Positions 1-64,000 of a DNA stretch of 64,000 nucleotides are shown one piece after another. The notes beneath the pieces were generated by a model. The model saw only the letters and a program-made list of their open reading frames with translations. It had not been told where the DNA came from and ran no database searches. The DNA comes from Candidatus Poribacteria bacterium (GTDB taxonomy: Bacteria; Poribacteria; WGA-4E; WGA-3G). Position numbers and translations under genes: made by a program. How positions within the stretch are numbered: position 1 is the first letter of the stretch; the number at the start of each line of letters is the position of its first letter. The stretch spans positions 56,896 through 120,895 of the forward strand of contig OZ219751.1 of the NCBI GenBank assembly GCA_964291315.2, read 5' to 3'.

Positions 1-1618
1 AGAGGTTCCAAGTCGTCCCACTCTCTTGGCGTTGCCATGTTTTCCCTCCATTATTTGTATGGATGATTTCCCCACCACTCCCCACGCACCATCCTGTTTC
101 TTCATCCACAAAAAAAACAGCGAGTAGCTCTTGTTCAGTTCCAGAGGCTTGACGTTGCCAGACGCTTCCACCGTTTGCGGTATACAAAACTACCCCGGCT
201 TCTGCAACTGCCCACCCTTTCTCTGGGGACACGAAGTACGTAGCGCCGAAACATTCGGTCGTCCGACTATCCTGTGCATCCCAGACAAATCCGCCATCCT
301 TCGTTCGTAGAATAGCACCACGATCGCCGACAACATATCCTTCCTTTGAAGAGACAGCGCAGACATCCATAAGGAGATGACTCGGATTTGACTGTGATTC
401 CCAGGTTATACCACCGTTCCGAGTATGTAAGATTGTGCCATTTTCACCGACCGCCCACCCCAGCTGTTTAGAGATAAAGTCAACACCTAACAAGACAGCA
501 TCTGCACTGTTGTGGAAACGCGGGCCTCCGCGTTGATGTTTCCACTTGCCTTTCCCGCGGGACGAAGTGTGAAGAATAACCCCTAAGTCGCCAACAATCC
601 AACCATTTTGGGAATCCGTAAAATCGATATCATAAAGTGTAAAGGTGTGTAACGGTTCATTGCCAAGATACTCCGGTTGTCCATAACTACTTCTATGTCG
701 TTGATTGCTACCATCTGTGACGAATTCCCAGGTTTCTCCGCTGTTGGTTGTTGAAAAAACGCTCCGTTGATCGCCCACAACCCAGCCTGTCTGTTTGTCT
801 ATAAAGTAAACATCGAAAAGAGCTTGCTCTGTTGAGAATTGTATTTCCCAAGTTTCCCCTCCATCGGTTGTTCTATAGATGTAACCGGAGGGGTTACCGG
901 TTAATGGCAAAGACGGTTCTTCGCGCTTCGACAGAACGCGAGCAGCTCCGAAGTTTGCTTCTGACGTTGGTGTATTATAGGTGATAATCCATCCCTGATT
1001 TTCGTCTACAAAGTGAACCCCTTTTAGGGATTTTCTACCAAACACGCTCCCGTCAGCTTTAATAAAGGTCTTTCCGCCATCGATTGTTTTGAGCAGTGTT
1101 CCCCAATCTCCAACTATCCAGCCTACAACTTCTCCTATAAACATGGCGTGTAGATTATCTTCTGTACCCGTTTCAATGGAGTGCCATGTCTGCCCACCAT
1201 CGATGGTATGGATGAGCACACCACTTTCTCCGAGGCACCATCCCTCTAAGGCAGAACGAAAATAGACATTACGCAGAGGTTTACCGAAAACGCCACTGTT
1301 CTGTTTCTGCCATGTCTGCCCACCATCGATAGTATGGATGATTAAGCTCTCAGATTCTTCTATAAGATCTAAACCTGGGACCACATCTATCGCATTGCCC
1401 ACGATCCAGCCCTGCTTTTCAGAAATAAAGTGGACATCGTAGAGGTGCGAGCTCCAGTCACCTTCCATAACCGTTTTCCATTCGTACCGTATCTGCCGCT
1501 TAGATGCACTGTTCTCACAGCCCGCGATAGGTAGGATAATTATGAGCAGGAAAATAAAACATCTATTGGTTATCAGGAGACAGCCATCAATTAATCGGAG
1601 TAGCTGTATATTGTGCAC
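1..1618 (-). CDS. YCF48-like / BNR (Asp-box) beta-propeller lipoprotein, 3' end beyond the window edge
   Basis: Read by hand; absent from the ORF track because there is no stop in the window. Open frame with many 'GWxVGxxGxIxxTxDGGxTW' repeats and a lipobox-like 'LPIAGC'. The start (GTG 1618) is uncertain. Confidence 0.85.
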   Translation of the reverse strand, partial: MHNIQLLRLIDGCLLITNRCFIFLLIIILPIAGCENSASKRQIRYEWKTVMEGDWSSHLYDVHFISEKQGWIVGNAIDVVPGLDLIEESESLIIHTIDGGQTWQKQNSGVFGKPLRNVYFRSALEGWCLGESGVLIHTIDGGQTWHSIETGTEDNLHAMFIGEVVGWIVGDWGTLLKTIDGGKTFIKADGSVFGRKSLKGVHFVDENQGWIITYNTPTSEANFGAARVLSKREEPSLPLTGNPSGYIYRTTDGGETWEIQFSTEQALFDVYFIDKQTGWVVGDQRSVFSTTNSGETWEFVTDGSNQRHRSSYGQPEYLGNEPLHTFTLYDIDFTDSQNGWIVGDLGVILHTSSRGKGKWKHQRGGPRFHNSADAVLLGVDFISKQLGWAVGENGTILHTRNGGITWESQSNPSHLLMDVCAVSSKEGYVVGDRGAILRTKDGGFVWDAQDSRTTECFGATYFVSPEKGWAVAEAGVVLYTANGGSVWQRQASGTEQELLAVFFVDEETGWCVGSGGEIIHTNNGGKTWQRQESGTTWNL

Positions 1619-1670
1619 ATACGACAAACATCTCTTCAACTCAAGACTGATAACTGATAACTGATAACCG
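1562..1670. repeat. Heptamer-armed intergenic element; (ACTGATA)x3 at 1646-1666
   Basis: Tandem ACTGATA next to the dapB stop, with a shorter inverted arm TATTGGTTATCAG near 1564-1576. Confidence 0.6.
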
Positions 1671-2468
1671 TTAACAAAGAATTTTGCTGACATCGTGCAA
1701 ACCTTTAGGAGCATTGAGGACCCACCTTGCCGCGCGGATCCCCCCTTTGGCAAATGCGTCCCTATTGTGAGATCGATGGACGATTCTTAATTGTTCATCC
1801 TCAGTTGTAAAAAGCACGGTGTGATCACCTGCAATATCCCCGCCGCGAACCGCGTAAATTCCAATCTCTTTCTCAGGTCTCACACTAGCCATACCGTGAT
1901 GATCGTGGACATCTACTTCCAGTAAATCACGTCCCAAGGCTATGGCGACGGTTTCTGCGAGACGGAGTGCGGTTCCACTCGGTGCATCTACTTTGTGGTT
2001 GTGATGTGCCTCTATTACTTCAATATTGTAATCGTCTCCGAGGGCTTTTGCAATTAATTCTAATGCTTGGATCATTACATTGATGCCCAAGCTCATATTT
2101 GGTGCCATCACGCAGCGAATCTTGGATGCCAATTCTTTAACAGTTACCAATTCATCAGAACTGAAACCTGTTGTTCCAATAACTATCGCTTTGCCCGCCG
2201 CTACAACTTGTCGGAGATATTGCACAGATGCTTCAGGTTTTGAGAAATCGATGAAAACATCTGCGTTTTCAAGCACATCCTCAAGTTCACCCCTTACAGT
2301 TACTCCAATCTCGTCAATACCTACGACAACTCCAACATCAGTCCCAACTTGTGGATGTCCTGTGTATTGGATAGCCCCAGTAAGTTCCATGTCAACTTGT
2401 TGGGAAATGCTTTGCGTAATGCATTGACCCATACGACCACAGACTCCAATGATAGCTACACGAATCAT
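1671..2468 (-). CDS. dapB: 4-hydroxy-tetrahydrodipicolinate reductase, paralogue 2
   Basis: GxxGRMG Rossmann motif, GTTG, APNMSLG, catalytic EAHHNHKVDAPSGTA. Confidence 0.93.
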   Translation of the reverse strand: MIRVAIIGVCGRMGQCITQSISQQVDMELTGAIQYTGHPQVGTDVGVVVGIDEIGVTVRGELEDVLENADVFIDFSKPEASVQYLRQVVAAGKAIVIGTTGFSSDELVTVKELASKIRCVMAPNMSLGINVMIQALELIAKALGDDYNIEVIEAHHNHKVDAPSGTALRLAETVAIALGRDLLEVDVHDHHGMASVRPEKEIGIYAVRGGDIAGDHTVLFTTEDEQLRIVHRSHNRDAFAKGGIRAARWVLNAPKGLHDVSKILC

Positions 2469-2498
2469 CACAAGTTTACTTAAAGATACGATTCGTCC

Positions 2499-3305
2499 TT
2501 ACTGTTTTTCGAAAAGAACTTTACTGACATCGTGCAAACCTTTAGGAGCATTGAGGACCCACCTTGCCGCGCGGATCGCCCCTTTAGCGAACGCTTCTGG
2601 GCTGTGTGCACGATGGACGACTTTTAATTGTTCACCCTCAGTTACAAATAACACGGTATGATCGCCCGCAATATCACCGCCGCGAACCGCGTGGATGCCA
2701 ATTTCCTGTTGCGTCCGCGCCCCAACAATACCGCGACGCCCGTAAACACCTGCTTCTACTAAATCACGTCCCAAGGCTATGGCGACGGTTTCTGCGAGAC
2801 GGAGTGCGGTTCCACTCGGTGCATCTACTTTGTGGTTGTGATGTGCCTCTATTACTTCAATATTGTAATCGTCTCCGAGGGCTTTTGCAATTAATTCTAA
2901 TGCTTGGATCATTACATTGATGCCCAAGCTCATATTTGGTGCCATCACGCAGCGAATCTCGGATGCCAGTTCTTTAACGGTTGCAAGCTCATCAGGGTTG
3001 TAACCGGTTGTGGCGATTACCATGGCTTTATCTGCATTAACAGCTTGCCGGAGGTGCTGCAAGGTTGCTTCTGGATTCGAGAACTCGATGACGACATCCG
3101 CTCTTTCAAGTACATCTTCAAGTTCACTTGTAATCGTCACGCCAGTTTCACCAATGCCCGCCACAACTCCAACATCAGTCCCGATTTGCGGGTGTTTAGG
3201 GTATTCAATCGCCCCAACAAGTTTCATATCATCTTGTTGAGCGATCCCTTGGGTAATGAGCCGACCCATACGACCACATGCCCCATTAATAATTACATGA
3301 ATCAT
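2499..3305 (-). CDS. dapB: 4-hydroxy-tetrahydrodipicolinate reductase, paralogue 1
   Basis: GACGRMG, EAHHNHKVDAPSGTA, GIHAVRGGDIAGDHTV. Confidence 0.95.
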   Translation of the reverse strand: MIHVIINGACGRMGRLITQGIAQQDDMKLVGAIEYPKHPQIGTDVGVVAGIGETGVTITSELEDVLERADVVIEFSNPEATLQHLRQAVNADKAMVIATTGYNPDELATVKELASEIRCVMAPNMSLGINVMIQALELIAKALGDDYNIEVIEAHHNHKVDAPSGTALRLAETVAIALGRDLVEAGVYGRRGIVGARTQQEIGIHAVRGGDIAGDHTVLFVTEGEQLKVVHRAHSPEAFAKGAIRAARWVLNAPKGLHDVSKVLFEKQ

Positions 3306-3395
3306 TTTTTTTCTTTTAACTTTGTTCACCGTTTCATGTTATTTCACGGTGGCTTTCAGTTAATTCCAGCTCCCTCTTGGTAAAAAAGATTACTT

Positions 3396-3492
3396 AATGG
3401 CTATTGGTTGTCAAGAGAAGGTAAGCGGTCGAGAACGGTTGTGATGCCTACAACCAGTTCAAGTTACTGACTGCTAACAACTGATAACCATT
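3396..3492. repeat. Heptamer-armed intergenic element
   Basis: Left arm AATGGCTATTGGTTGTCA is an imperfect inverse of right arm TAACAACTGATAACCATT; internal hairpin GGTTGT..ACAACC. Confidence 0.6.
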
Positions 3493-3620
3493 TTTATTTC
3501 AAGTTTAGCAAGTACGCTAGTTTCTATAGTCTTGTCCGTACATCAGCCATATATCAGGAATGGATACCTTAGGCCTTAATTTATCAAAAATCAGATTTTA
3601 TGTAAACAGGAAAAGACCTT

Positions 3621-4574
3621 TTATGGTGAATTATCGAGTAGAAGGGTAGCACGGGAAGTGTGTGCTGCAACGCGGTTAGTTTTCCCTAATTTTGCTTGTT
3701 CTCCGGCGCGGTAGGAGCTTCGCACTAGGGGGCCTGATTCCACGTGTCGAAACCCCATTTCTATTCCAGTTTCGTTGAGTTCATCAAATTCTTCAGGGGT
3801 GTAGTAGCGTTGGATCGGTAAGTGACGTGTGGAAGGAGCAAGGTATTGCCCGATCGTAAGAATATCACATCCTGTGTTACGGATGTCCTGCATCGTTTCT
3901 AAGATTTCTGTTACTGTTTCGCCTAGGCCTACCATAAGTCCGGACTTTGTGAGCATCTCGGTGTCGAGCATCTTAACTATTTCGAGCAGCTTTAGAGTCT
4001 GTTGGTAGTTAGCGTACGGGCGGACACGACGGTACAAACGCGGCACAGTCTCCGTGTTATGATTCAGAACTTCAGGGCGTGCTTGTACGATGACCTCAAG
4101 TGCCTTCCAATTGCCCTCGAGATCCGGAATAAGAGCTTCCAAGGTACATCCGGGGTGGTTTTTCCGTGCCTCCGAGATGCATTCAGCAAAGACGCTGGCA
4201 CCACCATCTCGAAGATCATCCCGATTGACAGATGTGATGACAACATGTTCAAGTTTTAGATAACCGACAGCCTCGCCAATGCGTCTCGGTTCGTCAGTAT
4301 CAAGGGTACCGCCCGGGGATCCCTTCTTGACAGCGCAGAACATGCAACGCCGCGTGCAGACATCACCTAATATCATAAAGGTTGCAGTCCGACCGTTCCA
4401 GCATTCGCCGATATTTGGACATTGTGCTTCTTCACAGACAGTGTGCAGTTCTAAATCGCGCATTAATTTTTTGAGTTCAACGTAATTCCCACCGCTTGGA
4501 ATCCGCGCTTTAATCCACTCCGGATGCCTATGATGCTGTCTGTTCGTGTTGACAATTGGAAGGTCTTTTAACAT
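3621..4574 (-). CDS. lipA: Lipoyl synthase (radical SAM)
   Basis: CEEAQCPNIGEC (CX4CX5C), CTRRCMFC (CX3CX2C), C-terminal VRSSY. Confidence 0.97.
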   Translation of the reverse strand: MLKDLPIVNTNRQHHRHPEWIKARIPSGGNYVELKKLMRDLELHTVCEEAQCPNIGECWNGRTATFMILGDVCTRRCMFCAVKKGSPGGTLDTDEPRRIGEAVGYLKLEHVVITSVNRDDLRDGGASVFAECISEARKNHPGCTLEALIPDLEGNWKALEVIVQARPEVLNHNTETVPRLYRRVRPYANYQQTLKLLEIVKMLDTEMLTKSGLMVGLGETVTEILETMQDIRNTGCDILTIGQYLAPSTRHLPIQRYYTPEEFDELNETGIEMGFRHVESGPLVRSSYRAGEQAKLGKTNRVAAHTSRATLLLDNSP

Positions 4575-4612
4575 TATTACGTCCTAGCTGTCTTGCTTTG
4601 CTATAAAGATAG

Positions 4613-4703
4613 CGGGAGAGGGTGGGAGTCGAACCCACCTATCCACTTGCATGGACAAGCCGGTTTTGAAGACCGGTAGGGCCACCGGACCCTATCCTCC
4701 CCC
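4613..4703 (-). tRNA. selC: tRNA-Sec (anticodon UCA)
   Basis: 8-bp acceptor stem GGGGGAGG/CCTCTCCC, anticodon arm CCGGT-CTTCAAA-ACCGG, long variable arm, T arm GTGGG-TTCGACT-CCCAC, G discriminator. CCA is not encoded. Lies directly downstream of selB. Confidence 0.96.
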
Positions 4704-4723
4704 ATCATTTAAATGTTGCATAA

Positions 4724-6664
4724 CTATACCTGCAACTGTCGCGGATGCAACCTTCGGACATTCCCGTCTCGGATCGTCAGATTTTGACTGTCACAATACT
4801 CTAAGAACGGGACTGCATATTTACGAGAGGTTTGGGCAATTTCGCGAAATTGGGCAACAGTTATCATATCATTCTTACGAAGATAAGCAATTAATAATTT
4901 CTGTCCTTCTTCAAGAGAAGTCGTGTGGATGAAAAAACCTTCTCCTATTTTAACGAACTGTCCCAAGCGTAGAAGCGCGAAAAAGGTTGATTCAAGCACC
5001 TTAGGCGTGTAGTCTGGCAGTAGCTTACCTAATTCATTGAGTGTTGGAGGGTGAATACCTGCTTCTAAGAACAACTTCTCTAATTTCTCTTTAGCGGTTT
5101 CTTCTTCTTGAGAAAACTGGATTTCATGGGAACTCAATCGGAGGAGATTGCCCTCTTTAACAACCTGATGTTCCATAATGAGTTGGCCCTCTAGTTTCTC
5201 AAAGCCTGTTTCGTCCAACGCGACTTCTCCGCGGAGTTGTGTGGCATTTTGTCCTGGAAGAAGGGGGTGTGCTTCATGAAAGTTTGCTAACGCCTTTAAC
5301 ATTTTTTCTTTGATTTTTGCAGTCCGAGAAGCGTCGGAGACTGAAGAGTTCCTACTAGATTTATCCCAATGTACAATTTCCCCATCAGCTTCTAATCTAC
5401 CTAAAATTGCGGTCACATCCTGCTGTGAATGCGGGAGATAGTACTGGAGGAAAGGCTCGGGTACGCAAAGCGTGCTGCTATTTTTCAATACGATATTAAC
5501 TATCTGGGCATTATCAGCCTCTTTCCATTGTGCTAAAGTGGCTACGGTTTCCGACGTAAACCGTTTATGTTTGGGAGCGAAAGGATTGATAACCTCACCG
5601 CCCCCAACGGTATGTTGTGCTGAAAAATCTCGCAGAATGATTCGGTCTCCCCTAAACGTTAAAACCGGGTGTTCTAAACGAAGTTGAGCTTGCACGGTGT
5701 CTCCCGGTAGAATTGCCTCGTCTACTAACATAATCAAGCGACAAAATATCTCACGGGTTCCGATATATGCTCGTAGGCGACTCCAATGCTCTAAGATCCT
5801 TGGAAATGAGGACAAGATTCGCAATGACACATCTATATTATCGGTGACTTGAGAAAAATCGATGGGGCAAAGTACATCGCCGCGTTGAATGGTTTGGACA
5901 GAAGGGCCTGATAGGTTGAGTGCTGTTCTTTGCCCTGCTTGCGCAACAGGGGCAGGTTCGTTATGCACTTGTATTCCGCGCACCCGTACAGGATCCCCTT
6001 GCGGAAGAATAACCATCCGCTGATCCTGGTGAATAGAACCACCGATAAGGGTGCCCGTGATAACAGTGCCAAATCCTTGAATAGTGAAAACTCGGTCAAC
6101 GTATAATCGCGGAATCCCATCAGTTTCTTCGACTTTTGTTGCGAGTGCTACTTGTTCAACAATAATTTGTTTTAAAGTATCGATACCAGCACCCGTTATA
6201 GAAGAGACACCAACGGTAGGAATGCCTTCCAAGGTTGTCCCAATAAACATTTCCTGCGTCATTTCCGTGGCTTCTTTCAACTCATCGAGCGTTGTCAAAT
6301 CAGATTTCGTCATGACGAGGACACCATTTGAAATACCTAACAAATCCAATATTGCCAAGTGTTCAAGGGTCTGTTCTTGGAATCCCTCTTTTGCATCTAC
6401 CACAAAAAGAACGATATCCATGCCGTAAGCGCCCGATAGCATGCTTCGGATAAATTTCTCGTGTCCGGGAACATCAACGATGCCGGCACGTGAGCCATCT
6501 GGCAAATCGAAGTAAGCGAAGCCTAATTCAATAGACAGGCCACGTTCACGCTCTTCCTTGAGTCTGTCTGTCTCCATGCCAGTGAGCATGACAATCAGTG
6601 CGGTTTTTCCGTGATCTACGTGTCCCGCTGTTCCAATGATGAGATGTCGTCTGTCTTGATGCAT
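4724..6664 (-). CDS. selB: Selenocysteine-specific elongation factor
   Basis: [31 protein letters not shown]-terminal winged helix TSRKYAVPFLEY. Confidence 0.97.
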   Translation of the reverse strand: MHQDRRHLIIGTAGHVDHGKTALIVMLTGMETDRLKEERERGLSIELGFAYFDLPDGSRAGIVDVPGHEKFIRSMLSGAYGMDIVLFVVDAKEGFQEQTLEHLAILDLLGISNGVLVMTKSDLTTLDELKEATEMTQEMFIGTTLEGIPTVGVSSITGAGIDTLKQIIVEQVALATKVEETDGIPRLYVDRVFTIQGFGTVITGTLIGGSIHQDQRMVILPQGDPVRVRGIQVHNEPAPVAQAGQRTALNLSGPSVQTIQRGDVLCPIDFSQVTDNIDVSLRILSSFPRILEHWSRLRAYIGTREIFCRLIMLVDEAILPGDTVQAQLRLEHPVLTFRGDRIILRDFSAQHTVGGGEVINPFAPKHKRFTSETVATLAQWKEADNAQIVNIVLKNSSTLCVPEPFLQYYLPHSQQDVTAILGRLEADGEIVHWDKSSRNSSVSDASRTAKIKEKMLKALANFHEAHPLLPGQNATQLRGEVALDETGFEKLEGQLIMEHQVVKEGNLLRLSSHEIQFSQEEETAKEKLEKLFLEAGIHPPTLNELGKLLPDYTPKVLESTFFALLRLGQFVKIGEGFFIHTTSLEEGQKLLIAYLRKNDMITVAQFREIAQTSRKYAVPFLEYCDSQNLTIRDGNVRRLHPRQLQV

Positions 6665-6700
6665 CAGATGGCTTACTATAACGTTTTTTGCGATTGCCCA

Positions 6701-7468
6701 TCATGGATAGGCTTCGATGATTTTGCCGATTCGGTTAAATCTAACATTCCCGACTAGTTTCCAGACTTCCCAGAATTTCGCCGGACGCGCATTAAATGAC
6801 CAATATACCATGAACGCTTGTCCCTTGATGTCGTTTACGTCTACCGGGCCCCAAGAGCGACTATCGCTACTTTGATCTCTATTATCGCCCATCGCGAAAA
6901 CCATCCCCTTCGGAATAGTAAAAGGTTTACCTTTTGGAAACTTGCGGCTAAATTGGCTTGCCGTTAAAGCGTAATCCGAAAATGTTTCATCATCGGGCAG
7001 ATATTCCGGTTGACGAAATGGCGGGAAGTCCCCTCTTTTAAAGTGGCTGAACGTCATGTGTTTCGTATAGTGGTTATCATCAACCGTTTCTCCGTTCACA
7101 TAAAGCGTGTTGCCACGGGTTTCAACCGTATCACCTTCAACAGCTACGATGCGCTTGATAAAATTTCGTTCCCGATCATGTGGCGGGATGAAAACGAAAA
7201 CATCACCCCGGGTGGGCTTATGAAAATTAAATATCTTGATATCCGTACCCGGAATTTTAACACCGTAGATGAACTTGCAGACAAGAATCCGATCTCCAAT
7301 CAGGAGCGTGTCTTCCATCGAACCTGATGGGATTTTAAAAGCTTCAACAACAAAAGGACGTATGAATCCAAAAACGAGAATCAGCGCAACAACGATAACT
7401 TGGGTATATTCCCATATGACAGTCTTCCGAAATTTCTGCCATTTTGATAATTGGATATCCGGACTCAT
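6701..7468 (-). CDS. lepB: Signal peptidase I
   Basis: IPSGSM (catalytic Ser), FIKRIV (catalytic Lys), MGDNRDQSSDSRSWG; downstream of lepA. Confidence 0.96.
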   Translation of the reverse strand: MSPDIQLSKWQKFRKTVIWEYTQVIVVALILVFGFIRPFVVEAFKIPSGSMEDTLLIGDRILVCKFIYGVKIPGTDIKIFNFHKPTRGDVFVFIPPHDRERNFIKRIVAVEGDTVETRGNTLYVNGETVDDNHYTKHMTFSHFKRGDFPPFRQPEYLPDDETFSDYALTASQFSRKFPKGKPFTIPKGMVFAMGDNRDQSSDSRSWGPVDVNDIKGQAFMVYWSFNARPAKFWEVWKLVGNVRFNRIGKIIEAYP

Positions 7469-7561
7469 TGGTGTTATGAAACCGCTGTTAATAAGCGGTA
7501 AACTCCTTTCTTTTTCTATTTACTTTATTTATCGTCTCACCTCAGTGAAAACAGATGCCGG

Positions 7562-8003
7562 TCAGATGAGTTTGCCGATTCTATTGAATCTGATACTGTT
7601 AATCCTCTTCCATATTTCCACGAACTTTATAGAACGATCCACAACCGACCACACAACCATAAAAACCTATCCTTCAATATCCTCTACGGCAGCAGGTCCG
7701 CACACACAACTATCACGATTCTACTCGCGATTGACACCCATCGCAAAGATCAATCTTTTGGAACAGCGAGCGGTTTGTGTTCTGGAAACTTACGTCTAAA
7801 CCATCTTGCTGTCAAAGTATAGTCATCATAACTTTTACCCATCCGGATATATTCAGGATTCCGAAATGGTGGAAAAATCCGTTCTGACAGGAATTTTGAT
7901 TTGTAAATAAACCTACAAACCAAAATCTGGACACCGACAAGAAATGTATCCTCCATTAAACCCAATGGAATAACAAAAAACCTCAACACACCCTTGATAA
8001 AAC
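7562..8003 (-). pseudogene. Degenerate second signal peptidase I
   Basis: FVIPLGLMEDTFLVG (Ser lost), deletion of the IKR region, FPPFRNPEY, a frameshift, then FAMGVNRE*NRDS...EG*VFMV...IRFNRIGKLI*. Colinear with the adjacent lepB. Confidence 0.85.
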
Positions 8004-8052
8004 GGTATCTTCATTTTCCCAATGCTAAATCCCTAGTGGTTCTAGCCGGATA

Positions 8053-9858
8053 TTACTCTTCAGTAGCAAGTATTGCGGTGAATGCTTCTTGTGGAATATC
8101 AACATTTCCAATTTGTTTGAGCCGTTTTTTGCCCTCTTTTTGTCTCTTCAACAATTTCTGCTTTCGAGTCACATCCCCACCATAGCACTTCGCAGTGACG
8201 TTTTTCCGGAGTGCCCGAACCGTTTCTCTGGCAACAATCTTGTTTCCAATTGCCGCTTGCACCGGAACTTCGAACATATGCCGTGGAATTAACTCCTTTA
8301 ATTTGTTGACCAACGCTTTCCCACGCGTCTCTGCTGTATCCCGCGGTAGAATCGTGGAGAGGGCATCTATGGGCCTACCATTGAGTAAGATATCTAACTT
8401 CACTAGTTTTTCAGCTTTGTATGATCCAACATCGTATTCTAATGATCCATATCCCCGTGTTAGCGATTTCAGTTTAGGATAAAAGTCGATCAGCATCTCG
8501 CTGAGTGGAAGGTCATATAATAATTGGACACGCGTTACGTCCAATTGGTTCAATCGTTTGTATATACCCCGACGTTTCTGACAAAGTTCCATGGCATTTC
8601 CGATATACTCGCGAGGCACGATAATTTCAATGTTCACATAAGGTTCCTCGATATGATCAATATCGTTTGGTTCAGGAAGATGTGCTGGATTGCCAACCAA
8701 GGCATACCCACCTGTCTTCAGGTGAACTCGATACATAACACTCGGTGCGGTCCGGACAAGCGAGAGTCCAAATTCTCGCTCAAGGCGTTCATGGATAATT
8801 TCCATGTGGAGCAACCCTAAGAAACCGCACCGAAATCCAAAACCGAGAGCGATCGAGGTCTCGGGCTCAAAATTGAAAGAGGAATCGTTGAGACGTAGTT
8901 TATCGAGAGCCTCACGCAAGGCATGAAATTGATTCGTATCTGCCGGATACAATCCACTAAATACGAGCGGTTTCATCTCGCGATAACCCGGAAGCGGGCC
9001 CTCTGTCGGTTTTGCGCGGTGTGTAATGGTGTCCCCGATTTTTGCCTTATCAATCTCCCGGATGCCTGCAATCAAGTATCCCACTGCCCCAGTGTAGAGC
9101 TCGGTCGTTGGTTGCATTTCTGGTGTAAAGATACCGACCTCCTCAACTTCGTAAGATTGCTTTGTCTCCATCAGCTGAATTTTCTCTCCCGGTTTCACAC
9201 TACCGTCAAAAATTCGCGTATACATGACAACACCGCGATAATTATCGTAGACGGAATCAAGCACAAGTGCTTTCAATGGAGCATCAAGGTCGCCTGCGGG
9301 AGCCGGAATTCGATCGACAATCGCTTCCAATATAGCAGGAATACCTATTCCCATCTTAGCACTAACAAGAAGTGCATCGGCAGCCGGAATACCGATAACT
9401 TCTTCTATCTGCCGTTTGGCTTCATCCGGTTGCGCTGTGGGGAGATCAATCTTATTAACAACTGGGATAATCTCAAGATCGTTATCAATCGCAAGGTAGG
9501 CGTTTGCAAGGGTTTGCGCCTCAACCCCTTGTGCAGCATCAATAATTAAAATCGCGCCTTCACACGCTGCAAGACTCCGAGAAACCTCGTATGTAAAATC
9601 GACGTGGCCAGGCGTATCAATCAAGTTGAGTTCGTAGCCGTTTCCATCCGCGGTAGGATAGTGGAGATTAACAGCGGTCGCCTTAATCGTGATACCGCGT
9701 TCGCGTTCCAAATCCATCAAATCAAGTACTTGGTCACGCATTTCACGATCAGCAAGTGCATTAGTATGCTCAAGGATCCTGTCACTGAGCGTACTTTTCC
9801 CGTGGTCAATATGACCTAAGATACAGAAATTTCGTATATTTTGAAGATTCGTTGGCAT
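8053..9858 (-). CDS. lepA: Elongation factor 4 (LepA)
   Basis: [33 protein letters not shown]. Confidence 0.98.
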
Positions 9859-9867
9859 AGTATAGAC

Positions 9868-9897
9868 AGTATATCACAACTTTGGTCAGAGTGTCCA
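9868..9897 (-). promoter_or_regulatory. sigma70-type promoter for lepA, near-leaderless
   Basis: TGGACA-18nt-TATACT with extended TG; the -10 ends 9 nt before the ATG and there is no SD. Confidence 0.5.
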
Positions 9898-10024
9898 CAG
9901 AATTTCACATATCTTGTTAATGTCCCTGTTTTCGTTTCGGCTCCGACTTCATTTTAAGCGGAATCGCGATCGTTAGATCGAGTCTGCATACAGCTGACAG
10001 ATCTACAGACTGCTATAGATGTTC

Positions 10025-10633
10025 CTACAACGGCTTGACTTTAATGTTGCGACACCATATCTTCCCGCCGTGATCTTGAATGCCAATATGCCCACTTCTG
10101 GGAAAATCTTTAAGTGCGATGCCGAATTTATTCCTGCTACCGTCAGGGTTTTGGTGTGGGGTATCCCATTCGTCTAAATCTGCACGAACAATCTCTTCGC
10201 CATTGAGTGTCACAGCAATGATACTTCTGTCACATGTGATACTCATTTGATTCCACTCGCCCGCAGGTTTACAAGTGTTCCGAGTGGGTCCCAAGGCATC
10301 GTAGAGTGCACCACAATCGTGGCTATCAGTCGGTTCTTTGTCGTGCGTATCTAGAATTTGGATTTCAAGACCACTCTGAACTGCATCGTCAAGATCCGCC
10401 CATCGGACAAAAATTCCGCTGTTCACTTTCGGTTCAGTTTTGAACTCAAGCGATAACGTGAAGTTGTCATAATGTTGCTCGGTATAGAGATATTTTCCAC
10501 CCTGAACCGTGCAAAGAATGCTACCGTCGTCAATAATCCAACCTTCGGCACTCCCCGTGGTCCCCCAACCCTTGAGCGTTTTACCATCAAATATGGATAT
10601 CCAACCCTCATTTTTCTCTTTTTCTTTCAGCAT
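10025..10633 (-). CDS. DUF1080 / 3-keto-disaccharide hydrolase family protein
   Basis: GWISIFDGKTLKGW, NSGIFVR, EIQILD, GEWN, GHIGIQDHG. Confidence 0.9.
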   Translation of the reverse strand: MLKEKEKNEGWISIFDGKTLKGWGTTGSAEGWIIDDGSILCTVQGGKYLYTEQHYDNFTLSLEFKTEPKVNSGIFVRWADLDDAVQSGLEIQILDTHDKEPTDSHDCGALYDALGPTRNTCKPAGEWNQMSITCDRSIIAVTLNGEEIVRADLDEWDTPHQNPDGSRNKFGIALKDFPRSGHIGIQDHGGKIWCRNIKVKPL

Positions 10634-10700
10634 TTTGCCTCCTTGTTTTTCTTAATGTATTTGCATAGGTGCGATTCTCAAGTGGACATGCATTAGACAC

Positions 10701-11810
10701 CTAAGACAAGCTCTCTAAAAATAGTCTTCCAACATCAAGGTTGTATTCAAAATCTGTTGGTGACCACGGGCTGTTGTAACCAATGATCGGCACATAACTT
10801 TCGTGGCGCGAACCGTGTGAACGCACAGCAGTCGCTTCTGCTGCCACTTCTAACTCGCCAAAGACGGTAGCTTCATCTGCTAATACAAAAATGTCACCGA
10901 TCCGTTCAGGGTGGAGTCGAAATGTGCATGCAGCATCTTCCGCACGATATGCTTCTTCCACACCCGCTGTATTCAAGAGCGTCTGAATCGCTTTGTCAGT
11001 GTCAACGGGGTTTTCGAGAAATACGTATGCAGCACCACCCAAATTGCCGTGGTGTGCGACGTAACGGTCCTTGATAATCGGAATAGCAGTTGCCGGAATA
11101 CCGTGCTCTGTCAGCACGCGTCCAGGATCAACAGCAGATGTTTTCTCCAACATCCCGTGGTCTGCTGTAATATAAATCTCACGCTCCGGCTCGTCATCAA
11201 TAATATCCCCGATAATCCTATCTAATTCTGAGAGGTGCTGCTTAGACAAAGCGGTATCGGGCGCGTATTTGTGTTGAACCCAGTCTGTTGTTGAGCAATA
11301 GACAAGTTCTGGATCTATTGTCCGTAGGGTCGCTCGTACAGCGCGAAGTAACCACCAGTTGATATCAGCTGAGTAGATCGGTTCAGTAGGTCCAACGGTC
11401 TGGATATATTCAGCAGGTGGATCTTCAGCGGCAACTGAGATGTCAGTGCCAGCTTCCAACATCCGTAGCAATTTTTTCTTTGCTACAAACAGGGCGGTTG
11501 TATCAGCAAACTTACAGGCTTTTGCTACTTCAAAAATCGTTGGTGTAAGTAAGAAACGGTTATCCTCAATGAATTCGCCTTCGCCAGTTGCTCTATCTAC
11601 ATGATAATTGGTTGTGATCCCGTGCGTCTCGGCAAACGTCCCCGTCGCCATGCTTATGTTATTCACATTCGTAACGGATGGAATGACAGCGTTAGCGTGC
11701 TGGTAAAAACCAGTTTCTGCCAATTTTCGGATGTTCGGGATGTCACTTGCAGCGAGGTAGTCGTGGCTTCCGGCATCAATACAAAGAATAAAAACTTTGC
11801 GTCTTTTCAA
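10701..11810 (-). CDS. phnA: Phosphonoacetate hydrolase-like (alkaline phosphatase/NPP superfamily)
   Basis: CIDA, PSVTNVNNISMATG (Thr nucleophile), YCSTTDWVQHKYAP, TADHGM and RSHG match PhnA motifs. TTG start. Confidence 0.75.
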   Translation of the reverse strand: MKRRKVFILCIDAGSHDYLAASDIPNIRKLAETGFYQHANAVIPSVTNVNNISMATGTFAETHGITTNYHVDRATGEGEFIEDNRFLLTPTIFEVAKACKFADTTALFVAKKKLLRMLEAGTDISVAAEDPPAEYIQTVGPTEPIYSADINWWLLRAVRATLRTIDPELVYCSTTDWVQHKYAPDTALSKQHLSELDRIIGDIIDDEPEREIYITADHGMLEKTSAVDPGRVLTEHGIPATAIPIIKDRYVAHHGNLGGAAYVFLENPVDTDKAIQTLLNTAGVEEAYRAEDAACTFRLHPERIGDIFVLADEATVFGELEVAAEATAVRSHGSRHESYVPIIGYNSPWSPTDFEYNLDVGRLFLESLS

Positions 11811-12101
11811 ACTCCGTGTGTTGCTCCTCTATCATGTGTTTTGCTACCTTAAATTTGTCTGTGAAGAACATTGTAACAGTACTCTCCTCAATTTGCAAGG
11901 TTTTTCTTACACTTTGGAATTTTAGATTGTCATTCCAATGGATATCTGCTATAATTACCTTAGAATCGGCAATGTAACAAGATCTGATTGTGTGGAGGAG
12001 CAATGGATATTCTGAATTAGCCCCGTTAATGTTCAGGAATTCCAGAGTTGAGGAAAAGTCAAGCGACTTTTGATTTCTAAAAACAAAGCCTATCTTCATA
12101 G

Positions 12102-12296
12102 GAAAATCCGTTGCTAAGACGTGCCGCAGGATTTGCTGCCCGTTTAGTTTTAGTAGGTGGTTCGGAGGTAATTCCAGAGCTCAAAGAGTCACTCAAAAAT
12201 GGTGACCATGGAACACACTTTAATGAAGCAGTAGGGTTTTTACTTAGGGTAACTGAAAAGCCTGGCTCTTTGCTGAAGACTATAAACAACACCTAA
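12102..12296 (+). pseudogene. Possible remnant of a HEAT/PBS-lyase repeat protein
   Basis: ENPLLRRAAGFA...GGSEVIPELKESLKN resembles a HEAT repeat; the upstream frame is broken and the context is AT-rich. Confidence 0.3.
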
Positions 12297-12540
12297 TCGC
12301 TTATTTCATTCTTAAAGAATGATGGCGTAAAACGATTCGTAATTGCAAGCAAACTGTTTCCCTTAATTCCTATCACTTCGAAGCATTTGCTCGGATCGGA
12401 CACATTTATGTCAGACTCAGTAAAATTGAAGAAACAGTTGAGGTATATAAGCTAGCATTGGTTATTAACTCAAACCTTATCTCTCTTGCTGAAGCAGTCT
12501 TGTGGCAAAACAGCCAGACAGAAAGTAAATAAAACCTGTT

Positions 12541-13341
12541 ATGTATACGGTCATATGGAATCGAAATCGCTTCCTAAAAACACTGTTCGCTTGCAGTGCG
12601 ACAGCAAGTTTTCTGCTCTGGTTAATCTACCTACTATTGGCGCAAGCGAATTTCGGTTTACCCGTGGAATGTTTCTTCGCTGCACAAATATGTGTTGTGC
12701 TTCTGACCGCTCCGTATCTCGCCGCATACACTTGCCATACTAGCTTTCTCAAGGCATGTTCTGCCGAGCTATCTGCAGGTACTAATGCCTCGCTGCTCAG
12801 CCTCAGCCCAATCTCTTTTGGATGGCAACTGTTACGGATGCTTTTGGTGAGTCAGGTTCCGTTATTATACTGGATACTTTTATCAGCTGCCGGCGCTTTC
12901 TTCATCATGGATGCTTCGTTTGCCAAGGTATTGCAGATGTCCTTTATATTAGCGGTTTATAGTGTATCGGCGGCGGCTGTTGGGGTATGGGCAGCACAGG
13001 TTTTTCAAGCCCCAATCTTCGGTGCAGAATGTGCTACTCTTTTATGGTGTGTTTTAATCGGGGGAGCTTTTTTGCTCAATCCTTTAGGGCGTTACGTGGA
13101 TAATCTTCAGCCCTTCCTTTTGCCAGTTTTGCACTTAAACCCAATTATTGCTGTATGCTGTATTTTTGAAGGGTTGGACATCTTTAGAAACCCCTTGATC
13201 TATGAACTAACCCCGGTTCCCTCATACATCTTCATGTATCCGAAACCGTGGTATCTTGTCGGGGTATGGCAACTCGTGATAGGCAGTTGCTGTTTTTTGG
13301 GCGCGTGGCGGATATGCGTATCCCGTGGAAACCCTGACTAG
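12541..13341 (+). CDS. Multi-pass membrane protein (ABC-2 permease-like)
   Basis: About 6 hydrophobic segments; 'LHLNPIIAV' motif. Confidence 0.6.
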   Translation: MYTVIWNRNRFLKTLFACSATASFLLWLIYLLLAQANFGLPVECFFAAQICVVLLTAPYLAAYTCHTSFLKACSAELSAGTNASLLSLSPISFGWQLLRMLLVSQVPLLYWILLSAAGAFFIMDASFAKVLQMSFILAVYSVSAAAVGVWAAQVFQAPIFGAECATLLWCVLIGGAFLLNPLGRYVDNLQPFLLPVLHLNPIIAVCCIFEGLDIFRNPLIYELTPVPSYIFMYPKPWYLVGVWQLVIGSCCFLGAWRICVSRGNPD

Positions 13342-13359
13342 GAATTCAGAGAGGACTAT

Positions 13360-14760
13360 ATGGCTAAAGCAGAAAAACCTATTATTAGTGTTTCAGGCGT
13401 TCGTGGGGAGATCGGTGTTTCACTTGATGTCCGCGTCATCACACGGTTCGCGATGGCTTTCGGAACCTTTGTCCGTGGGAGGACAGTAGTTGTCGGACGA
13501 GACTCCCGAACTTCCAGCCCAACGGTCCGACACGCTGTGCTAGCAGGACTTTTTGCCACCGGATGCCATATTATCGATGTAGGAATTTGCCCAACGCCGA
13601 CTGTCCTCTTAATCGCGAAAGTACTCCATGCACAGGGCAGCATTACTATTACAGCCAGCCACAACCCGATCGCTTGGAACGGCATCGAATTCGCCTCTGC
13701 ATCAGGAAATCTTCTTACCCCTGCCCAACGGGATAAATTGATGCAGATTTATGAAACGGAGAATTTCAGACTTGCTTCTTGGAATGAGCAAGGAACGCTT
13801 GAGCTCTACGAAGGTGCAGTAGCCTGCCATGTAGAGCGAATTCTACATTCCGCGTGGATTTCACCAAACTTAATTCGAAAAGCCGCACTGAAAGTTGTAT
13901 TAGATTGTGGGAATGGGGCTGGCAGTGTCATAAGTCCAGCACTGTTGCGAAAACTTGGTTGTCAAGTTGTTCCGCTTAACTGTGTTTTAGATGGACACTT
14001 TCGCCGTTCTGCTGAACCTACGCCTGATGCATTAGGTGAGCTCTGCGAGACTGTTCGTGCGTCTCAGGCAGATATCGGCTTTGCCCATGACGGTGATGCT
14101 GACAGGCTCGTTATCGTTACAGAGCGCGGGGTTGCCTTAAGCGGCGAATGGACACTCGCCTTCGCTGTCGATTTCATCCTCGGTAAGACTAAAGGCGATG
14201 TGGTTGTTACAGTATCTACGAGCCGAATGTTAAACGATATTACAGCAAGGCACGGTGTCGCACTCCATCGCACAAAAGTCGGAGTAGGGTGGGTCGTTGA
14301 GAAAATGCATGAAACTAAAGCAGTTATTGGTGGAGAAGGCACCGGCGGCGTTATTTATCCTGACATTCTCTACACAACAGACGGTATTAACTCTATTGCT
14401 GCGATCGTACAATACCTTGCCGAGTCTGAAGGTACAGTCACGCAGCTTGTCGAAAACATGCCGCAATATCAGATGTGTCGAAAGAAATTGGAAATCCCGT
14501 CACAAGAACTAGCAGCACGCCTCCTTGAGCTCACTTTAAATGTTTATAAAGAGCAGACTGCTACACAGAATGGCCCGCTTCTTGAATTCACAGATGGGGT
14601 CAAGCGTATCTGGGATAATCGGTGGGTGAATATCCGTCTGTCAGGCACAGAACCTGTGATTCGAATCTTCAGCGAGGCACCGACTTTAGCAGAGGCGGAA
14701 CGATTGTGCGACGAAACGCTCGAAACCCTGGGCGTCTTACTGAAACAGATTTCATATTAA
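13360..14760 (+). CDS. glmM: Phosphohexomutase (GlmM/PMM family)
   Basis: TASHNP, DGDADR, GGEGTGG, RLSGTEPVIR. Substrate specificity is not certain. Confidence 0.8.
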   Translation: MAKAEKPIISVSGVRGEIGVSLDVRVITRFAMAFGTFVRGRTVVVGRDSRTSSPTVRHAVLAGLFATGCHIIDVGICPTPTVLLIAKVLHAQGSITITASHNPIAWNGIEFASASGNLLTPAQRDKLMQIYETENFRLASWNEQGTLELYEGAVACHVERILHSAWISPNLIRKAALKVVLDCGNGAGSVISPALLRKLGCQVVPLNCVLDGHFRRSAEPTPDALGELCETVRASQADIGFAHDGDADRLVIVTERGVALSGEWTLAFAVDFILGKTKGDVVVTVSTSRMLNDITARHGVALHRTKVGVGWVVEKMHETKAVIGGEGTGGVIYPDILYTTDGINSIAAIVQYLAESEGTVTQLVENMPQYQMCRKKLEIPSQELAARLLELTLNVYKEQTATQNGPLLEFTDGVKRIWDNRWVNIRLSGTEPVIRIFSEAPTLAEAERLCDETLETLGVLLKQISY

Positions 14761-14883
14761 CTACGTTATCTACTGTACTGCACTCTAAAGCCTTGCAAAG
14801 GCGAAATGCATATATACCGCGGAAACCCCGAAGCTTCTACCCAGTTTATATAAGTAAGTTCCGCGATTCCAGTTGGAGAAATT

Positions 14884-16128
14884 ATGGCTTTGAAACTTGC
14901 CTGCATCGGAGGCGGCAGCGGTTTATCCGCCTTACTTAGTGGAATTAAGCACTATGCCGATCTGGAAAAAGGCAGAGATAATATTATTGATTTGGATAGT
15001 TTGGCAGCAATCGTTACCGTCTCCGATGATGGTGGAAGCTCAGGACGCCTTGTTGAAGAATTTGACATGCTGCCTCCTGGTGACATTCGCAGACTCCTCT
15101 TTACCTTATCCGATGCCGATGAGCTCGCGGGGCTTTTTGAATATCGCTTTTCAAGCAACGGTGAACTCGGTGGACATACCGTCGGGAATCTCTTGTTAAC
15201 CGCGCTAACAGAGAAATTTGAAGGCAACTTTCCCAAGGCAATTCAAGCAGCATCAAGGCTCCTCTCGGTTCGAGGACAGATTATTCCTGTCACATTGGAC
15301 TATACCGTTTTGTGTGCAGAACTCGCGGATGGAGAAATCGTCCGAGGCGAGTCCACCATACCGGTCCGGGAAAATCGGGAGCCAATCAAGCGAGTCTTTT
15401 TTGAACCGCGTGAGAATGGAAAGACAGATCACTCTCACGATGAGACCTATAAGTGCCAAGCCCACGAAGGAGCTATAGAAGCACTCATTAACGCTGACGT
15501 GATTATCATTGGACCCGGTAGTCTTTACACTAGTATCATGCCGAATCTAGTTATCGACGGCATCGTCGAAACAATTCAACGTTCAGACGCTGTTAAAATC
15601 TATGTCTGTAACGTTATGACACAACCCGGGGAAACTGATGGATACTCCGTTACTGACCACGTCAACGCTATTTGGGACCACGCAAAAATTCCAATAGACT
15701 ACGTCGTGGTTAACAACCAACCCGCCCCAACTGAGGTCATGCAAGAATATGTCCGAAAAGAATTGGTATCCCAGCTGACTCGAATTCGGTCGATCGCCGA
15801 GGAAGGACTGACGATGCTTTATGAAGATACACAACATCTTATGGACGTTCTAAACTTGGCGAAAGATATTTCATCGCTGTCAGTTGAAACAATGCAGGTT
15901 GCTGATGCTTCAAAAGTACAGGTTTCTTATAACCCTGAACAAGAAAATCTTGAGGCTGAAGGGATCTTTGTTGTTGAAGCGGATCTGATCCGAGATATGG
16001 TCGTCACTGAATTCGGGACATGGCTCGGGGGTGTACAAATGAACGTCATTCGCCACGATCCGGAAAAATTGGCACGATCCCTTGTAAAAATCTTTGGAAG
16101 TCATCCTAAACTTCAAGAAGCTTTCTAA
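14884..16128 (+). CDS. yvcK: YvcK/GlmR (UPF0052, CofD-like) protein
   Basis: IGGGSGL, DDGGSSG, PPGDIR, GPGSLYTSIMPNL, IRHDPEKLA. Confidence 0.9.
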   Translation: MALKLACIGGGSGLSALLSGIKHYADLEKGRDNIIDLDSLAAIVTVSDDGGSSGRLVEEFDMLPPGDIRRLLFTLSDADELAGLFEYRFSSNGELGGHTVGNLLLTALTEKFEGNFPKAIQAASRLLSVRGQIIPVTLDYTVLCAELADGEIVRGESTIPVRENREPIKRVFFEPRENGKTDHSHDETYKCQAHEGAIEALINADVIIIGPGSLYTSIMPNLVIDGIVETIQRSDAVKIYVCNVMTQPGETDGYSVTDHVNAIWDHAKIPIDYVVVNNQPAPTEVMQEYVRKELVSQLTRIRSIAEEGLTMLYEDTQHLMDVLNLAKDISSLSVETMQVADASKVQVSYNPEQENLEAEGIFVVEADLIRDMVVTEFGTWLGGVQMNVIRHDPEKLARSLVKIFGSHPKLQEAF

Positions 16129-16161
16129 GGAAATGCGTCCACTTACAATTTAATGTTGGGA

Positions 16162-16350
16162 TTACTTAGAAAGGTTCACATCATCGGCAGCAATTTGGTG
16201 GGCAAATGTATCACAAATTTGGGACAAATTATCGATGAAACGTTCCCAGCGAAACTCATCTTGACGCGCTTTTGCTATTGCAAGACATAGAGCAGTTTCA
16301 TATAAGCATAGACGATTCTTATTTTTCTTCCGCATATTGGCAGATTTCAT
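16162..16350 (-). CDS. Small hypothetical protein (62 aa)
   Basis: ATG preceded by purine-rich GAAAGGGCG; no recognisable family. Confidence 0.35.
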   Translation of the reverse strand: MKSANMRKKNKNRLCLYETALCLAIAKARQDEFRWERFIDNLSQICDTFAHQIAADDVNLSK

Positions 16351-16827
16351 AACTTCGCCCCTTTCTAAAAGATTAAAATAAATTGTCTAAGAACTTCAAA
16401 GTAGAAATTCCAACATAACATTTAAACGATGTTCTACGGAAAAGGTTACATCTCTTGAAAAACAAACCATTTTTAATCTTGTAACTATTGGAACCTCGTA
16501 TCTTTAGGAACCTTATCCTGAGTTTTTACTTTCACCAGAAATCTGCCGTATGCTGAACATCTATAAATAGATACCGTAGGGACGAAATCTCTTATAGATA
16601 ATGAACATCTGTGCCTGTTTTCAAGCGCTATATCCATATTTTTCGACACTGTGCAAAAAAGCAATTCCTCAAGTTCAGTAGTTCCAAGTTAAAACCCCTT
16701 GTTTTTGAGAAACATAAGTTTGCGACAGGAAACTCGCTGTATTGTTAGATACAATCTTAAGGCAAAAAGATTGCAAAATTTTTCGAAAAAAATGGGATCC
16801 TATGTCTAAGACCGAAAACTGAAAATC

Positions 16828-16856
16828 TTGACTTTGTGGTGCTTTGAAGTTATAAT
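16828..16856 (+). promoter_or_regulatory. sigma70-type promoter upstream of glnS
   Basis: TTGACT-17nt-TATAAT. Confidence 0.7.
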
Positions 16857-16945
16857 TACTCACAAAATGTTCTAACATCTATAAACATGCCCCTTCATCG
16901 GAGCGGAGGTTTCTGTAATACACCTAACACAGAACATATTAAGAT

Positions 16946-18664
16946 ATGAAGCATTCAGGTTCCCATTTGAAAGAAGAAGCTAACAAACCTTCCGACACAA
17001 ACTTTATTCGTCAAGAGATTGACAAAGACCTTAAACTAAACAGATATGAAGGTAGGGTCCATACCCGATTCCCGCCAGAACCGAGCGGGTACCTCCATAT
17101 CGGACACGCCAAGGCTATCTGTATCAGCTTCGGTATTGCGGAAGATTATGATGGTCTCTACAACTTACGGTTTGATGACAGTAACCCGATCACAGAAGAA
17201 AGTGAGTACGTAGACGCGATTAGACGGGATGTCCGTTGGCTCGGGTTTGATTGGAAAGACCGGGAGTATCACGCTTCGGACTATTTTGAAACGCTCTATG
17301 AATACGCCGTGAAACTGATAGAAAAAGGGCTTGCCTACGTCTGTAATTTGACGTTAGACGAGACTCGCGCTTATCGTGGCACCTTAGTTGAACCGGGGAA
17401 AAATAGCCCTTATCGAAACCGACCTGTTGATGAGAACTTAAAGCTGTTCCGCGGGATGCGAGAAGGTAAGTTTGCAGACGGTTTCTGCACACTTCGCGCG
17501 AAAATTGATATGACAAGCCCAAACCTGAATATGCGTGATCCCGTGATGTACCGTATTCTCAGGACACATCACCATCGACACCAGGACAAGTGGTGTATCT
17601 ATCCGACCTACGATTTCGCTCACGGGCAGTCTGATTCGATTGAAGGCATAACACATTCTTTGTGTGATGTTCAGTTTGAAGACCATCGCCCGCTTTATGA
17701 CTGGTTTTTAGAATCCTTAGAGATTTATCAGCCTCGACAAATTGAATTTGCCCGGTTAAACCTCACTTATACCGTCTTAGGCAAACGGAAACTCAAAGTT
17801 CTCGTTGAGGAGGGGCACGTCAATGGATGGGATGATCCGAGATTGCCCACGCTTTCTGGAATGCGCCGTCGTGGGTATACCCCTGAATCTATCCGAGATT
17901 TTTGCAGGCGCATCGGTGTTTCAAAAGCTGATAACCTCATTGAGATCCAGCAGCTTGAGTATTCTATTAGGAACCACTTAAATCAACATGCCCCGCGCGT
18001 CATGGCTGTTCTCAATCCGGTTAAAGTCGTTATTGACAACTATCCAGAGGGACAAGTCGAAATGCTTGATGCTGAAAATAACCCAGAGAATGAGAACGCT
18101 GGCACACGAGAGATCCCATTTTCGAGGGAAATTTATATTGAGCGTGAAGATTTCATGGAGGAGCCGCCTCGGAAATTTTTTAGGTTAGCTCCTGGTCGAG
18201 AGGTTCGGCTCAAGCATGCCTATTATATCCGGTGTGATTCTGTTGTGAAGGATGAGAACACCGGCGAGATTCTTGAGATTCACTGTACCTATGATCCAGA
18301 GACGCGGGGCGGCTGGTCGGAAGATGGACGCCGCGTAAGAGGTACGTTGCATTGGGTTTCTGCCGAACACGCAGCCGATGCTGAGGTCCGTCTCTACACC
18401 CCTCTCTTTACAGAACGCGAGCCGGAGAATGCAGCAGCCGATGCTGACTGGACGCAATTCCTCAACCCAAATTCTTTGCAGGTTTTGTACAACTGCAAGG
18501 TTGAACCGGGGCTTGTTGGTGCAACGCCTGAAAGCCGATATCAATTTCTGAGAATAGGTTATTTTTGTGTTGATCCAGATACAATAACCGAGAAATTAGT
18601 ATTCAACCGCACAGTACCACTAAGAGATAGTTGGGCGAAAATTCAAAAAGGCAAAAATGAATAA
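16946..18664 (+). CDS. glnS: Glutamine--tRNA ligase
   Basis: [46 protein letters not shown]. Confidence 0.97.
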
Positions 18665-20132
18665 TACTCTAAGCAGAACAACAGCAGCTCTTAAGAACCT
18701 AGTCCGCGTCCGGATGGCACCTTCTCCCACCGGGTACCTGCACATTGGCGGGGCCCGAACTGCTTTATTTAACTGGTTGTTTGCCAAACAACACAACGGT
18801 AAATTTATTCTCCGAATTGATGATACTGACACAGTACGTTCCACTGATGAGTCCATGCGCGAGATTTACAAAGCATTAAAGTGGTTAGGCATCGATTGGG
18901 ATAAGCACTATGTCCAGTCAGAACGGAGGGAAGTCTATGAGCGATACGTCGATCAGTTACTTGAACTTGGTTGTGCATATCACTGCTATTGCACACCTAA
19001 GGAATTAGAGGAGCTCCGTAGACAGGCTCGCGCCGATAAGCAGCCGCGTTCCTATGACGGGAGGTGCCGGCATCTGACATCGGAAGCCGTCCAACGTTTT
19101 GTTGCTGAAGGCAGAAAGCCGACTGTGCGGATAAAGATGCCTGATTCTCCTATCCGTGTGAATGACATCGTTCTGGGTTCCCGCGATATTGATCCGAGAA
19201 CCCTTGAGGATGAGGTAATTGTTCGTTCAAATGGGATGCCGAACTACAATCTTACCTCAATTATCGACGATGCAGAGATGCAGATAACACACGTCATTCG
19301 TGGAACAGAGCATCTCAACAACACACCGAAGCAGATTGCGATTGCAAATGCCCTCGGTTTAGAGGTTCCGCAGTTTGCGCACATTCCGTTGGTCTTGGAT
19401 AGTAGTGGGAGAAAAATGAGCAAGCGCCATCACGGTGACCTTGTTGCCGTTAACCGCTATCGTGATCAAGGATATCTGCCTGAAGCGCTTCTGAACTTCG
19501 TTGTTCGGCTCGGTTGGTCCTATGATGACAAGCAGGAGATTTTCTCTATTGAAGAGCTTATAGAGAAATTCGACCTTTCACGGGTTGGGAAGAGTGGGAG
19601 TGTCTTTGATATTAAGAAGCTGCAGTGGCTCAGCTCCCACTATATTAATCAACTGAGTACTCCGTTACGGACAGACGCGGTGATCCCGTTCTGGCAAGCA
19701 GAAGGTTTGCTGGATTCAACAGAGGAGCGCGCCTGGTTGGAAGGTATTGTGGAAGCGGTCGGCGAGCGCCTCACAACCCTGCAAGACATTATTCCGCAGA
19801 CGCGCTATTTCTTTACCGATGAGTTTGAGTACGATCCAAAAGCTGTGAAGAAATGGTGGGGGGGCTCCGTGGAAAAGCGGCAGAAAACGCGCATGACACT
19901 GAAGAATATCGCACAAATTTTGGAAGAGCTTCCTACATACGATATAGAGACAGTTGAAGCGACTATTTGGAAATACACGGATGATCAGAACATCAAGCGC
20001 GTTGGTGTGATGCAGGCAGTGCGGGTTGCACTGACAGGAGCCTCCTTCGGACCGGGTCTCTTTGATATTGTTGTATTGCTTGGTAAAAATGAGGTCTTAA
20101 AACGGATTTCAAAGGCGGTGGGGCATCTGTGA
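18657..20132 (+). CDS. gltX: Glutamate--tRNA ligase
   Basis: [22 protein letters not shown] Zn knuckle; overlaps glnS by 8 nt. Confidence 0.96.
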
Positions 20133-20187
20133 GTTGCATGTGGATCGAGCTCTCTTTTTGATGCTGTAGTGAAAAATAGAGAAATAT

Positions 20188-20216
20188 TTGACAAACGGTA
20201 TAAAATGTGTTATATT
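20188..20216 (+). promoter_or_regulatory. sigma70-type promoter
   Basis: TTGACA-17nt-TATATT with extended TG. Confidence 0.7.
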
Positions 20217-20261
20217 TTATTATGCGGATGCACAGACTGACAGTCTATGCTACAAAAGAGA

Positions 20262-20286
20262 GGCTCTCTCACGTTAGAGCTTTTTT
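20262..20286 (+). terminator. Intrinsic terminator-like hairpin about 45 nt after the promoter
   Basis: GGCTCT-8nt-AGAGCT followed by a T run. Confidence 0.45.
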
Positions 20287-20631
20287 GAGTATTGAGGACA
20301 AGAGATGATGGACAACCGAGTTGTTAATGTACCGAGTAAAGAGAGGAGGGTGAAGGTGTCGCGATGCAGTAGCTTTCTATCTTTTATCTGGGTATCTATT
20401 TTAACTTCTTGTTATTACCCCCCCCTTAAAAATTATCTTTTTGTTAAATATTCGTTCTTGTTTCATTATTCTTTGTTCTGTATCCGTGCCCCGTTTTCCA
20501 AATCTATGTTTTTGGTGCGGGTGTTTTTTTGCATGACGTTGATAGAGATCAGAGGCATCTATCGTTGAAGTGATGTCGAACAATATTAGAATTTTAAGAT
20601 AAATATCTTCCTGCTTTTAGGAGGTACAATA

Positions 20632-23331
20632 TTGAAAAGGAGATCAAAATTGCGAATAACATTTTCCATTCTATCCACACTCGTCCTGCTCATGTTTGTG
20701 AGCGTTCCGTTCGCGGCGGCAGAATGGCAAGAGAACCTGGTGACTAATAACACACTCGAAGAGATCTATGTGATCAAGAGCACATGGCAGGCAGCGAATA
20801 GCAACAAAGGCATCCCCGCAGGGTTCTGGACGCGCGGCTCCTACCGGCTTGATCCTGGGAAGTCCAGAGTGTTCTATTCCTGGGACACTAACAGTATCTA
20901 TTTCCGTATTTCAAACGCAGATGGTGCGATAAAAGCGAATAGCGGCACGACGGCTTCTGCGTTCTGGGCTCATCCGAAGCGCTCCTTCCGCGTCGTCTCA
21001 CAGACGTTCGATACCTCTGTGACAACGGATCAGCTGCTTTACTCGGATCGTCCGAACAATCAGTTGGCTCAATTGGAGGGGTTTGTCAGCTATACGGGTG
21101 GCTCCGAAGTGGTTGTCACGCAGGAGTGGGTGTTGCTAGATGGACAGCCGACTGCTCCGCCAAATGACGAACTCGGAGACGATGGGGGTCGGCCTGGTGA
21201 AGATGTTGCGCCGCCTGCGTGGGTAGCGAGTGTGATAACAAATGCCACGGAAGCCGACCTATATGTAGTCTACGCGACGTGGAAGCTGGAGAACTCGAAG
21301 AAAGGTTATCCGGAGGGGTTTCGGACGCGCGGCACGTATCGCATTCGTTCAGGGAAGGGGCGCGTATTTCATGCCTGGGCGGATAACGAGATTTATTTCC
21401 GGATTGCCAATGCTGCGGGAGCGTTAAAACCGGAGGCGAGTTCGGAGACGTTTGGGTTCTGGTTGCATCCGCGTCGTTCGTTTCGGCTGGTCTCGGATCA
21501 GGTCGCTGCGACAGTAGAGCAGTCGGGTCTGAGTTACTCGGATCGTTCGGTGTCGAAGTTAGAGCGTTCGGATGGTTTTATGGTATATGAGAGCGGTTCT
21601 GACGTGGTAGTGACTTCTGATTGGGTGCCGGTAGTTCCGGTGGATGCTGGGAATAACGGTAACGGGGATGCCGGTGATGATGGCACGCCAACGCCGCCCA
21701 CGTCTCCGGTAATTCCTGCGGCACCTGCGGGCATGGTATTGATTCCGGCGGGTACATTTCAGATGGGTAACGACAATCCTGTTCGTGAATACCCGTCTTG
21801 GAGCAGGGACGATGAGATGCCTGCTCATAGCGTGTCGCTGGATGCATTTTATATGGACACACATGAGGTGACGAATGCGGAGTTCAGGCGTTTTGTGTTA
21901 GCGAACCCGCAGTGGCAGAAGGGCAATTTTATCTCAAACGATTTTCTAAACTTACCCAAAGACACAACCCGTTATTACCTATATCATTGGGATGATGATA
22001 ACAACTATCCTGCGGGTGAGGGTGACCATCCTATTACGTATGTGAATTGGTATGCTGCGATGGCTTATGCTGCGTGGGTAGGCAAGCGTTTGCCGACTGA
22101 GGCGGAGTGGGAATATGCTGCGCGCGGCGGTTTGGCCGGTAAGCTCTACCCCTGGGGCGACACGATAGATGCCAGCCGTGCGCACTACAACATGCTGGGG
22201 CTGAACGCGAGCCTAAAACCTACCGGGAGTTATGCGGCGAATGGATATGGTCTGTATGATATGGCCGGGAATGTCTGGGAGTGGTGTCTGGATAGATATC
22301 TGAGTGACTACTATGCAAGTTCACCTGCCCGGAATCCGTTGGCGGGTGCGCTCAGCGTTCAGGGGTTGTTAGATACTTATACAGAAGTTGATGTTGATTC
22401 TAGACGCGTCCTTCGTGGCGGTTCCTATTGGCAGTCACGTTACTACGTAGAGGTGTCCATGCGCGGTGGCAATCCCCCGGATGTCGTGTTCAACACCATT
22501 GGTTTCCGTTGTGCGCAGTCTGTTAGTGGTGCTCCAACGTCTCCGGAGCCTCCGGAGCCTCCAACAACCTCGGTTGTTCCTGTGAACATGGCGCTGATTC
22601 CTGCGGGGACCTTCCAGATGGGCAGCACCACGGGCGATGCGGATGAAAGTCCTGTTCACACGGTATCGTTAGATGCGTTTTATATGGATACGCATGAGGT
22701 GACGAACGCGGAATACGCTGCGTTTCTCAATGCGAAAGGCAAACACGCTGACGCTGGCAAGACTTGGTTGAATATCGCAGATGCTGACATAGGCATTGCG
22801 TTAGTAGACGGTGTGTATTGTGCGAAATCGGGGTATGCGAATCGTCCTGTTGTTAAGGTCACTTGGTATGGTGCGATGGCGTATGCTGCGTGGGCAGGTA
22901 AGCGACTCCCGAGCGAGGCGGAGTGGGAATACGCAGCGCGCGGCGGTTTAGCAGAGCAGCTCTACCCTTGGGGTGACACGATAGACGCAACCCAGGCGAA
23001 CTATGGTGGGAACACTGGCGGTCTGACAGCAGTCGGCAGTTATGCGGCGAACGGGTATGGTCTGTACGACATGACTGGGAACGTCTGGGAGTGGTGTCTG
23101 GATGGTTATAACGACAGCTTCTATGCGATTTCGCCTGTGCATAATCCGTTGTCGGGTGCTGACAGTGAGACGATAAATGACTATGTGGAGATTAGTTCTC
23201 CTCGCGTCTTGCGGGGTGGCTCATATCGGGATTCAGCATTTGATATGCGTATATCGAATCGGGGCTATAGTTATCCGATGAGTACGGGCAACGATCTCGG
23301 TTTCCGGTGTGTGAAGTCAGTTTCTCCTTAA
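20632..23331 (+). CDS. Secreted protein: two unknown N-terminal repeat domains plus two FGE-sulfatase (SUMF1/CLec-fold) domains
   Basis: Signal peptide; duplicated TN(N/A)T..Y..TW..G.P.GF.TRG.YR domain; Pro-rich linkers; two copies of IPAGTFQMG..RLP(T/S)EAEWEYAARGG..YDM.GNVWEW..RGGSY..GFRC. AGGAGG precedes a TTG start. Confidence 0.9.
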   Translation: MKRRSKLRITFSILSTLVLLMFVSVPFAAAEWQENLVTNNTLEEIYVIKSTWQAANSNKGIPAGFWTRGSYRLDPGKSRVFYSWDTNSIYFRISNADGAIKANSGTTASAFWAHPKRSFRVVSQTFDTSVTTDQLLYSDRPNNQLAQLEGFVSYTGGSEVVVTQEWVLLDGQPTAPPNDELGDDGGRPGEDVAPPAWVASVITNATEADLYVVYATWKLENSKKGYPEGFRTRGTYRIRSGKGRVFHAWADNEIYFRIANAAGALKPEASSETFGFWLHPRRSFRLVSDQVAATVEQSGLSYSDRSVSKLERSDGFMVYESGSDVVVTSDWVPVVPVDAGNNGNGDAGDDGTPTPPTSPVIPAAPAGMVLIPAGTFQMGNDNPVREYPSWSRDDEMPAHSVSLDAFYMDTHEVTNAEFRRFVLANPQWQKGNFISNDFLNLPKDTTRYYLYHWDDDNNYPAGEGDHPITYVNWYAAMAYAAWVGKRLPTEAEWEYAARGGLAGKLYPWGDTIDASRAHYNMLGLNASLKPTGSYAANGYGLYDMAGNVWEWCLDRYLSDYYASSPARNPLAGALSVQGLLDTYTEVDVDSRRVLRGGSYWQSRYYVEVSMRGGNPPDVVFNTIGFRCAQSVSGAPTSPEPPEPPTTSVVPVNMALIPAGTFQMGSTTGDADESPVHTVSLDAFYMDTHEVTNAEYAAFLNAKGKHADAGKTWLNIADADIGIALVDGVYCAKSGYANRPVVKVTWYGAMAYAAWAGKRLPSEAEWEYAARGGLAEQLYPWGDTIDATQANYGGNTGGLTAVGSYAANGYGLYDMTGNVWEWCLDGYNDSFYAISPVHNPLSGADSETINDYVEISSPRVLRGGSYRDSAFDMRISNRGYSYPMSTGNDLGFRCVKSVSP

Positions 23332-23397
23332 CTCTTTATTGCCGCATGCCATTTATCTTGAGATAAAAAACGGCTGAAAGGCACTGAAGATACAAAC

Positions 23398-23447
23398 AAG
23401 GGCGTGATGGCTGATAGGATTTTCCTGGTGGCTATCACGCCCTTTTT
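23398..23447 (+). terminator. Intrinsic terminator between convergent genes
   Basis: AAGGGCGTGATGGCT...GGCTATCACGCCCTT followed by a T tract. Confidence 0.8.
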
Positions 23448-23558
23448 ATGTTTTTCGGTTGTCTAAGTTTTGTGTTCAAACTTTTCAAAAGAGGTTTGGG
23501 TTTTATTGAAGAAAAGTGCGGGACATATCGGTATTCCCTTCTTCTATCAATTTAATTT

Positions 23559-25007
23559 CTACTTCTCTGGTTCCTTGGGATAATCGATGGACCATTTACC
23601 TCTGCCGTCCGCGGAGGGTTTTTCTTTCCAGAGGTTAAGGAACTTCTCGGGTGCGCTGTGTTCTGTGAGATGTTTCATAAATAGTTGATGCATCTCCTTG
23701 ACGGTTTCCATGTTATTGGCGGCGATGTTGTTCTCGGCTATCGGATCTACGGGTAAGTCAAAGAGTTCGGGGTTACCGTATTCGCCGATGGGTGCGTAGC
23801 TCCAACGTTCCGTGACGAGGAAGGGGGTTGTTGCTTGGCGTGGCACACTTTCATTTTGGGCAGCGATATGGCATCCGGTTACGGCATACTCCCTATGCTG
23901 TCCGCCACCTTTAAGAAGTGCATCTGCGAAGGAGCGTCCCTCAAATGGCTTCGGTGGGTCTAAGTTAACTTCAGCCAATTCACAGAGCGTTGGCATAATA
24001 TCCATCGGTTGAGCGATGAGGTCGAGTCGTTGTCCGCGGGGTATTTCTGCTCCGGCGATAAGGCACATTTCGTGGTTTATCTCGGGATACGTCGGCCAGT
24101 AGCGTGAATCTTCCGGATCGATATTGGATTTTCCAGTTCTGTTGTGTTCGCCGATAGAGATTCCGTGGTCTGATAGTACAGCGAGGATGGTATTGTCCCA
24201 CAACTCCAAATCCTCCACTTTTTGCAAAATCCGTCCGATATGCCGGTCAGTGAGTTCTGATTCACCTGCGTAATGTGCCCAGAGGTTATGCAACTCCGCG
24301 TCCGTAAACAGGGATGACAGACCGTAGTTCGGGTGTAGCATGGGAGGTCCGGTATAATCTGGGTCGTATCGTTTGACGAGATATTCGGGTGGGTCCCAGG
24401 GTTCATGTGGATCGAAGAAGTCTACCCAGAGAAAGAAGGGCCCCGCCCGGTGATTCTCTTCCAACCATCGAATTGTGGTTTCGGAGGTTCTGCTGGAGAA
24501 TGTCTCCGCTTCGTACTGGTAATAGCGGTTTGTCCAGCGGTGGGTGTTTGGCAGCGTTTGTCCTCTGTATGATGGATGGGGTCGTGTCTTCTCATTTGGC
24601 ATAACGATTTTTATTTCGTCATTGTGATGGAGAAGCGGTTTGTCTCCTTCTTGTCCACGATGCTGGAAAGCGGCATCGAAACAGTGCTGAAACCGTGTGT
24701 TAAACAGATGGGGGGTGTCACAGATGAGCTGCGTCGCGTATCCCTGTTCGCTCAAAAGTTGCGCTGTGATGTTCCGACCGCTCAGGTCAATCGGCTGCCA
24801 CGGATAGTGTGGCCACCCAACTGTCCCAGTCATAATATCTGTGCGGTTTGGCACCGTCGGGAAGCTGCTCATATAAAATTTATCGATGGCGGTTGCTCGG
24901 TGTGCTTCGAATTCGTCGAGCATCGGCGTGCGGATGGGGCGTTTTGCGCGTTCGCCTAAATTGTCATACCGAAAAGTATCGGTAATCAGCAAAACAATAT
25001 TTTTCAT
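23559..25007 (-). CDS. Sulfatase-like hydrolase with Thr at the formylglycine position
   Basis: KNIVLLITDTFR, SFPTVPNRTDIMTG, DPHEPW, SDHG. Confidence 0.85.
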   Translation of the reverse strand: MKNIVLLITDTFRYDNLGERAKRPIRTPMLDEFEAHRATAIDKFYMSSFPTVPNRTDIMTGTVGWPHYPWQPIDLSGRNITAQLLSEQGYATQLICDTPHLFNTRFQHCFDAAFQHRGQEGDKPLLHHNDEIKIVMPNEKTRPHPSYRGQTLPNTHRWTNRYYQYEAETFSSRTSETTIRWLEENHRAGPFFLWVDFFDPHEPWDPPEYLVKRYDPDYTGPPMLHPNYGLSSLFTDAELHNLWAHYAGESELTDRHIGRILQKVEDLELWDNTILAVLSDHGISIGEHNRTGKSNIDPEDSRYWPTYPEINHEMCLIAGAEIPRGQRLDLIAQPMDIMPTLCELAEVNLDPPKPFEGRSFADALLKGGGQHREYAVTGCHIAAQNESVPRQATTPFLVTERWSYAPIGEYGNPELFDLPVDPIAENNIAANNMETVKEMHQLFMKHLTEHSAPEKFLNLWKEKPSADGRGKWSIDYPKEPEK

Positions 25008-25064
25008 AATTTGATAATCAACCTCATTAAGATTGTTGGTTATGCAATTGTTAGTTAGGGGTTT

Positions 25065-25988
25065 TCAGACTTCTTGGTGCGTTGTTTTTAGCAAAAATAG
25101 TGTCATCAATAGCAGTGGCAAAATGACAGCGGTGGAAACGGTGATAGACACCTGTGTGCCGATGAGACAGGGAAAGAAGAAGATTGAGCCTATCATTGAG
25201 CCTTTCAGAGCGAAGTATCCATTTTTCTCATTTGGTTCGAGATAGAGTGAGACTCGGGTGCTGACAGTGGTAATGATGCCTAGCAGGACCCAAACGATAT
25301 AGGATTTTTGAAGGTCCGGTTCTAACCAATACGGCAAGAAAGCAATAACGAAAGCTAGAACCGTAACAGCAGCGGACAGCAAAAGCGCTGGTCGGATACC
25401 AATCTGGATTGGTGTTGTTAAGATGCCAAGCTGCTTGTCCCGTGAAATGTCTTTGAAGGTTGTGGTAATGTGTGTACCTAAGTCGTAGAGCGTTATAGCC
25501 CCAAAAGCGTACCAGACTAAACGTGGCACTGTACCACTCACCGCTAAGGCCCCGAAAATACTCAGAAGCCCGATGCCCAACGGTAGTGTGAGACTACCCA
25601 AGATGCCCTTCGCTTTAAAAATAGCATTGTAGAGATGCGAAATAGCAACCAAGCCCATTACCAACAGCCCTGTTTTAATATTAAGCCAAAAACCCCCAAT
25701 TACACACAGTCCGTAAATAACACTTGCCGGTATAAGTGCCTGTCGTAGTGTGAGTCGTTGCGATGGTAGTGGACGCTCTGGATTTGTCTGCCGGTCCGTT
25801 TCGTGATGAAAGTAGTCATTCTTTATCATTCCGGCGAAGTAACCACACAGTGCGATCAACAGTGCTGCGGTAGCGCGCCATGTCCAATTTCCGTCACTTG
25901 CAATCAGTATACCGGGGAGTGTCGCGACAATCGGAACCGCAAAAAGCGGATAGCGAATGAGCTCTAAGTAGGCTTTAAAGCTATTCAT
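25065..25988 (-). CDS. UbiA-family prenyltransferase
   Basis: NDYFHHETD..NPERPLPS, YN, KDISRD..G; multiple TM helices. Confidence 0.85.
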   Translation of the reverse strand: MNSFKAYLELIRYPLFAVPIVATLPGILIASDGNWTWRATAALLIALCGYFAGMIKNDYFHHETDRQTNPERPLPSQRLTLRQALIPASVIYGLCVIGGFWLNIKTGLLVMGLVAISHLYNAIFKAKGILGSLTLPLGIGLLSIFGALAVSGTVPRLVWYAFGAITLYDLGTHITTTFKDISRDKQLGILTTPIQIGIRPALLLSAAVTVLAFVIAFLPYWLEPDLQKSYIVWVLLGIITTVSTRVSLYLEPNEKNGYFALKGSMIGSIFFFPCLIGTQVSITVSTAVILPLLLMTLFLLKTTHQEV

Positions 25989-26003
25989 TCCGTTAATTTC
26001 CTA

Positions 26004-27110
26004 CTAAAAATTTTCTCGCTGCACACCGGCTTCTGTTACTGGCGAGGTTCTCGGATTAAACGCTTCGTCTACACCGTAAAATTGATCGCCTTGTGTTCCG
26101 ACACCGAGTTCCGTTACATTAGGGCCGACCTGTTTATTCCCTTGAATAAAGTTGTCTCGCAGCCTGCCACCATCGTAGACTGCCCAACCGACATTCAGCG
26201 TAATATTGTTGGAGACTATCTCTGGTGAGGCGGTAGAGTAACAGACAATAGCATTCTCGTAATTCGCGCGAAGAATGTTATATTGGATACGCGGGCGAGA
26301 GTCACCTTCACATATAATACCGTAATTGTTGGCAGTGAATTCGTTGTACTCTACATCTGGTGATGAATCCCCCCGAAATTGTGAACCTGTGCCATTTTTA
26401 TTAAATTCGTTGTTGGTAATAGTAGGACTCGTGTTATCAGACAGAACTCCTGTTTTATTTTCACTGATGAGGCACCTCTCAATCTGCACAGAGTCTGTTC
26501 GGCACGTGATGCCGATAGTTGCATGCTGGATACGACAGTATGTTAGGCGACTATTCGGGCTTTCGGTTTCAATCTGGATCCCCGCCCAGTCTCCTGCTCT
26601 TGGTGGATCAGCGGAGATGGGTTTCTGCTGCGTTCTTGCACCCCTCGTCCCTTCTTCCATCCCCATCGCGGTCGCTGGAATTGTCTCTGCTGTTGACTCT
26701 TGTTGACGTTTTTGCTGTCTTCCTAAAGACCCGAAAACGACCATCCGCTCTGGCGATCCTTCGGCGTAAAGTTCCCCATGCACGATAAGTTGGATAGGCG
26801 TATCTACCGGCTCAAAACCGACGATTGTCCCGGCACGGATAGTCAGTGTGACACCTTTCGGAACAACAACGGTGTCGCTAATGTAAATACGGCCATCCCA
26901 TATCTCATTCTCTATCAATTTACCCGACTTCTCTACTATTTCTGAACTAGAACTGCCAACATCGAGATTAAAGGTCTCACTTTGGCAGCCAGAATAGAAA
27001 CCTATTAGCATACAGATAAGCGGAATAAGGAGGCTATAGGGTACCGTTTGCAAATTCAGATTGCATAGTGCAAGTTTCCGATAGCGTTGTGTGACGGTTT
27101 TTATTTTCAT
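26004..27110 (-). CDS. Putative lipoprotein with right-handed parallel beta-helix repeats
   Basis: FYSGC lipobox-like motif, VPKGVTLTI..GT, G.W.GI, repeated P.I..N....N...GI. Confidence 0.8.
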   Translation of the reverse strand: MKIKTVTQRYRKLALCNLNLQTVPYSLLIPLICMLIGFYSGCQSETFNLDVGSSSSEIVEKSGKLIENEIWDGRIYISDTVVVPKGVTLTIRAGTIVGFEPVDTPIQLIVHGELYAEGSPERMVVFGSLGRQQKRQQESTAETIPATAMGMEEGTRGARTQQKPISADPPRAGDWAGIQIETESPNSRLTYCRIQHATIGITCRTDSVQIERCLISENKTGVLSDNTSPTITNNEFNKNGTGSQFRGDSSPDVEYNEFTANNYGIICEGDSRPRIQYNILRANYENAIVCYSTASPEIVSNNITLNVGWAVYDGGRLRDNFIQGNKQVGPNVTELGVGTQGDQFYGVDEAFNPRTSPVTEAGVQRENF

Positions 27111-27158
27111 ACTCTATTTTTAGCATAGACAACGATTTCTGTCAAGTCAAAAAAAAGT

Positions 27159-27187
27159 TTGACATCAGTGGTTAAATTTGCTATAAT
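27159..27187 (+). promoter_or_regulatory. Consensus sigma70 promoter for the ffh operon
   Basis: TTGACA-17nt-TATAAT. A divergent TTGACA at 27140-27145 on the minus strand may serve the lipoprotein gene. Confidence 0.85.
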
Positions 27188-27362
27188 TGTATAATCAAAA
27201 ATCAGTATGTGGTGCGTGCCTTTGCAATCACAATTATACTCAGCAGGTAGGTGTGCTTTCATAATGTTTCAAAACAAATTGATAGTTGTACACTACACGT
27301 AAGACACTAATCGTGAGCCATAACCACTGTTCGCACCTGATAAGAACAAGGACGCGTCAATC

Positions 27363-28778
27363 ATGTTTGAGAGTTTAGGGGCTAGGTTACAAGGTACCTT
27401 AAAAAAAATCAGAGGACAAGGAAAGCTCACCGAGAGTAACGTCTCTGATACTTTGCGTGAGGTGCGGCGTGCTTTCTTGGAAGCAGATGTTAACTATAAA
27501 GTCACACGCGAATTTATAGAGCAGATTAAGGCGCGTACTCTAGGTCAAGAGGTACTCGGTAGCCTTACACCTGAACTTCAAATTGCCCGAATTATTGGTG
27601 AAGAACTGACTCTGTTGATGGGTAGTAAGGCAGAACAAATTCGTATTGCACCCAGCGGTCCCACAGTAGTGATGCTGGTCGGATTGCAGGGGGCAGGTAA
27701 AACAACGGTAGCAGCAAAATTAGCTATTAAATTTCGTAAAGACGGTCGTAAGCCGCTTCTCGTTGCAGCCGATGTCTATCGCCCAGCTGCCGTTAAGCAG
27801 TTGCAGGTCCTCGGCAAACAAACTGAAACGCCCGTATTTTCGATGCTTACAGAAAACTCTCCGGTTAAAATTGCAGAGGCTTCGGTCAAGGAAGCTTTGG
27901 CGCACGGACATAAGTGTGTTATTATTGATACCGCTGGACGTTTACACGTCAATGATGAACTAATGAACGAACTTCGGCAGATTAAGAAATGTGTGAATCC
28001 TTCTGAAGTCTTACTGATCGTCGATGCAATGACAGGACAAGATGCCGTAAATGTGGCCGAGAACTTCAACAACGATTTGGATATTGACGGTGTTATCCTC
28101 ACTAAAATGGATGGTGATGCCCGTGGAGGTGCCGCTCTTTCGATCCGTCATATTACACACAAGCCGATTAAGTTCATCGGGGTCGGTGAAAAGATAGAGG
28201 CATCCTCGCTGGAAGAGTTCCATCCGGAGCGAATGGCTTCACGTATTCTCGGGCAGGGCGATTTCCAAACTTTGCTTGAGAAAGCCGAAAACATCTTCAG
28301 CGAAGATCAAGCAAAGCACCTTGAACGCAAACTTACAGAAAATAAAGGATTAGACTTTACCGATTTTCTAACACAACTTGAGCAGCTTAAAAATATGGGA
28401 CCCTTGGATCAATTATTGGATCTCATGCCCTTTAAGAACCAATTGCCTGTTAAAAATCTCACACCGGATGAAAGCCACTTGCAAACAGCGAAGGCGATCA
28501 TCCATTCAATGACGATTGAGGAACGAAAAAAACCTCAATTGTTGAACAGAAGTCGGAAACTCCGAATTTCCAAAGGTAGTGGAACATCTGTAAATCAGGT
28601 GAATATGTTGGTTTCCCAGCTACAAATGATGAATCGTATGTTGAATCAGCAGGCGGCAATAGGTATGCCGCAGATGGGGGCCGGTTTAAATACAAAAATG
28701 GGGCAGAAAATAAGTGCGCTTCCAGGTCGAAAGCGTAAAACATCGAGAAAACCCCGAAAACGGAGGCGCCGTAAATAA
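27363..28778 (+). CDS. ffh: Signal recognition particle protein
   Basis: GLQGAGKTT, DTAGR, TKMDGDARGG, M domain. Confidence 0.98.
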   Translation: MFESLGARLQGTLKKIRGQGKLTESNVSDTLREVRRAFLEADVNYKVTREFIEQIKARTLGQEVLGSLTPELQIARIIGEELTLLMGSKAEQIRIAPSGPTVVMLVGLQGAGKTTVAAKLAIKFRKDGRKPLLVAADVYRPAAVKQLQVLGKQTETPVFSMLTENSPVKIAEASVKEALAHGHKCVIIDTAGRLHVNDELMNELRQIKKCVNPSEVLLIVDAMTGQDAVNVAENFNNDLDIDGVILTKMDGDARGGAALSIRHITHKPIKFIGVGEKIEASSLEEFHPERMASRILGQGDFQTLLEKAENIFSEDQAKHLERKLTENKGLDFTDFLTQLEQLKNMGPLDQLLDLMPFKNQLPVKNLTPDESHLQTAKAIIHSMTIEERKKPQLLNRSRKLRISKGSGTSVNQVNMLVSQLQMMNRMLNQQAAIGMPQMGAGLNTKMGQKISALPGRKRKTSRKPRKRRRRK

Positions 28779-28845
28779 CGATAGGTACGAGCGTAGCTCC
28801 ACCTTTCTTATAGACACGACGTAGATCCTATTAGGAGGTATTTTT

Positions 28846-29250
28846 TTGGCAGTCAGAATTAGATTACAACGCCATGGTAGAAAGAAACGTCCGTTTTATC
28901 GACTCGTCGCGGCCGACGCACGTGCACAGAGAGATGGCGTATTTTTAGAACGCCTCGGCTATTATAATCCGTTGACAGATCCAGCAGAAATTTCTATTGA
29001 TGAAGAGAAGGCTCTGAAATGGTTAAGACGCGGTGCACAACCGACCGATACAGCGAAACGGCTACTTTCCAAACGCGGAATTTTAATAAAATTTGAGTAC
29101 GAGAAATTAGGGAAACCGATGCCGGAGGCCGCTGTTAGCGAAGATGGAGATAAGATAGATGATGCAGAACCCTCTGATGCACAAGCAACTGAGGCTGAAG
29201 AAGGCAGCCGGTTCGCTGAAGCAGCAACCGATCAAGCAACATCCGGATGA
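28846..29250 (+). CDS. rpsP: 30S ribosomal protein bS16 with acidic C-terminal tail
   Basis: [25 protein letters not shown]; TTG start after AGGAGG. Confidence 0.97.
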
Positions 29251-29331
29251 AACTCAAAAAGAGTAGAGCCTATTCAAAAAATTCCGGAGAAGTAGGTACC
29301 GCACCCATCTACCGAAATTTGAAGGTCAACT

Positions 29332-29586
29332 ATGTTCAAAGACTTGATTGAATACATCGTAAAATCTCTCGTGGATTATCCTGAGCAGGTGGTAGTTCAA
29401 GAAGTAACCGGCGAAACAGCAGTTATTATAGAGTTGACTGTCACCGAAGAGGATCTAGGAAAAATCATCGGTAGATATGGACGGACCGTTAAAGCCATAA
29501 GAAGTGTTCTCTATACCGCAGGGCTGCAAGCGAATAAAAGAGTTATTCTTGAGCTAATTGAATACCCAAGGTCAGAAGAACAATAG
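29332..29586 (+). CDS. khpA: KH-domain RNA-binding protein (KhpA/YlqC)
   Basis: LVDYPEQV, DLGKIIGRYGRT; position after rpsP. Confidence 0.92.
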   Translation: MFKDLIEYIVKSLVDYPEQVVVQEVTGETAVIIELTVTEEDLGKIIGRYGRTVKAIRSVLYTAGLQANKRVILELIEYPRSEEQ

Positions 29587-29659
29587 GAATTTCGGTTATT
29601 ACACAACATAAGCAGATCAACTGAAAATATAGGATGTTGCTAGCAAGCCGGTACGGAAA

Positions 29660-30388
29660 ATGAAAATTGATGTTCTCGCCTTATTTCCAGAGATACTCGC
29701 GCCTGCGTTAAAAACCGGTATCCTCAGACGCGTTCAGGACGCAGGTAAACTTACCGTCAAACTCCATAATCTTCGCGATTGGGCAACCGACAAGCACAAG
29801 TCTGTGGATGATTATCCTTATGGTGGTGGTGCAGGCATGATTCTCAAGCCTGAACCTATTTTTGCAGCGGTTACAGCATTGAATAGGACTAGAAAGGCGC
29901 ACGTTGTATACCTCACACCGCAGGGGGTACCGTTGGTCCAACCACTTGCAGAATCGCTTTCCTTGGAATCGCATCTCATTCTTTTGTGTGGACGATACAA
30001 AGGGGTTGATGAGCGCGTGCGGCATCGGTTGGTTACAACTGATATTTCCATCGGGGACTATGTTTTGAGTGGAGGGGAAATCGCCGCACTCGTTGTAATT
30101 GATACCATTGGACGAGTGCTCCCAGGAGCGCTAAGCGATTATGAATCTGCACATGCTGATTCATTCAGTCATGACTTGCTTGACTATCCCCACTACACAC
30201 GCCCAGCTAAGTTCTCAGGTATGAATGTCCCCGAAGTTCTCTTGAGTGGGGCTCATAAAGATATTGAGAAATGGCGATATGCAGAAGCACTCAAGCGCAC
30301 AGCAGAATACCGTCCTGATCTACTTCAGAAATTGGAATTGAGCGAGGAAGACATTGCTATTCTTAAAAGGGAAGGGTTGGCAAAGTAA
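29660..30388 (+). CDS. trmD: tRNA (guanine37-N1)-methyltransferase
   Basis: VDDYPYGGGAGM, SIGDYVLSGGE, PHYTRP. Confidence 0.97.
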   Translation: MKIDVLALFPEILAPALKTGILRRVQDAGKLTVKLHNLRDWATDKHKSVDDYPYGGGAGMILKPEPIFAAVTALNRTRKAHVVYLTPQGVPLVQPLAESLSLESHLILLCGRYKGVDERVRHRLVTTDISIGDYVLSGGEIAALVVIDTIGRVLPGALSDYESAHADSFSHDLLDYPHYTRPAKFSGMNVPEVLLSGAHKDIEKWRYAEALKRTAEYRPDLLQKLELSEEDIAILKREGLAK

Positions 30389-30439
30389 AACGAAGTAGGC
30401 GTTCTTTATTTTTCAGCAGCTTGCCGATCTATCTTAAGA

Positions 30440-30460
30440 TGTAGCGAAACGTCCGCTACA
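30440..30460 (+). promoter_or_regulatory. Hairpin immediately before the rplS RBS (possible leader or REP-like palindrome)
   Basis: TGTAGCG-7nt-CGCTACA followed by AAGGAGG. Confidence 0.35.
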
Positions 30461-30475
30461 CAAGGAGGACTGATA

Positions 30476-30820
30476 ATGAATTTAATTGAATCTGTTGAAC
30501 GCCAATATATGAAAAGTGATATTCCTGAGTTTGGCCCGGGGGATATCGTCAAGGTGAACACCCGTATCCGCGAAGGGGAAAAGGAGCGCATTCAGACGTA
30601 CGAAGGGACCGTTATTCGTCGAGCGCACGGCGGATTACGATCGACATTTACGGTCCGAAGGGTCGCTTTCGGCACCGGAAGTGAGAGAACCTTCCCCCTT
30701 CATTCACCTAATATTGAGAGCATCCAGGTCGTTCGATATGGGGCAGTCCGCCGCGCAAAATTGTATTACTTGCGCGACCGCACTGGTAGAGCCGCACGCG
30801 TCAAAGAACGCAGAAGGTAG
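30476..30820 (+). CDS. rplS: 50S ribosomal protein bL19
   Basis: [21 protein letters not shown]. Confidence 0.98.
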
Positions 30821-30824
30821 CTTG

Positions 30825-31421
30825 ATGAAAATGAACGTTTTTGAGGTTGCTTCCCGGCAAAGCGGCTATCGACAGATTGCAGGCATTGATGAGGCAGGCC
30901 GAGGCGCACTGGCGGGGCCCGTCATTGCCGCTGCCGTCATTTTACCCTTTAATTGTGAGATTGACGGTTTGAATGATTCCAAGCAGTTATCCGCCAAGCA
31001 GCGGAACCAACTCTCTGGCGAAATCTACCGTACCGCTGTGTCGATAGGCATCGGCTCCATCGATAATCACGGTATTGACCGTTTAAATATTCTTAATGCT
31101 ACTTTATTAGCAATGCAGGAGGCTGTTGAAAAACTGGCTTCACAGCCCGATTATCTGCTCGTTGACGGTTTATATCTTCCGCAAGTAGATATTCCCGGCG
31201 AGGCTATTCCAAAGGGGGACTCCCAAAGTTATTCGATCGCCGCTGCCTCTATTATCGCTAAAACCACGCGCGACAGGCTCATGATTGAGCTGGATCGCAC
31301 CTACCCCACTTATGGATTCCCCAAACACAAAGGATATCCGACATCACAGCATCGACAAGCAATCGCAAAGTTTGGCGCGTCCGATATTCATCGACACACC
31401 TTTAAACTCTCGGTGAGATGA
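30825..31421 (+). CDS. rnhB: Ribonuclease HII
   Basis: GIDEAGRGALAGPV, DSK, KGD, IAAASIIAK; start moved to the ATG after rplS. Confidence 0.96.
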   Translation: MKMNVFEVASRQSGYRQIAGIDEAGRGALAGPVIAAAVILPFNCEIDGLNDSKQLSAKQRNQLSGEIYRTAVSIGIGSIDNHGIDRLNILNATLLAMQEAVEKLASQPDYLLVDGLYLPQVDIPGEAIPKGDSQSYSIAAASIIAKTTRDRLMIELDRTYPTYGFPKHKGYPTSQHRQAIAKFGASDIHRHTFKLSVR

Positions 31422-31476
31422 TCACATCGAACTATGTCCGTAAGTTTCCTACGCGCATTACTAACGGAAGATAAAC

Positions 31477-31851
31477 ATGGATCGTTCACGCTTGAGCACT
31501 GCAAAAATTGGGGAGGCGTTGGCAATCGCGCACCTCAAAGCACATGGGTGTAAAATCCTTGTACAGAACTACCGGGCGGAGCGCGGAGAAATAGATCTAA
31601 TCGTCAAGGACAGAGAATTTATTGTTTTTGTGGAAGTTAAGACGCGGCGAAGCCTCAAATTTGGGATACCACAAGCGGCTGTAACCAAACAAAAACAGAA
31701 ACAAATTTCAAAAATAGCCTCGGCATATTTACAGTCAGAAGAACTCTGGGATACCCCTTGTCGTTTTGATGTTATTGGCATCCACCTGTCATATCAGTCT
31801 GAGTTATTGCACCTTGAGCACATTGAAAGCGCATTTGAATTCCAGCAGTAA
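31477..31851 (+). CDS. yraN: YraN/UPF0102 endonuclease-like protein
   Basis: GEIDLI, FVEVKTR, RFDVI. Confidence 0.93.
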   Translation: MDRSRLSTAKIGEALAIAHLKAHGCKILVQNYRAERGEIDLIVKDREFIVFVEVKTRRSLKFGIPQAAVTKQKQKQISKIASAYLQSEELWDTPCRFDVIGIHLSYQSELLHLEHIESAFEFQQ

Positions 31852-31879
31852 AGCGAGGCGGCGAAGCCTCGTTCTACTG
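31846..31879. repeat. REP-like palindrome / bidirectional terminator
   Basis: CAGTA-AAGCGAGGC-GGCGAA-GCCTCGTTC-TACTG; contains GTAG at its 5' end on the minus strand; lies between convergent genes. Confidence 0.55.
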
Positions 31880-31898
31880 TTTGTTCGGACATCCTCAA

Positions 31899-32516
31899 TT
31901 ATTTGCGAGCCGGTTCTGGTTCTAATGCAGGATAGATTTCTATATCGGAACGGGTAATCATCTTGCCAACATAGAAGGTTAGCCAACCTCCACAGAGTTC
32001 AATAGACATAAATTTGTCCTCACCGGCGATATATTCGTGGAGTTCAGCCTCAAATTTCTCTTCTCCTGTAACATCTGTGACAGTGAGGATCGCAGGAACA
32101 ACTTCTTGGCGACTGTATTCAACCGCGGTTTCACTGTGTTCGTTATCTGGGTCTGGAAAATAGAGAGTCATCTCGTCTGGCAACGGATCACCGATCTCAC
32201 ACTCATCATCAACAAACCACCGGGAGAGCTCGTAATCTTCTTTCGTTCCTGCTACATGGTCAACACCAATGACGACTTCCTCCTCTGCGTCCCGGATATG
32301 ATACATATAGCGCAGGAGGGCGCCCCTTTCATACTTCTTTCGGGTAACAAGCTTGAAAGCATGTGATGTATCCCCTGTCTCTTCATACGTGGTAAGGTCA
32401 CGGAGTTCGATCATGCTATCAATCGGAATATCGATTAGCTCGTGCCGTTCTGTTTTTTTTGAGTCAGTATCTTTTCGCTTGCCAAACAGCGATTTTCCTT
32501 TACCGAATAGTGCCAT
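31899..32516 (-). CDS. Acidic hypothetical protein, DUF4178/DUF2491-like
   Basis: N-terminal MALFGK..LFGK; C-terminal MSIE....WLTFYVGK.I...DIEI. Family resemblance judged by eye. Confidence 0.6.
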   Translation of the reverse strand: MALFGKGKSLFGKRKDTDSKKTERHELIDIPIDSMIELRDLTTYEETGDTSHAFKLVTRKKYERGALLRYMYHIRDAEEEVVIGVDHVAGTKEDYELSRWFVDDECEIGDPLPDEMTLYFPDPDNEHSETAVEYSRQEVVPAILTVTDVTGEEKFEAELHEYIAGEDKFMSIELCGGWLTFYVGKMITRSDIEIYPALEPEPARK

Positions 32517-32524
32517 CCTATCAC

Positions 32525-33679
32525 CTAAAAATAACCTTTATTATACATGACTAACATAATTACACCAACAACGAGGAGGCTTCCGAAGATAAGGAGAAAC
32601 CATGTTGTACCTGAGGCTTTCTTCTCAAGGACAACTGTGCGCGTTTCTGGTGGTGCACGTGTTGAGGTTGTTTTGGAGGCTTTTGCTGTCACTGCTGGTG
32701 TTTCTTCAACAGTTGCAAGCAGTTCTGCTTTTAAAGCTTCTTCATCTGGAAGTGCCTCAACAGTGAATACTTCCGTATTTTTCCCATAAAATTTATCGGG
32801 ATTTTCTTCTACATAGCTTGCGGTATAATTTTCATCGGGATTGGTGCCGGGATCTACGTAATTCGAGTTTGGTTCGATGCCTTGACTTTCGTAGTAGGCC
32901 TTATAACGTTCGTATTCTGCTTGTTTCTCGGCACTCCAATGCGATCGGTCATAATTTCGGTGGTGATAGTGCCACATGTAGCTATGCCGAATCGCATGGT
33001 TGTAGTAGTCGTGGAAATAGATACCGAATAAAAGGTTGTTGAATGCCATAGAGGCACCCAAACTATACATTGAATACCCCATGTTGGGATAATAACCGCC
33101 AAAATTGTTGACGTTGATAGTTTCTCGCTGTTGCCGCCGAGCGCGTGCCGTATCCCGGTTAGCTCTTCTAACTTGGCGTTTCAGGCTACGGTTCTCCGCC
33201 TTGAGTTGTCGTACCTGTTTTCGATTTTGAGCTTTCACTTGTCGTTGTTGACCACGTGTCGCACTCCGAGCTGCTGTTGTGCTTTGAGTTGACGTACTAC
33301 TTGGTGTAACTCTAGCACGGTTCGTAGCAGTTTGCCGTTGCCGTGCTGTAGTGCTAGCACGAGTACTCGTACTCTTCGATGATGTGCTACTTCTATTGTA
33401 GGTGCTTCCAGTACTCCGTGTTGTGCGAGATGTTGAAGTTCTTGGAGTCGTGGAGCTCCTACTCCGTGAGGTCGAATAACTTCTACTTGTAGTAGAACGA
33501 GTGGATCGTTTTGGTGTATAGCTCCGTCTGCTTGAGCTGCGGCTGTAACTGCGGCTGCGGCTGTAGCTCCTGCCTCCCCTGGAGCCGCGGCGACTCTCTA
33601 CGATATCCGGGGCAAAACTAAACAGAAAAACAACCAGAACCACGACGACCGAGAACTTGTGAAATTTATTATGTATCAT
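32525..33679 (-). CDS. Membrane-anchored low-complexity protein (Arg/Ser/Thr-rich, His/Tyr-rich core)
   Basis: Signal peptide, RS/T-rich tract, coiled coil, HDYYNH..WHYHH core, C-terminal TM helix; strong AAGGAGG RBS. Confidence 0.8.
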   Translation of the reverse strand: MIHNKFHKFSVVVVLVVFLFSFAPDIVESRRGSRGGRSYSRSRSYSRSSSRRSYTPKRSTRSTTSRSYSTSRSRSSTTPRTSTSRTTRSTGSTYNRSSTSSKSTSTRASTTARQRQTATNRARVTPSSTSTQSTTAARSATRGQQRQVKAQNRKQVRQLKAENRSLKRQVRRANRDTARARRQQRETINVNNFGGYYPNMGYSMYSLGASMAFNNLLFGIYFHDYYNHAIRHSYMWHYHHRNYDRSHWSAEKQAEYERYKAYYESQGIEPNSNYVDPGTNPDENYTASYVEENPDKFYGKNTEVFTVEALPDEEALKAELLATVEETPAVTAKASKTTSTRAPPETRTVVLEKKASGTTWFLLIFGSLLVVGVIMLVMYNKGYF

Positions 33680-33716
33680 CTTGATCCTCCTTAGGATTGG
33701 ATTTTCGAGAAAAAAC

Positions 33717-33745
33717 TTGACAAAAGACTCTGAATTTGTTAAAAT
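33717..33745 (+). promoter_or_regulatory. sigma70-type promoter for tRNA-Arg
   Basis: TTGACA-17nt-TAAAAT. Confidence 0.75.
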
Positions 33746-33795
33746 ATTTCTAAAGACATATATGAGTTTGAAATCTTGCTTGCTTTTGAACTTAT

Positions 33796-33869
33796 GTGCC
33801 TGTAGCTCAGTTGGATAGAGCGTTAGCCTCCGGAGCTAAAGGTCGGGCGTTCGAGTCGCCCCAGGCACG
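33796..33869 (+). tRNA. tRNA-Arg (anticodon CCG)
   Basis: Acceptor GTGCCTG/CAGGCAC, anticodon arm TTAGC-CTCCGGA-GCTAA, T loop TTCGAGT; CCA not encoded. Confidence 0.97.
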
Positions 33870-34186
33870 TTTAAGGCTTTGAATGTTTATATCTTTTTAT
33901 TAGGATAACATAGGTTAGAAAGAGAAGTCAAGGGAAATTCTAGAGCTCTGTAAAGACTTATTGGTGTTCATCCGGTAGATAACACTGAATTTTTCATTAC
34001 CATTTGTAGGAGCAACCTCCCGATAGCGATCTGTAAACTTCTCAGTGAGGATTGGATTCCGCAGATGATCCTCGGCAAAAAGCAAAAACACCGCATTCTT
34101 ACGTTCCACTCGACCTATGCATATCACTGGAACGTTTCAAACGTTACAATTTCCCAAATATCAGTTTTGATATGATTAAGGAAAAT

Positions 34187-35071
34187 ATGGCACTTGACGT
34201 ACGAGACGAACGACTTTTAGGATTGATTGATGCCGAAGCAGTTGTCGAACAACTAGCAACAGGCTGCCAATTTACCGAGGGGCCCCTCTGGCATGCTACG
34301 GAGCGGTTCCTACTTTTTAGTGATATCCCGGCAAATAAGATACGGAGATGGGATGCTGCCTCCGGTATGACCGTTTTCCGGGATCCATCCGGAAAGTCAA
34401 ACGGCTTGACTTATGATAAAGGGGGGCACCTTATCGCCTGTGAACATGAAAACCGTAGGGTGTCGCGTACAACGGCAGATGGACAAGTCATCACAATCGC
34501 CTCCCATTATGAAGGGAAACGTTTGAATAGCCCTAACGACATCGTAGTGAAGTCCGATGGCAGCATCTATTTCACCGATCCACCTTACGGTTTAAGTGCT
34601 GCATATGGAAGCCTGTCAGAGAAAGAACTAGATTTTCAGGGGGTCTATCGCTTGTCTCGCAATGGGGACACGTTAACGCTTCTCGTTGATGACTTTGACA
34701 GACCTAATGGTCTCTGTTTTTCACCTGATGAATCGATCCTTTATATCAATGACACCGAACGAATGCATATCCGCGCATTTGATGTGCAATCCGATGGCAC
34801 AATTGCAAATGGACGAGTCTTTGGTGAGGAAGATGGGAATAACGGCAAGCCTGACGGAATGAAAGTAGATACGCGAGGAAATGTCTATCTGACGGGACCT
34901 GATGGAATTTGGGTCTTCGCACCAGATAAAACACACCTCGGGATTATTCTTGTCCCCGAACGCGCAGCTAACTTGGCGTGGGGCGGTGATAGCTGGAAAA
35001 GTCTCTTCATCACAGCGAGCACTTCGCTTTATCGCGTGGAATGCAAGGTAGCAGGAGTCGCAGTTCCCTAA
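34187..35071 (+). CDS. SMP-30/gluconolactonase family protein
   Basis: FTEGPLW, SNGL, LNSPND, FTDPPYG, PNGLCFSPDE, PDGMKVD. Confidence 0.93.
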   Translation: MALDVRDERLLGLIDAEAVVEQLATGCQFTEGPLWHATERFLLFSDIPANKIRRWDAASGMTVFRDPSGKSNGLTYDKGGHLIACEHENRRVSRTTADGQVITIASHYEGKRLNSPNDIVVKSDGSIYFTDPPYGLSAAYGSLSEKELDFQGVYRLSRNGDTLTLLVDDFDRPNGLCFSPDESILYINDTERMHIRAFDVQSDGTIANGRVFGEEDGNNGKPDGMKVDTRGNVYLTGPDGIWVFAPDKTHLGIILVPERAANLAWGGDSWKSLFITASTSLYRVECKVAGVAVP

Positions 35072-35508
35072 TGCCAATAGAAATTAATATCAAACGCATA
35101 GACAAAACTCTCCCATTGCCGAAATATGAGACAGCAGGTTCTGTCGGATTTGATTTGATCTGCCGAGAATCGGCAGAGATTCAGGCACATTCCATCGCTC
35201 TCATTCCGGCGAACGTCATCGTTGAAACACCGCCCGGTTATACGTTAATGGTCTGCTTGAGAAGCAGCACCCCGCGCAAATTTGGGCTGATGATACCGCA
35301 AGGAGTAGGCATTGTCGATAACGATTATTGTGGGGCAGAAGATGAACTAAAAATTCAGGTCTACAATTTCACAGATAAGGTGGTGAATGTTCAGAGAGGC
35401 ACCAGGATCGCGCAAGCCGTTTTTGTACGCGTAGATACAGCAAGATGGAATGAGGTTGAGGAGGTGAACTCAGCCTCTCGCGGAGGCTTTGGTAGTACAG
35501 GTCAATAG
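35071..35508 (+). CDS. dut: dUTP diphosphatase
   Basis: GSVGFDL, RSS, GIVDNDY, RIAQ, RGGFGSTG; TAATG coupling to the upstream gene. Confidence 0.95.
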   Translation: MPIEINIKRIDKTLPLPKYETAGSVGFDLICRESAEIQAHSIALIPANVIVETPPGYTLMVCLRSSTPRKFGLMIPQGVGIVDNDYCGAEDELKIQVYNFTDKVVNVQRGTRIAQAVFVRVDTARWNEVEEVNSASRGGFGSTGQ

Positions 35509-35694
35509 ACATGAAACGCAACAGTTAATAAAGAAATCAAAACCGGATGAACAAAAATTATGGATGTTGTGAACTGATTCTTCCGGCATCGATTGCGATC
35601 TTACTCGGTAACGGCAGTCACTTCTTCAGATGACAAGATTCTTTTTTAGCTGATTATTCCAACTACCACAAGCGATCCAACTACCGGCAATAAA

Positions 35695-36430
35695 TTGATT
35701 GAGACGAAAATTCTTAATAGCAACACACACAATGAATTTTCTTTTTTTCTTAACGGCTTATCGATTGACACAGTAACCCTTCAAACTATTGATATATTAG
35801 GAAACATTTCAAACAAATGTTTCCGCCTCGTTCCCAAAGAGGATATTAATGGTGACGGCATCGTTACCCTTGATGATATAACGGAAGTGGTAGGACGTTT
35901 TGGGCAGGCCGGAGAAAATATCGCTGACGTTGATGAAAATGGAGTGGTTGATGCTGGCGATATACTCCTTGTGGCAAGAGCTCTTGATGAACAGAATGTT
36001 AATTCCCTCTCGCTACTGTTTGTCTCGCTGAAAAAGGAAGAAATTCAGAGGTGGATAACCTTGGCTTATCAACAAAGGTACACTTCAGACTTTTATCAAC
36101 AAGTTATCAATTTTCTAAAAAGCATAGTGACAGATAGGTTACCGAAGTGTACCCTACTATTACCGAATTATCCAAACCCTTTTAATCCTGATACTCGGCT
36201 TCCTTATCAATTAGCCGAACCTGCAGTCGTGACGTTGAATATCTGTGCAACAGCACTTTGGTCCGGACTTTGCTGCTTGGCTGTCAACTTCCTACTATAC
36301 GAACAAAAATCGTGCTGTTTATTGGAATGGTTATAATAACTTTGGGGAACCTGTTGCAAGCGGAGCCTATTTCTATCAATTACACACTAATGAAATTTCG
36401 CTACTGCGAAAGATGGTTGTTTTGAAGTAG
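35695..36430 (+). pseudogene. Frameshifted dockerin/EF-hand plus FlgD-Ig-like C-terminal module
   Basis: EDINGDGIV, ADVDENGVV, LLPNYPNPFNP; then TLVRTL in a second frame and AVYWNG.N.FGEPVASGAYFY..RKMVVLK in a third frame. Confidence 0.8.
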
Positions 36431-36594
36431 GATTAAGTATGCACATATTAAACGGGTAATCAGAAAGAATGAGCGGAAGTGAGAAAATCAAAACCGTATC
36501 TCACATGTGAGAAGAGACAGGAATCTATTTTGTCAAGCAGGTATTGAGTAGTATAAAGACTGGGAAACATGAGGCAAGAGGGGTCCCTTAAGAT

Positions 36595-37113
36595 ATGGTA
36601 GTTTCAATGATCGCAGCAATGGATAAAAAGCGCCTTATCGGCAACGGAACCGACATCCCGTGGCAGATGCCAGCCGACCGGCGACATTTTCGCGACATGA
36701 CAGTCGGGAAACCTGTCGTTATGGGACGCAAAACTTTTGAGACCCTCAAACGACCTTTGGGTAAGCGGCACAACATCATACTTACGCGGAACACAGCTTA
36801 TAAGGGTCCCAAAGGTTGTAGCGTCGCACATTCAGTAGATGCCGTTTTCGAACTGTGTAAGGGTGCCGTAGAACTTATGATATGCGGTGGGGCCCCTATT
36901 TATGCAGCTTTTCTACCACACGCAAACCGACTCTACCTTACGCAGATTCATGCTACATTTGAGGGCGATGTCTATTTCCCTGAATTTGACATTACAGTGT
37001 GGAAGGAAGTAAAACGCCTTAACTGCGAACCTGATGAGAGAAATCCGTATCCGTACAGTTTCCTGTTTTTAAAGAGAAAGGGTAGAATTGCACACAACGT
37101 TATTTCTATTTAA
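36595..37113 (+). CDS. folA: Dihydrofolate reductase
   Basis: IPWQMPAD, VVMGRKTF, RPL..R.NIILTR, GG..IY, GDVYFP. Confidence 0.96.
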   Translation: MVVSMIAAMDKKRLIGNGTDIPWQMPADRRHFRDMTVGKPVVMGRKTFETLKRPLGKRHNIILTRNTAYKGPKGCSVAHSVDAVFELCKGAVELMICGGAPIYAAFLPHANRLYLTQIHATFEGDVYFPEFDITVWKEVKRLNCEPDERNPYPYSFLFLKRKGRIAHNVISI

Positions 37114-37760
37114 CCTAACAGACAGAAACCTGTGTTTAATTTGTGTATGCTCTGAGTTCTTTTGAATATGGTTCCGAGACTTCGTTGACTGTCTGCAAAA
37201 GGCTTGTTGAAAACATTACCCTATTCAAACCAATCTGGCCCTCTACAGTTCGGAAGGTGACAAATCTTCTTTATTCGTACTATGATGATTCCCGAGGTCT
37301 TGTTAGCTTTTACGTGTTCTCTCAATACAGAAGAGGTATCGATCATTGATATTTCCAGGCACTTTATATTCTTTGCACGCTCGGCTATTGGCTCATATAT
37401 CTCGTGCATCGCCAAAATAGAAAAACGGCATCAAATCGGGAAATGCATTGTGTCTTAAAAATATCTCTGAGCTCTTACAATATCTAGAAAATCACAGTTT
37501 TATACAAAGGACCGGTGATAAAAGTTCAACCTAGACTCGTCAATGGGATCTTTAAAAAAAATATTTAGCAATGCTACTGCTGTTTTGTTGAGACGTAAAC
37601 GAGAAAACATTCAGGGCGTTTACATAGCGAAGAACACGTCTGTTATACTTCATTGGGACTTCAAGAAGATTTTGGAGATGTCCCATTTCTACGATTTCCG
37701 GCGCAAAATATTTTATTGATGCCTAGACGAATATAATAAAACTCAGAGCACTTTAGAAAT

Positions 37761-39020
37761 ATGAAAAAACTGACGATTATAAATGGTGATATCTATACCC
37801 CAACGCATTATGGGCATGGAAGCGTTGTCATTCAAGGGGACACAATTTCAGACATAACACCGGATACACTTCAGCCAGTAGGCGACGTTGTCGATGCCTC
37901 AGGATGTTTTGTCATTCCGGGGCTAATTGATAGCTTGGCGCATGGCGGCGGTGGCTGTAGTAGCATGAGTGGTAAGATTGAGGATATTGCTACGATCGCT
38001 CGCGCACACGCTCGTCATGGTGTTACCTCGTTGGTGTTGGGCATTTCCTCGGGGAGCATGACGCAGATTAACAGTGCCTTAACGACTATTGCACATGTTG
38101 TTGATGAACCAGTAGTAGACGGGGCACAGATTTTGGGGTCGTATGTAGAAGGAAAATTTGGGAGCCTCTCCAAAAACGGAGCACAAAACGCCAGGTACAT
38201 TACACCGCCGAACTTTGAAGAGTTTCACACCATGTGGGCAGCTTCTGACGGTACTTTAAAAGTAATTTCCCTCGCTCCTGAAAACGATGAAAACTTCCAG
38301 TTTGTTAGGCATCTCGCGAAGTACGGGGTTGACGCTTACAATAACATTATCATTGCTATGGGCCACACGAATGCAACTTATGAACAAGCAATGGCGGCGA
38401 TTGATGCGGGCGTGACGCGCGCCACACATACCTACAACGGTATGAGCGGTATGCACCATCGGGCACTCGGGGCAATAGAAGCCGTTCTCGCTCACCCAGA
38501 TATCCACGCAGAACTCATTGTTGATGAGCATCATGTACACCCTTTTTGGGGGAGCCACTTGATTCAGCAAAAGGGAATCCAGGCTGTTGGGTTGATCACA
38601 GATTGTACTGAACTTGCAGGGGTACCCACTGATGACTGGCGGGCATCAGCAATTTATGTTCCTGCTATTGATGCTTATCGTCTCAGTGACGACACAATTT
38701 GTGAGAAAGATACTGCCTTTGAAGCCGGTAGCACGAAAAAATACGTACGTAATAACGCTATGTGGCTTGATGTCGGTAAGCCTACCGAACGCCTTGCCGG
38801 CGCTACAATTACGCTTATAGACGGGATCCGCAATGTTATGAATTGGGGGTACTCTCTCCAAGAGACGTTAACGATGGCCACATTGACCCCGGCGCAGAAT
38901 TTAGGTGTGTCCACATCGATCGGTTCTATCGCGTCCGGGAGAATAGCGGATATTGTTATTGTGGACAAAAATTTGACCGTTCAGAACGTCGTCTTACGTG
39001 GAAAATTGCTCAAAAATTAG
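37761..39020 (+). CDS. nagA: N-acetylglucosamine-6-phosphate deacetylase-like amidohydrolase (divergent)
   Basis: PGLID...HGGGG, EG, LAPE, GHTNA, THTYNGM, LITD, LAG, ADIV. Confidence 0.8.
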   Translation: MKKLTIINGDIYTPTHYGHGSVVIQGDTISDITPDTLQPVGDVVDASGCFVIPGLIDSLAHGGGGCSSMSGKIEDIATIARAHARHGVTSLVLGISSGSMTQINSALTTIAHVVDEPVVDGAQILGSYVEGKFGSLSKNGAQNARYITPPNFEEFHTMWAASDGTLKVISLAPENDENFQFVRHLAKYGVDAYNNIIIAMGHTNATYEQAMAAIDAGVTRATHTYNGMSGMHHRALGAIEAVLAHPDIHAELIVDEHHVHPFWGSHLIQQKGIQAVGLITDCTELAGVPTDDWRASAIYVPAIDAYRLSDDTICEKDTAFEAGSTKKYVRNNAMWLDVGKPTERLAGATITLIDGIRNVMNWGYSLQETLTMATLTPAQNLGVSTSIGSIASGRIADIVIVDKNLTVQNVVLRGKLLKN

Positions 39021-39067
39021 AAAATTTGTAAAGTTTCCTGATTTTCTGCTTTTTTTGAAAAAAAAAT

Positions 39068-39096
39068 TTGACAATTCATTATTCACACTGTATAAT
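39068..39096 (+). promoter_or_regulatory. Consensus sigma70 promoter of the str operon
   Basis: TTGACA-17nt-TATAAT with an upstream A tract. Confidence 0.85.
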
Positions 39097-39270
39097 ATTT
39101 AACTTGGAAACCCTAATTCAATCTTTTTGTAGAAACGGGGGCAACTATTCAGAAACATTCTAACGTCATGTCTAACATTCCACGTTAATTTGTTCTGCTA
39201 AAATTAGGATGCCCCGTGTGGGGCTTTTTTAATTGACAAGCCCACGGATATGGTCTGGCGGAGGTGCAAA

Positions 39271-39642
39271 ATGCCAACAATTAACCAACTCATCAAAAAA
39301 CCGCGTAAACGGTACCGGAAGAAAACCAAGTCGCCGGTGTTGCAGCAGTGTCCCCAGCGGCGTGGTATCTGTTTACAAGTGAAAACAGTAACCCCTAATA
39401 AACCCAATTCGGCTTTGCGTAAGGTTGCTCGTGTACGGTTTACTTCTGGCTACGAAGCCACGTGTTACATCCCAGGAATCGACCACAACCTGCAAGAACA
39501 CTCGGTCGTTTTGGTTCGCGGTGGACGCGTCAAAGACCTTTCCAACGTCCGTTATCACATTGTTCGTGGCAAGTTGGATACTGCAGGTGTTGACAACCGC
39601 CGCCAAGGGCGTTCAAAATACGGTGCACGCAAACCCGGCTAA
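39271..39642 (+). CDS. rpsL: 30S ribosomal protein uS12 (atypical residues)
   Basis: MPTINQL, PNSALRK, HNLQEH, RSKYG. Confidence 0.98.
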
Positions 39643-39660
39643 ACAACGGAGGGAAAAAGC

Positions 39661-40131
39661 ATGCCGAGACGTGGAAATATTACAAAACGTGACGTTAACC
39701 CTGATGCAACTTACAATAGCAAACTCGTCTCAAAGTTTATTAACAGCCTCATGTTAGATGGAAAGAAAAGCACTGCTCAGGGTATCTTGTACGAGAGTTT
39801 TAAGATTATAGAGTCACGGACAAATGAAGACGGTTTTACTGTTTTCAAGCAAGCGATTAACAACGTCAAACCAGTATTGGAAATTCGACCCAGACGTGTC
39901 GGGAGCCAGACCTACCAGGTACCTGTTGATGTGAAGGCAGAGCGGAAACAACGATTGGCCTTCAGCTGGATTATCCAATCGGCACGTTCTCGCGGTGAGA
40001 GACGGATGGCTGAACGTCTCGCTGGGGAAATAATGGAGGCCTCGCGGAATGAAGGCGGCGCGATTCGTAGAAAAATGGATCAACATCGGATGGCAGATGC
40101 TAACCGCGCTTTCTCACATTATCGATGGTAA
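39661..40131 (+). CDS. rpsG: 30S ribosomal protein uS7
   Basis: MPRRG, DGKKS, YQVP, ANRAFSHYRW. Confidence 0.98.
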   Translation: MPRRGNITKRDVNPDATYNSKLVSKFINSLMLDGKKSTAQGILYESFKIIESRTNEDGFTVFKQAINNVKPVLEIRPRRVGSQTYQVPVDVKAERKQRLAFSWIIQSARSRGERRMAERLAGEIMEASRNEGGAIRRKMDQHRMADANRAFSHYRW

Positions 40132-40195
40132 AACCGTGAGCCCGGTCCTTGCACCACAATAGATTAAAAAATAAAATAATAGGAGTCACTCAACC

Positions 40196-42313
40196 GTGGC
40201 GGATAAAAAACAAAATACCCCACAGCGCTTGGAATTACCCCACATGCGAAACATCGGCATCATGGCGCATATTGATGCCGGGAAAACTACCGTGACTGAG
40301 CGGATCCTGTATTATACCGGTAGAGTTTATCGTATTGGTGATGTGGACGACGGCACCACCACCATGGACTGGATGGTCCAAGAGCAGGAACGCGGAATCA
40401 CAATCACTGCCGCTGCAACAACCTGCCAGTGGAAAAAACACCAAATTAACATTATCGATACCCCGGGGCATATTGACTTTACTGTCGAAGTCGAACGTTC
40501 ACTGCGTGTCCTCGACGGGGCAGTCGCCGTTTTCTGCGCAGTCGGCGGGGTCGAACCGCAATCTGAAACTGTCTGGAGACAGGCAGATAAATACGACATA
40601 CCTAGAATCGCCTTTGTTAATAAAATGGATCGAACCGGGGCAGATTTCTTCCGCACTATTGAAATGATGGAAGAGCGCCTGGGGGCCAACCCCATTCCGG
40701 TACAATTGCCTATCGGCTCAGCAGAACAATTCACTGGCATTGTTGACCTCATCTCAATGAAAGGACAAATCTGGAACGTATCTACAACCTCCGGACACGA
40801 CGGAAGTCTCGTCCAAGAAACCGACATTCCAGAAGAAATGCAGGAGATGGTCCATGAGTATCGTGAACGGATCCTCGAGTCTATTGCTGATACCGACGAA
40901 GAACTCTTTCACAAATACTTAGACGGTATTGAAATTTCACCAGAAGAAATTAAAGTAGGACTTCGTAATGGCGTGATCGCAGGCACAATTGTCCCTGTGC
41001 TCTGCGGGACAGCACTAAAAAATAAAGGTGTCCAACCGCTCTTGGACGCTATTGTTTCTTACCTTCCAGCTCCTACAGATGTCCCTGCTGTCATCGGTCT
41101 CAATCCACAGACACAGGAACAGGAGATACGGGAACCCAATGAAAATGATTCTTTCTGTGCACTAGCGTTCAAAATTACAACAGATCCGCACGTTGGAAAA
41201 CTCACTTACCTCCGTGTGTATTCGGGTGTTCTTCAGAAAGGTAATACGGTCTACAACAGTAAGACCGGCAAGCATGAACGGGTTGGACGTTTGATGAAAA
41301 TGCACGCGAATAAACGTGAAGAACATCAAGCCGTTTATGCAGGCGACATCATCGCAGCTATCGGGTTTAAAGACCTTTCAACTGGCGATACACTCTGTGA
41401 TCCGAAGGCGCATATCGCATTAGAAACAATGGTATTTCCGAGACCTGTAATGTCTATTGCTGTTGAACCTCGCACACAATCCGATATTGATAAGTTGAAT
41501 CTCGCCCTCTCAAAACTTGCAGAAGAAGATCCTACTTTTAAGGTACATCAAGATCCAGAAACAGGACAGACCTTGCTTTCCGGAATGGGTGAGCTTCACT
41601 TAGAAATCATCGTTGATAGACTTGTGCGCGAGTTTAATGTTTCAGCAAATGTTGGTAACCCAGAAGTCGCCTATCGAGAAACGATTCTTGACTCGGTTAC
41701 GTCTGTTGGCCGTTTCGTGCGTCAATCCGGTGGTAGAGGCCAATTCGGGCACGTTGTCATTGAAGTAGAACCTCTCGAAAAGGGGACCGGGTTTGAATTC
41801 ATCGATGAAACAAAGGGCGGAGTTATTCCACAAGAGTACATTCCAGCGGTGCAAAAAGGAATTGAAAGCGCTATGAATGCCGGAGTCCTTGCAGGTTATC
41901 CGGTGGTTGACCTATTTGTGAAGCTCGTTGATGGATCGCATCACCCTGTCGATTCCTCGGAAATGGCGTTCTCTATAGCGGGATCTATGGCTCTCAAAGA
42001 CGCAATGAAACGCGCTACGCCGACACTTCTCGAACCGATTATGAATGTTGAAGTGATCGTCCCTGACGAATATCTTGGCAAGGTCATCGGCGATCTAAAT
42101 GCCCGACGCGCGCAGATACGTGAAACGGAAGTGCAAGGAAAATCTCGCATTCAAGTCATTCGTTCTGATGTGCCACTTTCGGAAATGTTTGGTTACGTCA
42201 AAATACTTAGATCACTCACACAGGGTAGAGCTAACTACTCTATGGAATTTTCACATTATAACGAAGTCCCTGCCAGTGTAATGGAGGACTTAATTTCAGC
42301 AGGAAAATGTTAA
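40196..42313 (+). CDS. fusA: Elongation factor G
   Basis: [40 protein letters not shown]. Confidence 0.98.
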
Positions 42314-42532
42314 CTATTTGTGATGTGCCTGAATTGTAGAAGCTTAATCTCTTCCTATAAGCAGGTACTCTATTGATTAAATGAAACGGATTGCCGGATG
42401 CCAGCGCGTTTAGCAATCTTATAGAAACGGGATACGCAGTTTTAAGACAAAATTGCACATCTATAGTGAAAGTACTGAAAACCGCGTCTACGATACCCGA
42501 AATAACACAATTTTATTGGAGCTCGGACAAAA

Positions 42533-43741
42533 ATGGCTAAGGAAACGTTTGAAAGGACTAAGCCACACGTTAATATTGGAACAATCGGACACGTTGACCA
42601 TGGTAAAACAACTCTCACCGCGGCGATTACCATGGTGCTCTCTAAGCTTGCCAACGAAGATTACGTCATGGAGTATGACGAAATCGACAAGGCACCTGAA
42701 GAAAAAGAGCGTGGTATTACGATTAATACTGCACATGTAGAGTACGAAACTGAAAATCGGCACTATGCTCACGTCGATTGTCCAGGACACGCTGATTATA
42801 TCAAAAACATGATTACAGGAGCAGCACAGATGGACGGGGCAATCCTTGTTGTCTCTGCTGCTGATGGCCCCATGCCACAAACCCGTGAGCACGTACTACT
42901 CGCCCGACAAGTGAACGTACCATCCCTCGTTGTCTACCTGAATAAGGCGGATATGGTTGATGACGAAGAACTACTTGAACTTGTTGAGCTTGAGGTCCGT
43001 GAATTGCTAAGTGACTATGAGTTCCCTGGTGATGATATTCCTATTATCACAGGATCCGCCCTTCAAGCCTATGAAGAGATGGAGGGCAGCGGCGATCCCA
43101 ATAGCGACGCATGCACATCGATCCGTGAACTCATGCAAGCCGTCGATGATTACATTCCGGAACCTGTACGGGACATAGAAAAACCGTTCTTGATGCCGAT
43201 CGAAGATATCTTCACGATTAGTGGACGCGGGACAGTTGTCACAGGACGCGTTGAACGGGGCATTGTTGAAGTTGGAAACTCCGTTGAAATTGTAGGACTC
43301 CGTGAAACGCAGAATACAGTCGTCACAGGGGTTGAAATGTTCCGTAAACTCCTCAACGAGGGACGCGCCGGAGACAATATTGGAGCCTTGATCCGCGGGG
43401 TTGACCGCAATGAAGTCGAACGCGGTCAAGTATTAGCTGTTCCAGGAACCGTTCAACCGCATACGAAATTTGAGGCCGAAGCTTACATTCTTACAAAAAA
43501 TGAAGGTGGACGCCACAACCCGTTCTTTAGCGGATACCGCCCACAGTTCTATTTTAGAACAACGGATGTAACCGGACAAATGGAATTGCCTGAAGGCATC
43601 GAAATGATTATGCCCGGCGACAACGCAAAGATTACCGTTGAATTGTCTAAACCTATTGCGATGGAGGAGCAGCTCCGATTTGCAATTCGAGAAGGTGGAC
43701 AGACAATCGGGGCCGGCGTTGTCTCCAAAATTCTTGAGTAA
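42533..43741 (+). CDS. tuf: Elongation factor Tu
   Basis: [27 protein letters not shown]. Confidence 0.99.
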
Positions 43742-43787
43742 TAAATTTGGGCAGAACGACAGCTCTGCCTTTTTAAAGCGTCAGCGA

Positions 43788-43917
43788 AATAGCTGTCAGC
43801 TGCCGACTCTCAACAAAGAAGAATAATAGAAACTCATAGACTTTTAGGGTTTCAACCAATTTTAACTAGGCGTTGAATAGTCTGCAAAGCAAACTGACCT
43901 GATTGCTGACCGCTATT
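43788..43917. repeat. Heptamer-armed intergenic element (tuf-rpsJ)
   Basis: Terminal inverted repeat AATAGCTGTCAGC / GCTGACCGCTATT (12 of 13 match). Confidence 0.65.
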
Positions 43918-43943
43918 CTACTTTGTGAAGGCAATACTAAAAG

Positions 43944-44255
43944 ATGGACAATCAAAAAATTCGGATCCGGCTCAGGGCATTTGATTATCGGCTACTAGAC
44001 CTATGGTCAAAACAGATAGCTGATACAGCAAAACATACAGGTGCAGCGGTTTCTGGCCCGATTCCATTGCCGACAAAAAAGCATCTCTATACTGTTCAAC
44101 GTTCGACGTTTAAAGACAAAAAGTCGCGCGAACAGTTTGAGATGCGTATCCATAAACGTCTACTGGATATCTCACAGACAACTCCGAAAACTATTGATAA
44201 CCTGATGGGGTTGGACCTGCCGGCGGGGGTCGATGTCAAGATTACGTTGTTGTAA
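43944..44255 (+). CDS. rpsJ: 30S ribosomal protein uS10
   Basis: KIRIRL, GPIPLPT, SREQFE, LPAGV. Confidence 0.98.
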
Positions 44256-44287
44256 GCGGGTCTTGGCTGTTGTGGAGAGCAAGAAAA

Positions 44288-44929
44288 ATGATTAATGGAA
44301 TTATAGGCCGCAAAGTCGGCATGACTCAAATCTTTGAGGAGTCAGGAAAAGCGATACCGGTCACTGTTATCCAAGCAGGCCCCTGTTCTGTCGTTCAGCT
44401 TAAAACGAAAGAAAGGGACGGTTACCAAGCAGTTCAACTGGCGTTCGGCGAACAAAAAGAGAGCCGTACGAATCGGCCCAAACGAGGACATTTCGCGAAG
44501 GCTGGCGTGGACCCCGCGTTCATCCTGCGGGAATTTCGGGTCCAGAGCCTCGAAAATGTTTCTATAGGTAAAGTCGTTGATGCAGGTATCTTTTTAGTCG
44601 GAGAGTCTGTTGATGTAACGGGAACCTCAAAAGGACGTGGGTTCACAGGGGTCGTGAAGCGATGGGGATTCTCTGGTGGGAAGAAAAGCCACGGTGGCGA
44701 GCAAGACTTACGTCGCCCTGGTTCCATTGGTGCAAGTGCAACACCATCTCGTGTTTTTAAAGGGAAACGCATGGCAGGTCGATACGGGGGCAAACGACAT
44801 ACTGTCCAAAACCTATCTGTGATTCAAGCCGACGCTGATCTCAACTTATTGGTCGTAAAAGGGGCTGTTCCTGGCCCACCTAACGGCCTCCTTCTAATTA
44901 AAAAGGCATCTAAAGCACTGAGCACATAG
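44288..44929 (+). CDS. rplC: 50S ribosomal protein uL3
   Basis: [26 protein letters not shown]. Confidence 0.97.
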
Positions 44930-44981
44930 GCCAGCAATTACAATTATCGAATGATTGCCGAAAGGAAACAAACACACAAAC

Positions 44982-45629
44982 ATGTCAACTTTAGACGTAC
45001 ACAGCAGGTCCGGGGAGGTCCTTCGAGAAAGAGAATTAGCAAATGTGTTTACCTCAGCATCGGTAAACGCCCCTGTTATTCACCAGTGTGTTGTTGCCTA
45101 CCTCGCCAACCAGCGGCAAGGCACAGCATCAACAAAAACTCGGAGTGACGTGAAAGGCTCTGGGAAAAAACTCTATCGCCAAAAGGGAACGGGGAGAGCC
45201 CGAGTCGGACACGCGAAATCTCCCCATCGAGTTCACGGCGGTGTAGCATTCGGACCCAAACCCCGAAGTTACCGACAGTATACCCCGAAACGAGTCCGAC
45301 ACCTTGGACTCCACAGCGCACTCACAGATAGATTCCAGAATCAGCAGTGTATTCTTGTTGAAGATTTTACACTCGACCGACCCCGCACGAAAGACATGGT
45401 TCGCATGCTAAAATCTGTAAACGCACAAGGGAAGGTGTTGATCATACTTGATGAACCTAATGAGAATATTCATTTGTCTGCAAGGAACATTCCTCAAGTC
45501 AATACCTGTACTTGGAATACGCTGAATACTTATCAAGTTATGTGGCATGACACATTAGTGATCACCGAGAAAGCTGTTGAAAAATTGGAATCTAAATTCG
45601 TTAACATAGATTCTGAGCCAAAAGGATAA
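44982..45629 (+). CDS. rplD: 50S ribosomal protein uL4
   Basis: RQGTASTK, RQKGTGRAR, GG.AFGPKPR; start uncertain. Confidence 0.96.
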   Translation: MSTLDVHSRSGEVLRERELANVFTSASVNAPVIHQCVVAYLANQRQGTASTKTRSDVKGSGKKLYRQKGTGRARVGHAKSPHRVHGGVAFGPKPRSYRQYTPKRVRHLGLHSALTDRFQNQQCILVEDFTLDRPRTKDMVRMLKSVNAQGKVLIILDEPNENIHLSARNIPQVNTCTWNTLNTYQVMWHDTLVITEKAVEKLESKFVNIDSEPKG

Positions 45630-45638
45630 GATTCACTC

Positions 45639-45938
45639 ATGAAGGATGTATATCAGGTTATATTACAACCGCTGATTACAGAGAAAAGCACGGTTCTTCG
45701 CGAATCTAATAAGTATGTTTTTGTGGTAGATCGAAACGCAACCAAACCTCAGATTCGTCGAGCGGCAGAAGAATTGTTCGATATTCAAGGAGATATCCTC
45801 AAAATTCGCACAATGCACGTTAGAGGCAAACCTAAAGGCAAGATGTTGCGTTATCAACGTGGGCGTAGATCACATTGGAAAAAAGCCATTATTACGCTAA
45901 GAGAAGGCGCAACTATCCAGGCCTTTGAATCTATATAG
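45639..45938 (+). CDS. rplW: 50S ribosomal protein uL23
   Basis: PLITEKS, WKKAIITL. Confidence 0.96.
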   Translation: MKDVYQVILQPLITEKSTVLRESNKYVFVVDRNATKPQIRRAAEELFDIQGDILKIRTMHVRGKPKGKMLRYQRGRRSHWKKAIITLREGATIQAFESI

Positions 45939-45961
45939 TATAAGCAAATAAGGAACTCACA

Positions 45962-46777
45962 GTGCCTAAGACATATTCACCCGTAACCCCAAGTCGCCGG
46001 TTTATGACCGGTTATACCTTTGAAGAGATTACTCGGAGCGAACCTGAAAAATCTCTCGTCAAAGGTAGCAAAAAGATGGCTGGGCGGAATACCAGCGGTC
46101 GTCTAACCGTGAGGCGCCGCGGCGGTGGTCACAAACGCCGGTATCGGATCATTGATTTCAAACGCGATAAGTTTGGCATTCCGGCGAAAGTTGCTGCCAT
46201 CGAATACGATCCAAACCGCTCCGCGCACATAGCTCTTCTTCATTATCTTGATGGAGAAAAACGATATATTCTTGCACCCGTCGGCATCCAGGTTGGTGAC
46301 GTGCTAAACTCGGGGGCAGACGCAGAGATCCGAGTTGGAAATGCGTTGCCACTTGAAAAGATTCCGCTCGGTTCTTCAATCCATAATATAGAAATGAAGC
46401 CCGGTAAAGGTGGACAATTGGTTCGGAGTGCAGGTGCTGCCGCTTCTTTGGTCGACAGGGAAGGGAAGTACGCGCGCATTCAACTACCCTCTGGCGAGAT
46501 CCGACTCGTCCCAGCGCAAGCAATGGCAACTCTCGGTCAGGTCGGCAACGTTAGCCAAGTTGTTATTGGCAAAGCTGGACGTTCAAGATGGCTCGGCAAA
46601 CGTCCAAAAGTCAGAGGTGTGGCGATGAACCCAATCGATCACCCACATGGTGGCGGTGAGGGTAAAAGTTCCGGTGGTAGACATCCTGTCACTCCGTGGG
46701 GTTTTCCCACTAAGGGATATAAAACTCGGAACCCGAAAAAGAAATCAGGACGTTACATTTTCGGAAAACGTAAATAG
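45962..46777 (+). CDS. rplB: 50S ribosomal protein uL2
   Basis: [26 protein letters not shown]. Confidence 0.98.
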
Positions 46778-46796
46778 CGAATAAAGGAGAAACATA

Positions 46797-47063
46797 ATGG
46801 CGCGTTCTCTCAAAAAAGGTCCTTACATAGACCCTAAACTTGTCAAAAAAATTGATGCTATGGAGCGTTCTGGCAGCAAGCGGGTTATTCGTACATGGTC
46901 CCGCCGGTCAATGATAACTCCTGAGTTAGTAGGGCATACCTTGGCGATTTACAACGGGAAGAAATTTTTCCCTGTGTATATTACAGAAAATATGGTAGGA
47001 CACAAACTCGGTGAATTCTCGCCGACGCGGACCTTCCGTTCTCATTCAGGTGGTGGCAGATAG
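46797..47063 (+). CDS. rpsS: 30S ribosomal protein uS19
   Basis: [20 protein letters not shown]. Confidence 0.98.
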
Positions 47064-47223
47064 CTTTTGACGATTCGGTCTGAGCAGTATTCTCGATAGC
47101 CCTGCCACCTCGAAGTTGTTAAGGTGCCTTTTTTCAATTATGAAACGTTTCTTGACAATCGGAGACCTAGAATCAGATTTAATCGCTAAAAATTTAGAAA
47201 CTTGCTTTTGTTAGGAGACACTG

Positions 47224-47577
47224 ATGGAAGCCATATCTAGGATTAGGAACGCATCGGTTGCGCCGCGGAAAGCACGCTTGGTAGCCGATCTTGTCCGCAA
47301 TCAATACGTTGTGGATGCTTTAAGCCAACTACGTTTTACGCATAAAACTGCATCACCCATAATTTACAAACTGATTCAGTCAGCCGCTGCCAACGCACAA
47401 TATCAAAACCCAAGCATTGATATCGCAGAATTATACATCAAAAAGATTCAAGTTGATGAAGGGGTTACACGAAAGTGGATACGACCGCGTGCACGCGGAA
47501 TGGCGAATAGAATTCTAAAACGTAGCAGCCACATCACTGTCATCGTCGATGAGGAGAGTACTGAGAATGGTGAGTAA
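47224..47577 (+). CDS. rplV: 50S ribosomal protein uL22
   Basis: PRKARLVADL, SAAANA, PRARG, SHITV. Confidence 0.96.
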   Translation: MEAISRIRNASVAPRKARLVADLVRNQYVVDALSQLRFTHKTASPIIYKLIQSAAANAQYQNPSIDIAELYIKKIQVDEGVTRKWIRPRARGMANRILKRSSHITVIVDEESTENGE

Positions 47578-47661
47578 CAGCATGTACATTTGTACACTAC
47601 TAACCGCGAAGCAGCTCAATCTTCACGACGCAAATCAGAAAGAACCTGATAGGAGGTTTGT

Positions 47662-48537
47662 GTGGGACAAAAAACTCATCCGCGTGGATTCCGCTTAGGA
47701 ATCATTGAGACATGGGATTCGAAGTGGTACAGCGATCGGGATTACGCCAAATGGCTCCATGAGGATCTTCGGATTCAGGAGTTCGTCAAAAAGCAACTAG
47801 CACGCGCCGGGATTTCGCGCGTCGAAGTTGAGCGCGTGGCAGACCGTTGTAGTATTAATATCCATACCGCCCGCCCAGGTATCGTCATCGGCCGCCGTGG
47901 AGCAGAAACTGAAAAATTACAAGAAGCACTCCAGAAACACGTTGGATGTCCAGTGCAAATTAATGTATCAGAGATTAGGGCACCTGAACTAGATGCCCAA
48001 CTTGTGTCGGAAGCCGTCGCAACTCAAATAGAACGCCGCGCGAGCTTTAAACGGGTAATGCGGCAGAATATCACAAGTTCAATGCAATCTGGCGCGTTGG
48101 GCGTTAAAATCATGGTGAGTGGTAGATTAGACGGCAAGGAGATCGCACGCTCCGAATCCAGCCTTGAAGGACGAGTACCTCTTCATACCCTCAGGGCTGA
48201 TGTTGACTATGGGTTTACCGAGGCGGATACAACATACGGTAAAATAGGGGTCAAAACATGGATCTTCAAGGGCGAAATTATTGGGGTTCCAGATAAGTTA
48301 AAAGGCGAATCGGCTCCGCGGCGTCAATCCGGGCAGCGCGAAAATGCTAGATCTCAACGTTCAGCTCGGCGCCAATCGGATAGACGTTCTAGGCAATCTA
48401 GACAACAACAAGGCAGAGGACAAGGTTCAGCTCGGCGCCAATCAGATGGACCTTCTAGACAATCCAGACAGCGAGGCAGAGGGAGAGATCGGCCCCGACA
48501 ACGTCGAGACCGTAGCAACTCCGAAAATAGTTCATAG
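47662..48537 (+). CDS. rpsC: 30S ribosomal protein uS3 with Arg-rich repeated C-terminal tail
   Basis: MGQKTHP.GFRLG, RPGIVIG, PLHTLRA. Confidence 0.97.
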
Positions 48538-48580
48538 CGCCGCTAACATATTTTATTTTAAGGAGGCATGTAAGGTGTTA

Positions 48581-48988
48581 ATGCCCAAACGTGTAATGCA
48601 CCGAAATGTGCATCGCGGAAAACGCCGTGGGAAACCGGTCCGAGGTTCTAAAATTAACTTCGGCGAATATGGATTACAAGCAATGGAAGCTGGTTGGATT
48701 ACAAGCAATCAAATCGAATCCGCTCGCGTCGCTATTACACGCTATGTACGCCGTGGAGGCAAACTTTGGATCAAAATTTTCCCCCACAAGCCGGTTAGTA
48801 AAAAACCTGCTGAAACCCGCATGGGGAGTGGCAAAAAAGGTCCTCCTGAATTTTGGGTTGCTGTCGTCAAACCCGGCAGAATCCTTTATGAGCTGAGCGG
48901 GGTTTCACTTGAAGATGCAAAAGGGGCGTTTGAACGAGCTGCCCATAAATTGCCAATCAAGACTAAATTTGTCGCACGGAATGATTAA
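48581..48988 (+). CDS. rplP: 50S ribosomal protein uL16
   Basis: [23 protein letters not shown]. Confidence 0.97.
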
Positions 48989-49072
48989 TTTCGTCCATAA
49001 CTCCAGTTGGAGAAAATAACCAGGGCATACTCACCTTGGTAACTTCGACAACACTTAAGGAGAATCGGAAAA

Positions 49073-49261
49073 ATGAAGGCGGATGAACTACGAAGTCAGA
49101 CAACTGAGGAATTGGAAAGTCAACTACGCTCCCTCAAAGAGATGTTGTTTAACCAGAAATTCCGAAGCGTCTTAGGACAACAAGAGGACACAACACGTAT
49201 CGGTAAAATTCGCAAGGACATCGCACGTGTGAAAACTGTCCTACGAGGACGCTCACAGTAG
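49073..49261 (+). CDS. rpmC: 50S ribosomal protein uL29
   Basis: MKADELR, RKDIARVKT. Confidence 0.95.
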   Translation: MKADELRSQTTEELESQLRSLKEMLFNQKFRSVLGQQEDTTRIGKIRKDIARVKTVLRGRSQ

Positions 49262-49315
49262 GTTGGCTCCTGGCTGCAGATCGTTGGAAATCGATGGCTA
49301 ATTTGGAGGATAAAG

Positions 49316-49591
49316 TTGAACGAGGAAAGGCGAAGACATCGCAAATTCCGGACAGGGCTTGTTACGAGCAACAGTATGAACAAAACTGTCACAGTTTCAC
49401 TTGTACGGCGGTATCAACACCCCCTTTACAAAAAGGTAGTTCGGAGAACGAAGAAAATTCTAGCTCACGATGAACAGAATAGTTGTAATGTCGGTGACGT
49501 GGTACAGGTTATCGAAACCCGACCGCTCAGCCGTCATAAACGATGGCGGGTTCAAACGATAGTGAGCTCGGTACAGCCCGCAGGTGATTAA
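49316..49591 (+). CDS. rpsQ: 30S ribosomal protein uS17
   Basis: M.KTVTV, HPLYKK, AHDE, ETRPLS..KRW. Confidence 0.96.
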
Positions 49592-49742
49592 GTACCGCTA
49601 CAACCAGCGGACATCGTTTCTACCGCAGGTATGGAGCAAATCCTCCAACAGCAGCGGTTTGGTACTTGAAAAGGAAAGGTTTCATCCCTACTCTAACGTT
49701 TCCAAAACTAACAATTTTGAAACGCTAGAGGAGAATACAAAA

Positions 49743-50111
49743 ATGGTTCAATCATACACTCGATTAACCTGTGCCGATAATACTGGCGCGAGAAAATTAA
49801 TGTGCATTAGTGTGTTAGGGGGAACCCGGCGCCGTTATGCCCGGGTAGGCGATGTGATTGTCGCAAGCATTAAGGAAGCAGCCCCTAATACATCGGTGAA
49901 AGCTGGGGAAGTTGTCCGCGCAGTTGTGGTCCGCACTACCAAAGAATATCGACGCACCGACGGTTCTTATATCAAATTTGACCAGAATGCAGCGGTCCTC
50001 ATTGATCCGCAGAACCAACCGCGTGGAACACGTATCTTCGGACCCGTCGCACGCGAACTCAGAGAAAAGGCGTTTACCCGAATTGTCTCGCTCGCCCCTG
50101 AGGTTATCTAG
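49743..50111 (+). CDS. rplN: 50S ribosomal protein uL14
   Basis: [27 protein letters not shown]. Confidence 0.98.
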
Positions 50112-50121
50112 GAGGACAATT

Positions 50122-50355
50122 ATGGCACGACGAAAACTGCATATCAAAAAAGATGATACAGTCGTAGTTCTCAGCGGGCAAGACCGTGGAAAACAAGGGG
50201 TCGTTTTAGAGGTGTTCCCTGAGAAACAGCGAGCTGTTGTTGAAGGTATTCACATTGTTATACGCCACCTCCGGCCGAATCAGATGGGGCAAGGTGGGGT
50301 TGTTGAACGTGAAGGGACTATTCATATTTCCAACCTTAAAAAGGTTGATGCTTAA
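50122..50355 (+). CDS. rplX: 50S ribosomal protein uL24 (short, 77 aa)
   Basis: [27 protein letters not shown]. Confidence 0.93.
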
Positions 50356-50443
50356 GCCTACTAGAACGTTCAGATGCGCTGAACAAGGCGCACTTCCAAA
50401 GCGTTCTGTCCCCAATAGGCAGTTTCTATAGGATATTAGGCCC

Positions 50444-50983
50444 ATGAGCCCATTCAAAAAATTTTATCAAATGGAAGTCATGACTGCGTTGTTAAAGCAT
50501 TTTAATTATAAAAATGTAATGCAGATTCCCAAATTGGACAAAATCGCGCTCAATATTGGGGTCGGGGAGGCAATTCAGAACCCAAAAGCATTAGAAGATG
50601 CAGTCGAAGAATTGACGCTCATCGCAGGGCAACGCGCTATCATCACTCATGCCAAAAAATCTGTCTCCGCTTTTAAGGTGAGGGAGGGCATGGCAATCGG
50701 ATGTAAAGTTACCCTCAGACGTGAGCGCATGTATGAGTTCTACAATCGTCTTGTTAATATTGTTCTTCCGCAGATTCGTGATTTTCGTGGTGTATCGCCT
50801 GATGCTTTTGACGGTCGTGGGAATTATTCTATCGGGCTGACAGAGCAGCTCATTTTCCCAGAAATCAGTTACGATCGGGTTAACGATATTCGTGGGTTGA
50901 ATATAACTGTTGTTACGACTGCGTTAACGGATGAAGAGGGTCGTGAGTTGTTACGGTTGTTAGGAATGCCTTTCCGAAAGTAA
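50444..50983 (+). CDS. rplE: 50S ribosomal protein uL5
   Basis: [29 protein letters not shown]. Confidence 0.98.
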
Positions 50984-51127
50984 TTTTTTGGCTAGGGGCG
51001 TCTCCAACCGTTCACCGTTGTTAACGATGATCTAAAATTGATTCAAAAATCTCTTTTAGGTTCCAAAGGGGGGCTAACGATTGGATATCTTCAATTCAGA
51101 ATCGTTAAACGAAAAGGAGCACCAAAA

Positions 51128-51313
51128 GTGGCAAGTAAATCATGGATTGCTAAACAGGCAAGAACCCCGCGGTTCCGAACACGACAATACAGCCGTTGCA
51201 AAAGCTGCGGCAGATCGCGCGGATATCTTCGTAAGTTTGCATTATGTCGTATCTGTTTTCGCCTCTTCGCCCGGGCCGGTAAAATACCCGGTGTTCGAAA
51301 GGCAAGTTGGTAG
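51128..51313 (+). CDS. rpsN: 30S ribosomal protein uS14, Zn-binding (C+) type
   Basis: [21 protein letters not shown]; 61 aa. Confidence 0.96.
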
Positions 51314-51315
51314 AG

Positions 51316-51416
51316 AATAGTCGCTAGCAGTCAGTTAAGTCGTGTCGCAGCTGCGGACTTTGTCCCTACCCCAAAATTTCTTCGCTAATGGCCGATAACT
51401 AACTCTGATAGCTATT
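51316..51416. repeat. Heptamer-armed intergenic element (rpsN-rpsH)
   Basis: AATAG..TAGCAGTCAGTTAAGTC ... CCGATAACT..CTGATAGCTATT. Confidence 0.6.
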
Positions 51417-51443
51417 ATGACAATGAAATAAGGAGAATCTTTC

Positions 51444-51845
51444 ATGTCAATGACCGATCCAATTGCAGATATGCTAACGCGTATCCGCAATGCCAATATG
51501 GCAAGGCATGAACGCGTTGAAATCCCCTCTTCAAAAATCAAACTTGAGATCACACGTATCTTGTCAGAAGAAGGTTTCATCCGAAACTATCGCTTAATTG
51601 AAGATGGAAAACAGGGGATTTTAAGAATCTATTTGAAATACGGAAATACGAAAAGAGAAAAGGTCATCACCAATCTTAGACGGATCAGCAAACCGGGCAG
51701 GCGCGTTTACGCTAAGTCCGACAGGCTACCCCGCGTTTATGGCGGACTTGGTATCGCTATTTTGTCGACATCCAAGGGACTGAAAACTACGCCTGAGTGC
51801 CGAAGCGAAAAAGTTGGAGGCGAGGTCCTCTGCTACGTCTGGTAA
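51444..51845 (+). CDS. rpsH: 30S ribosomal protein uS8
   Basis: [28 protein letters not shown]. Confidence 0.98.
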
Positions 51846-51881
51846 GATTTTTTGATGCCTCTCAGTGAGGTGGGAAATAGC

Positions 51882-52448
51882 ATGTCACGTATTGGACTCA
51901 AACCGATTCCAGTGCCGGACAAGGTACAGATCGCTTTAAACAAAACTAGTGTTCAAGTGGATGGGCCTAAAGGCAGCCTTAATTGGCAGCTACCCGCAGG
52001 GATCGATGTAACTCTTGACCAAAATGTCCTTACCGTCCAGCGGAAAAGTGAACTTAAACAGTATAAAGCCTTGCATGGATTGGCACGTAGTCTCATCGCT
52101 AACATGGTCACCGGTGTTTCGGAGGGCTTTGAGAAAAGACTGCGAGTCGTAGGTACAGGGTACCGCGCTGAAATCAACCGTGAGAACAATTTAATTCTTG
52201 ATGTCGGCTATTCGCATTCTGTTATCTACGTTCCACCTGGAGGGATAACACTAAGCGTTGAATCTTCCGAAAACATAGATGGACAGGCACATACACCTAT
52301 TATTGTTAAGGGGATTGACAAGCAGCTTGTTGGACAAGTGGCAGCTTCGATTCGTCAAGTCAAGAAACCCGAAACCTATAAGCCTTGTAAAGGCATCCGT
52401 TACGAGGGTGAGCGAGTCCGAGATAAGGAAGGAACAACTGCTAGTTAA
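51882..52448 (+). CDS. rplF: 50S ribosomal protein uL6
   Basis: MSRIG..PI, GPKG, NMV.GVSEGF, GIDKQLVGQ. Confidence 0.96.
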   Translation: MSRIGLKPIPVPDKVQIALNKTSVQVDGPKGSLNWQLPAGIDVTLDQNVLTVQRKSELKQYKALHGLARSLIANMVTGVSEGFEKRLRVVGTGYRAEINRENNLILDVGYSHSVIYVPPGGITLSVESSENIDGQAHTPIIVKGIDKQLVGQVAASIRQVKKPETYKPCKGIRYEGERVRDKEGTTAS

Positions 52449-52530
52449 TGCTGTTGGATTTGCGCGCCATAGAGCCAAATTTCTAAAGCTCTGTAAAACG
52501 TAGGCGTGCTAATTGCGATAAGGAGAACCC

Positions 52531-52899
52531 TTGACACTCAAAAAAAAGAAACGGATGAGCCACTTGCGCCGCCGGAAGCGTATCCGTCAAAAGATTAGCG
52601 GCACCGGCAAGAGGCCGAGACTCTCTGTTTTCAGAAGCTTAAAACATATCTATGTTCAACTTATTAACGATGAACTTGGTGTAACGCTTGCCCAAGCCTC
52701 TACTTTGTCTCCGGAACTGAAAGGGACGCTTACAAATAGCGGTAATACAGAAGCTGCACAGCGAGTTGGTACGCTTATTGCACAAAAAGCTAAGCAACAG
52801 GAAATTGTGGACGCTATTTTTGACCGGGGTGGGCATCTCTATCATGGACGAATAAAAGCGCTGGCTGAAGCCGCACGGAAAGAGGGCCTGAAATTCTAA
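52531..52899 (+). CDS. rplR: 50S ribosomal protein uL18
   Basis: [23 protein letters not shown]. Confidence 0.97.
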
Positions 52900-52974
52900 C
52901 TACCCCAAAATACGGATTCTGACACCGTAGATGTACCTGCGGTAAACAGAACCAGAAATCGATAGGAGTTTTTT

Positions 52975-53487
52975 TTGCTCAAAGAAAAAATCAATCCTGA
53001 CGAATTTGAATTTGAAGAACACATGATTGCAGTCAACCGTGTTATGCGAGTTGGTAAAGGGAGACGCACTCCGAGTTTTAATTCCCTGACCGTTGTTGGT
53101 AATCGGGACGGTATTGTCGGTATCGGATTTGGCAGTGCAAGTGAAGTCCCTGGTGCACTCCGGAAAAGTTTTGCCGATGCCCGAAAAAATCTAATTCGGG
53201 TACCGATTGTCAACGGGACGCTCCCGCATGAAGTTGTCAGCGAATTCAAGTCTGCAAAAGTTTTGCTGAAACCGGCCAGCCCCGGAACAGGTATCATTGC
53301 TGGCCCCGCAACCCGTGCTATCTTAGAATACGCAGGGATCCGAGATGCGTTAACAAAATGTCTCTCCTCTCGGAACATGAAAAATATCGCTGAAGCCACT
53401 ATGCTAGGGTTGAAGCAGCTCAAGGATGTCAATGAGGTGGCACGGTTACGAGATATGTCGGTCGAAGAACTACTCAAAAGACGCTAA
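52975..53487 (+). CDS. rpsE: 30S ribosomal protein uS5 (atypical loop 2)
   Basis: VNRV, LTVVGN, LKPASPGTGIIAG; TTG start. Confidence 0.96.
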   Translation: MLKEKINPDEFEFEEHMIAVNRVMRVGKGRRTPSFNSLTVVGNRDGIVGIGFGSASEVPGALRKSFADARKNLIRVPIVNGTLPHEVVSEFKSAKVLLKPASPGTGIIAGPATRAILEYAGIRDALTKCLSSRNMKNIAEATMLGLKQLKDVNEVARLRDMSVEELLKRR

Positions 53488-53489
53488 CG

Positions 53490-53555
53490 TAGTTGTTAAT
53501 TGTTAACAGTCAGAAATCAAAAGCGCGGCTGTAAGCCTCGCAAACTATAACTATA
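53490..53555. repeat. Degenerate heptamer-armed element at the rpmD position
   Basis: TAGTTGTTAATTGTTAACAGTCAG ... AACTATAACTATA. Confidence 0.4.
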
Positions 53556-53574
53556 AGGAACGGAGTAAACCCTG

Positions 53575-54051
53575 ATGAAACTCAACGAATTGAAACCTGC
53601 ACCTGGTGCTACCCGCCGCAAAAAACGGGTCGGTAGGGGGAGTGCTTCAGGACATGGGGGCACCTGTGGTCGAGGGCACAAAGGGCAAAAGTCCCGATCT
53701 GGTGGTTCAATTCCAGCATGGTTCGAAGGCGGACAGATGCCTCTGGTCCGACGTATCCCTAAGCGGGGACCACGGAGGACTGGCCACAAGCGATTCGAAT
53801 ACGATATTATTAACGTAGCGACTCTCAATACCTTTGATGATGATACTGTTATCAGTCCGCAAGTCCTTCGCAAAGCAGGCCTAATTAAACGGAAAAATGC
53901 TCTGATAAAAATACTCGGGGATGGCGAACTCGAAAAACAGTTGAAGGTTCAAGCCCATCGTTTCTCAAAAACTGCAGTAGAAAAGATCGAATCAAAGGGT
54001 GGTACAGCCCAAGTTCTCAGGCGCCATGCAAACACCAGGGACGCTGCTTAA
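53575..54051 (+). CDS. rplO: 50S ribosomal protein uL15
   Basis: GRG..SG.G.TCGRGHKGQKSRSG, FEGGQMPL.RR.PKRG. Confidence 0.98.
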   Translation: MKLNELKPAPGATRRKKRVGRGSASGHGGTCGRGHKGQKSRSGGSIPAWFEGGQMPLVRRIPKRGPRRTGHKRFEYDIINVATLNTFDDDTVISPQVLRKAGLIKRKNALIKILGDGELEKQLKVQAHRFSKTAVEKIESKGGTAQVLRRHANTRDAA

Positions 54052-54081
54052 CAGTTTGCATGTGAGGAGGAAAAGAAATAA

Positions 54082-55413
54082 GTGATTAAGGCATTTCAAA
54101 ACGCTTTTAAAATTCCCGAATTGCGAAAACGTATCATCTCTACAGCGTTGCTCCTAGTTGTCTACCGCCTTGGTGCCCATATTACACTTCCCGGTATTGA
54201 TGACCAGGCACTTGAAGCATTTTTTCAACAACTCATGGAGCGCAGCGGTAATGTCATTGGGTTCATTGACGTGTTTTCTGGCGGGGCTTTTAGTCAGATG
54301 ACTATTTTTGCACTCGGAATACAGCCCTATATTACTGCCTCTATCATTATGCAGCTCTTCGCCGTTATTGTGCCCTCTTTGGAAAAGCTATCCAGAGAAC
54401 CTGATGGGAGAAAGAAGATTACCCAGTACACCCGATACGGAACAGTTATACTTAGTATCATTCAGGGCATAACAATTAGCATCGTTCTTCGGAATCCCGA
54501 AAATATAACTGGACAAGCGGGAGATATCGTCAGAGACCCTAACCTTTGGTGGCATTTCCTCGTCGTGTTAACTCTTACTGCTGGAACATCCTTCGTTATG
54601 TGGCTCGGCGAACAGATAACAGAGCGCGGCATTGGGCAAGGCATTTCGCTCATTATTACAGTTGGAATTATCGCAGGGTTACCGGGGGGCGTTACAACCA
54701 TTTTCAACAATCTCGTGACAAGACCCGAGTTTGGAATCTTGCAACTCGCTCTTTTGGTCGCTCTCGTTGTTGTTGCTGTCATGGGAACTGTGTTCATAAC
54801 ACTCTCTGTCCGGAAAATTCCGGTTCAATACGGAAGACAAATACGCGGACGCAGAGTCGTTGGCGGACAATCAACACATCTGCCCCTCCGTGTTAACGCT
54901 GCCGGCATGATCCCAATTATCTTTGCTATTACGCTGATTGAGTTTCCACCAACTATGCTTAACTTTCTACCGCGTGACTGGGGATGGGTAGCGTCTGCTA
55001 CGGCACTTATTGCTCGAGGCACACCCTTGTACCTCACCTTTTATGCTTTGTTGATTATCGGCTTTACCTATTTCTATACAGCTGTTCAAATTAATCCAGT
55101 CCAAATGGCAGAGGATTTGCAGAAGTATGGCGGTTTTATCCCGGGTATCCGCGCCGGAAAGCAGACAGCAGATTACATCAACACGACACTCACAAGAATC
55201 ACGCTACCGGGCGCAGTTTTTCTCGCCGCTATCGCAGTAATTCCGATTGTTATTACAAGCCAGCTTAAGGTAGGCAACATGGTCGAAGGTGCTTCTATCT
55301 TAATTGTAGTAGGCGTTGTCTTAGATACAGTGTCACAAATTGAATCCTATCTAACAGTACGCCATTATGAAGGATTCCTCAAAGATCGAAAACTTAAAGG
55401 CAGACGACGCTAA
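54082..55413 (+). CDS. secY: Preprotein translocase subunit SecY
   Basis: FALGIQPYITASII, WLGEQITERGIG, GFIPGIR.G. Confidence 0.98.
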   Translation: MIKAFQNAFKIPELRKRIISTALLLVVYRLGAHITLPGIDDQALEAFFQQLMERSGNVIGFIDVFSGGAFSQMTIFALGIQPYITASIIMQLFAVIVPSLEKLSREPDGRKKITQYTRYGTVILSIIQGITISIVLRNPENITGQAGDIVRDPNLWWHFLVVLTLTAGTSFVMWLGEQITERGIGQGISLIITVGIIAGLPGGVTTIFNNLVTRPEFGILQLALLVALVVVAVMGTVFITLSVRKIPVQYGRQIRGRRVVGGQSTHLPLRVNAAGMIPIIFAITLIEFPPTMLNFLPRDWGWVASATALIARGTPLYLTFYALLIIGFTYFYTAVQINPVQMAEDLQKYGGFIPGIRAGKQTADYINTTLTRITLPGAVFLAAIAVIPIVITSQLKVGNMVEGASILIVVGVVLDTVSQIESYLTVRHYEGFLKDRKLKGRRR

Positions 55414-55449
55414 GTCCTATTGCCAGAAAGAGATAATAAAGAAATAATT

Positions 55450-55566
55450 ATGAAAGTCCGCCCTTCTGTTAAGAAAATGTGTAACCAATGTAAGATTATC
55501 AAAAGAAAAGGGATTGTTCACGTCATTTGTCCTTCAAACCCGAAGCACAAGCAACGGCAAGGATAA
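55450..55566 (+). CDS. rpmJ: 50S ribosomal protein bL36 (Zn-ribbon type)
   Basis: Translated by hand (below the ORF-track cutoff): [38 protein letters not shown]. Confidence 0.97.
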
Positions 55567-55570
55567 TTAT

Positions 55571-55703
55571 TAGTAGTCAGCAGTCAGTTAAGTCATGTGG
55601 AAGTTGATACCGTTTGGTCCTAATACAAAACCTGTTTGTTGATAACTGATGACTATCCGGTTGACAGTGGATCACAGTAAAACGCCCGGATAGCTGACTG
55701 CTA
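55571..55703. repeat. Heptamer-armed intergenic element (rpmJ-rpsM)
   Basis: TAGTAGTCAGCAGTCAGTTAAGTC ... GCTGACTGCTA, with nested hairpin CTATCCGG..CCGGATAG. Confidence 0.65.
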
Positions 55704-55720
55704 TAAAAAAGGAGAAAACC

Positions 55721-56113
55721 ATGGCAAGAATCGCAGGGGTTGATTTGCCCCGAAACAAACGTGTGGATATTGCATTAACAGCGATTTACGGTATTGGCCG
55801 CTACACGGCATCCCAAATCGTCAGCAATCTCAATATTGACCCAGGAAAAAAGGTAGACAACCTCGCTGAAAACGAGGTCAGCCAGCTTCGAGATAAGATT
55901 CTTGATTATAAAATCGAAGGGGATTTGCGTCGCGAGGTCGATCAGAATATTAAACGCCTGATGGATATCAACAGTTACCGCGGCTTGCGCCATCGTAGAC
56001 AATTACCGGTCCGAGGCCAGCGTACAAACACCAATGCTCGCACCCGTAAGGGAAAAGCACGGACCATTTCCGTCGGGCGAAAAGCCAAAGAAGCTGGACG
56101 CAAGGGCGGATAG
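55721..56113 (+). CDS. rpsM: 30S ribosomal protein uS13
   Basis: [32 protein letters not shown]. Confidence 0.98.
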
Positions 56114-56253
56114 TTCACAGTCAGCAGTCAGCGGTTAGCAATCAACGAGCTGTTGTAGGTGTTACCAATGTCTTCACCGGCTGCATACATTAGCGAACGA
56201 CATGAAGGTTTCCGACTGCTACTCCTGCGGAACGCCTAGATGACTGACTGCTA
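56111..56253. repeat. Heptamer-armed intergenic element (rpsM-rpsK)
   Basis: CAGTCAGCAGTCAGCGGTTAGCAATCA ... CCGACTGCTA..CTGACTGCTA. Confidence 0.65.
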
Positions 56254-56290
56254 AAAAGAAGGAGATACCTCCTAGGAGCAATCTAAAAAA

Positions 56291-56662
56291 ATGCGTGGAA
56301 GAAGAAGAGAACGCAAGAACGTCCCAGAGGGAATAGCACATATACAGGCTACCTTCAATAACACAATTATTACGATCACAGACTTAAATGGAAATACTAT
56401 TGCTTGGGCAAATGCTGGTATGACTTTCAACGGTTCGCGAAAGTCTACGCCTTTCGCTGCACAACAGACTGCAGAAGCTTGTGCACGCAGAGCAATGGAT
56501 CACGGTATGAAACGCGTAGAAGTTAGGGTCAAAGGTCCCGGATCCGGCCGAGAATCCTCTATACGGGCACTCGCTGCAGCCGGACTTGAAATCACACTAA
56601 TGAAGGACGTGACTCCTATCCCACACAACGGATGTCGTCCCCCCAAGAGACGACGGGTTTGA
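56291..56662 (+). CDS. rpsK: 30S ribosomal protein uS11
   Basis: [38 protein letters not shown]. Confidence 0.97.
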
Positions 56663-56671
56663 GGAATACGA

Positions 56672-57307
56672 ATGAGCAGATATTTAGATTCAGTCTGTAA
56701 ATTATGCCGACGGGAAGGCGAAAAACTCTTTCTGAAGGGGCGTCGATGCAGTGGTCCCAAATGTTCTTTTGAACGCCGCAGCTATCCACCAGGACAGCAT
56801 GGACAGACACCACCACGACGCGGACGCGAAAATAACTTCCGGAGGCAGTTACGCGCAAAACAAAAAGTAAAACGTACCTATGGTGTCTTTGAGAAACAGT
56901 TTCGTAACTATTACTTCAAAGCTGCTCGACAGAGTGGTATCGCTGGTGAGAATCTAATCAGTTTTCTTGAACGTCGCTTAGATAACGTCGTTTACCGACT
57001 CGGCTTCGCAACATCTCGAAACCAAGCTCGTCAACTCGTCAAACATAACCATTTTACTGTTAATGGCACGCGCGTTAACATTCCCTCCTACATAGTACAG
57101 GTTGGCGATGTCATAGCACCGCGCGAACGCAGTCGAAATCTCGCTGTTATTCTGGAGGCCTTAGAGTACGCACAGCATCGCGGCGCACCTGAATGGCTCG
57201 ATATCGACACCGAAAAAGCAGAAGGACGTGTTCAGGGAGCACCCGTGGTAGAGCAGATCTCCACAGACCTTGAAACACAACTCATCATTGAACTTTACTC
57301 TAGGTAG
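56672..57307 (+). CDS. rpsD: 30S ribosomal protein uS4
   Basis: CKLCRREG..LFLKG..C, PPGQHG, LERRLDN, ELYSR. Confidence 0.98.
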   Translation: MSRYLDSVCKLCRREGEKLFLKGRRCSGPKCSFERRSYPPGQHGQTPPRRGRENNFRRQLRAKQKVKRTYGVFEKQFRNYYFKAARQSGIAGENLISFLERRLDNVVYRLGFATSRNQARQLVKHNHFTVNGTRVNIPSYIVQVGDVIAPRERSRNLAVILEALEYAQHRGAPEWLDIDTEKAEGRVQGAPVVEQISTDLETQLIIELYSR

Positions 57308-57656
57308 GCACGTGCTCTTACCGTGTGTGTTATCCGCCTAATGCTACACGCATGATATAAGACAAGCGATGGATATAATACAAGGAATAGGTTTAGTCTA
57401 TCCCCAGACTGAATTAGGTCTAATTCCATGCAAAATCCGGTACTGATTGATACTGAGTGCCGTACATATGACACTCTTACAGCGTGTCTGCACGGATAAG
57501 ATACTCGAAAAGATCCACAGCACACAAGGAACGCAGGGCATATCTAGTCATACGCTACCGACGCAAAACTATGAGCCGAATATTTGCATAATGTTCAAGA
57601 CAAGGCTCAGTTTGCGCGCGTTCTAACACTCGTTTTAATTCTATAGGAGGAAATCG

Positions 57657-58676
57657 ATGATAAGGTCCGAGCTCGTGATACCCGAGCGGCTGAAAACTGA
57701 TATCGAGTCCTTACGCCCGAATTATGCAAAATATACTGCTGAACCCTTTGAACGCGGATTTGGAACAACGCTCGGCAATTCTTTGCGCCGAGTCCTCCTT
57801 TCCTCAATCAAGGGTGCAGCAATTACAGCTGTTCAAATCGAACAAGTTAAGCATGAATATGACACAATTCCTGGGGTACTTGAAGATGTCGTACAAATCA
57901 TTCTAAACCTCAAAGAAGTACGCCTCAGAATCACTAACGATGCTTCTATAACTCTCAAACTCCAAGCAGAAGGATCAGGTGAGGTCACCGCAGCTGACAT
58001 TCATCCGAACTCAGACGTTCAGATTATCAATCCTGATCAGCACATTGCTACGCTTGATGAATGCGAGGGGTTGGATATAGAGATTCACGTACAGACCGGC
58101 CGCGGCTATTCTCTCGCTGAAGAACATAGACCGGTAAACCAGCCAATCGGATTGATTCCCGTAGACGCAAAATTCTCACCTGTCGAGAAAGTTAACTTTT
58201 GGGTAGAAGAAACTCGCGTCCGCGACACAACCAATTTTGACAAACTCAACCTCGAAGTCTGGACCGACGCTACTATCACAGCAAAGGAAGCCGTCACTCG
58301 AGCAGCGAGAATTCTACTACAACAACTTGAACTTTTTACAGAATTCGATGAAAACTACGTCGAACCGGAAATGGAGATTGATGAGGCAAAACTGCGTCGC
58401 AATCGCTACTTAGCCAAGCCAGTTGCAGAACTCGAACTCTCTGTTCGAGCCAGCAATTGTCTCGAAACTGCTAATATTAAAACCATTCGTGAACTCGTTA
58501 CAAAAGAGGAAAAGGACATGTTAGAGTACAAAAATTTCGGGCGCACCTCGCTCAACGAAATTAAAGAACAACTCGCTAACATGGGACTCTCTCTTGGAAT
58601 GAAGCTCGACGATATGGATGACGCGGAAATCGATGAAGAAGACGTGGAACAACGATCCTTGCAATCACCCACCTAA
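57657..58676 (+). CDS. rpoA: RNA polymerase subunit alpha
   Basis: [38 protein letters not shown]. Confidence 0.98.
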
Positions 58677-58709
58677 TTCTTTACGACACCGATCACATGG
58701 AGGTAAACA

Positions 58710-59114
58710 ATGCGTCATAGAAAAAGCGGGAGAAAACTCGGGCGAACCAGCAGCCATCGGAAAGCACTTTTTCGAAATCAAGCCACCGCACTCTTTAAGC
58801 ATGAACAGATTCGAACAACACTCCCAAAGTGTAAAGAACTCCGACGCGTGGCAGAAAAGTTGATTACACTTGCCAAACGCGGGGATCTCCCCGCACGCCG
58901 ACAAGCTGCAAAAATGCTCTACGGAACCCATCTACATCATAGGCCGAGAAGAGGGGAAGAAGCAAGCAATATTGACAAACATGCAGTCCTACGCAAACTC
59001 TTTGATGACATCGGCCCCCGCTATCAAGACCGGAGTGGGGGGTACACCCGTATCATCCGGGGCGAACTCCGAAAAGGCGATGGGGCACAGATGGGCTACA
59101 TTCAACTCGTTTAA
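58710..59114 (+). CDS. rplQ: 50S ribosomal protein bL17
   Basis: [24 protein letters not shown]. Confidence 0.97.
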
Positions 59115-59224
59115 TAGTTGTCAGTTGAAGACGGGCTCTGTAAAAAAAGCTTACCACTTCCTGGATCATTCCAAGTTTGAAGAGATTGTTAAAAACAACT
59201 CTTAACCGATAACTGATAACTATT
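59113..59224. repeat. Heptamer-armed element filling the gap between two convergent stop codons
   Basis: AATAGTTGTCAGTTGAAG ... CTCTTAACCGATAACTGATAACTATT. Confidence 0.7.
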
Positions 59225-60503
59225 AAAACCGATACGCTGCTGATACAAACGCCCGATGCGTCAATTTTTCCGTTGTCAGTTGTTTCCGACTCCGCTGCCA
59301 CGTACCGATCATATAGGCAACGTCAAATTTCAGGGAATCCTCAAATATTTTACCCACTCCGGCTGTCAAGAAGTCGCGCACATCCTCAATCTTCGCATCC
59401 GTGAACGGAATTGTATCACGAAAATAGCCGAGACGGATGTGCGTATCAATGCCGGGCACCCGATATTCTACACCCACCCGGGCCTGAAGTGTGGTCGCAT
59501 AGAACTGCTCAAAATTAGCTTGTGAGATGTCATCTGACGGAGCAGGATCATAGCGCGTCTGTGTCCAATCTGTAAGTTGAATGTCGCCAGCTAAAATTAG
59601 CTGCTTGTTAAACAATTTCATAGCAATTCCCGCTCCCACTTCAAACGGACGCTCAATATCAAATGCTTGGATACCACTTACGGTATCCCTCATTTTTTCG
59701 CCATCATCGTAAACCTCCAGCGTTGATTGATACCAGTGTTCATCGACCCCTAATTCCATAGGAGACACTACAGTTAGACCAAGATTAATCTCATTTGTTA
59801 GATGTGCAAGAATCCCTATCCTACTACCTATACCTGAGTATTTCCGGTCAATCTCGTCGTCATATCTGAAATTGGCCAACTCACTATCTATATCCACAAT
59901 GTCAGTAGCCGTCGTATCCAATTCGTTAAGGCTGTCCCCTTGCCAGAAATCCAATGAACCTCCTATCAAGATCCGCTTTGAAACGTATACGCTAGTGCCA
60001 AAACTCCAGATCCCAATACCCCCGGTGTTGACATCGATTTCATCGACGGCAAACCCGCTGAATTCCGTGTCGGAACTCGGATCAATCCCTTGAATCGCAG
60101 TCTGATAATCGAAGTTTTGCGGACGATTGTAACCAAAAGCGATTGCCCAACCTCCTTGGCTCGCCTGAAACGGATAAACAAACCCAATGGAATTCAGGCG
60201 CATCTGTGAGCGACTCGTTCCGGTCGCTATATCACCGGAGAAGTAAGCATCAGCGTTTGTTCTATTGTGTGAGAGACTACTAAACATCTCGAACTTTCGA
60301 ATTTGCGCCATTCCAGCCGGATTCCAATAAAGTGCAGTGAAATCGTCGGCAAGTCCGAGAGAAGCACCGCCCATACCCATTGTCCGGGCACCGACACCAA
60401 ATGTGTTTCCGATCGCGATCTCTTCCACTTGTGCTATGCTAATAGGCACAAAGAAAGCCGTAGCAAACAGAGAAATAAGTGTTAAATACAATGCTCGTTT
60501 CAT
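59223..60503 (-). CDS. OmpP1/FadL/TodX-like outer-membrane beta-barrel
   Basis: Signal peptide MKRALY.., GARTMGMGGA..LADD.TALYWNPAG, C-terminal YRF; GGAGG RBS before the ATG at 60503. Confidence 0.85.
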   Translation of the reverse strand: MKRALYLTLISLFATAFFVPISIAQVEEIAIGNTFGVGARTMGMGGASLGLADDFTALYWNPAGMAQIRKFEMFSSLSHNRTNADAYFSGDIATGTSRSQMRLNSIGFVYPFQASQGGWAIAFGYNRPQNFDYQTAIQGIDPSSDTEFSGFAVDEIDVNTGGIGIWSFGTSVYVSKRILIGGSLDFWQGDSLNELDTTATDIVDIDSELANFRYDDEIDRKYSGIGSRIGILAHLTNEINLGLTVVSPMELGVDEHWYQSTLEVYDDGEKMRDTVSGIQAFDIERPFEVGAGIAMKLFNKQLILAGDIQLTDWTQTRYDPAPSDDISQANFEQFYATTLQARVGVEYRVPGIDTHIRLGYFRDTIPFTDAKIEDVRDFLTAGVGKIFEDSLKFDVAYMIGTWQRSRKQLTTEKLTHRAFVSAAYRF

Positions 60504-60528
60504 CGTTTCGATCCCTCCATTATTTATT

Positions 60529-60624
60529 ATAGTTTCAGTTAGCGGGCGTGGCAGTTTCCAAAGTTTTCCGTTCATTGTCCCGCCGCAACACACGCTAAGC
60601 GGCAACCGATAGCTAATCACTATT
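60529..60624. repeat. Heptamer-armed intergenic element
   Basis: ATAGTTTCAGTTAGCG ... CGCTAA..AACCGATAGCTAATCACTATT. Confidence 0.5.
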
Positions 60625-61211
60625 TACTCATTCCGATTCCCTGTAGGGCGCTGGGGGCGCTCCGATTTTGCCCGTGGCGAGGTCACGCCCCGTGAACTCC
60701 ACGAACGTCTATGTTCATTTCGCCAGTTACCTCTATTACGGTAGCTATGCCGCGAGAACGGAATATATCGACTACCACCGTGATACCGTCTATAGACATT
60801 GATATACGGATAATAGATTCGATGGTATCTATAAGACGAATAGTAACCTCCGTAGTATCCATAGGCATCTCCATAGAACCAAGGGTAAGGGTAGTAAAAT
60901 GCCGGTGGATACGCGTAGTAAGGCGCATAAGGTACCCAATAAGTATCGTACCGATAAGAGGGGACGTGCCTTTTGCGATAGATGGGTTTCCGTGGTTTGT
61001 AGTAGTCTTCCGAGTCTTCATCAGCGCCAGGTTTTTCTGACTCCGATTCTTCTTCCGATTTGGCCCGGTGTTCCATTTCCACTCCCTCCAAAACTTTACG
61101 GTATCTCTGATCAAAATCAGGAGATGCATGATAGCCCAATTGTGTGTAACACCCAATAAGTCCCATCATTGCCGAAAGCAATAAGAGTGCTAAAATTAAT
61201 TGCAACTTCAT
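60624..61211 (-). CDS. Tyr/Arg-rich lipoprotein
   Basis: Lipobox LIGC followed by YTQL, an acidic stretch, a Tyr/Gly/Pro-rich core and a basic tail; AAGGAG RBS. Confidence 0.8.
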   Translation of the reverse strand: MKLQLILALLLLSAMMGLIGCYTQLGYHASPDFDQRYRKVLEGVEMEHRAKSEEESESEKPGADEDSEDYYKPRKPIYRKRHVPSYRYDTYWVPYAPYYAYPPAFYYPYPWFYGDAYGYYGGYYSSYRYHRIYYPYINVYRRYHGGSRYIPFSRHSYRNRGNWRNEHRRSWSSRGVTSPRAKSERPQRPTGNRNE

Positions 61212-61668
61212 ATCTCTTTCTCCTTTTGAATTTACCTGTGAAGTTTTTCTATTATAATATATTATACGAGGTAACCCTAAAAAAGTTTACATCAGCTTTG
61301 GTTTCCTTTAGGCTGAGTTGAGAGAAATCGAAAAGTACGCTCCTGCCTTCATATAGGTACCGTCTCCTATGCGTCAACCTACTGGGTCATGGTGTTATAA
61401 ACGGGGCGGAGATAAATCTATCGCGAGCCGCGGGTTTCCCAGCGGTCTTGGTATATAACTCCTCATCAGGACACCCAGGGGGAGAAAAATGCTTGAATGT
61501 CGTCTCGGTATTAAGCGACATCGGAAAACAGACATAGAGGATATGGGCCGCATCCTTCACACTTTCCAAACGCTGCTTGTGTTCGGTGTGAGACAACTCA
61601 AAGAGGATGTCCGCTGGATAAAACGCATTTTTGGAGAGCATGGCCCCTATTCAGTTTTTTGCAAAAAC

Positions 61669-61697
61669 TTGACTCTTAAATGCATCTATCATATAAT
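61669..61697 (+). promoter_or_regulatory. sigma70-type promoter
   Basis: TTGACT-17nt-TATAAT. Confidence 0.7.
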
Positions 61698-61750
61698 CAA
61701 TGCTACAAAATTGTTTGAATAGGGAGAAACAACTATTAAAAAGAATACTT

Positions 61751-62692
61751 ATGAAACTTGTTACCTTTAAAACCAAATCCGTAGATATTGGCGCGAAAAT
61801 CGGGGCATGGATTGGTGATGAGCAGATCGTTGATCTCACTGCAATCGCTCCAGATATGACCCAACTCTTTGAACAGAATCGCCTCCCTGATGCACAAGCT
61901 CACATTGAGGAGATGGCAGGCGGCGCGAACGCGTCTGCAACTATTTATGGTTTTAGTGATGTGAAGTTCCTGGCACCATTTCCCTATCCAGCAAGCCTAC
62001 GAGACTTCGGAGTATTCAAAACTCATATGGATGCCGCGGCACGCATCACTGGCAAGGAAATCTCCCCAGAATGGTTCAAACTGCCGAACTATTACCGCGG
62101 CAGCACAAGCCCAGCCTCTATTGCCGGACACAAGGACATCGTTACCTGGCCCAACTACACCCAGAAGCTCGATTTCGAACTAGAGTGGGGAGTCTACATC
62201 AGCAAAATAGGGAAAAACATCCCTATAGAAGAGGCAAACGGATATATCGCCGGCTATACTATCTATAACGACATCAGTGCACGCGACATTCAATTCCGTC
62301 ACATGACAATGGCACTCGGCCCCGCTAAAGGCAAGGATTTCGATAACAGCAACATTATGGGACCCTATCTCGTTACGCCCGATGAGATCGAAGACCCCTA
62401 CAATCTCCGAATGATTGCTAGAGTGAACAATGAAGTCTGGGCTGACGGTAATACGTCAGATATGTATTACTCTTTTGAAGAGATGATCTCGTTTGTTTCA
62501 CAATCAGAAACGCTCTATCCGGGTGAATTCTTAGGCTCTGGCACCGTCGGAAAAGGGTGTGGATGGGAACTCGATCGCTGGATTCAACCCGGGGATATTA
62601 TCGAACTTGAGATTGAAAACATCGGAATACTCACAAATCAAATCGGTGAACCGGAAGTCAACCCAGCAGAATGGACAGAAAAAGGACTTTAA
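61751..62692 (+). CDS. Fumarylacetoacetate hydrolase family protein
   Basis: LDFELE, GYTIYNDISARD, GPAKGKDF, GPYLVT, TLYPGE..GSGT. Confidence 0.93.
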   Translation: MKLVTFKTKSVDIGAKIGAWIGDEQIVDLTAIAPDMTQLFEQNRLPDAQAHIEEMAGGANASATIYGFSDVKFLAPFPYPASLRDFGVFKTHMDAAARITGKEISPEWFKLPNYYRGSTSPASIAGHKDIVTWPNYTQKLDFELEWGVYISKIGKNIPIEEANGYIAGYTIYNDISARDIQFRHMTMALGPAKGKDFDNSNIMGPYLVTPDEIEDPYNLRMIARVNNEVWADGNTSDMYYSFEEMISFVSQSETLYPGEFLGSGTVGKGCGWELDRWIQPGDIIELEIENIGILTNQIGEPEVNPAEWTEKGL

Positions 62693-62738
62693 ATTGCTGG
62701 TTGGGTGTAGGTACGAAAACGGTGCCTCTTTTATTTCA

Positions 62739-62763
62739 TAGCGAGGTTTCCCACACCTCGCTG
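62739..62763. repeat. REP-like hairpin
   Basis: TAGCGAGGT-7nt-ACCTCGCTG; shares the GCGAGG stem with 31846-31879. Confidence 0.45.
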
Positions 62764-62864
62764 CGTCCTTAAGATATATAATATTTGCTATTTGTGTCCG
62801 TTCGTCATACTATTTACTGGAAATTTTTACAATAAATACCTCAACCAATGAGTAACGAAACAAA

Positions 62865-63611
62865 ATGCGACTGAAAAATAAAATAGCCATCATTACAGGC
62901 GGCGCATCCGGGATCGGAAAATCCGCTGCAATCCTTTTCGCCCAACATGGGGCAAAAATCGTCGTGGCTGATATAGATGAACAAGGAGCCAAGCAAACGG
63001 TTGCGGACATACAGGACATAGGCAACGAAGCAGTCTACGTCCAAACCGATGTCACAATTTCAGCTAACACAGAACGAATGGTAGCAGAGGCCGTTAGCAG
63101 ATACGGAAAACTAGATATTCTGCTCAGCAGTGCCGGGATTGCGATGCGACTTCCAGTCGCCGATTTGCCGGAGGAAGATTGGCACCGCTGCTTGGATGTC
63201 AACCTAACAGGAGTTTATCTCTGCGCGAAAGCCGCAATTCCCGCAATGAAAAAAAACGGAGGTTCCATCATCAACTTGTCTTCTATCTACGGACTCGTCG
63301 GCGCAGAGATCCGAGCTGCGTACGCCGCCTCCAAAGGAGGCGTCACAAATCTTACCCGCAGTATGGCACTCGACTACGCAAAAGAACATATCCGTGTTAA
63401 CTGCATCTGCCCCGGATTCGTTGAAACACCCTTAGTCGCCGAGGTTGTCAAAACACCACAGGAGTATCGCAAACTTGCGGATAGACATCCGATGCGTCGA
63501 CTCGCTCAACCCGAGGAGATTGCCTACGGCGCACTATACCTCGCCTCCGACGAATCTGCGTTCGTTACAGGCATCGCTCTACCGATTGACGGCGGCTATA
63601 CTGCAGGATAA
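62865..63611 (+). CDS. Short-chain dehydrogenase/reductase
   Basis: TGGASGIG, YAASK, IRVNCICPG, DGGYTA. Confidence 0.95.
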   Translation: MRLKNKIAIITGGASGIGKSAAILFAQHGAKIVVADIDEQGAKQTVADIQDIGNEAVYVQTDVTISANTERMVAEAVSRYGKLDILLSSAGIAMRLPVADLPEEDWHRCLDVNLTGVYLCAKAAIPAMKKNGGSIINLSSIYGLVGAEIRAAYAASKGGVTNLTRSMALDYAKEHIRVNCICPGFVETPLVAEVVKTPQEYRKLADRHPMRRLAQPEEIAYGALYLASDESAFVTGIALPIDGGYTAG

Positions 63612-63671
63612 ACCTTGAATAACCGTGAAACAGGCTCTCCTACGAATGGATCCGGAGGACTTAGAAACCCT

Positions 63672-64000
63672 GTGAGAAAAATTATCCTATCTATCTTCCT
63701 CATTCTACTCATAAACAGTGCCTATCTGTTTAGCTTCGGCGAACCGACGATCTTTTATATCCTCAACGTTCTGATCCACGTTGGAATCGGTATCGCACTG
63801 ATACCCCCGTTTAGTATTTATGCCTATAGACAATTGAGACGAATCTCAATGTTTGGACAGATAGGAATCATCGGGATAACCATTGGTATTATCAGCGGAG
63901 GGTATCTGATGATTGTCGGGGCAACAACCGCCTATCGTTGGCTTCTAATAACGCATATCAGCAGCGTAAGTGTAGGGAGTATTTTATTCTGCGTTCACCT
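63672..64000 (+). CDS. N-terminus of a membrane protein, truncated by the window edge
   Basis: Open frame from GTG: RKIILSIFLILLINSAYLFSFGEPTIFYILNVLIHVGIG...; from memory it resembles the N-termini of large TPR/multiheme proteins, which cannot be verified here. Confidence 0.6.
   Translation, partial: MRKIILSIFLILLINSAYLFSFGEPTIFYILNVLIHVGIGIALIPPFSIYAYRQLRRISMFGQIGIIGITIGIISGGYLMIVGATTAYRWLLITHISSVSVGSILFCVH

Follow-up and report, generated by a model that had tools for sequence, protein, structure and literature searches.

Lineage-specific uS12 residues at the streptomycin and accuracy sites of Candidatus Poribacteria and companion changes in 16S rRNA and uS5

The rpsL gene and its altered codons

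The DNA analysed here, a stretch of 64,000 nucleotides from a Candidatus Poribacteria bacterium that we call the window, contains the str operon in the order rpsL-rpsG-fusA-tuf, with rpsL at its head and the S10, spc, and alpha operons downstream (Table 1). The open reading frames of the operon neighbours encode uS7, EF-G, and EF-Tu. In a profile search the rpsL product matches PF00164 (Ribosom_S12_S23) with 116.8 bits at a cut-off of 22.3, and this is the only PF00164 match in the genome (4.4 Mb, 95% complete). Residues 1-122 are collinear and gap-free with several solved uS12 chains, with E-values down to 6e-59, and the stretch KPNSALRK with the PNSA motif is present. The alignment to RpsL of E. 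coli K-12 (locus L230) is gap-free as well, and E. coli numbering (Met = 1) can therefore be used directly. The rpsL product is a normal, functional, single-copy uS12 of Candidatus Poribacteria. Just 5' of the gene, at window positions 39196-39238, a GC-rich hairpin with a T run behind it (ggatgccccgtgtggggctttttt) is succeeded by TTGACA; this resembles a terminator belonging to the preceding gene and, after it, a putative -35 box.

Table 1. Positions of uS12, its altered codons, and further features of the window
Feature	Position	Strand	Basis or remark
tRNA-Sec (anticodon TCA)	4612-4703	-	
Shine-Dalgarno-like GGAGGTG	39260..39266	+	4 nt before ATG 39271; read from sequence
rpsL (uS12, 123 aa)	39271..39642	+	ORF translation; start ATG 39271, stop codon 39640-39642; only genome copy
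uS12 codon 43, AAT = Asn (E. coli K43; K42 in mature-protein numbering)	39397..39399	+	
uS12 codons 88-89, AAA (39532) GAC (39535) = Lys-Asp, both kept	39532..39537	+	
uS12 codons 91-92, TCC (39541) AAC (39544) = Ser-Asn; E. coli P91 G92	39541..39546	+	
rpsG, fusA, tuf (remaining str operon; ordinary gene context)	39661..43741	+	ORFs
rpsE (uS5), divergent loop 2 RVGKGRRTPSF	52975..53487	+	alignment to E. coli RpsE
uS5 Arg codon at E. coli G28 (second G of KGG)	53062..53064	+	translation and E. coli RpsE alignment
rpsD (uS4), f1-specific extra Arg after E. coli residue 47	56672..57307	+	

Textbooks present Lys43 and the Pro91-Gly92 turn as uS12 residues whose change has a cost in drug response, speed, or accuracy. 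An earlier reading of the window from its letters alone (the sequence-only reading) had claimed that this uS12 carries Asn43, Ser91, and Asn92 with Lys88 and Asp89 kept, which is correct to the base, and that the altered positions are the classical streptomycin and accuracy sites, with which the alignment to E. coli RpsL agrees. It had also considered a sequencing error unlikely, given that the step from Gly to Asn needs more than one base change. The number of changes is two (GGN to AAY), and because Asn43 is found in 77 and Asn92 in 168 species genomes, sequencing error is ruled out.

Concerning artefacts in general, whether errors of sequencing or assembly, wrong binning of the contig, or a degenerate extra copy of rpsL, the probability is close to nil. 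Most of the Poribacteria genomes used are metagenome-assembled and a few bins do contain foreign 16S contigs, which would nourish such a suspicion. However, the single rpsL belongs to an intact rpsL-rpsG-fusA-tuf operon, and the contig around it covers no less than the 64-kb window. The same uS12 residues occur in many closed single-contig genomes, and the tree and the alleles described below come from the same contigs. In addition, one study provides four public runs with contigs that span positions 39200-39700; two of these runs are possibly the source of the assembly. These contigs vary at five places (39235, 39351, 39360, 39426, and 39459) and agree at the codons in question: none of them has a variant in codons 43, 91, or 92, and canonical residues, which would speak against the sequence-only reading, did not appear in these contigs.

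Distribution and history of the uS12 residues

The phylum was scanned in 176 species genomes with degenerate DNA patterns, and the matching DNA was read out. Residue 43 was readable in 171 of these and is Asn in 77, Lys in 76, Arg in 12, Thr in 4, and Ser in 2. All 77 genomes with Asn43 belong to the family of the window (f1), whose counts are 77 Asn, 21 Lys, 10 Arg, and 2 Ser (n=110). The genus g13 has Asn43 in 39 of 39 genomes read, and the Asn43 codons vary synonymously (AAC/AAT) among the 77 species. Asn92 is present in 168 of the 170 genomes with a readable loop 2, the exceptions being G084 and G089, which have Pro-Gly. Residue 91 is Ser in the families f1, f2, f6, f9, f10, and f11, Pro in f4, f5, f8, and the greater part of f3, and Ala in the R haplotype described below; family f8 also has Arg88. 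A separate observation concerns the genera g12 and g13 of f1, whose uS12 contains a two-residue insertion between the decoding loops at residues 59-63 (FTSSADEATCY; L032-L034; G160, G135, G140). The uS12 changes are inherited lineage traits and not the oddity of one genome. The altered uS12 can thus not be regarded as a peculiarity of the genome in which it was noticed, as Asn92 and the rRNA changes extend over the phylum.

A DNA scan for K43N in one genome per species (185,579 species) gave 90 matches, of which 80 were listed. The Poribacteria loop DLSNV is found in at least 65 of the 90 (65/80 among the matches listed). Ten of the 80 listed matches have a PG or TG loop and are scattered over other bacteria (Anaerolineae, Chloroflexia, Saccharibacteria, single actinomycetes, and proteobacterial and clostridial MAGs), and five are unclassified. 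K43N together with a canonical PG and a canonical uS5 occurs in the cultured Streptomyces aureus NRRL B-1941 and Nocardia inohanensis NBRC 100128 (L182, L189). As a wider background, 1.84 billion proteins clustered at 50% identity were used, of which the best 150 cluster representatives were taken, a quirky sample with many over-long gene calls. Among these 150, Lys43 is found in all 149 readable sequences, Pro-Gly in 143 of 145 readable, Lys88 in 128, and Arg88 in 15, and neither Asn92 nor Ser91 occurs. The sequence-only reading was thus right in calling the residues nearly invariant, and the uS12 alignment it had proposed across the phylum and the wider bacteria reveals residues that are lineage traits in Poribacteria and rare elsewhere, for Asn92 as judged from these 150 representatives.

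Natural resistance-type ribosomal residues are of an already known kind. In a screen of 15,721 species, the available part of the preprint reports 88R in 830, 43R in 359, and anything else in only seven (Ngo, Letten and Engelstadter 2026, bioRxiv 10.64898/2026.06.09.731231). According to the same part of the source, the panel comprises eight high-confidence resistance alleles including 43N, and also 92D; Asn, Arg, and Thr are its three position-43 alleles, and the predicted intrinsic alleles concentrate in host-associated or slow-growing groups, e.g. Wolbachia and Planctomycetia (bioRxiv 10.64898/2026.06.09.731231). Poribacteria are absent from its main text in the part available, and the literature that we searched gave no account of the uS12 or 16S pocket in Poribacteria. 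As wild type, Poribacteria carry the panel alleles with predicted intrinsic resistance 43N (77 of 110 f1 genomes), 43R with 88R (12 genomes), and 43T (4 genomes). New here are the clade-fixed 43N, 92N, and 91S/A, the ties to 16S positions 526 and 915 and to uS5 residue 28, and the three haplotypes in one genus.

For the history of residue 43, the 20-kb region from rpsL to rplQ was fetched from 100 genomes, resulting in a tree of 101 tips. Orthologues of rpsG and fusA were recovered in 101/101 regions and those of tuf in 99. The flank tree was built from 23 neighbouring proteins without rpsL (4958 columns, FastTree LG+gamma) and rooted on f3+f4; seven tips have less than 60% of the columns. The Fitch state at the ancestor of f1 and at that of the window's genus is Asn, and residue 43 has changed 13 times on this 101-tip tree. 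Ser91 was already present in the background when K43N arose on the f1 stem. Within the window's genus, Lys43 was restored in a clade of 27 tips (21 Lys, 5 Arg, and 1 Asn; support 1.0). Inside this clade, G053 (Asn43, AAC) is sister to G021 (Lys43, AAA), and because the two are evenly diverged by about 2% throughout, their difference at residue 43 is a point change. Asn43 is ancestral in f1, and one clade of the genus later reverted to Lys43. The Ser43 of genus g11 is likewise derived from Asn, and in family f3 a Lys43 genome is nested among four Thr43 genomes. Residue 43 is therefore labile in Poribacteria, with Asn, Lys, Arg, Thr, and Ser all occurring.

In the genus of the window three haplotypes exist side by side, namely Asn43, Lys43, and the combination of Arg43, Lys86, Arg88, and Ala91 (R haplotype). 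The residues 43R/86K/88R/91A/92N are found together in 10 genomes of this genus and in 2 of f3, and at least seven separate origins of the block are needed to explain the flank tree. When four R-type genomes were each compared with their nearest relative, rpsL was found to be part of a tract 300-1000 nt long that shows 7-17 differences/100 nt. Past the tracts, on the downstream side, G060 is separated from G002 and G043 by about 1-5 differences/100 nt; the backbones of the G078/G011 and G008/G015 pairs are less even. These tracts suggest that the haplotypes may be exchanged between species by homologous recombination. The nucleotide tree of rpsL itself (six variable codons removed; 363 sites, low resolution) does not unite all R alleles. 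A recent transfer of the R haplotype from f3 into the genus is not supported by this low-resolution tree, in which the f3 alleles sit on a long separate branch and the R alleles of the genus fall into two groups. We infer from lability and exchange that this background constrains the residue weakly, that selection on the pocket fluctuates, or both.

Companion changes in 16S rRNA and ribosomal proteins

The 16S rRNA gene of the genome (G000:C4:3184339-3185890) was aligned to E. coli rrsB, an inspection that had been proposed together with the sequence-only reading. It is the same as E. coli at 523, 527, 912-914, and 1491-1493, and changes were found at 13, 18, 20, 505, 526, 915, and 917. G505A accompanies C526U, by which a G-C pair of the pseudoknot becomes A-U, C18A accompanies G917U, and U20C accompanies A915G; the last of these changes is U13A. 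A1410G with U1490C is also compensated and ordinary. Position 526 is U in 114, A in 4, and C in only 2 of the 120 Poribacteria genomes with a match. Its partner 505 is A or G across the phylum, resulting in an A-U, G.U, or G.A pair; C526U is in most cases accompanied by G505A. Positions 915-917 read GGU in 112 of 114 Poribacteria genomes. The sole genome with A915 (G103) has U20, and four others tested have C20 with G915; positions 20 and 915 thus covary. RsmG is found in the genome, and therefore a loss of m7G527 is no part of the explanation. In E. coli, A915G and changes of U13 themselves lower streptomycin binding. As far as the available part of the source goes, streptomycin touches C526 and G527, and C517U confers resistance in M. 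tuberculosis (PMC10525438); by our own arithmetic, C517 corresponds to E. coli 526 with an offset of 9. Streptomycin also binds 912-915, and mutations there weaken the binding, according to the accessible portion of another report (bioRxiv 10.1101/2021.09.14.460364).

Several further observations were made on the 16S genes. U534 of the 530 loop is changed to G (GGTAAGAC) in many g13 genomes, in g12, in f8, and in some others (e.g. G155, G158, G094, and G069). A526 together with G505, a G.A pseudoknot pair, is found in G104, G133, G134, and G078, two of which have the R haplotype and two Ser43, which hints that the state of 526 may follow the uS12 haplotype. Short contigs with C526 and a canonical 530 loop are present in Poribacteria bins (G049:C282, G049:C339, G056:C47, and G128:C232) and are probably foreign 16S fragments, thus bin contamination of G049, G056, and G128. 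A second partial 16S match (model 874-1520, 684 bits; L136) at G000:C4:3187074-3187722, about 1.2 kb downstream of the complete gene, has the same GGU at 915-917; a duplication of the 3' half or an artefact of the assembly may explain it.

Concerning the proteins, loop 2 of uS5 reads KGR (Arg28) in 74/74 f1 genomes and KGG in 19/19 non-f1 Poribacteria. With six, G129S among them, uS5 exceeds the other small-subunit proteins compared in its number of fixed changes specific to f1. Independently of this count, uS3 (rpsC, window 47662-48537) contains the family-specific fixed changes R131K, K135R, and G158D (E. coli numbering) at mRNA-entry residues. In Pseudomonas putida, the authors of a study available in part equate the uS5 change G29R, which was selected with spectinomycin, with the residue of G28D in E. 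coli, and report that it increases UGA and UAG readthrough and frameshifting (PMC12713390). An error-prone type uS5 substitution thus co-occurs in f1 with a restrictive-type uS12, as in a ram pair. However, R28 neither follows the loss of the restrictive allele nor accompanies that allele in the other carriers checked: it is kept in 17 Lys43 and 9 Arg43 genomes of the window's genus and is therefore independent of Asn43. All five non-Poribacteria K43N carriers checked have the canonical KGG, so that G28R was rejected as a general partner of K43N. K43N and G28R lie on one tree branch and must be counted as one event, and other substitutions share this branch. The suspicion that uS5 compensates for uS12 is weakened by the persistence of R28 in the clade with restored Lys43 and by its absence from these five carriers; a contribution of R28 to the buffering of K43N has, in our view, somewhat less than an even chance.

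In the 95% complete genome no RimO was found above the cut-off of 357. Two genes of the MiaB/RimO family score 292 and 247 and type as MiaB (478.5 bits, cut-off 355) and MtaB (419.1 bits, cut-off 357). With these two being MiaB and MtaB and no RimO detectable, Asp89 of uS12 is present and yet probably without its beta-methylthio-aspartate modification. The coexistence of the altered uS12 with selenocysteine recoding machinery, to which the sequence-only reading had drawn attention, is real in that the tRNA-Sec gene is there, and the tie goes nowhere beyond this co-presence.

Interpretation and likeness to known systems

At the place where the two loops of uS12 meet 16S rRNA lies the pocket for streptomycin, and the same interface closes upon acceptance of a correct tRNA. 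Because the uS12 changes are inherited across the lineage and are matched by changes in 16S rRNA and uS5, they look like a naturally rebuilt drug pocket. With a probability of about 0.7, the oddities of uS12 are part of a lineage-specific, layered remodelling at the site where loops 1 and 2 meet the 16S helices 1/2, 18, and 27. A first, phylum-wide layer consists of uS12 G92N and, in 16S, of C526U, A915G covarying with U20C, the C18A/G917U pair, and U13A. A second layer was added on the f1 stem, with uS12 K43N on the Ser91 background, uS5 G28R, and the inserted Arg of uS4. With the Lys43 contact lost, the Pro-Gly turn replaced, and positions 526 and 915 changed, streptomycin would bind poorly, and we consider it quite likely that these bacteria are intrinsically insensitive to streptomycin. 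The restrictive (slow, hyper-accurate) effect of K43N in enterobacteria is probably offset here, as the altered rRNA and the error-prone type uS5 Arg28 would keep accuracy near normal and not extreme; a hyper-accurate ribosome is accordingly an improbable prediction. Drug response and accuracy are judged in all these cases from alleles in distant bacteria with a different background.

The idea that changes elsewhere in the ribosome compensate for the altered uS12 has come out divided. Companion changes do exist (16S C526U/G505A, A915G/U20C, and U13A, and uS5 G28R in f1). However, Asn92 and the rRNA changes are phylum-wide and older than K43N, and are therefore a permissive background and not a repair after K43N. 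If this first layer already abolishes streptomycin binding, streptomycin cannot be what is selecting at residue 43.

Instead of a remodelling, neutral or near-neutral drift could be supposed: in slow-growing symbionts with weak selection for fast translation a costly K43N might have become fixed, and the companion changes would be unrelated lineage signatures, with no role for either drug or accuracy. The 13 changes of residue 43 on the 101-tip tree and the presence of Asn, Lys, and Arg in one genus fit such a weak constraint, as does the indifference of uS5 Arg28 to the state of residue 43. The alleles of Ngo et al. also pile up in host-associated or slow-growing Wolbachia and Planctomycetia, in the available part of that source (bioRxiv 10.64898/2026.06.09.731231). 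Nevertheless, 77 species have preserved Asn43 although its codon varies synonymously (AAC/AAT), among them 39 of 39 genomes read in g13, which means that it is maintained and not decaying. Residue 43 takes five states only, and Asn, Arg, and Thr are exactly the three position-43 alleles of the published panel, as far as seen from its available text. Furthermore, the rRNA changes are compensated in their base pairs, from which it follows that selection preserves the structure, and the four-residue R haplotype recurs as a block. Drift is thus a rather doubtful explanation of the whole.

It is also hard to make ongoing selection by decoding-centre-binding compounds, such as streptomycin-like aminoglycosides or other natural products of the sponge holobiont, account for all observations. 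The alleles would in this case spread by recombination. The independent classical alleles within one phylum (43N, 43R with 88R, 43T, and the 88R of f8), the at least seven origins of the R haplotype on the flank tree, and the divergent tracts of 300-1000 nt with 7-17 differences/100 nt around the R-type rpsL would be expected under such selection, and the pair of G053 (Asn43) and its sister G021 (Lys43) adds a point change. Yet the reversion of one clade from Asn43 to Lys43 would be odd under constant drug pressure, the phylum-wide changes of the pocket may already block streptomycin, and the rpsL nucleotide tree (363 sites, low resolution) does not join all R alleles. As the main cause, selection by compounds seems unlikely. 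The two explanations are not exclusive: drift fits the lability of residue 43, and compound selection fits the repeated classical alleles and the short tracts.

Coming back to the layered remodelling, a wider form of it can be formulated tentatively. The domain-closure/streptomycin interface of the Poribacteria 30S subunit would have been rebuilt in RNA and protein, with Lys43 becoming tunable and f1 representing a natural restrictive/ram pair. The three haplotypes would recombine between species because some factor of the sponge holobiont, either a compound that binds to the decoding centre or a shifting balance of speed against accuracy, selects on the pocket. That this holds in its full extent is rather doubtful. 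In any case, a phylum has replaced Gly92, one of its families has fixed Asn43, and one genus holds three haplotypes. This is a natural experiment in decoding-centre epistasis, which asks what changes in rRNA and uS5 make a restrictive allele tolerable. An intrinsic streptomycin insensitivity, if true, could aid the selective enrichment of these uncultured symbionts. The rRNA changes are also predicted to cause mismatches to the common 16S primer sites 515-533 and 907-926 and thus an under-counting of Poribacteria. Even the ordinary part alone extends the surveys of natural alleles, as far as their available text goes, by an undiscussed phylum and by the unscreened alleles 92N, 91S/A, 16S 526U, and 915G.

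The K42N allele (K43N in the numbering used here) has a restrictive phenotype in the classical literature. The rpsL K43N mutants of E. coli, Salmonella, and mycobacteria from laboratory and clinic have the same substitution at the same residue as f1. They differ in that the laboratory mutants carry a single change on canonical PG, C526, and A915, whereas in f1 Asn43 is wild type and stands together with Ser91/Asn92, an altered 16S, and uS5 Arg28. The otherwise canonical pocket of the classical mutants is not found here, as Ser91, Asn92, U526, A505, G915, C20, and A13 are all present. In the available part of Ngo et al., a fitness cost is attributed to laboratory K43N mutants in the discussion (bioRxiv 10.64898/2026.06.09.731231).

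A further likeness exists to the natural 88R/43R lineages (Planctomycetia, Sphingomonadales, Wolbachia, and others), which, in the accessible portion of their description, likewise have clade-fixed resistance-type rpsL residues with predicted intrinsic resistance, and some Poribacteria carry 88R or 43R+88R as these lineages do. In the survey of Ngo et al., as available, the low-cost 88R and 43R make up almost all cases, unlike in Poribacteria f1, which has 43N. Their panel, in the part available, is without P91S, P91A, and G92N, and the 16S positions 526 and 915 lie outside the screen (bioRxiv 10.64898/2026.06.09.731231).

Family f1 also resembles the pairs of restrictive uS12 with ram uS4 or uS5 (uS5 G28D in E. 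coli and G29R in P. putida) in that a restrictive-type uS12 is paired with an Arg at the loop 2 glycine of uS5. In the classical suppressor work, the laboratory ram allele was selected because of the restrictive allele. Unlike in those laboratory pairs, the uS5 Arg28 of Poribacteria persists where Lys43 is restored and is absent from 5/5 other K43N carriers. Finally, the rrs resistance mutations (C517U of M. tuberculosis and those at 912-915 of E. coli) concern the same nucleotides, 526 and 915, that are changed here. Unlike in the rrs mutants, the partner bases are changed in Poribacteria too (G505A and U20C), the pairs are mostly restored, and the changes are fixed in the phylum.
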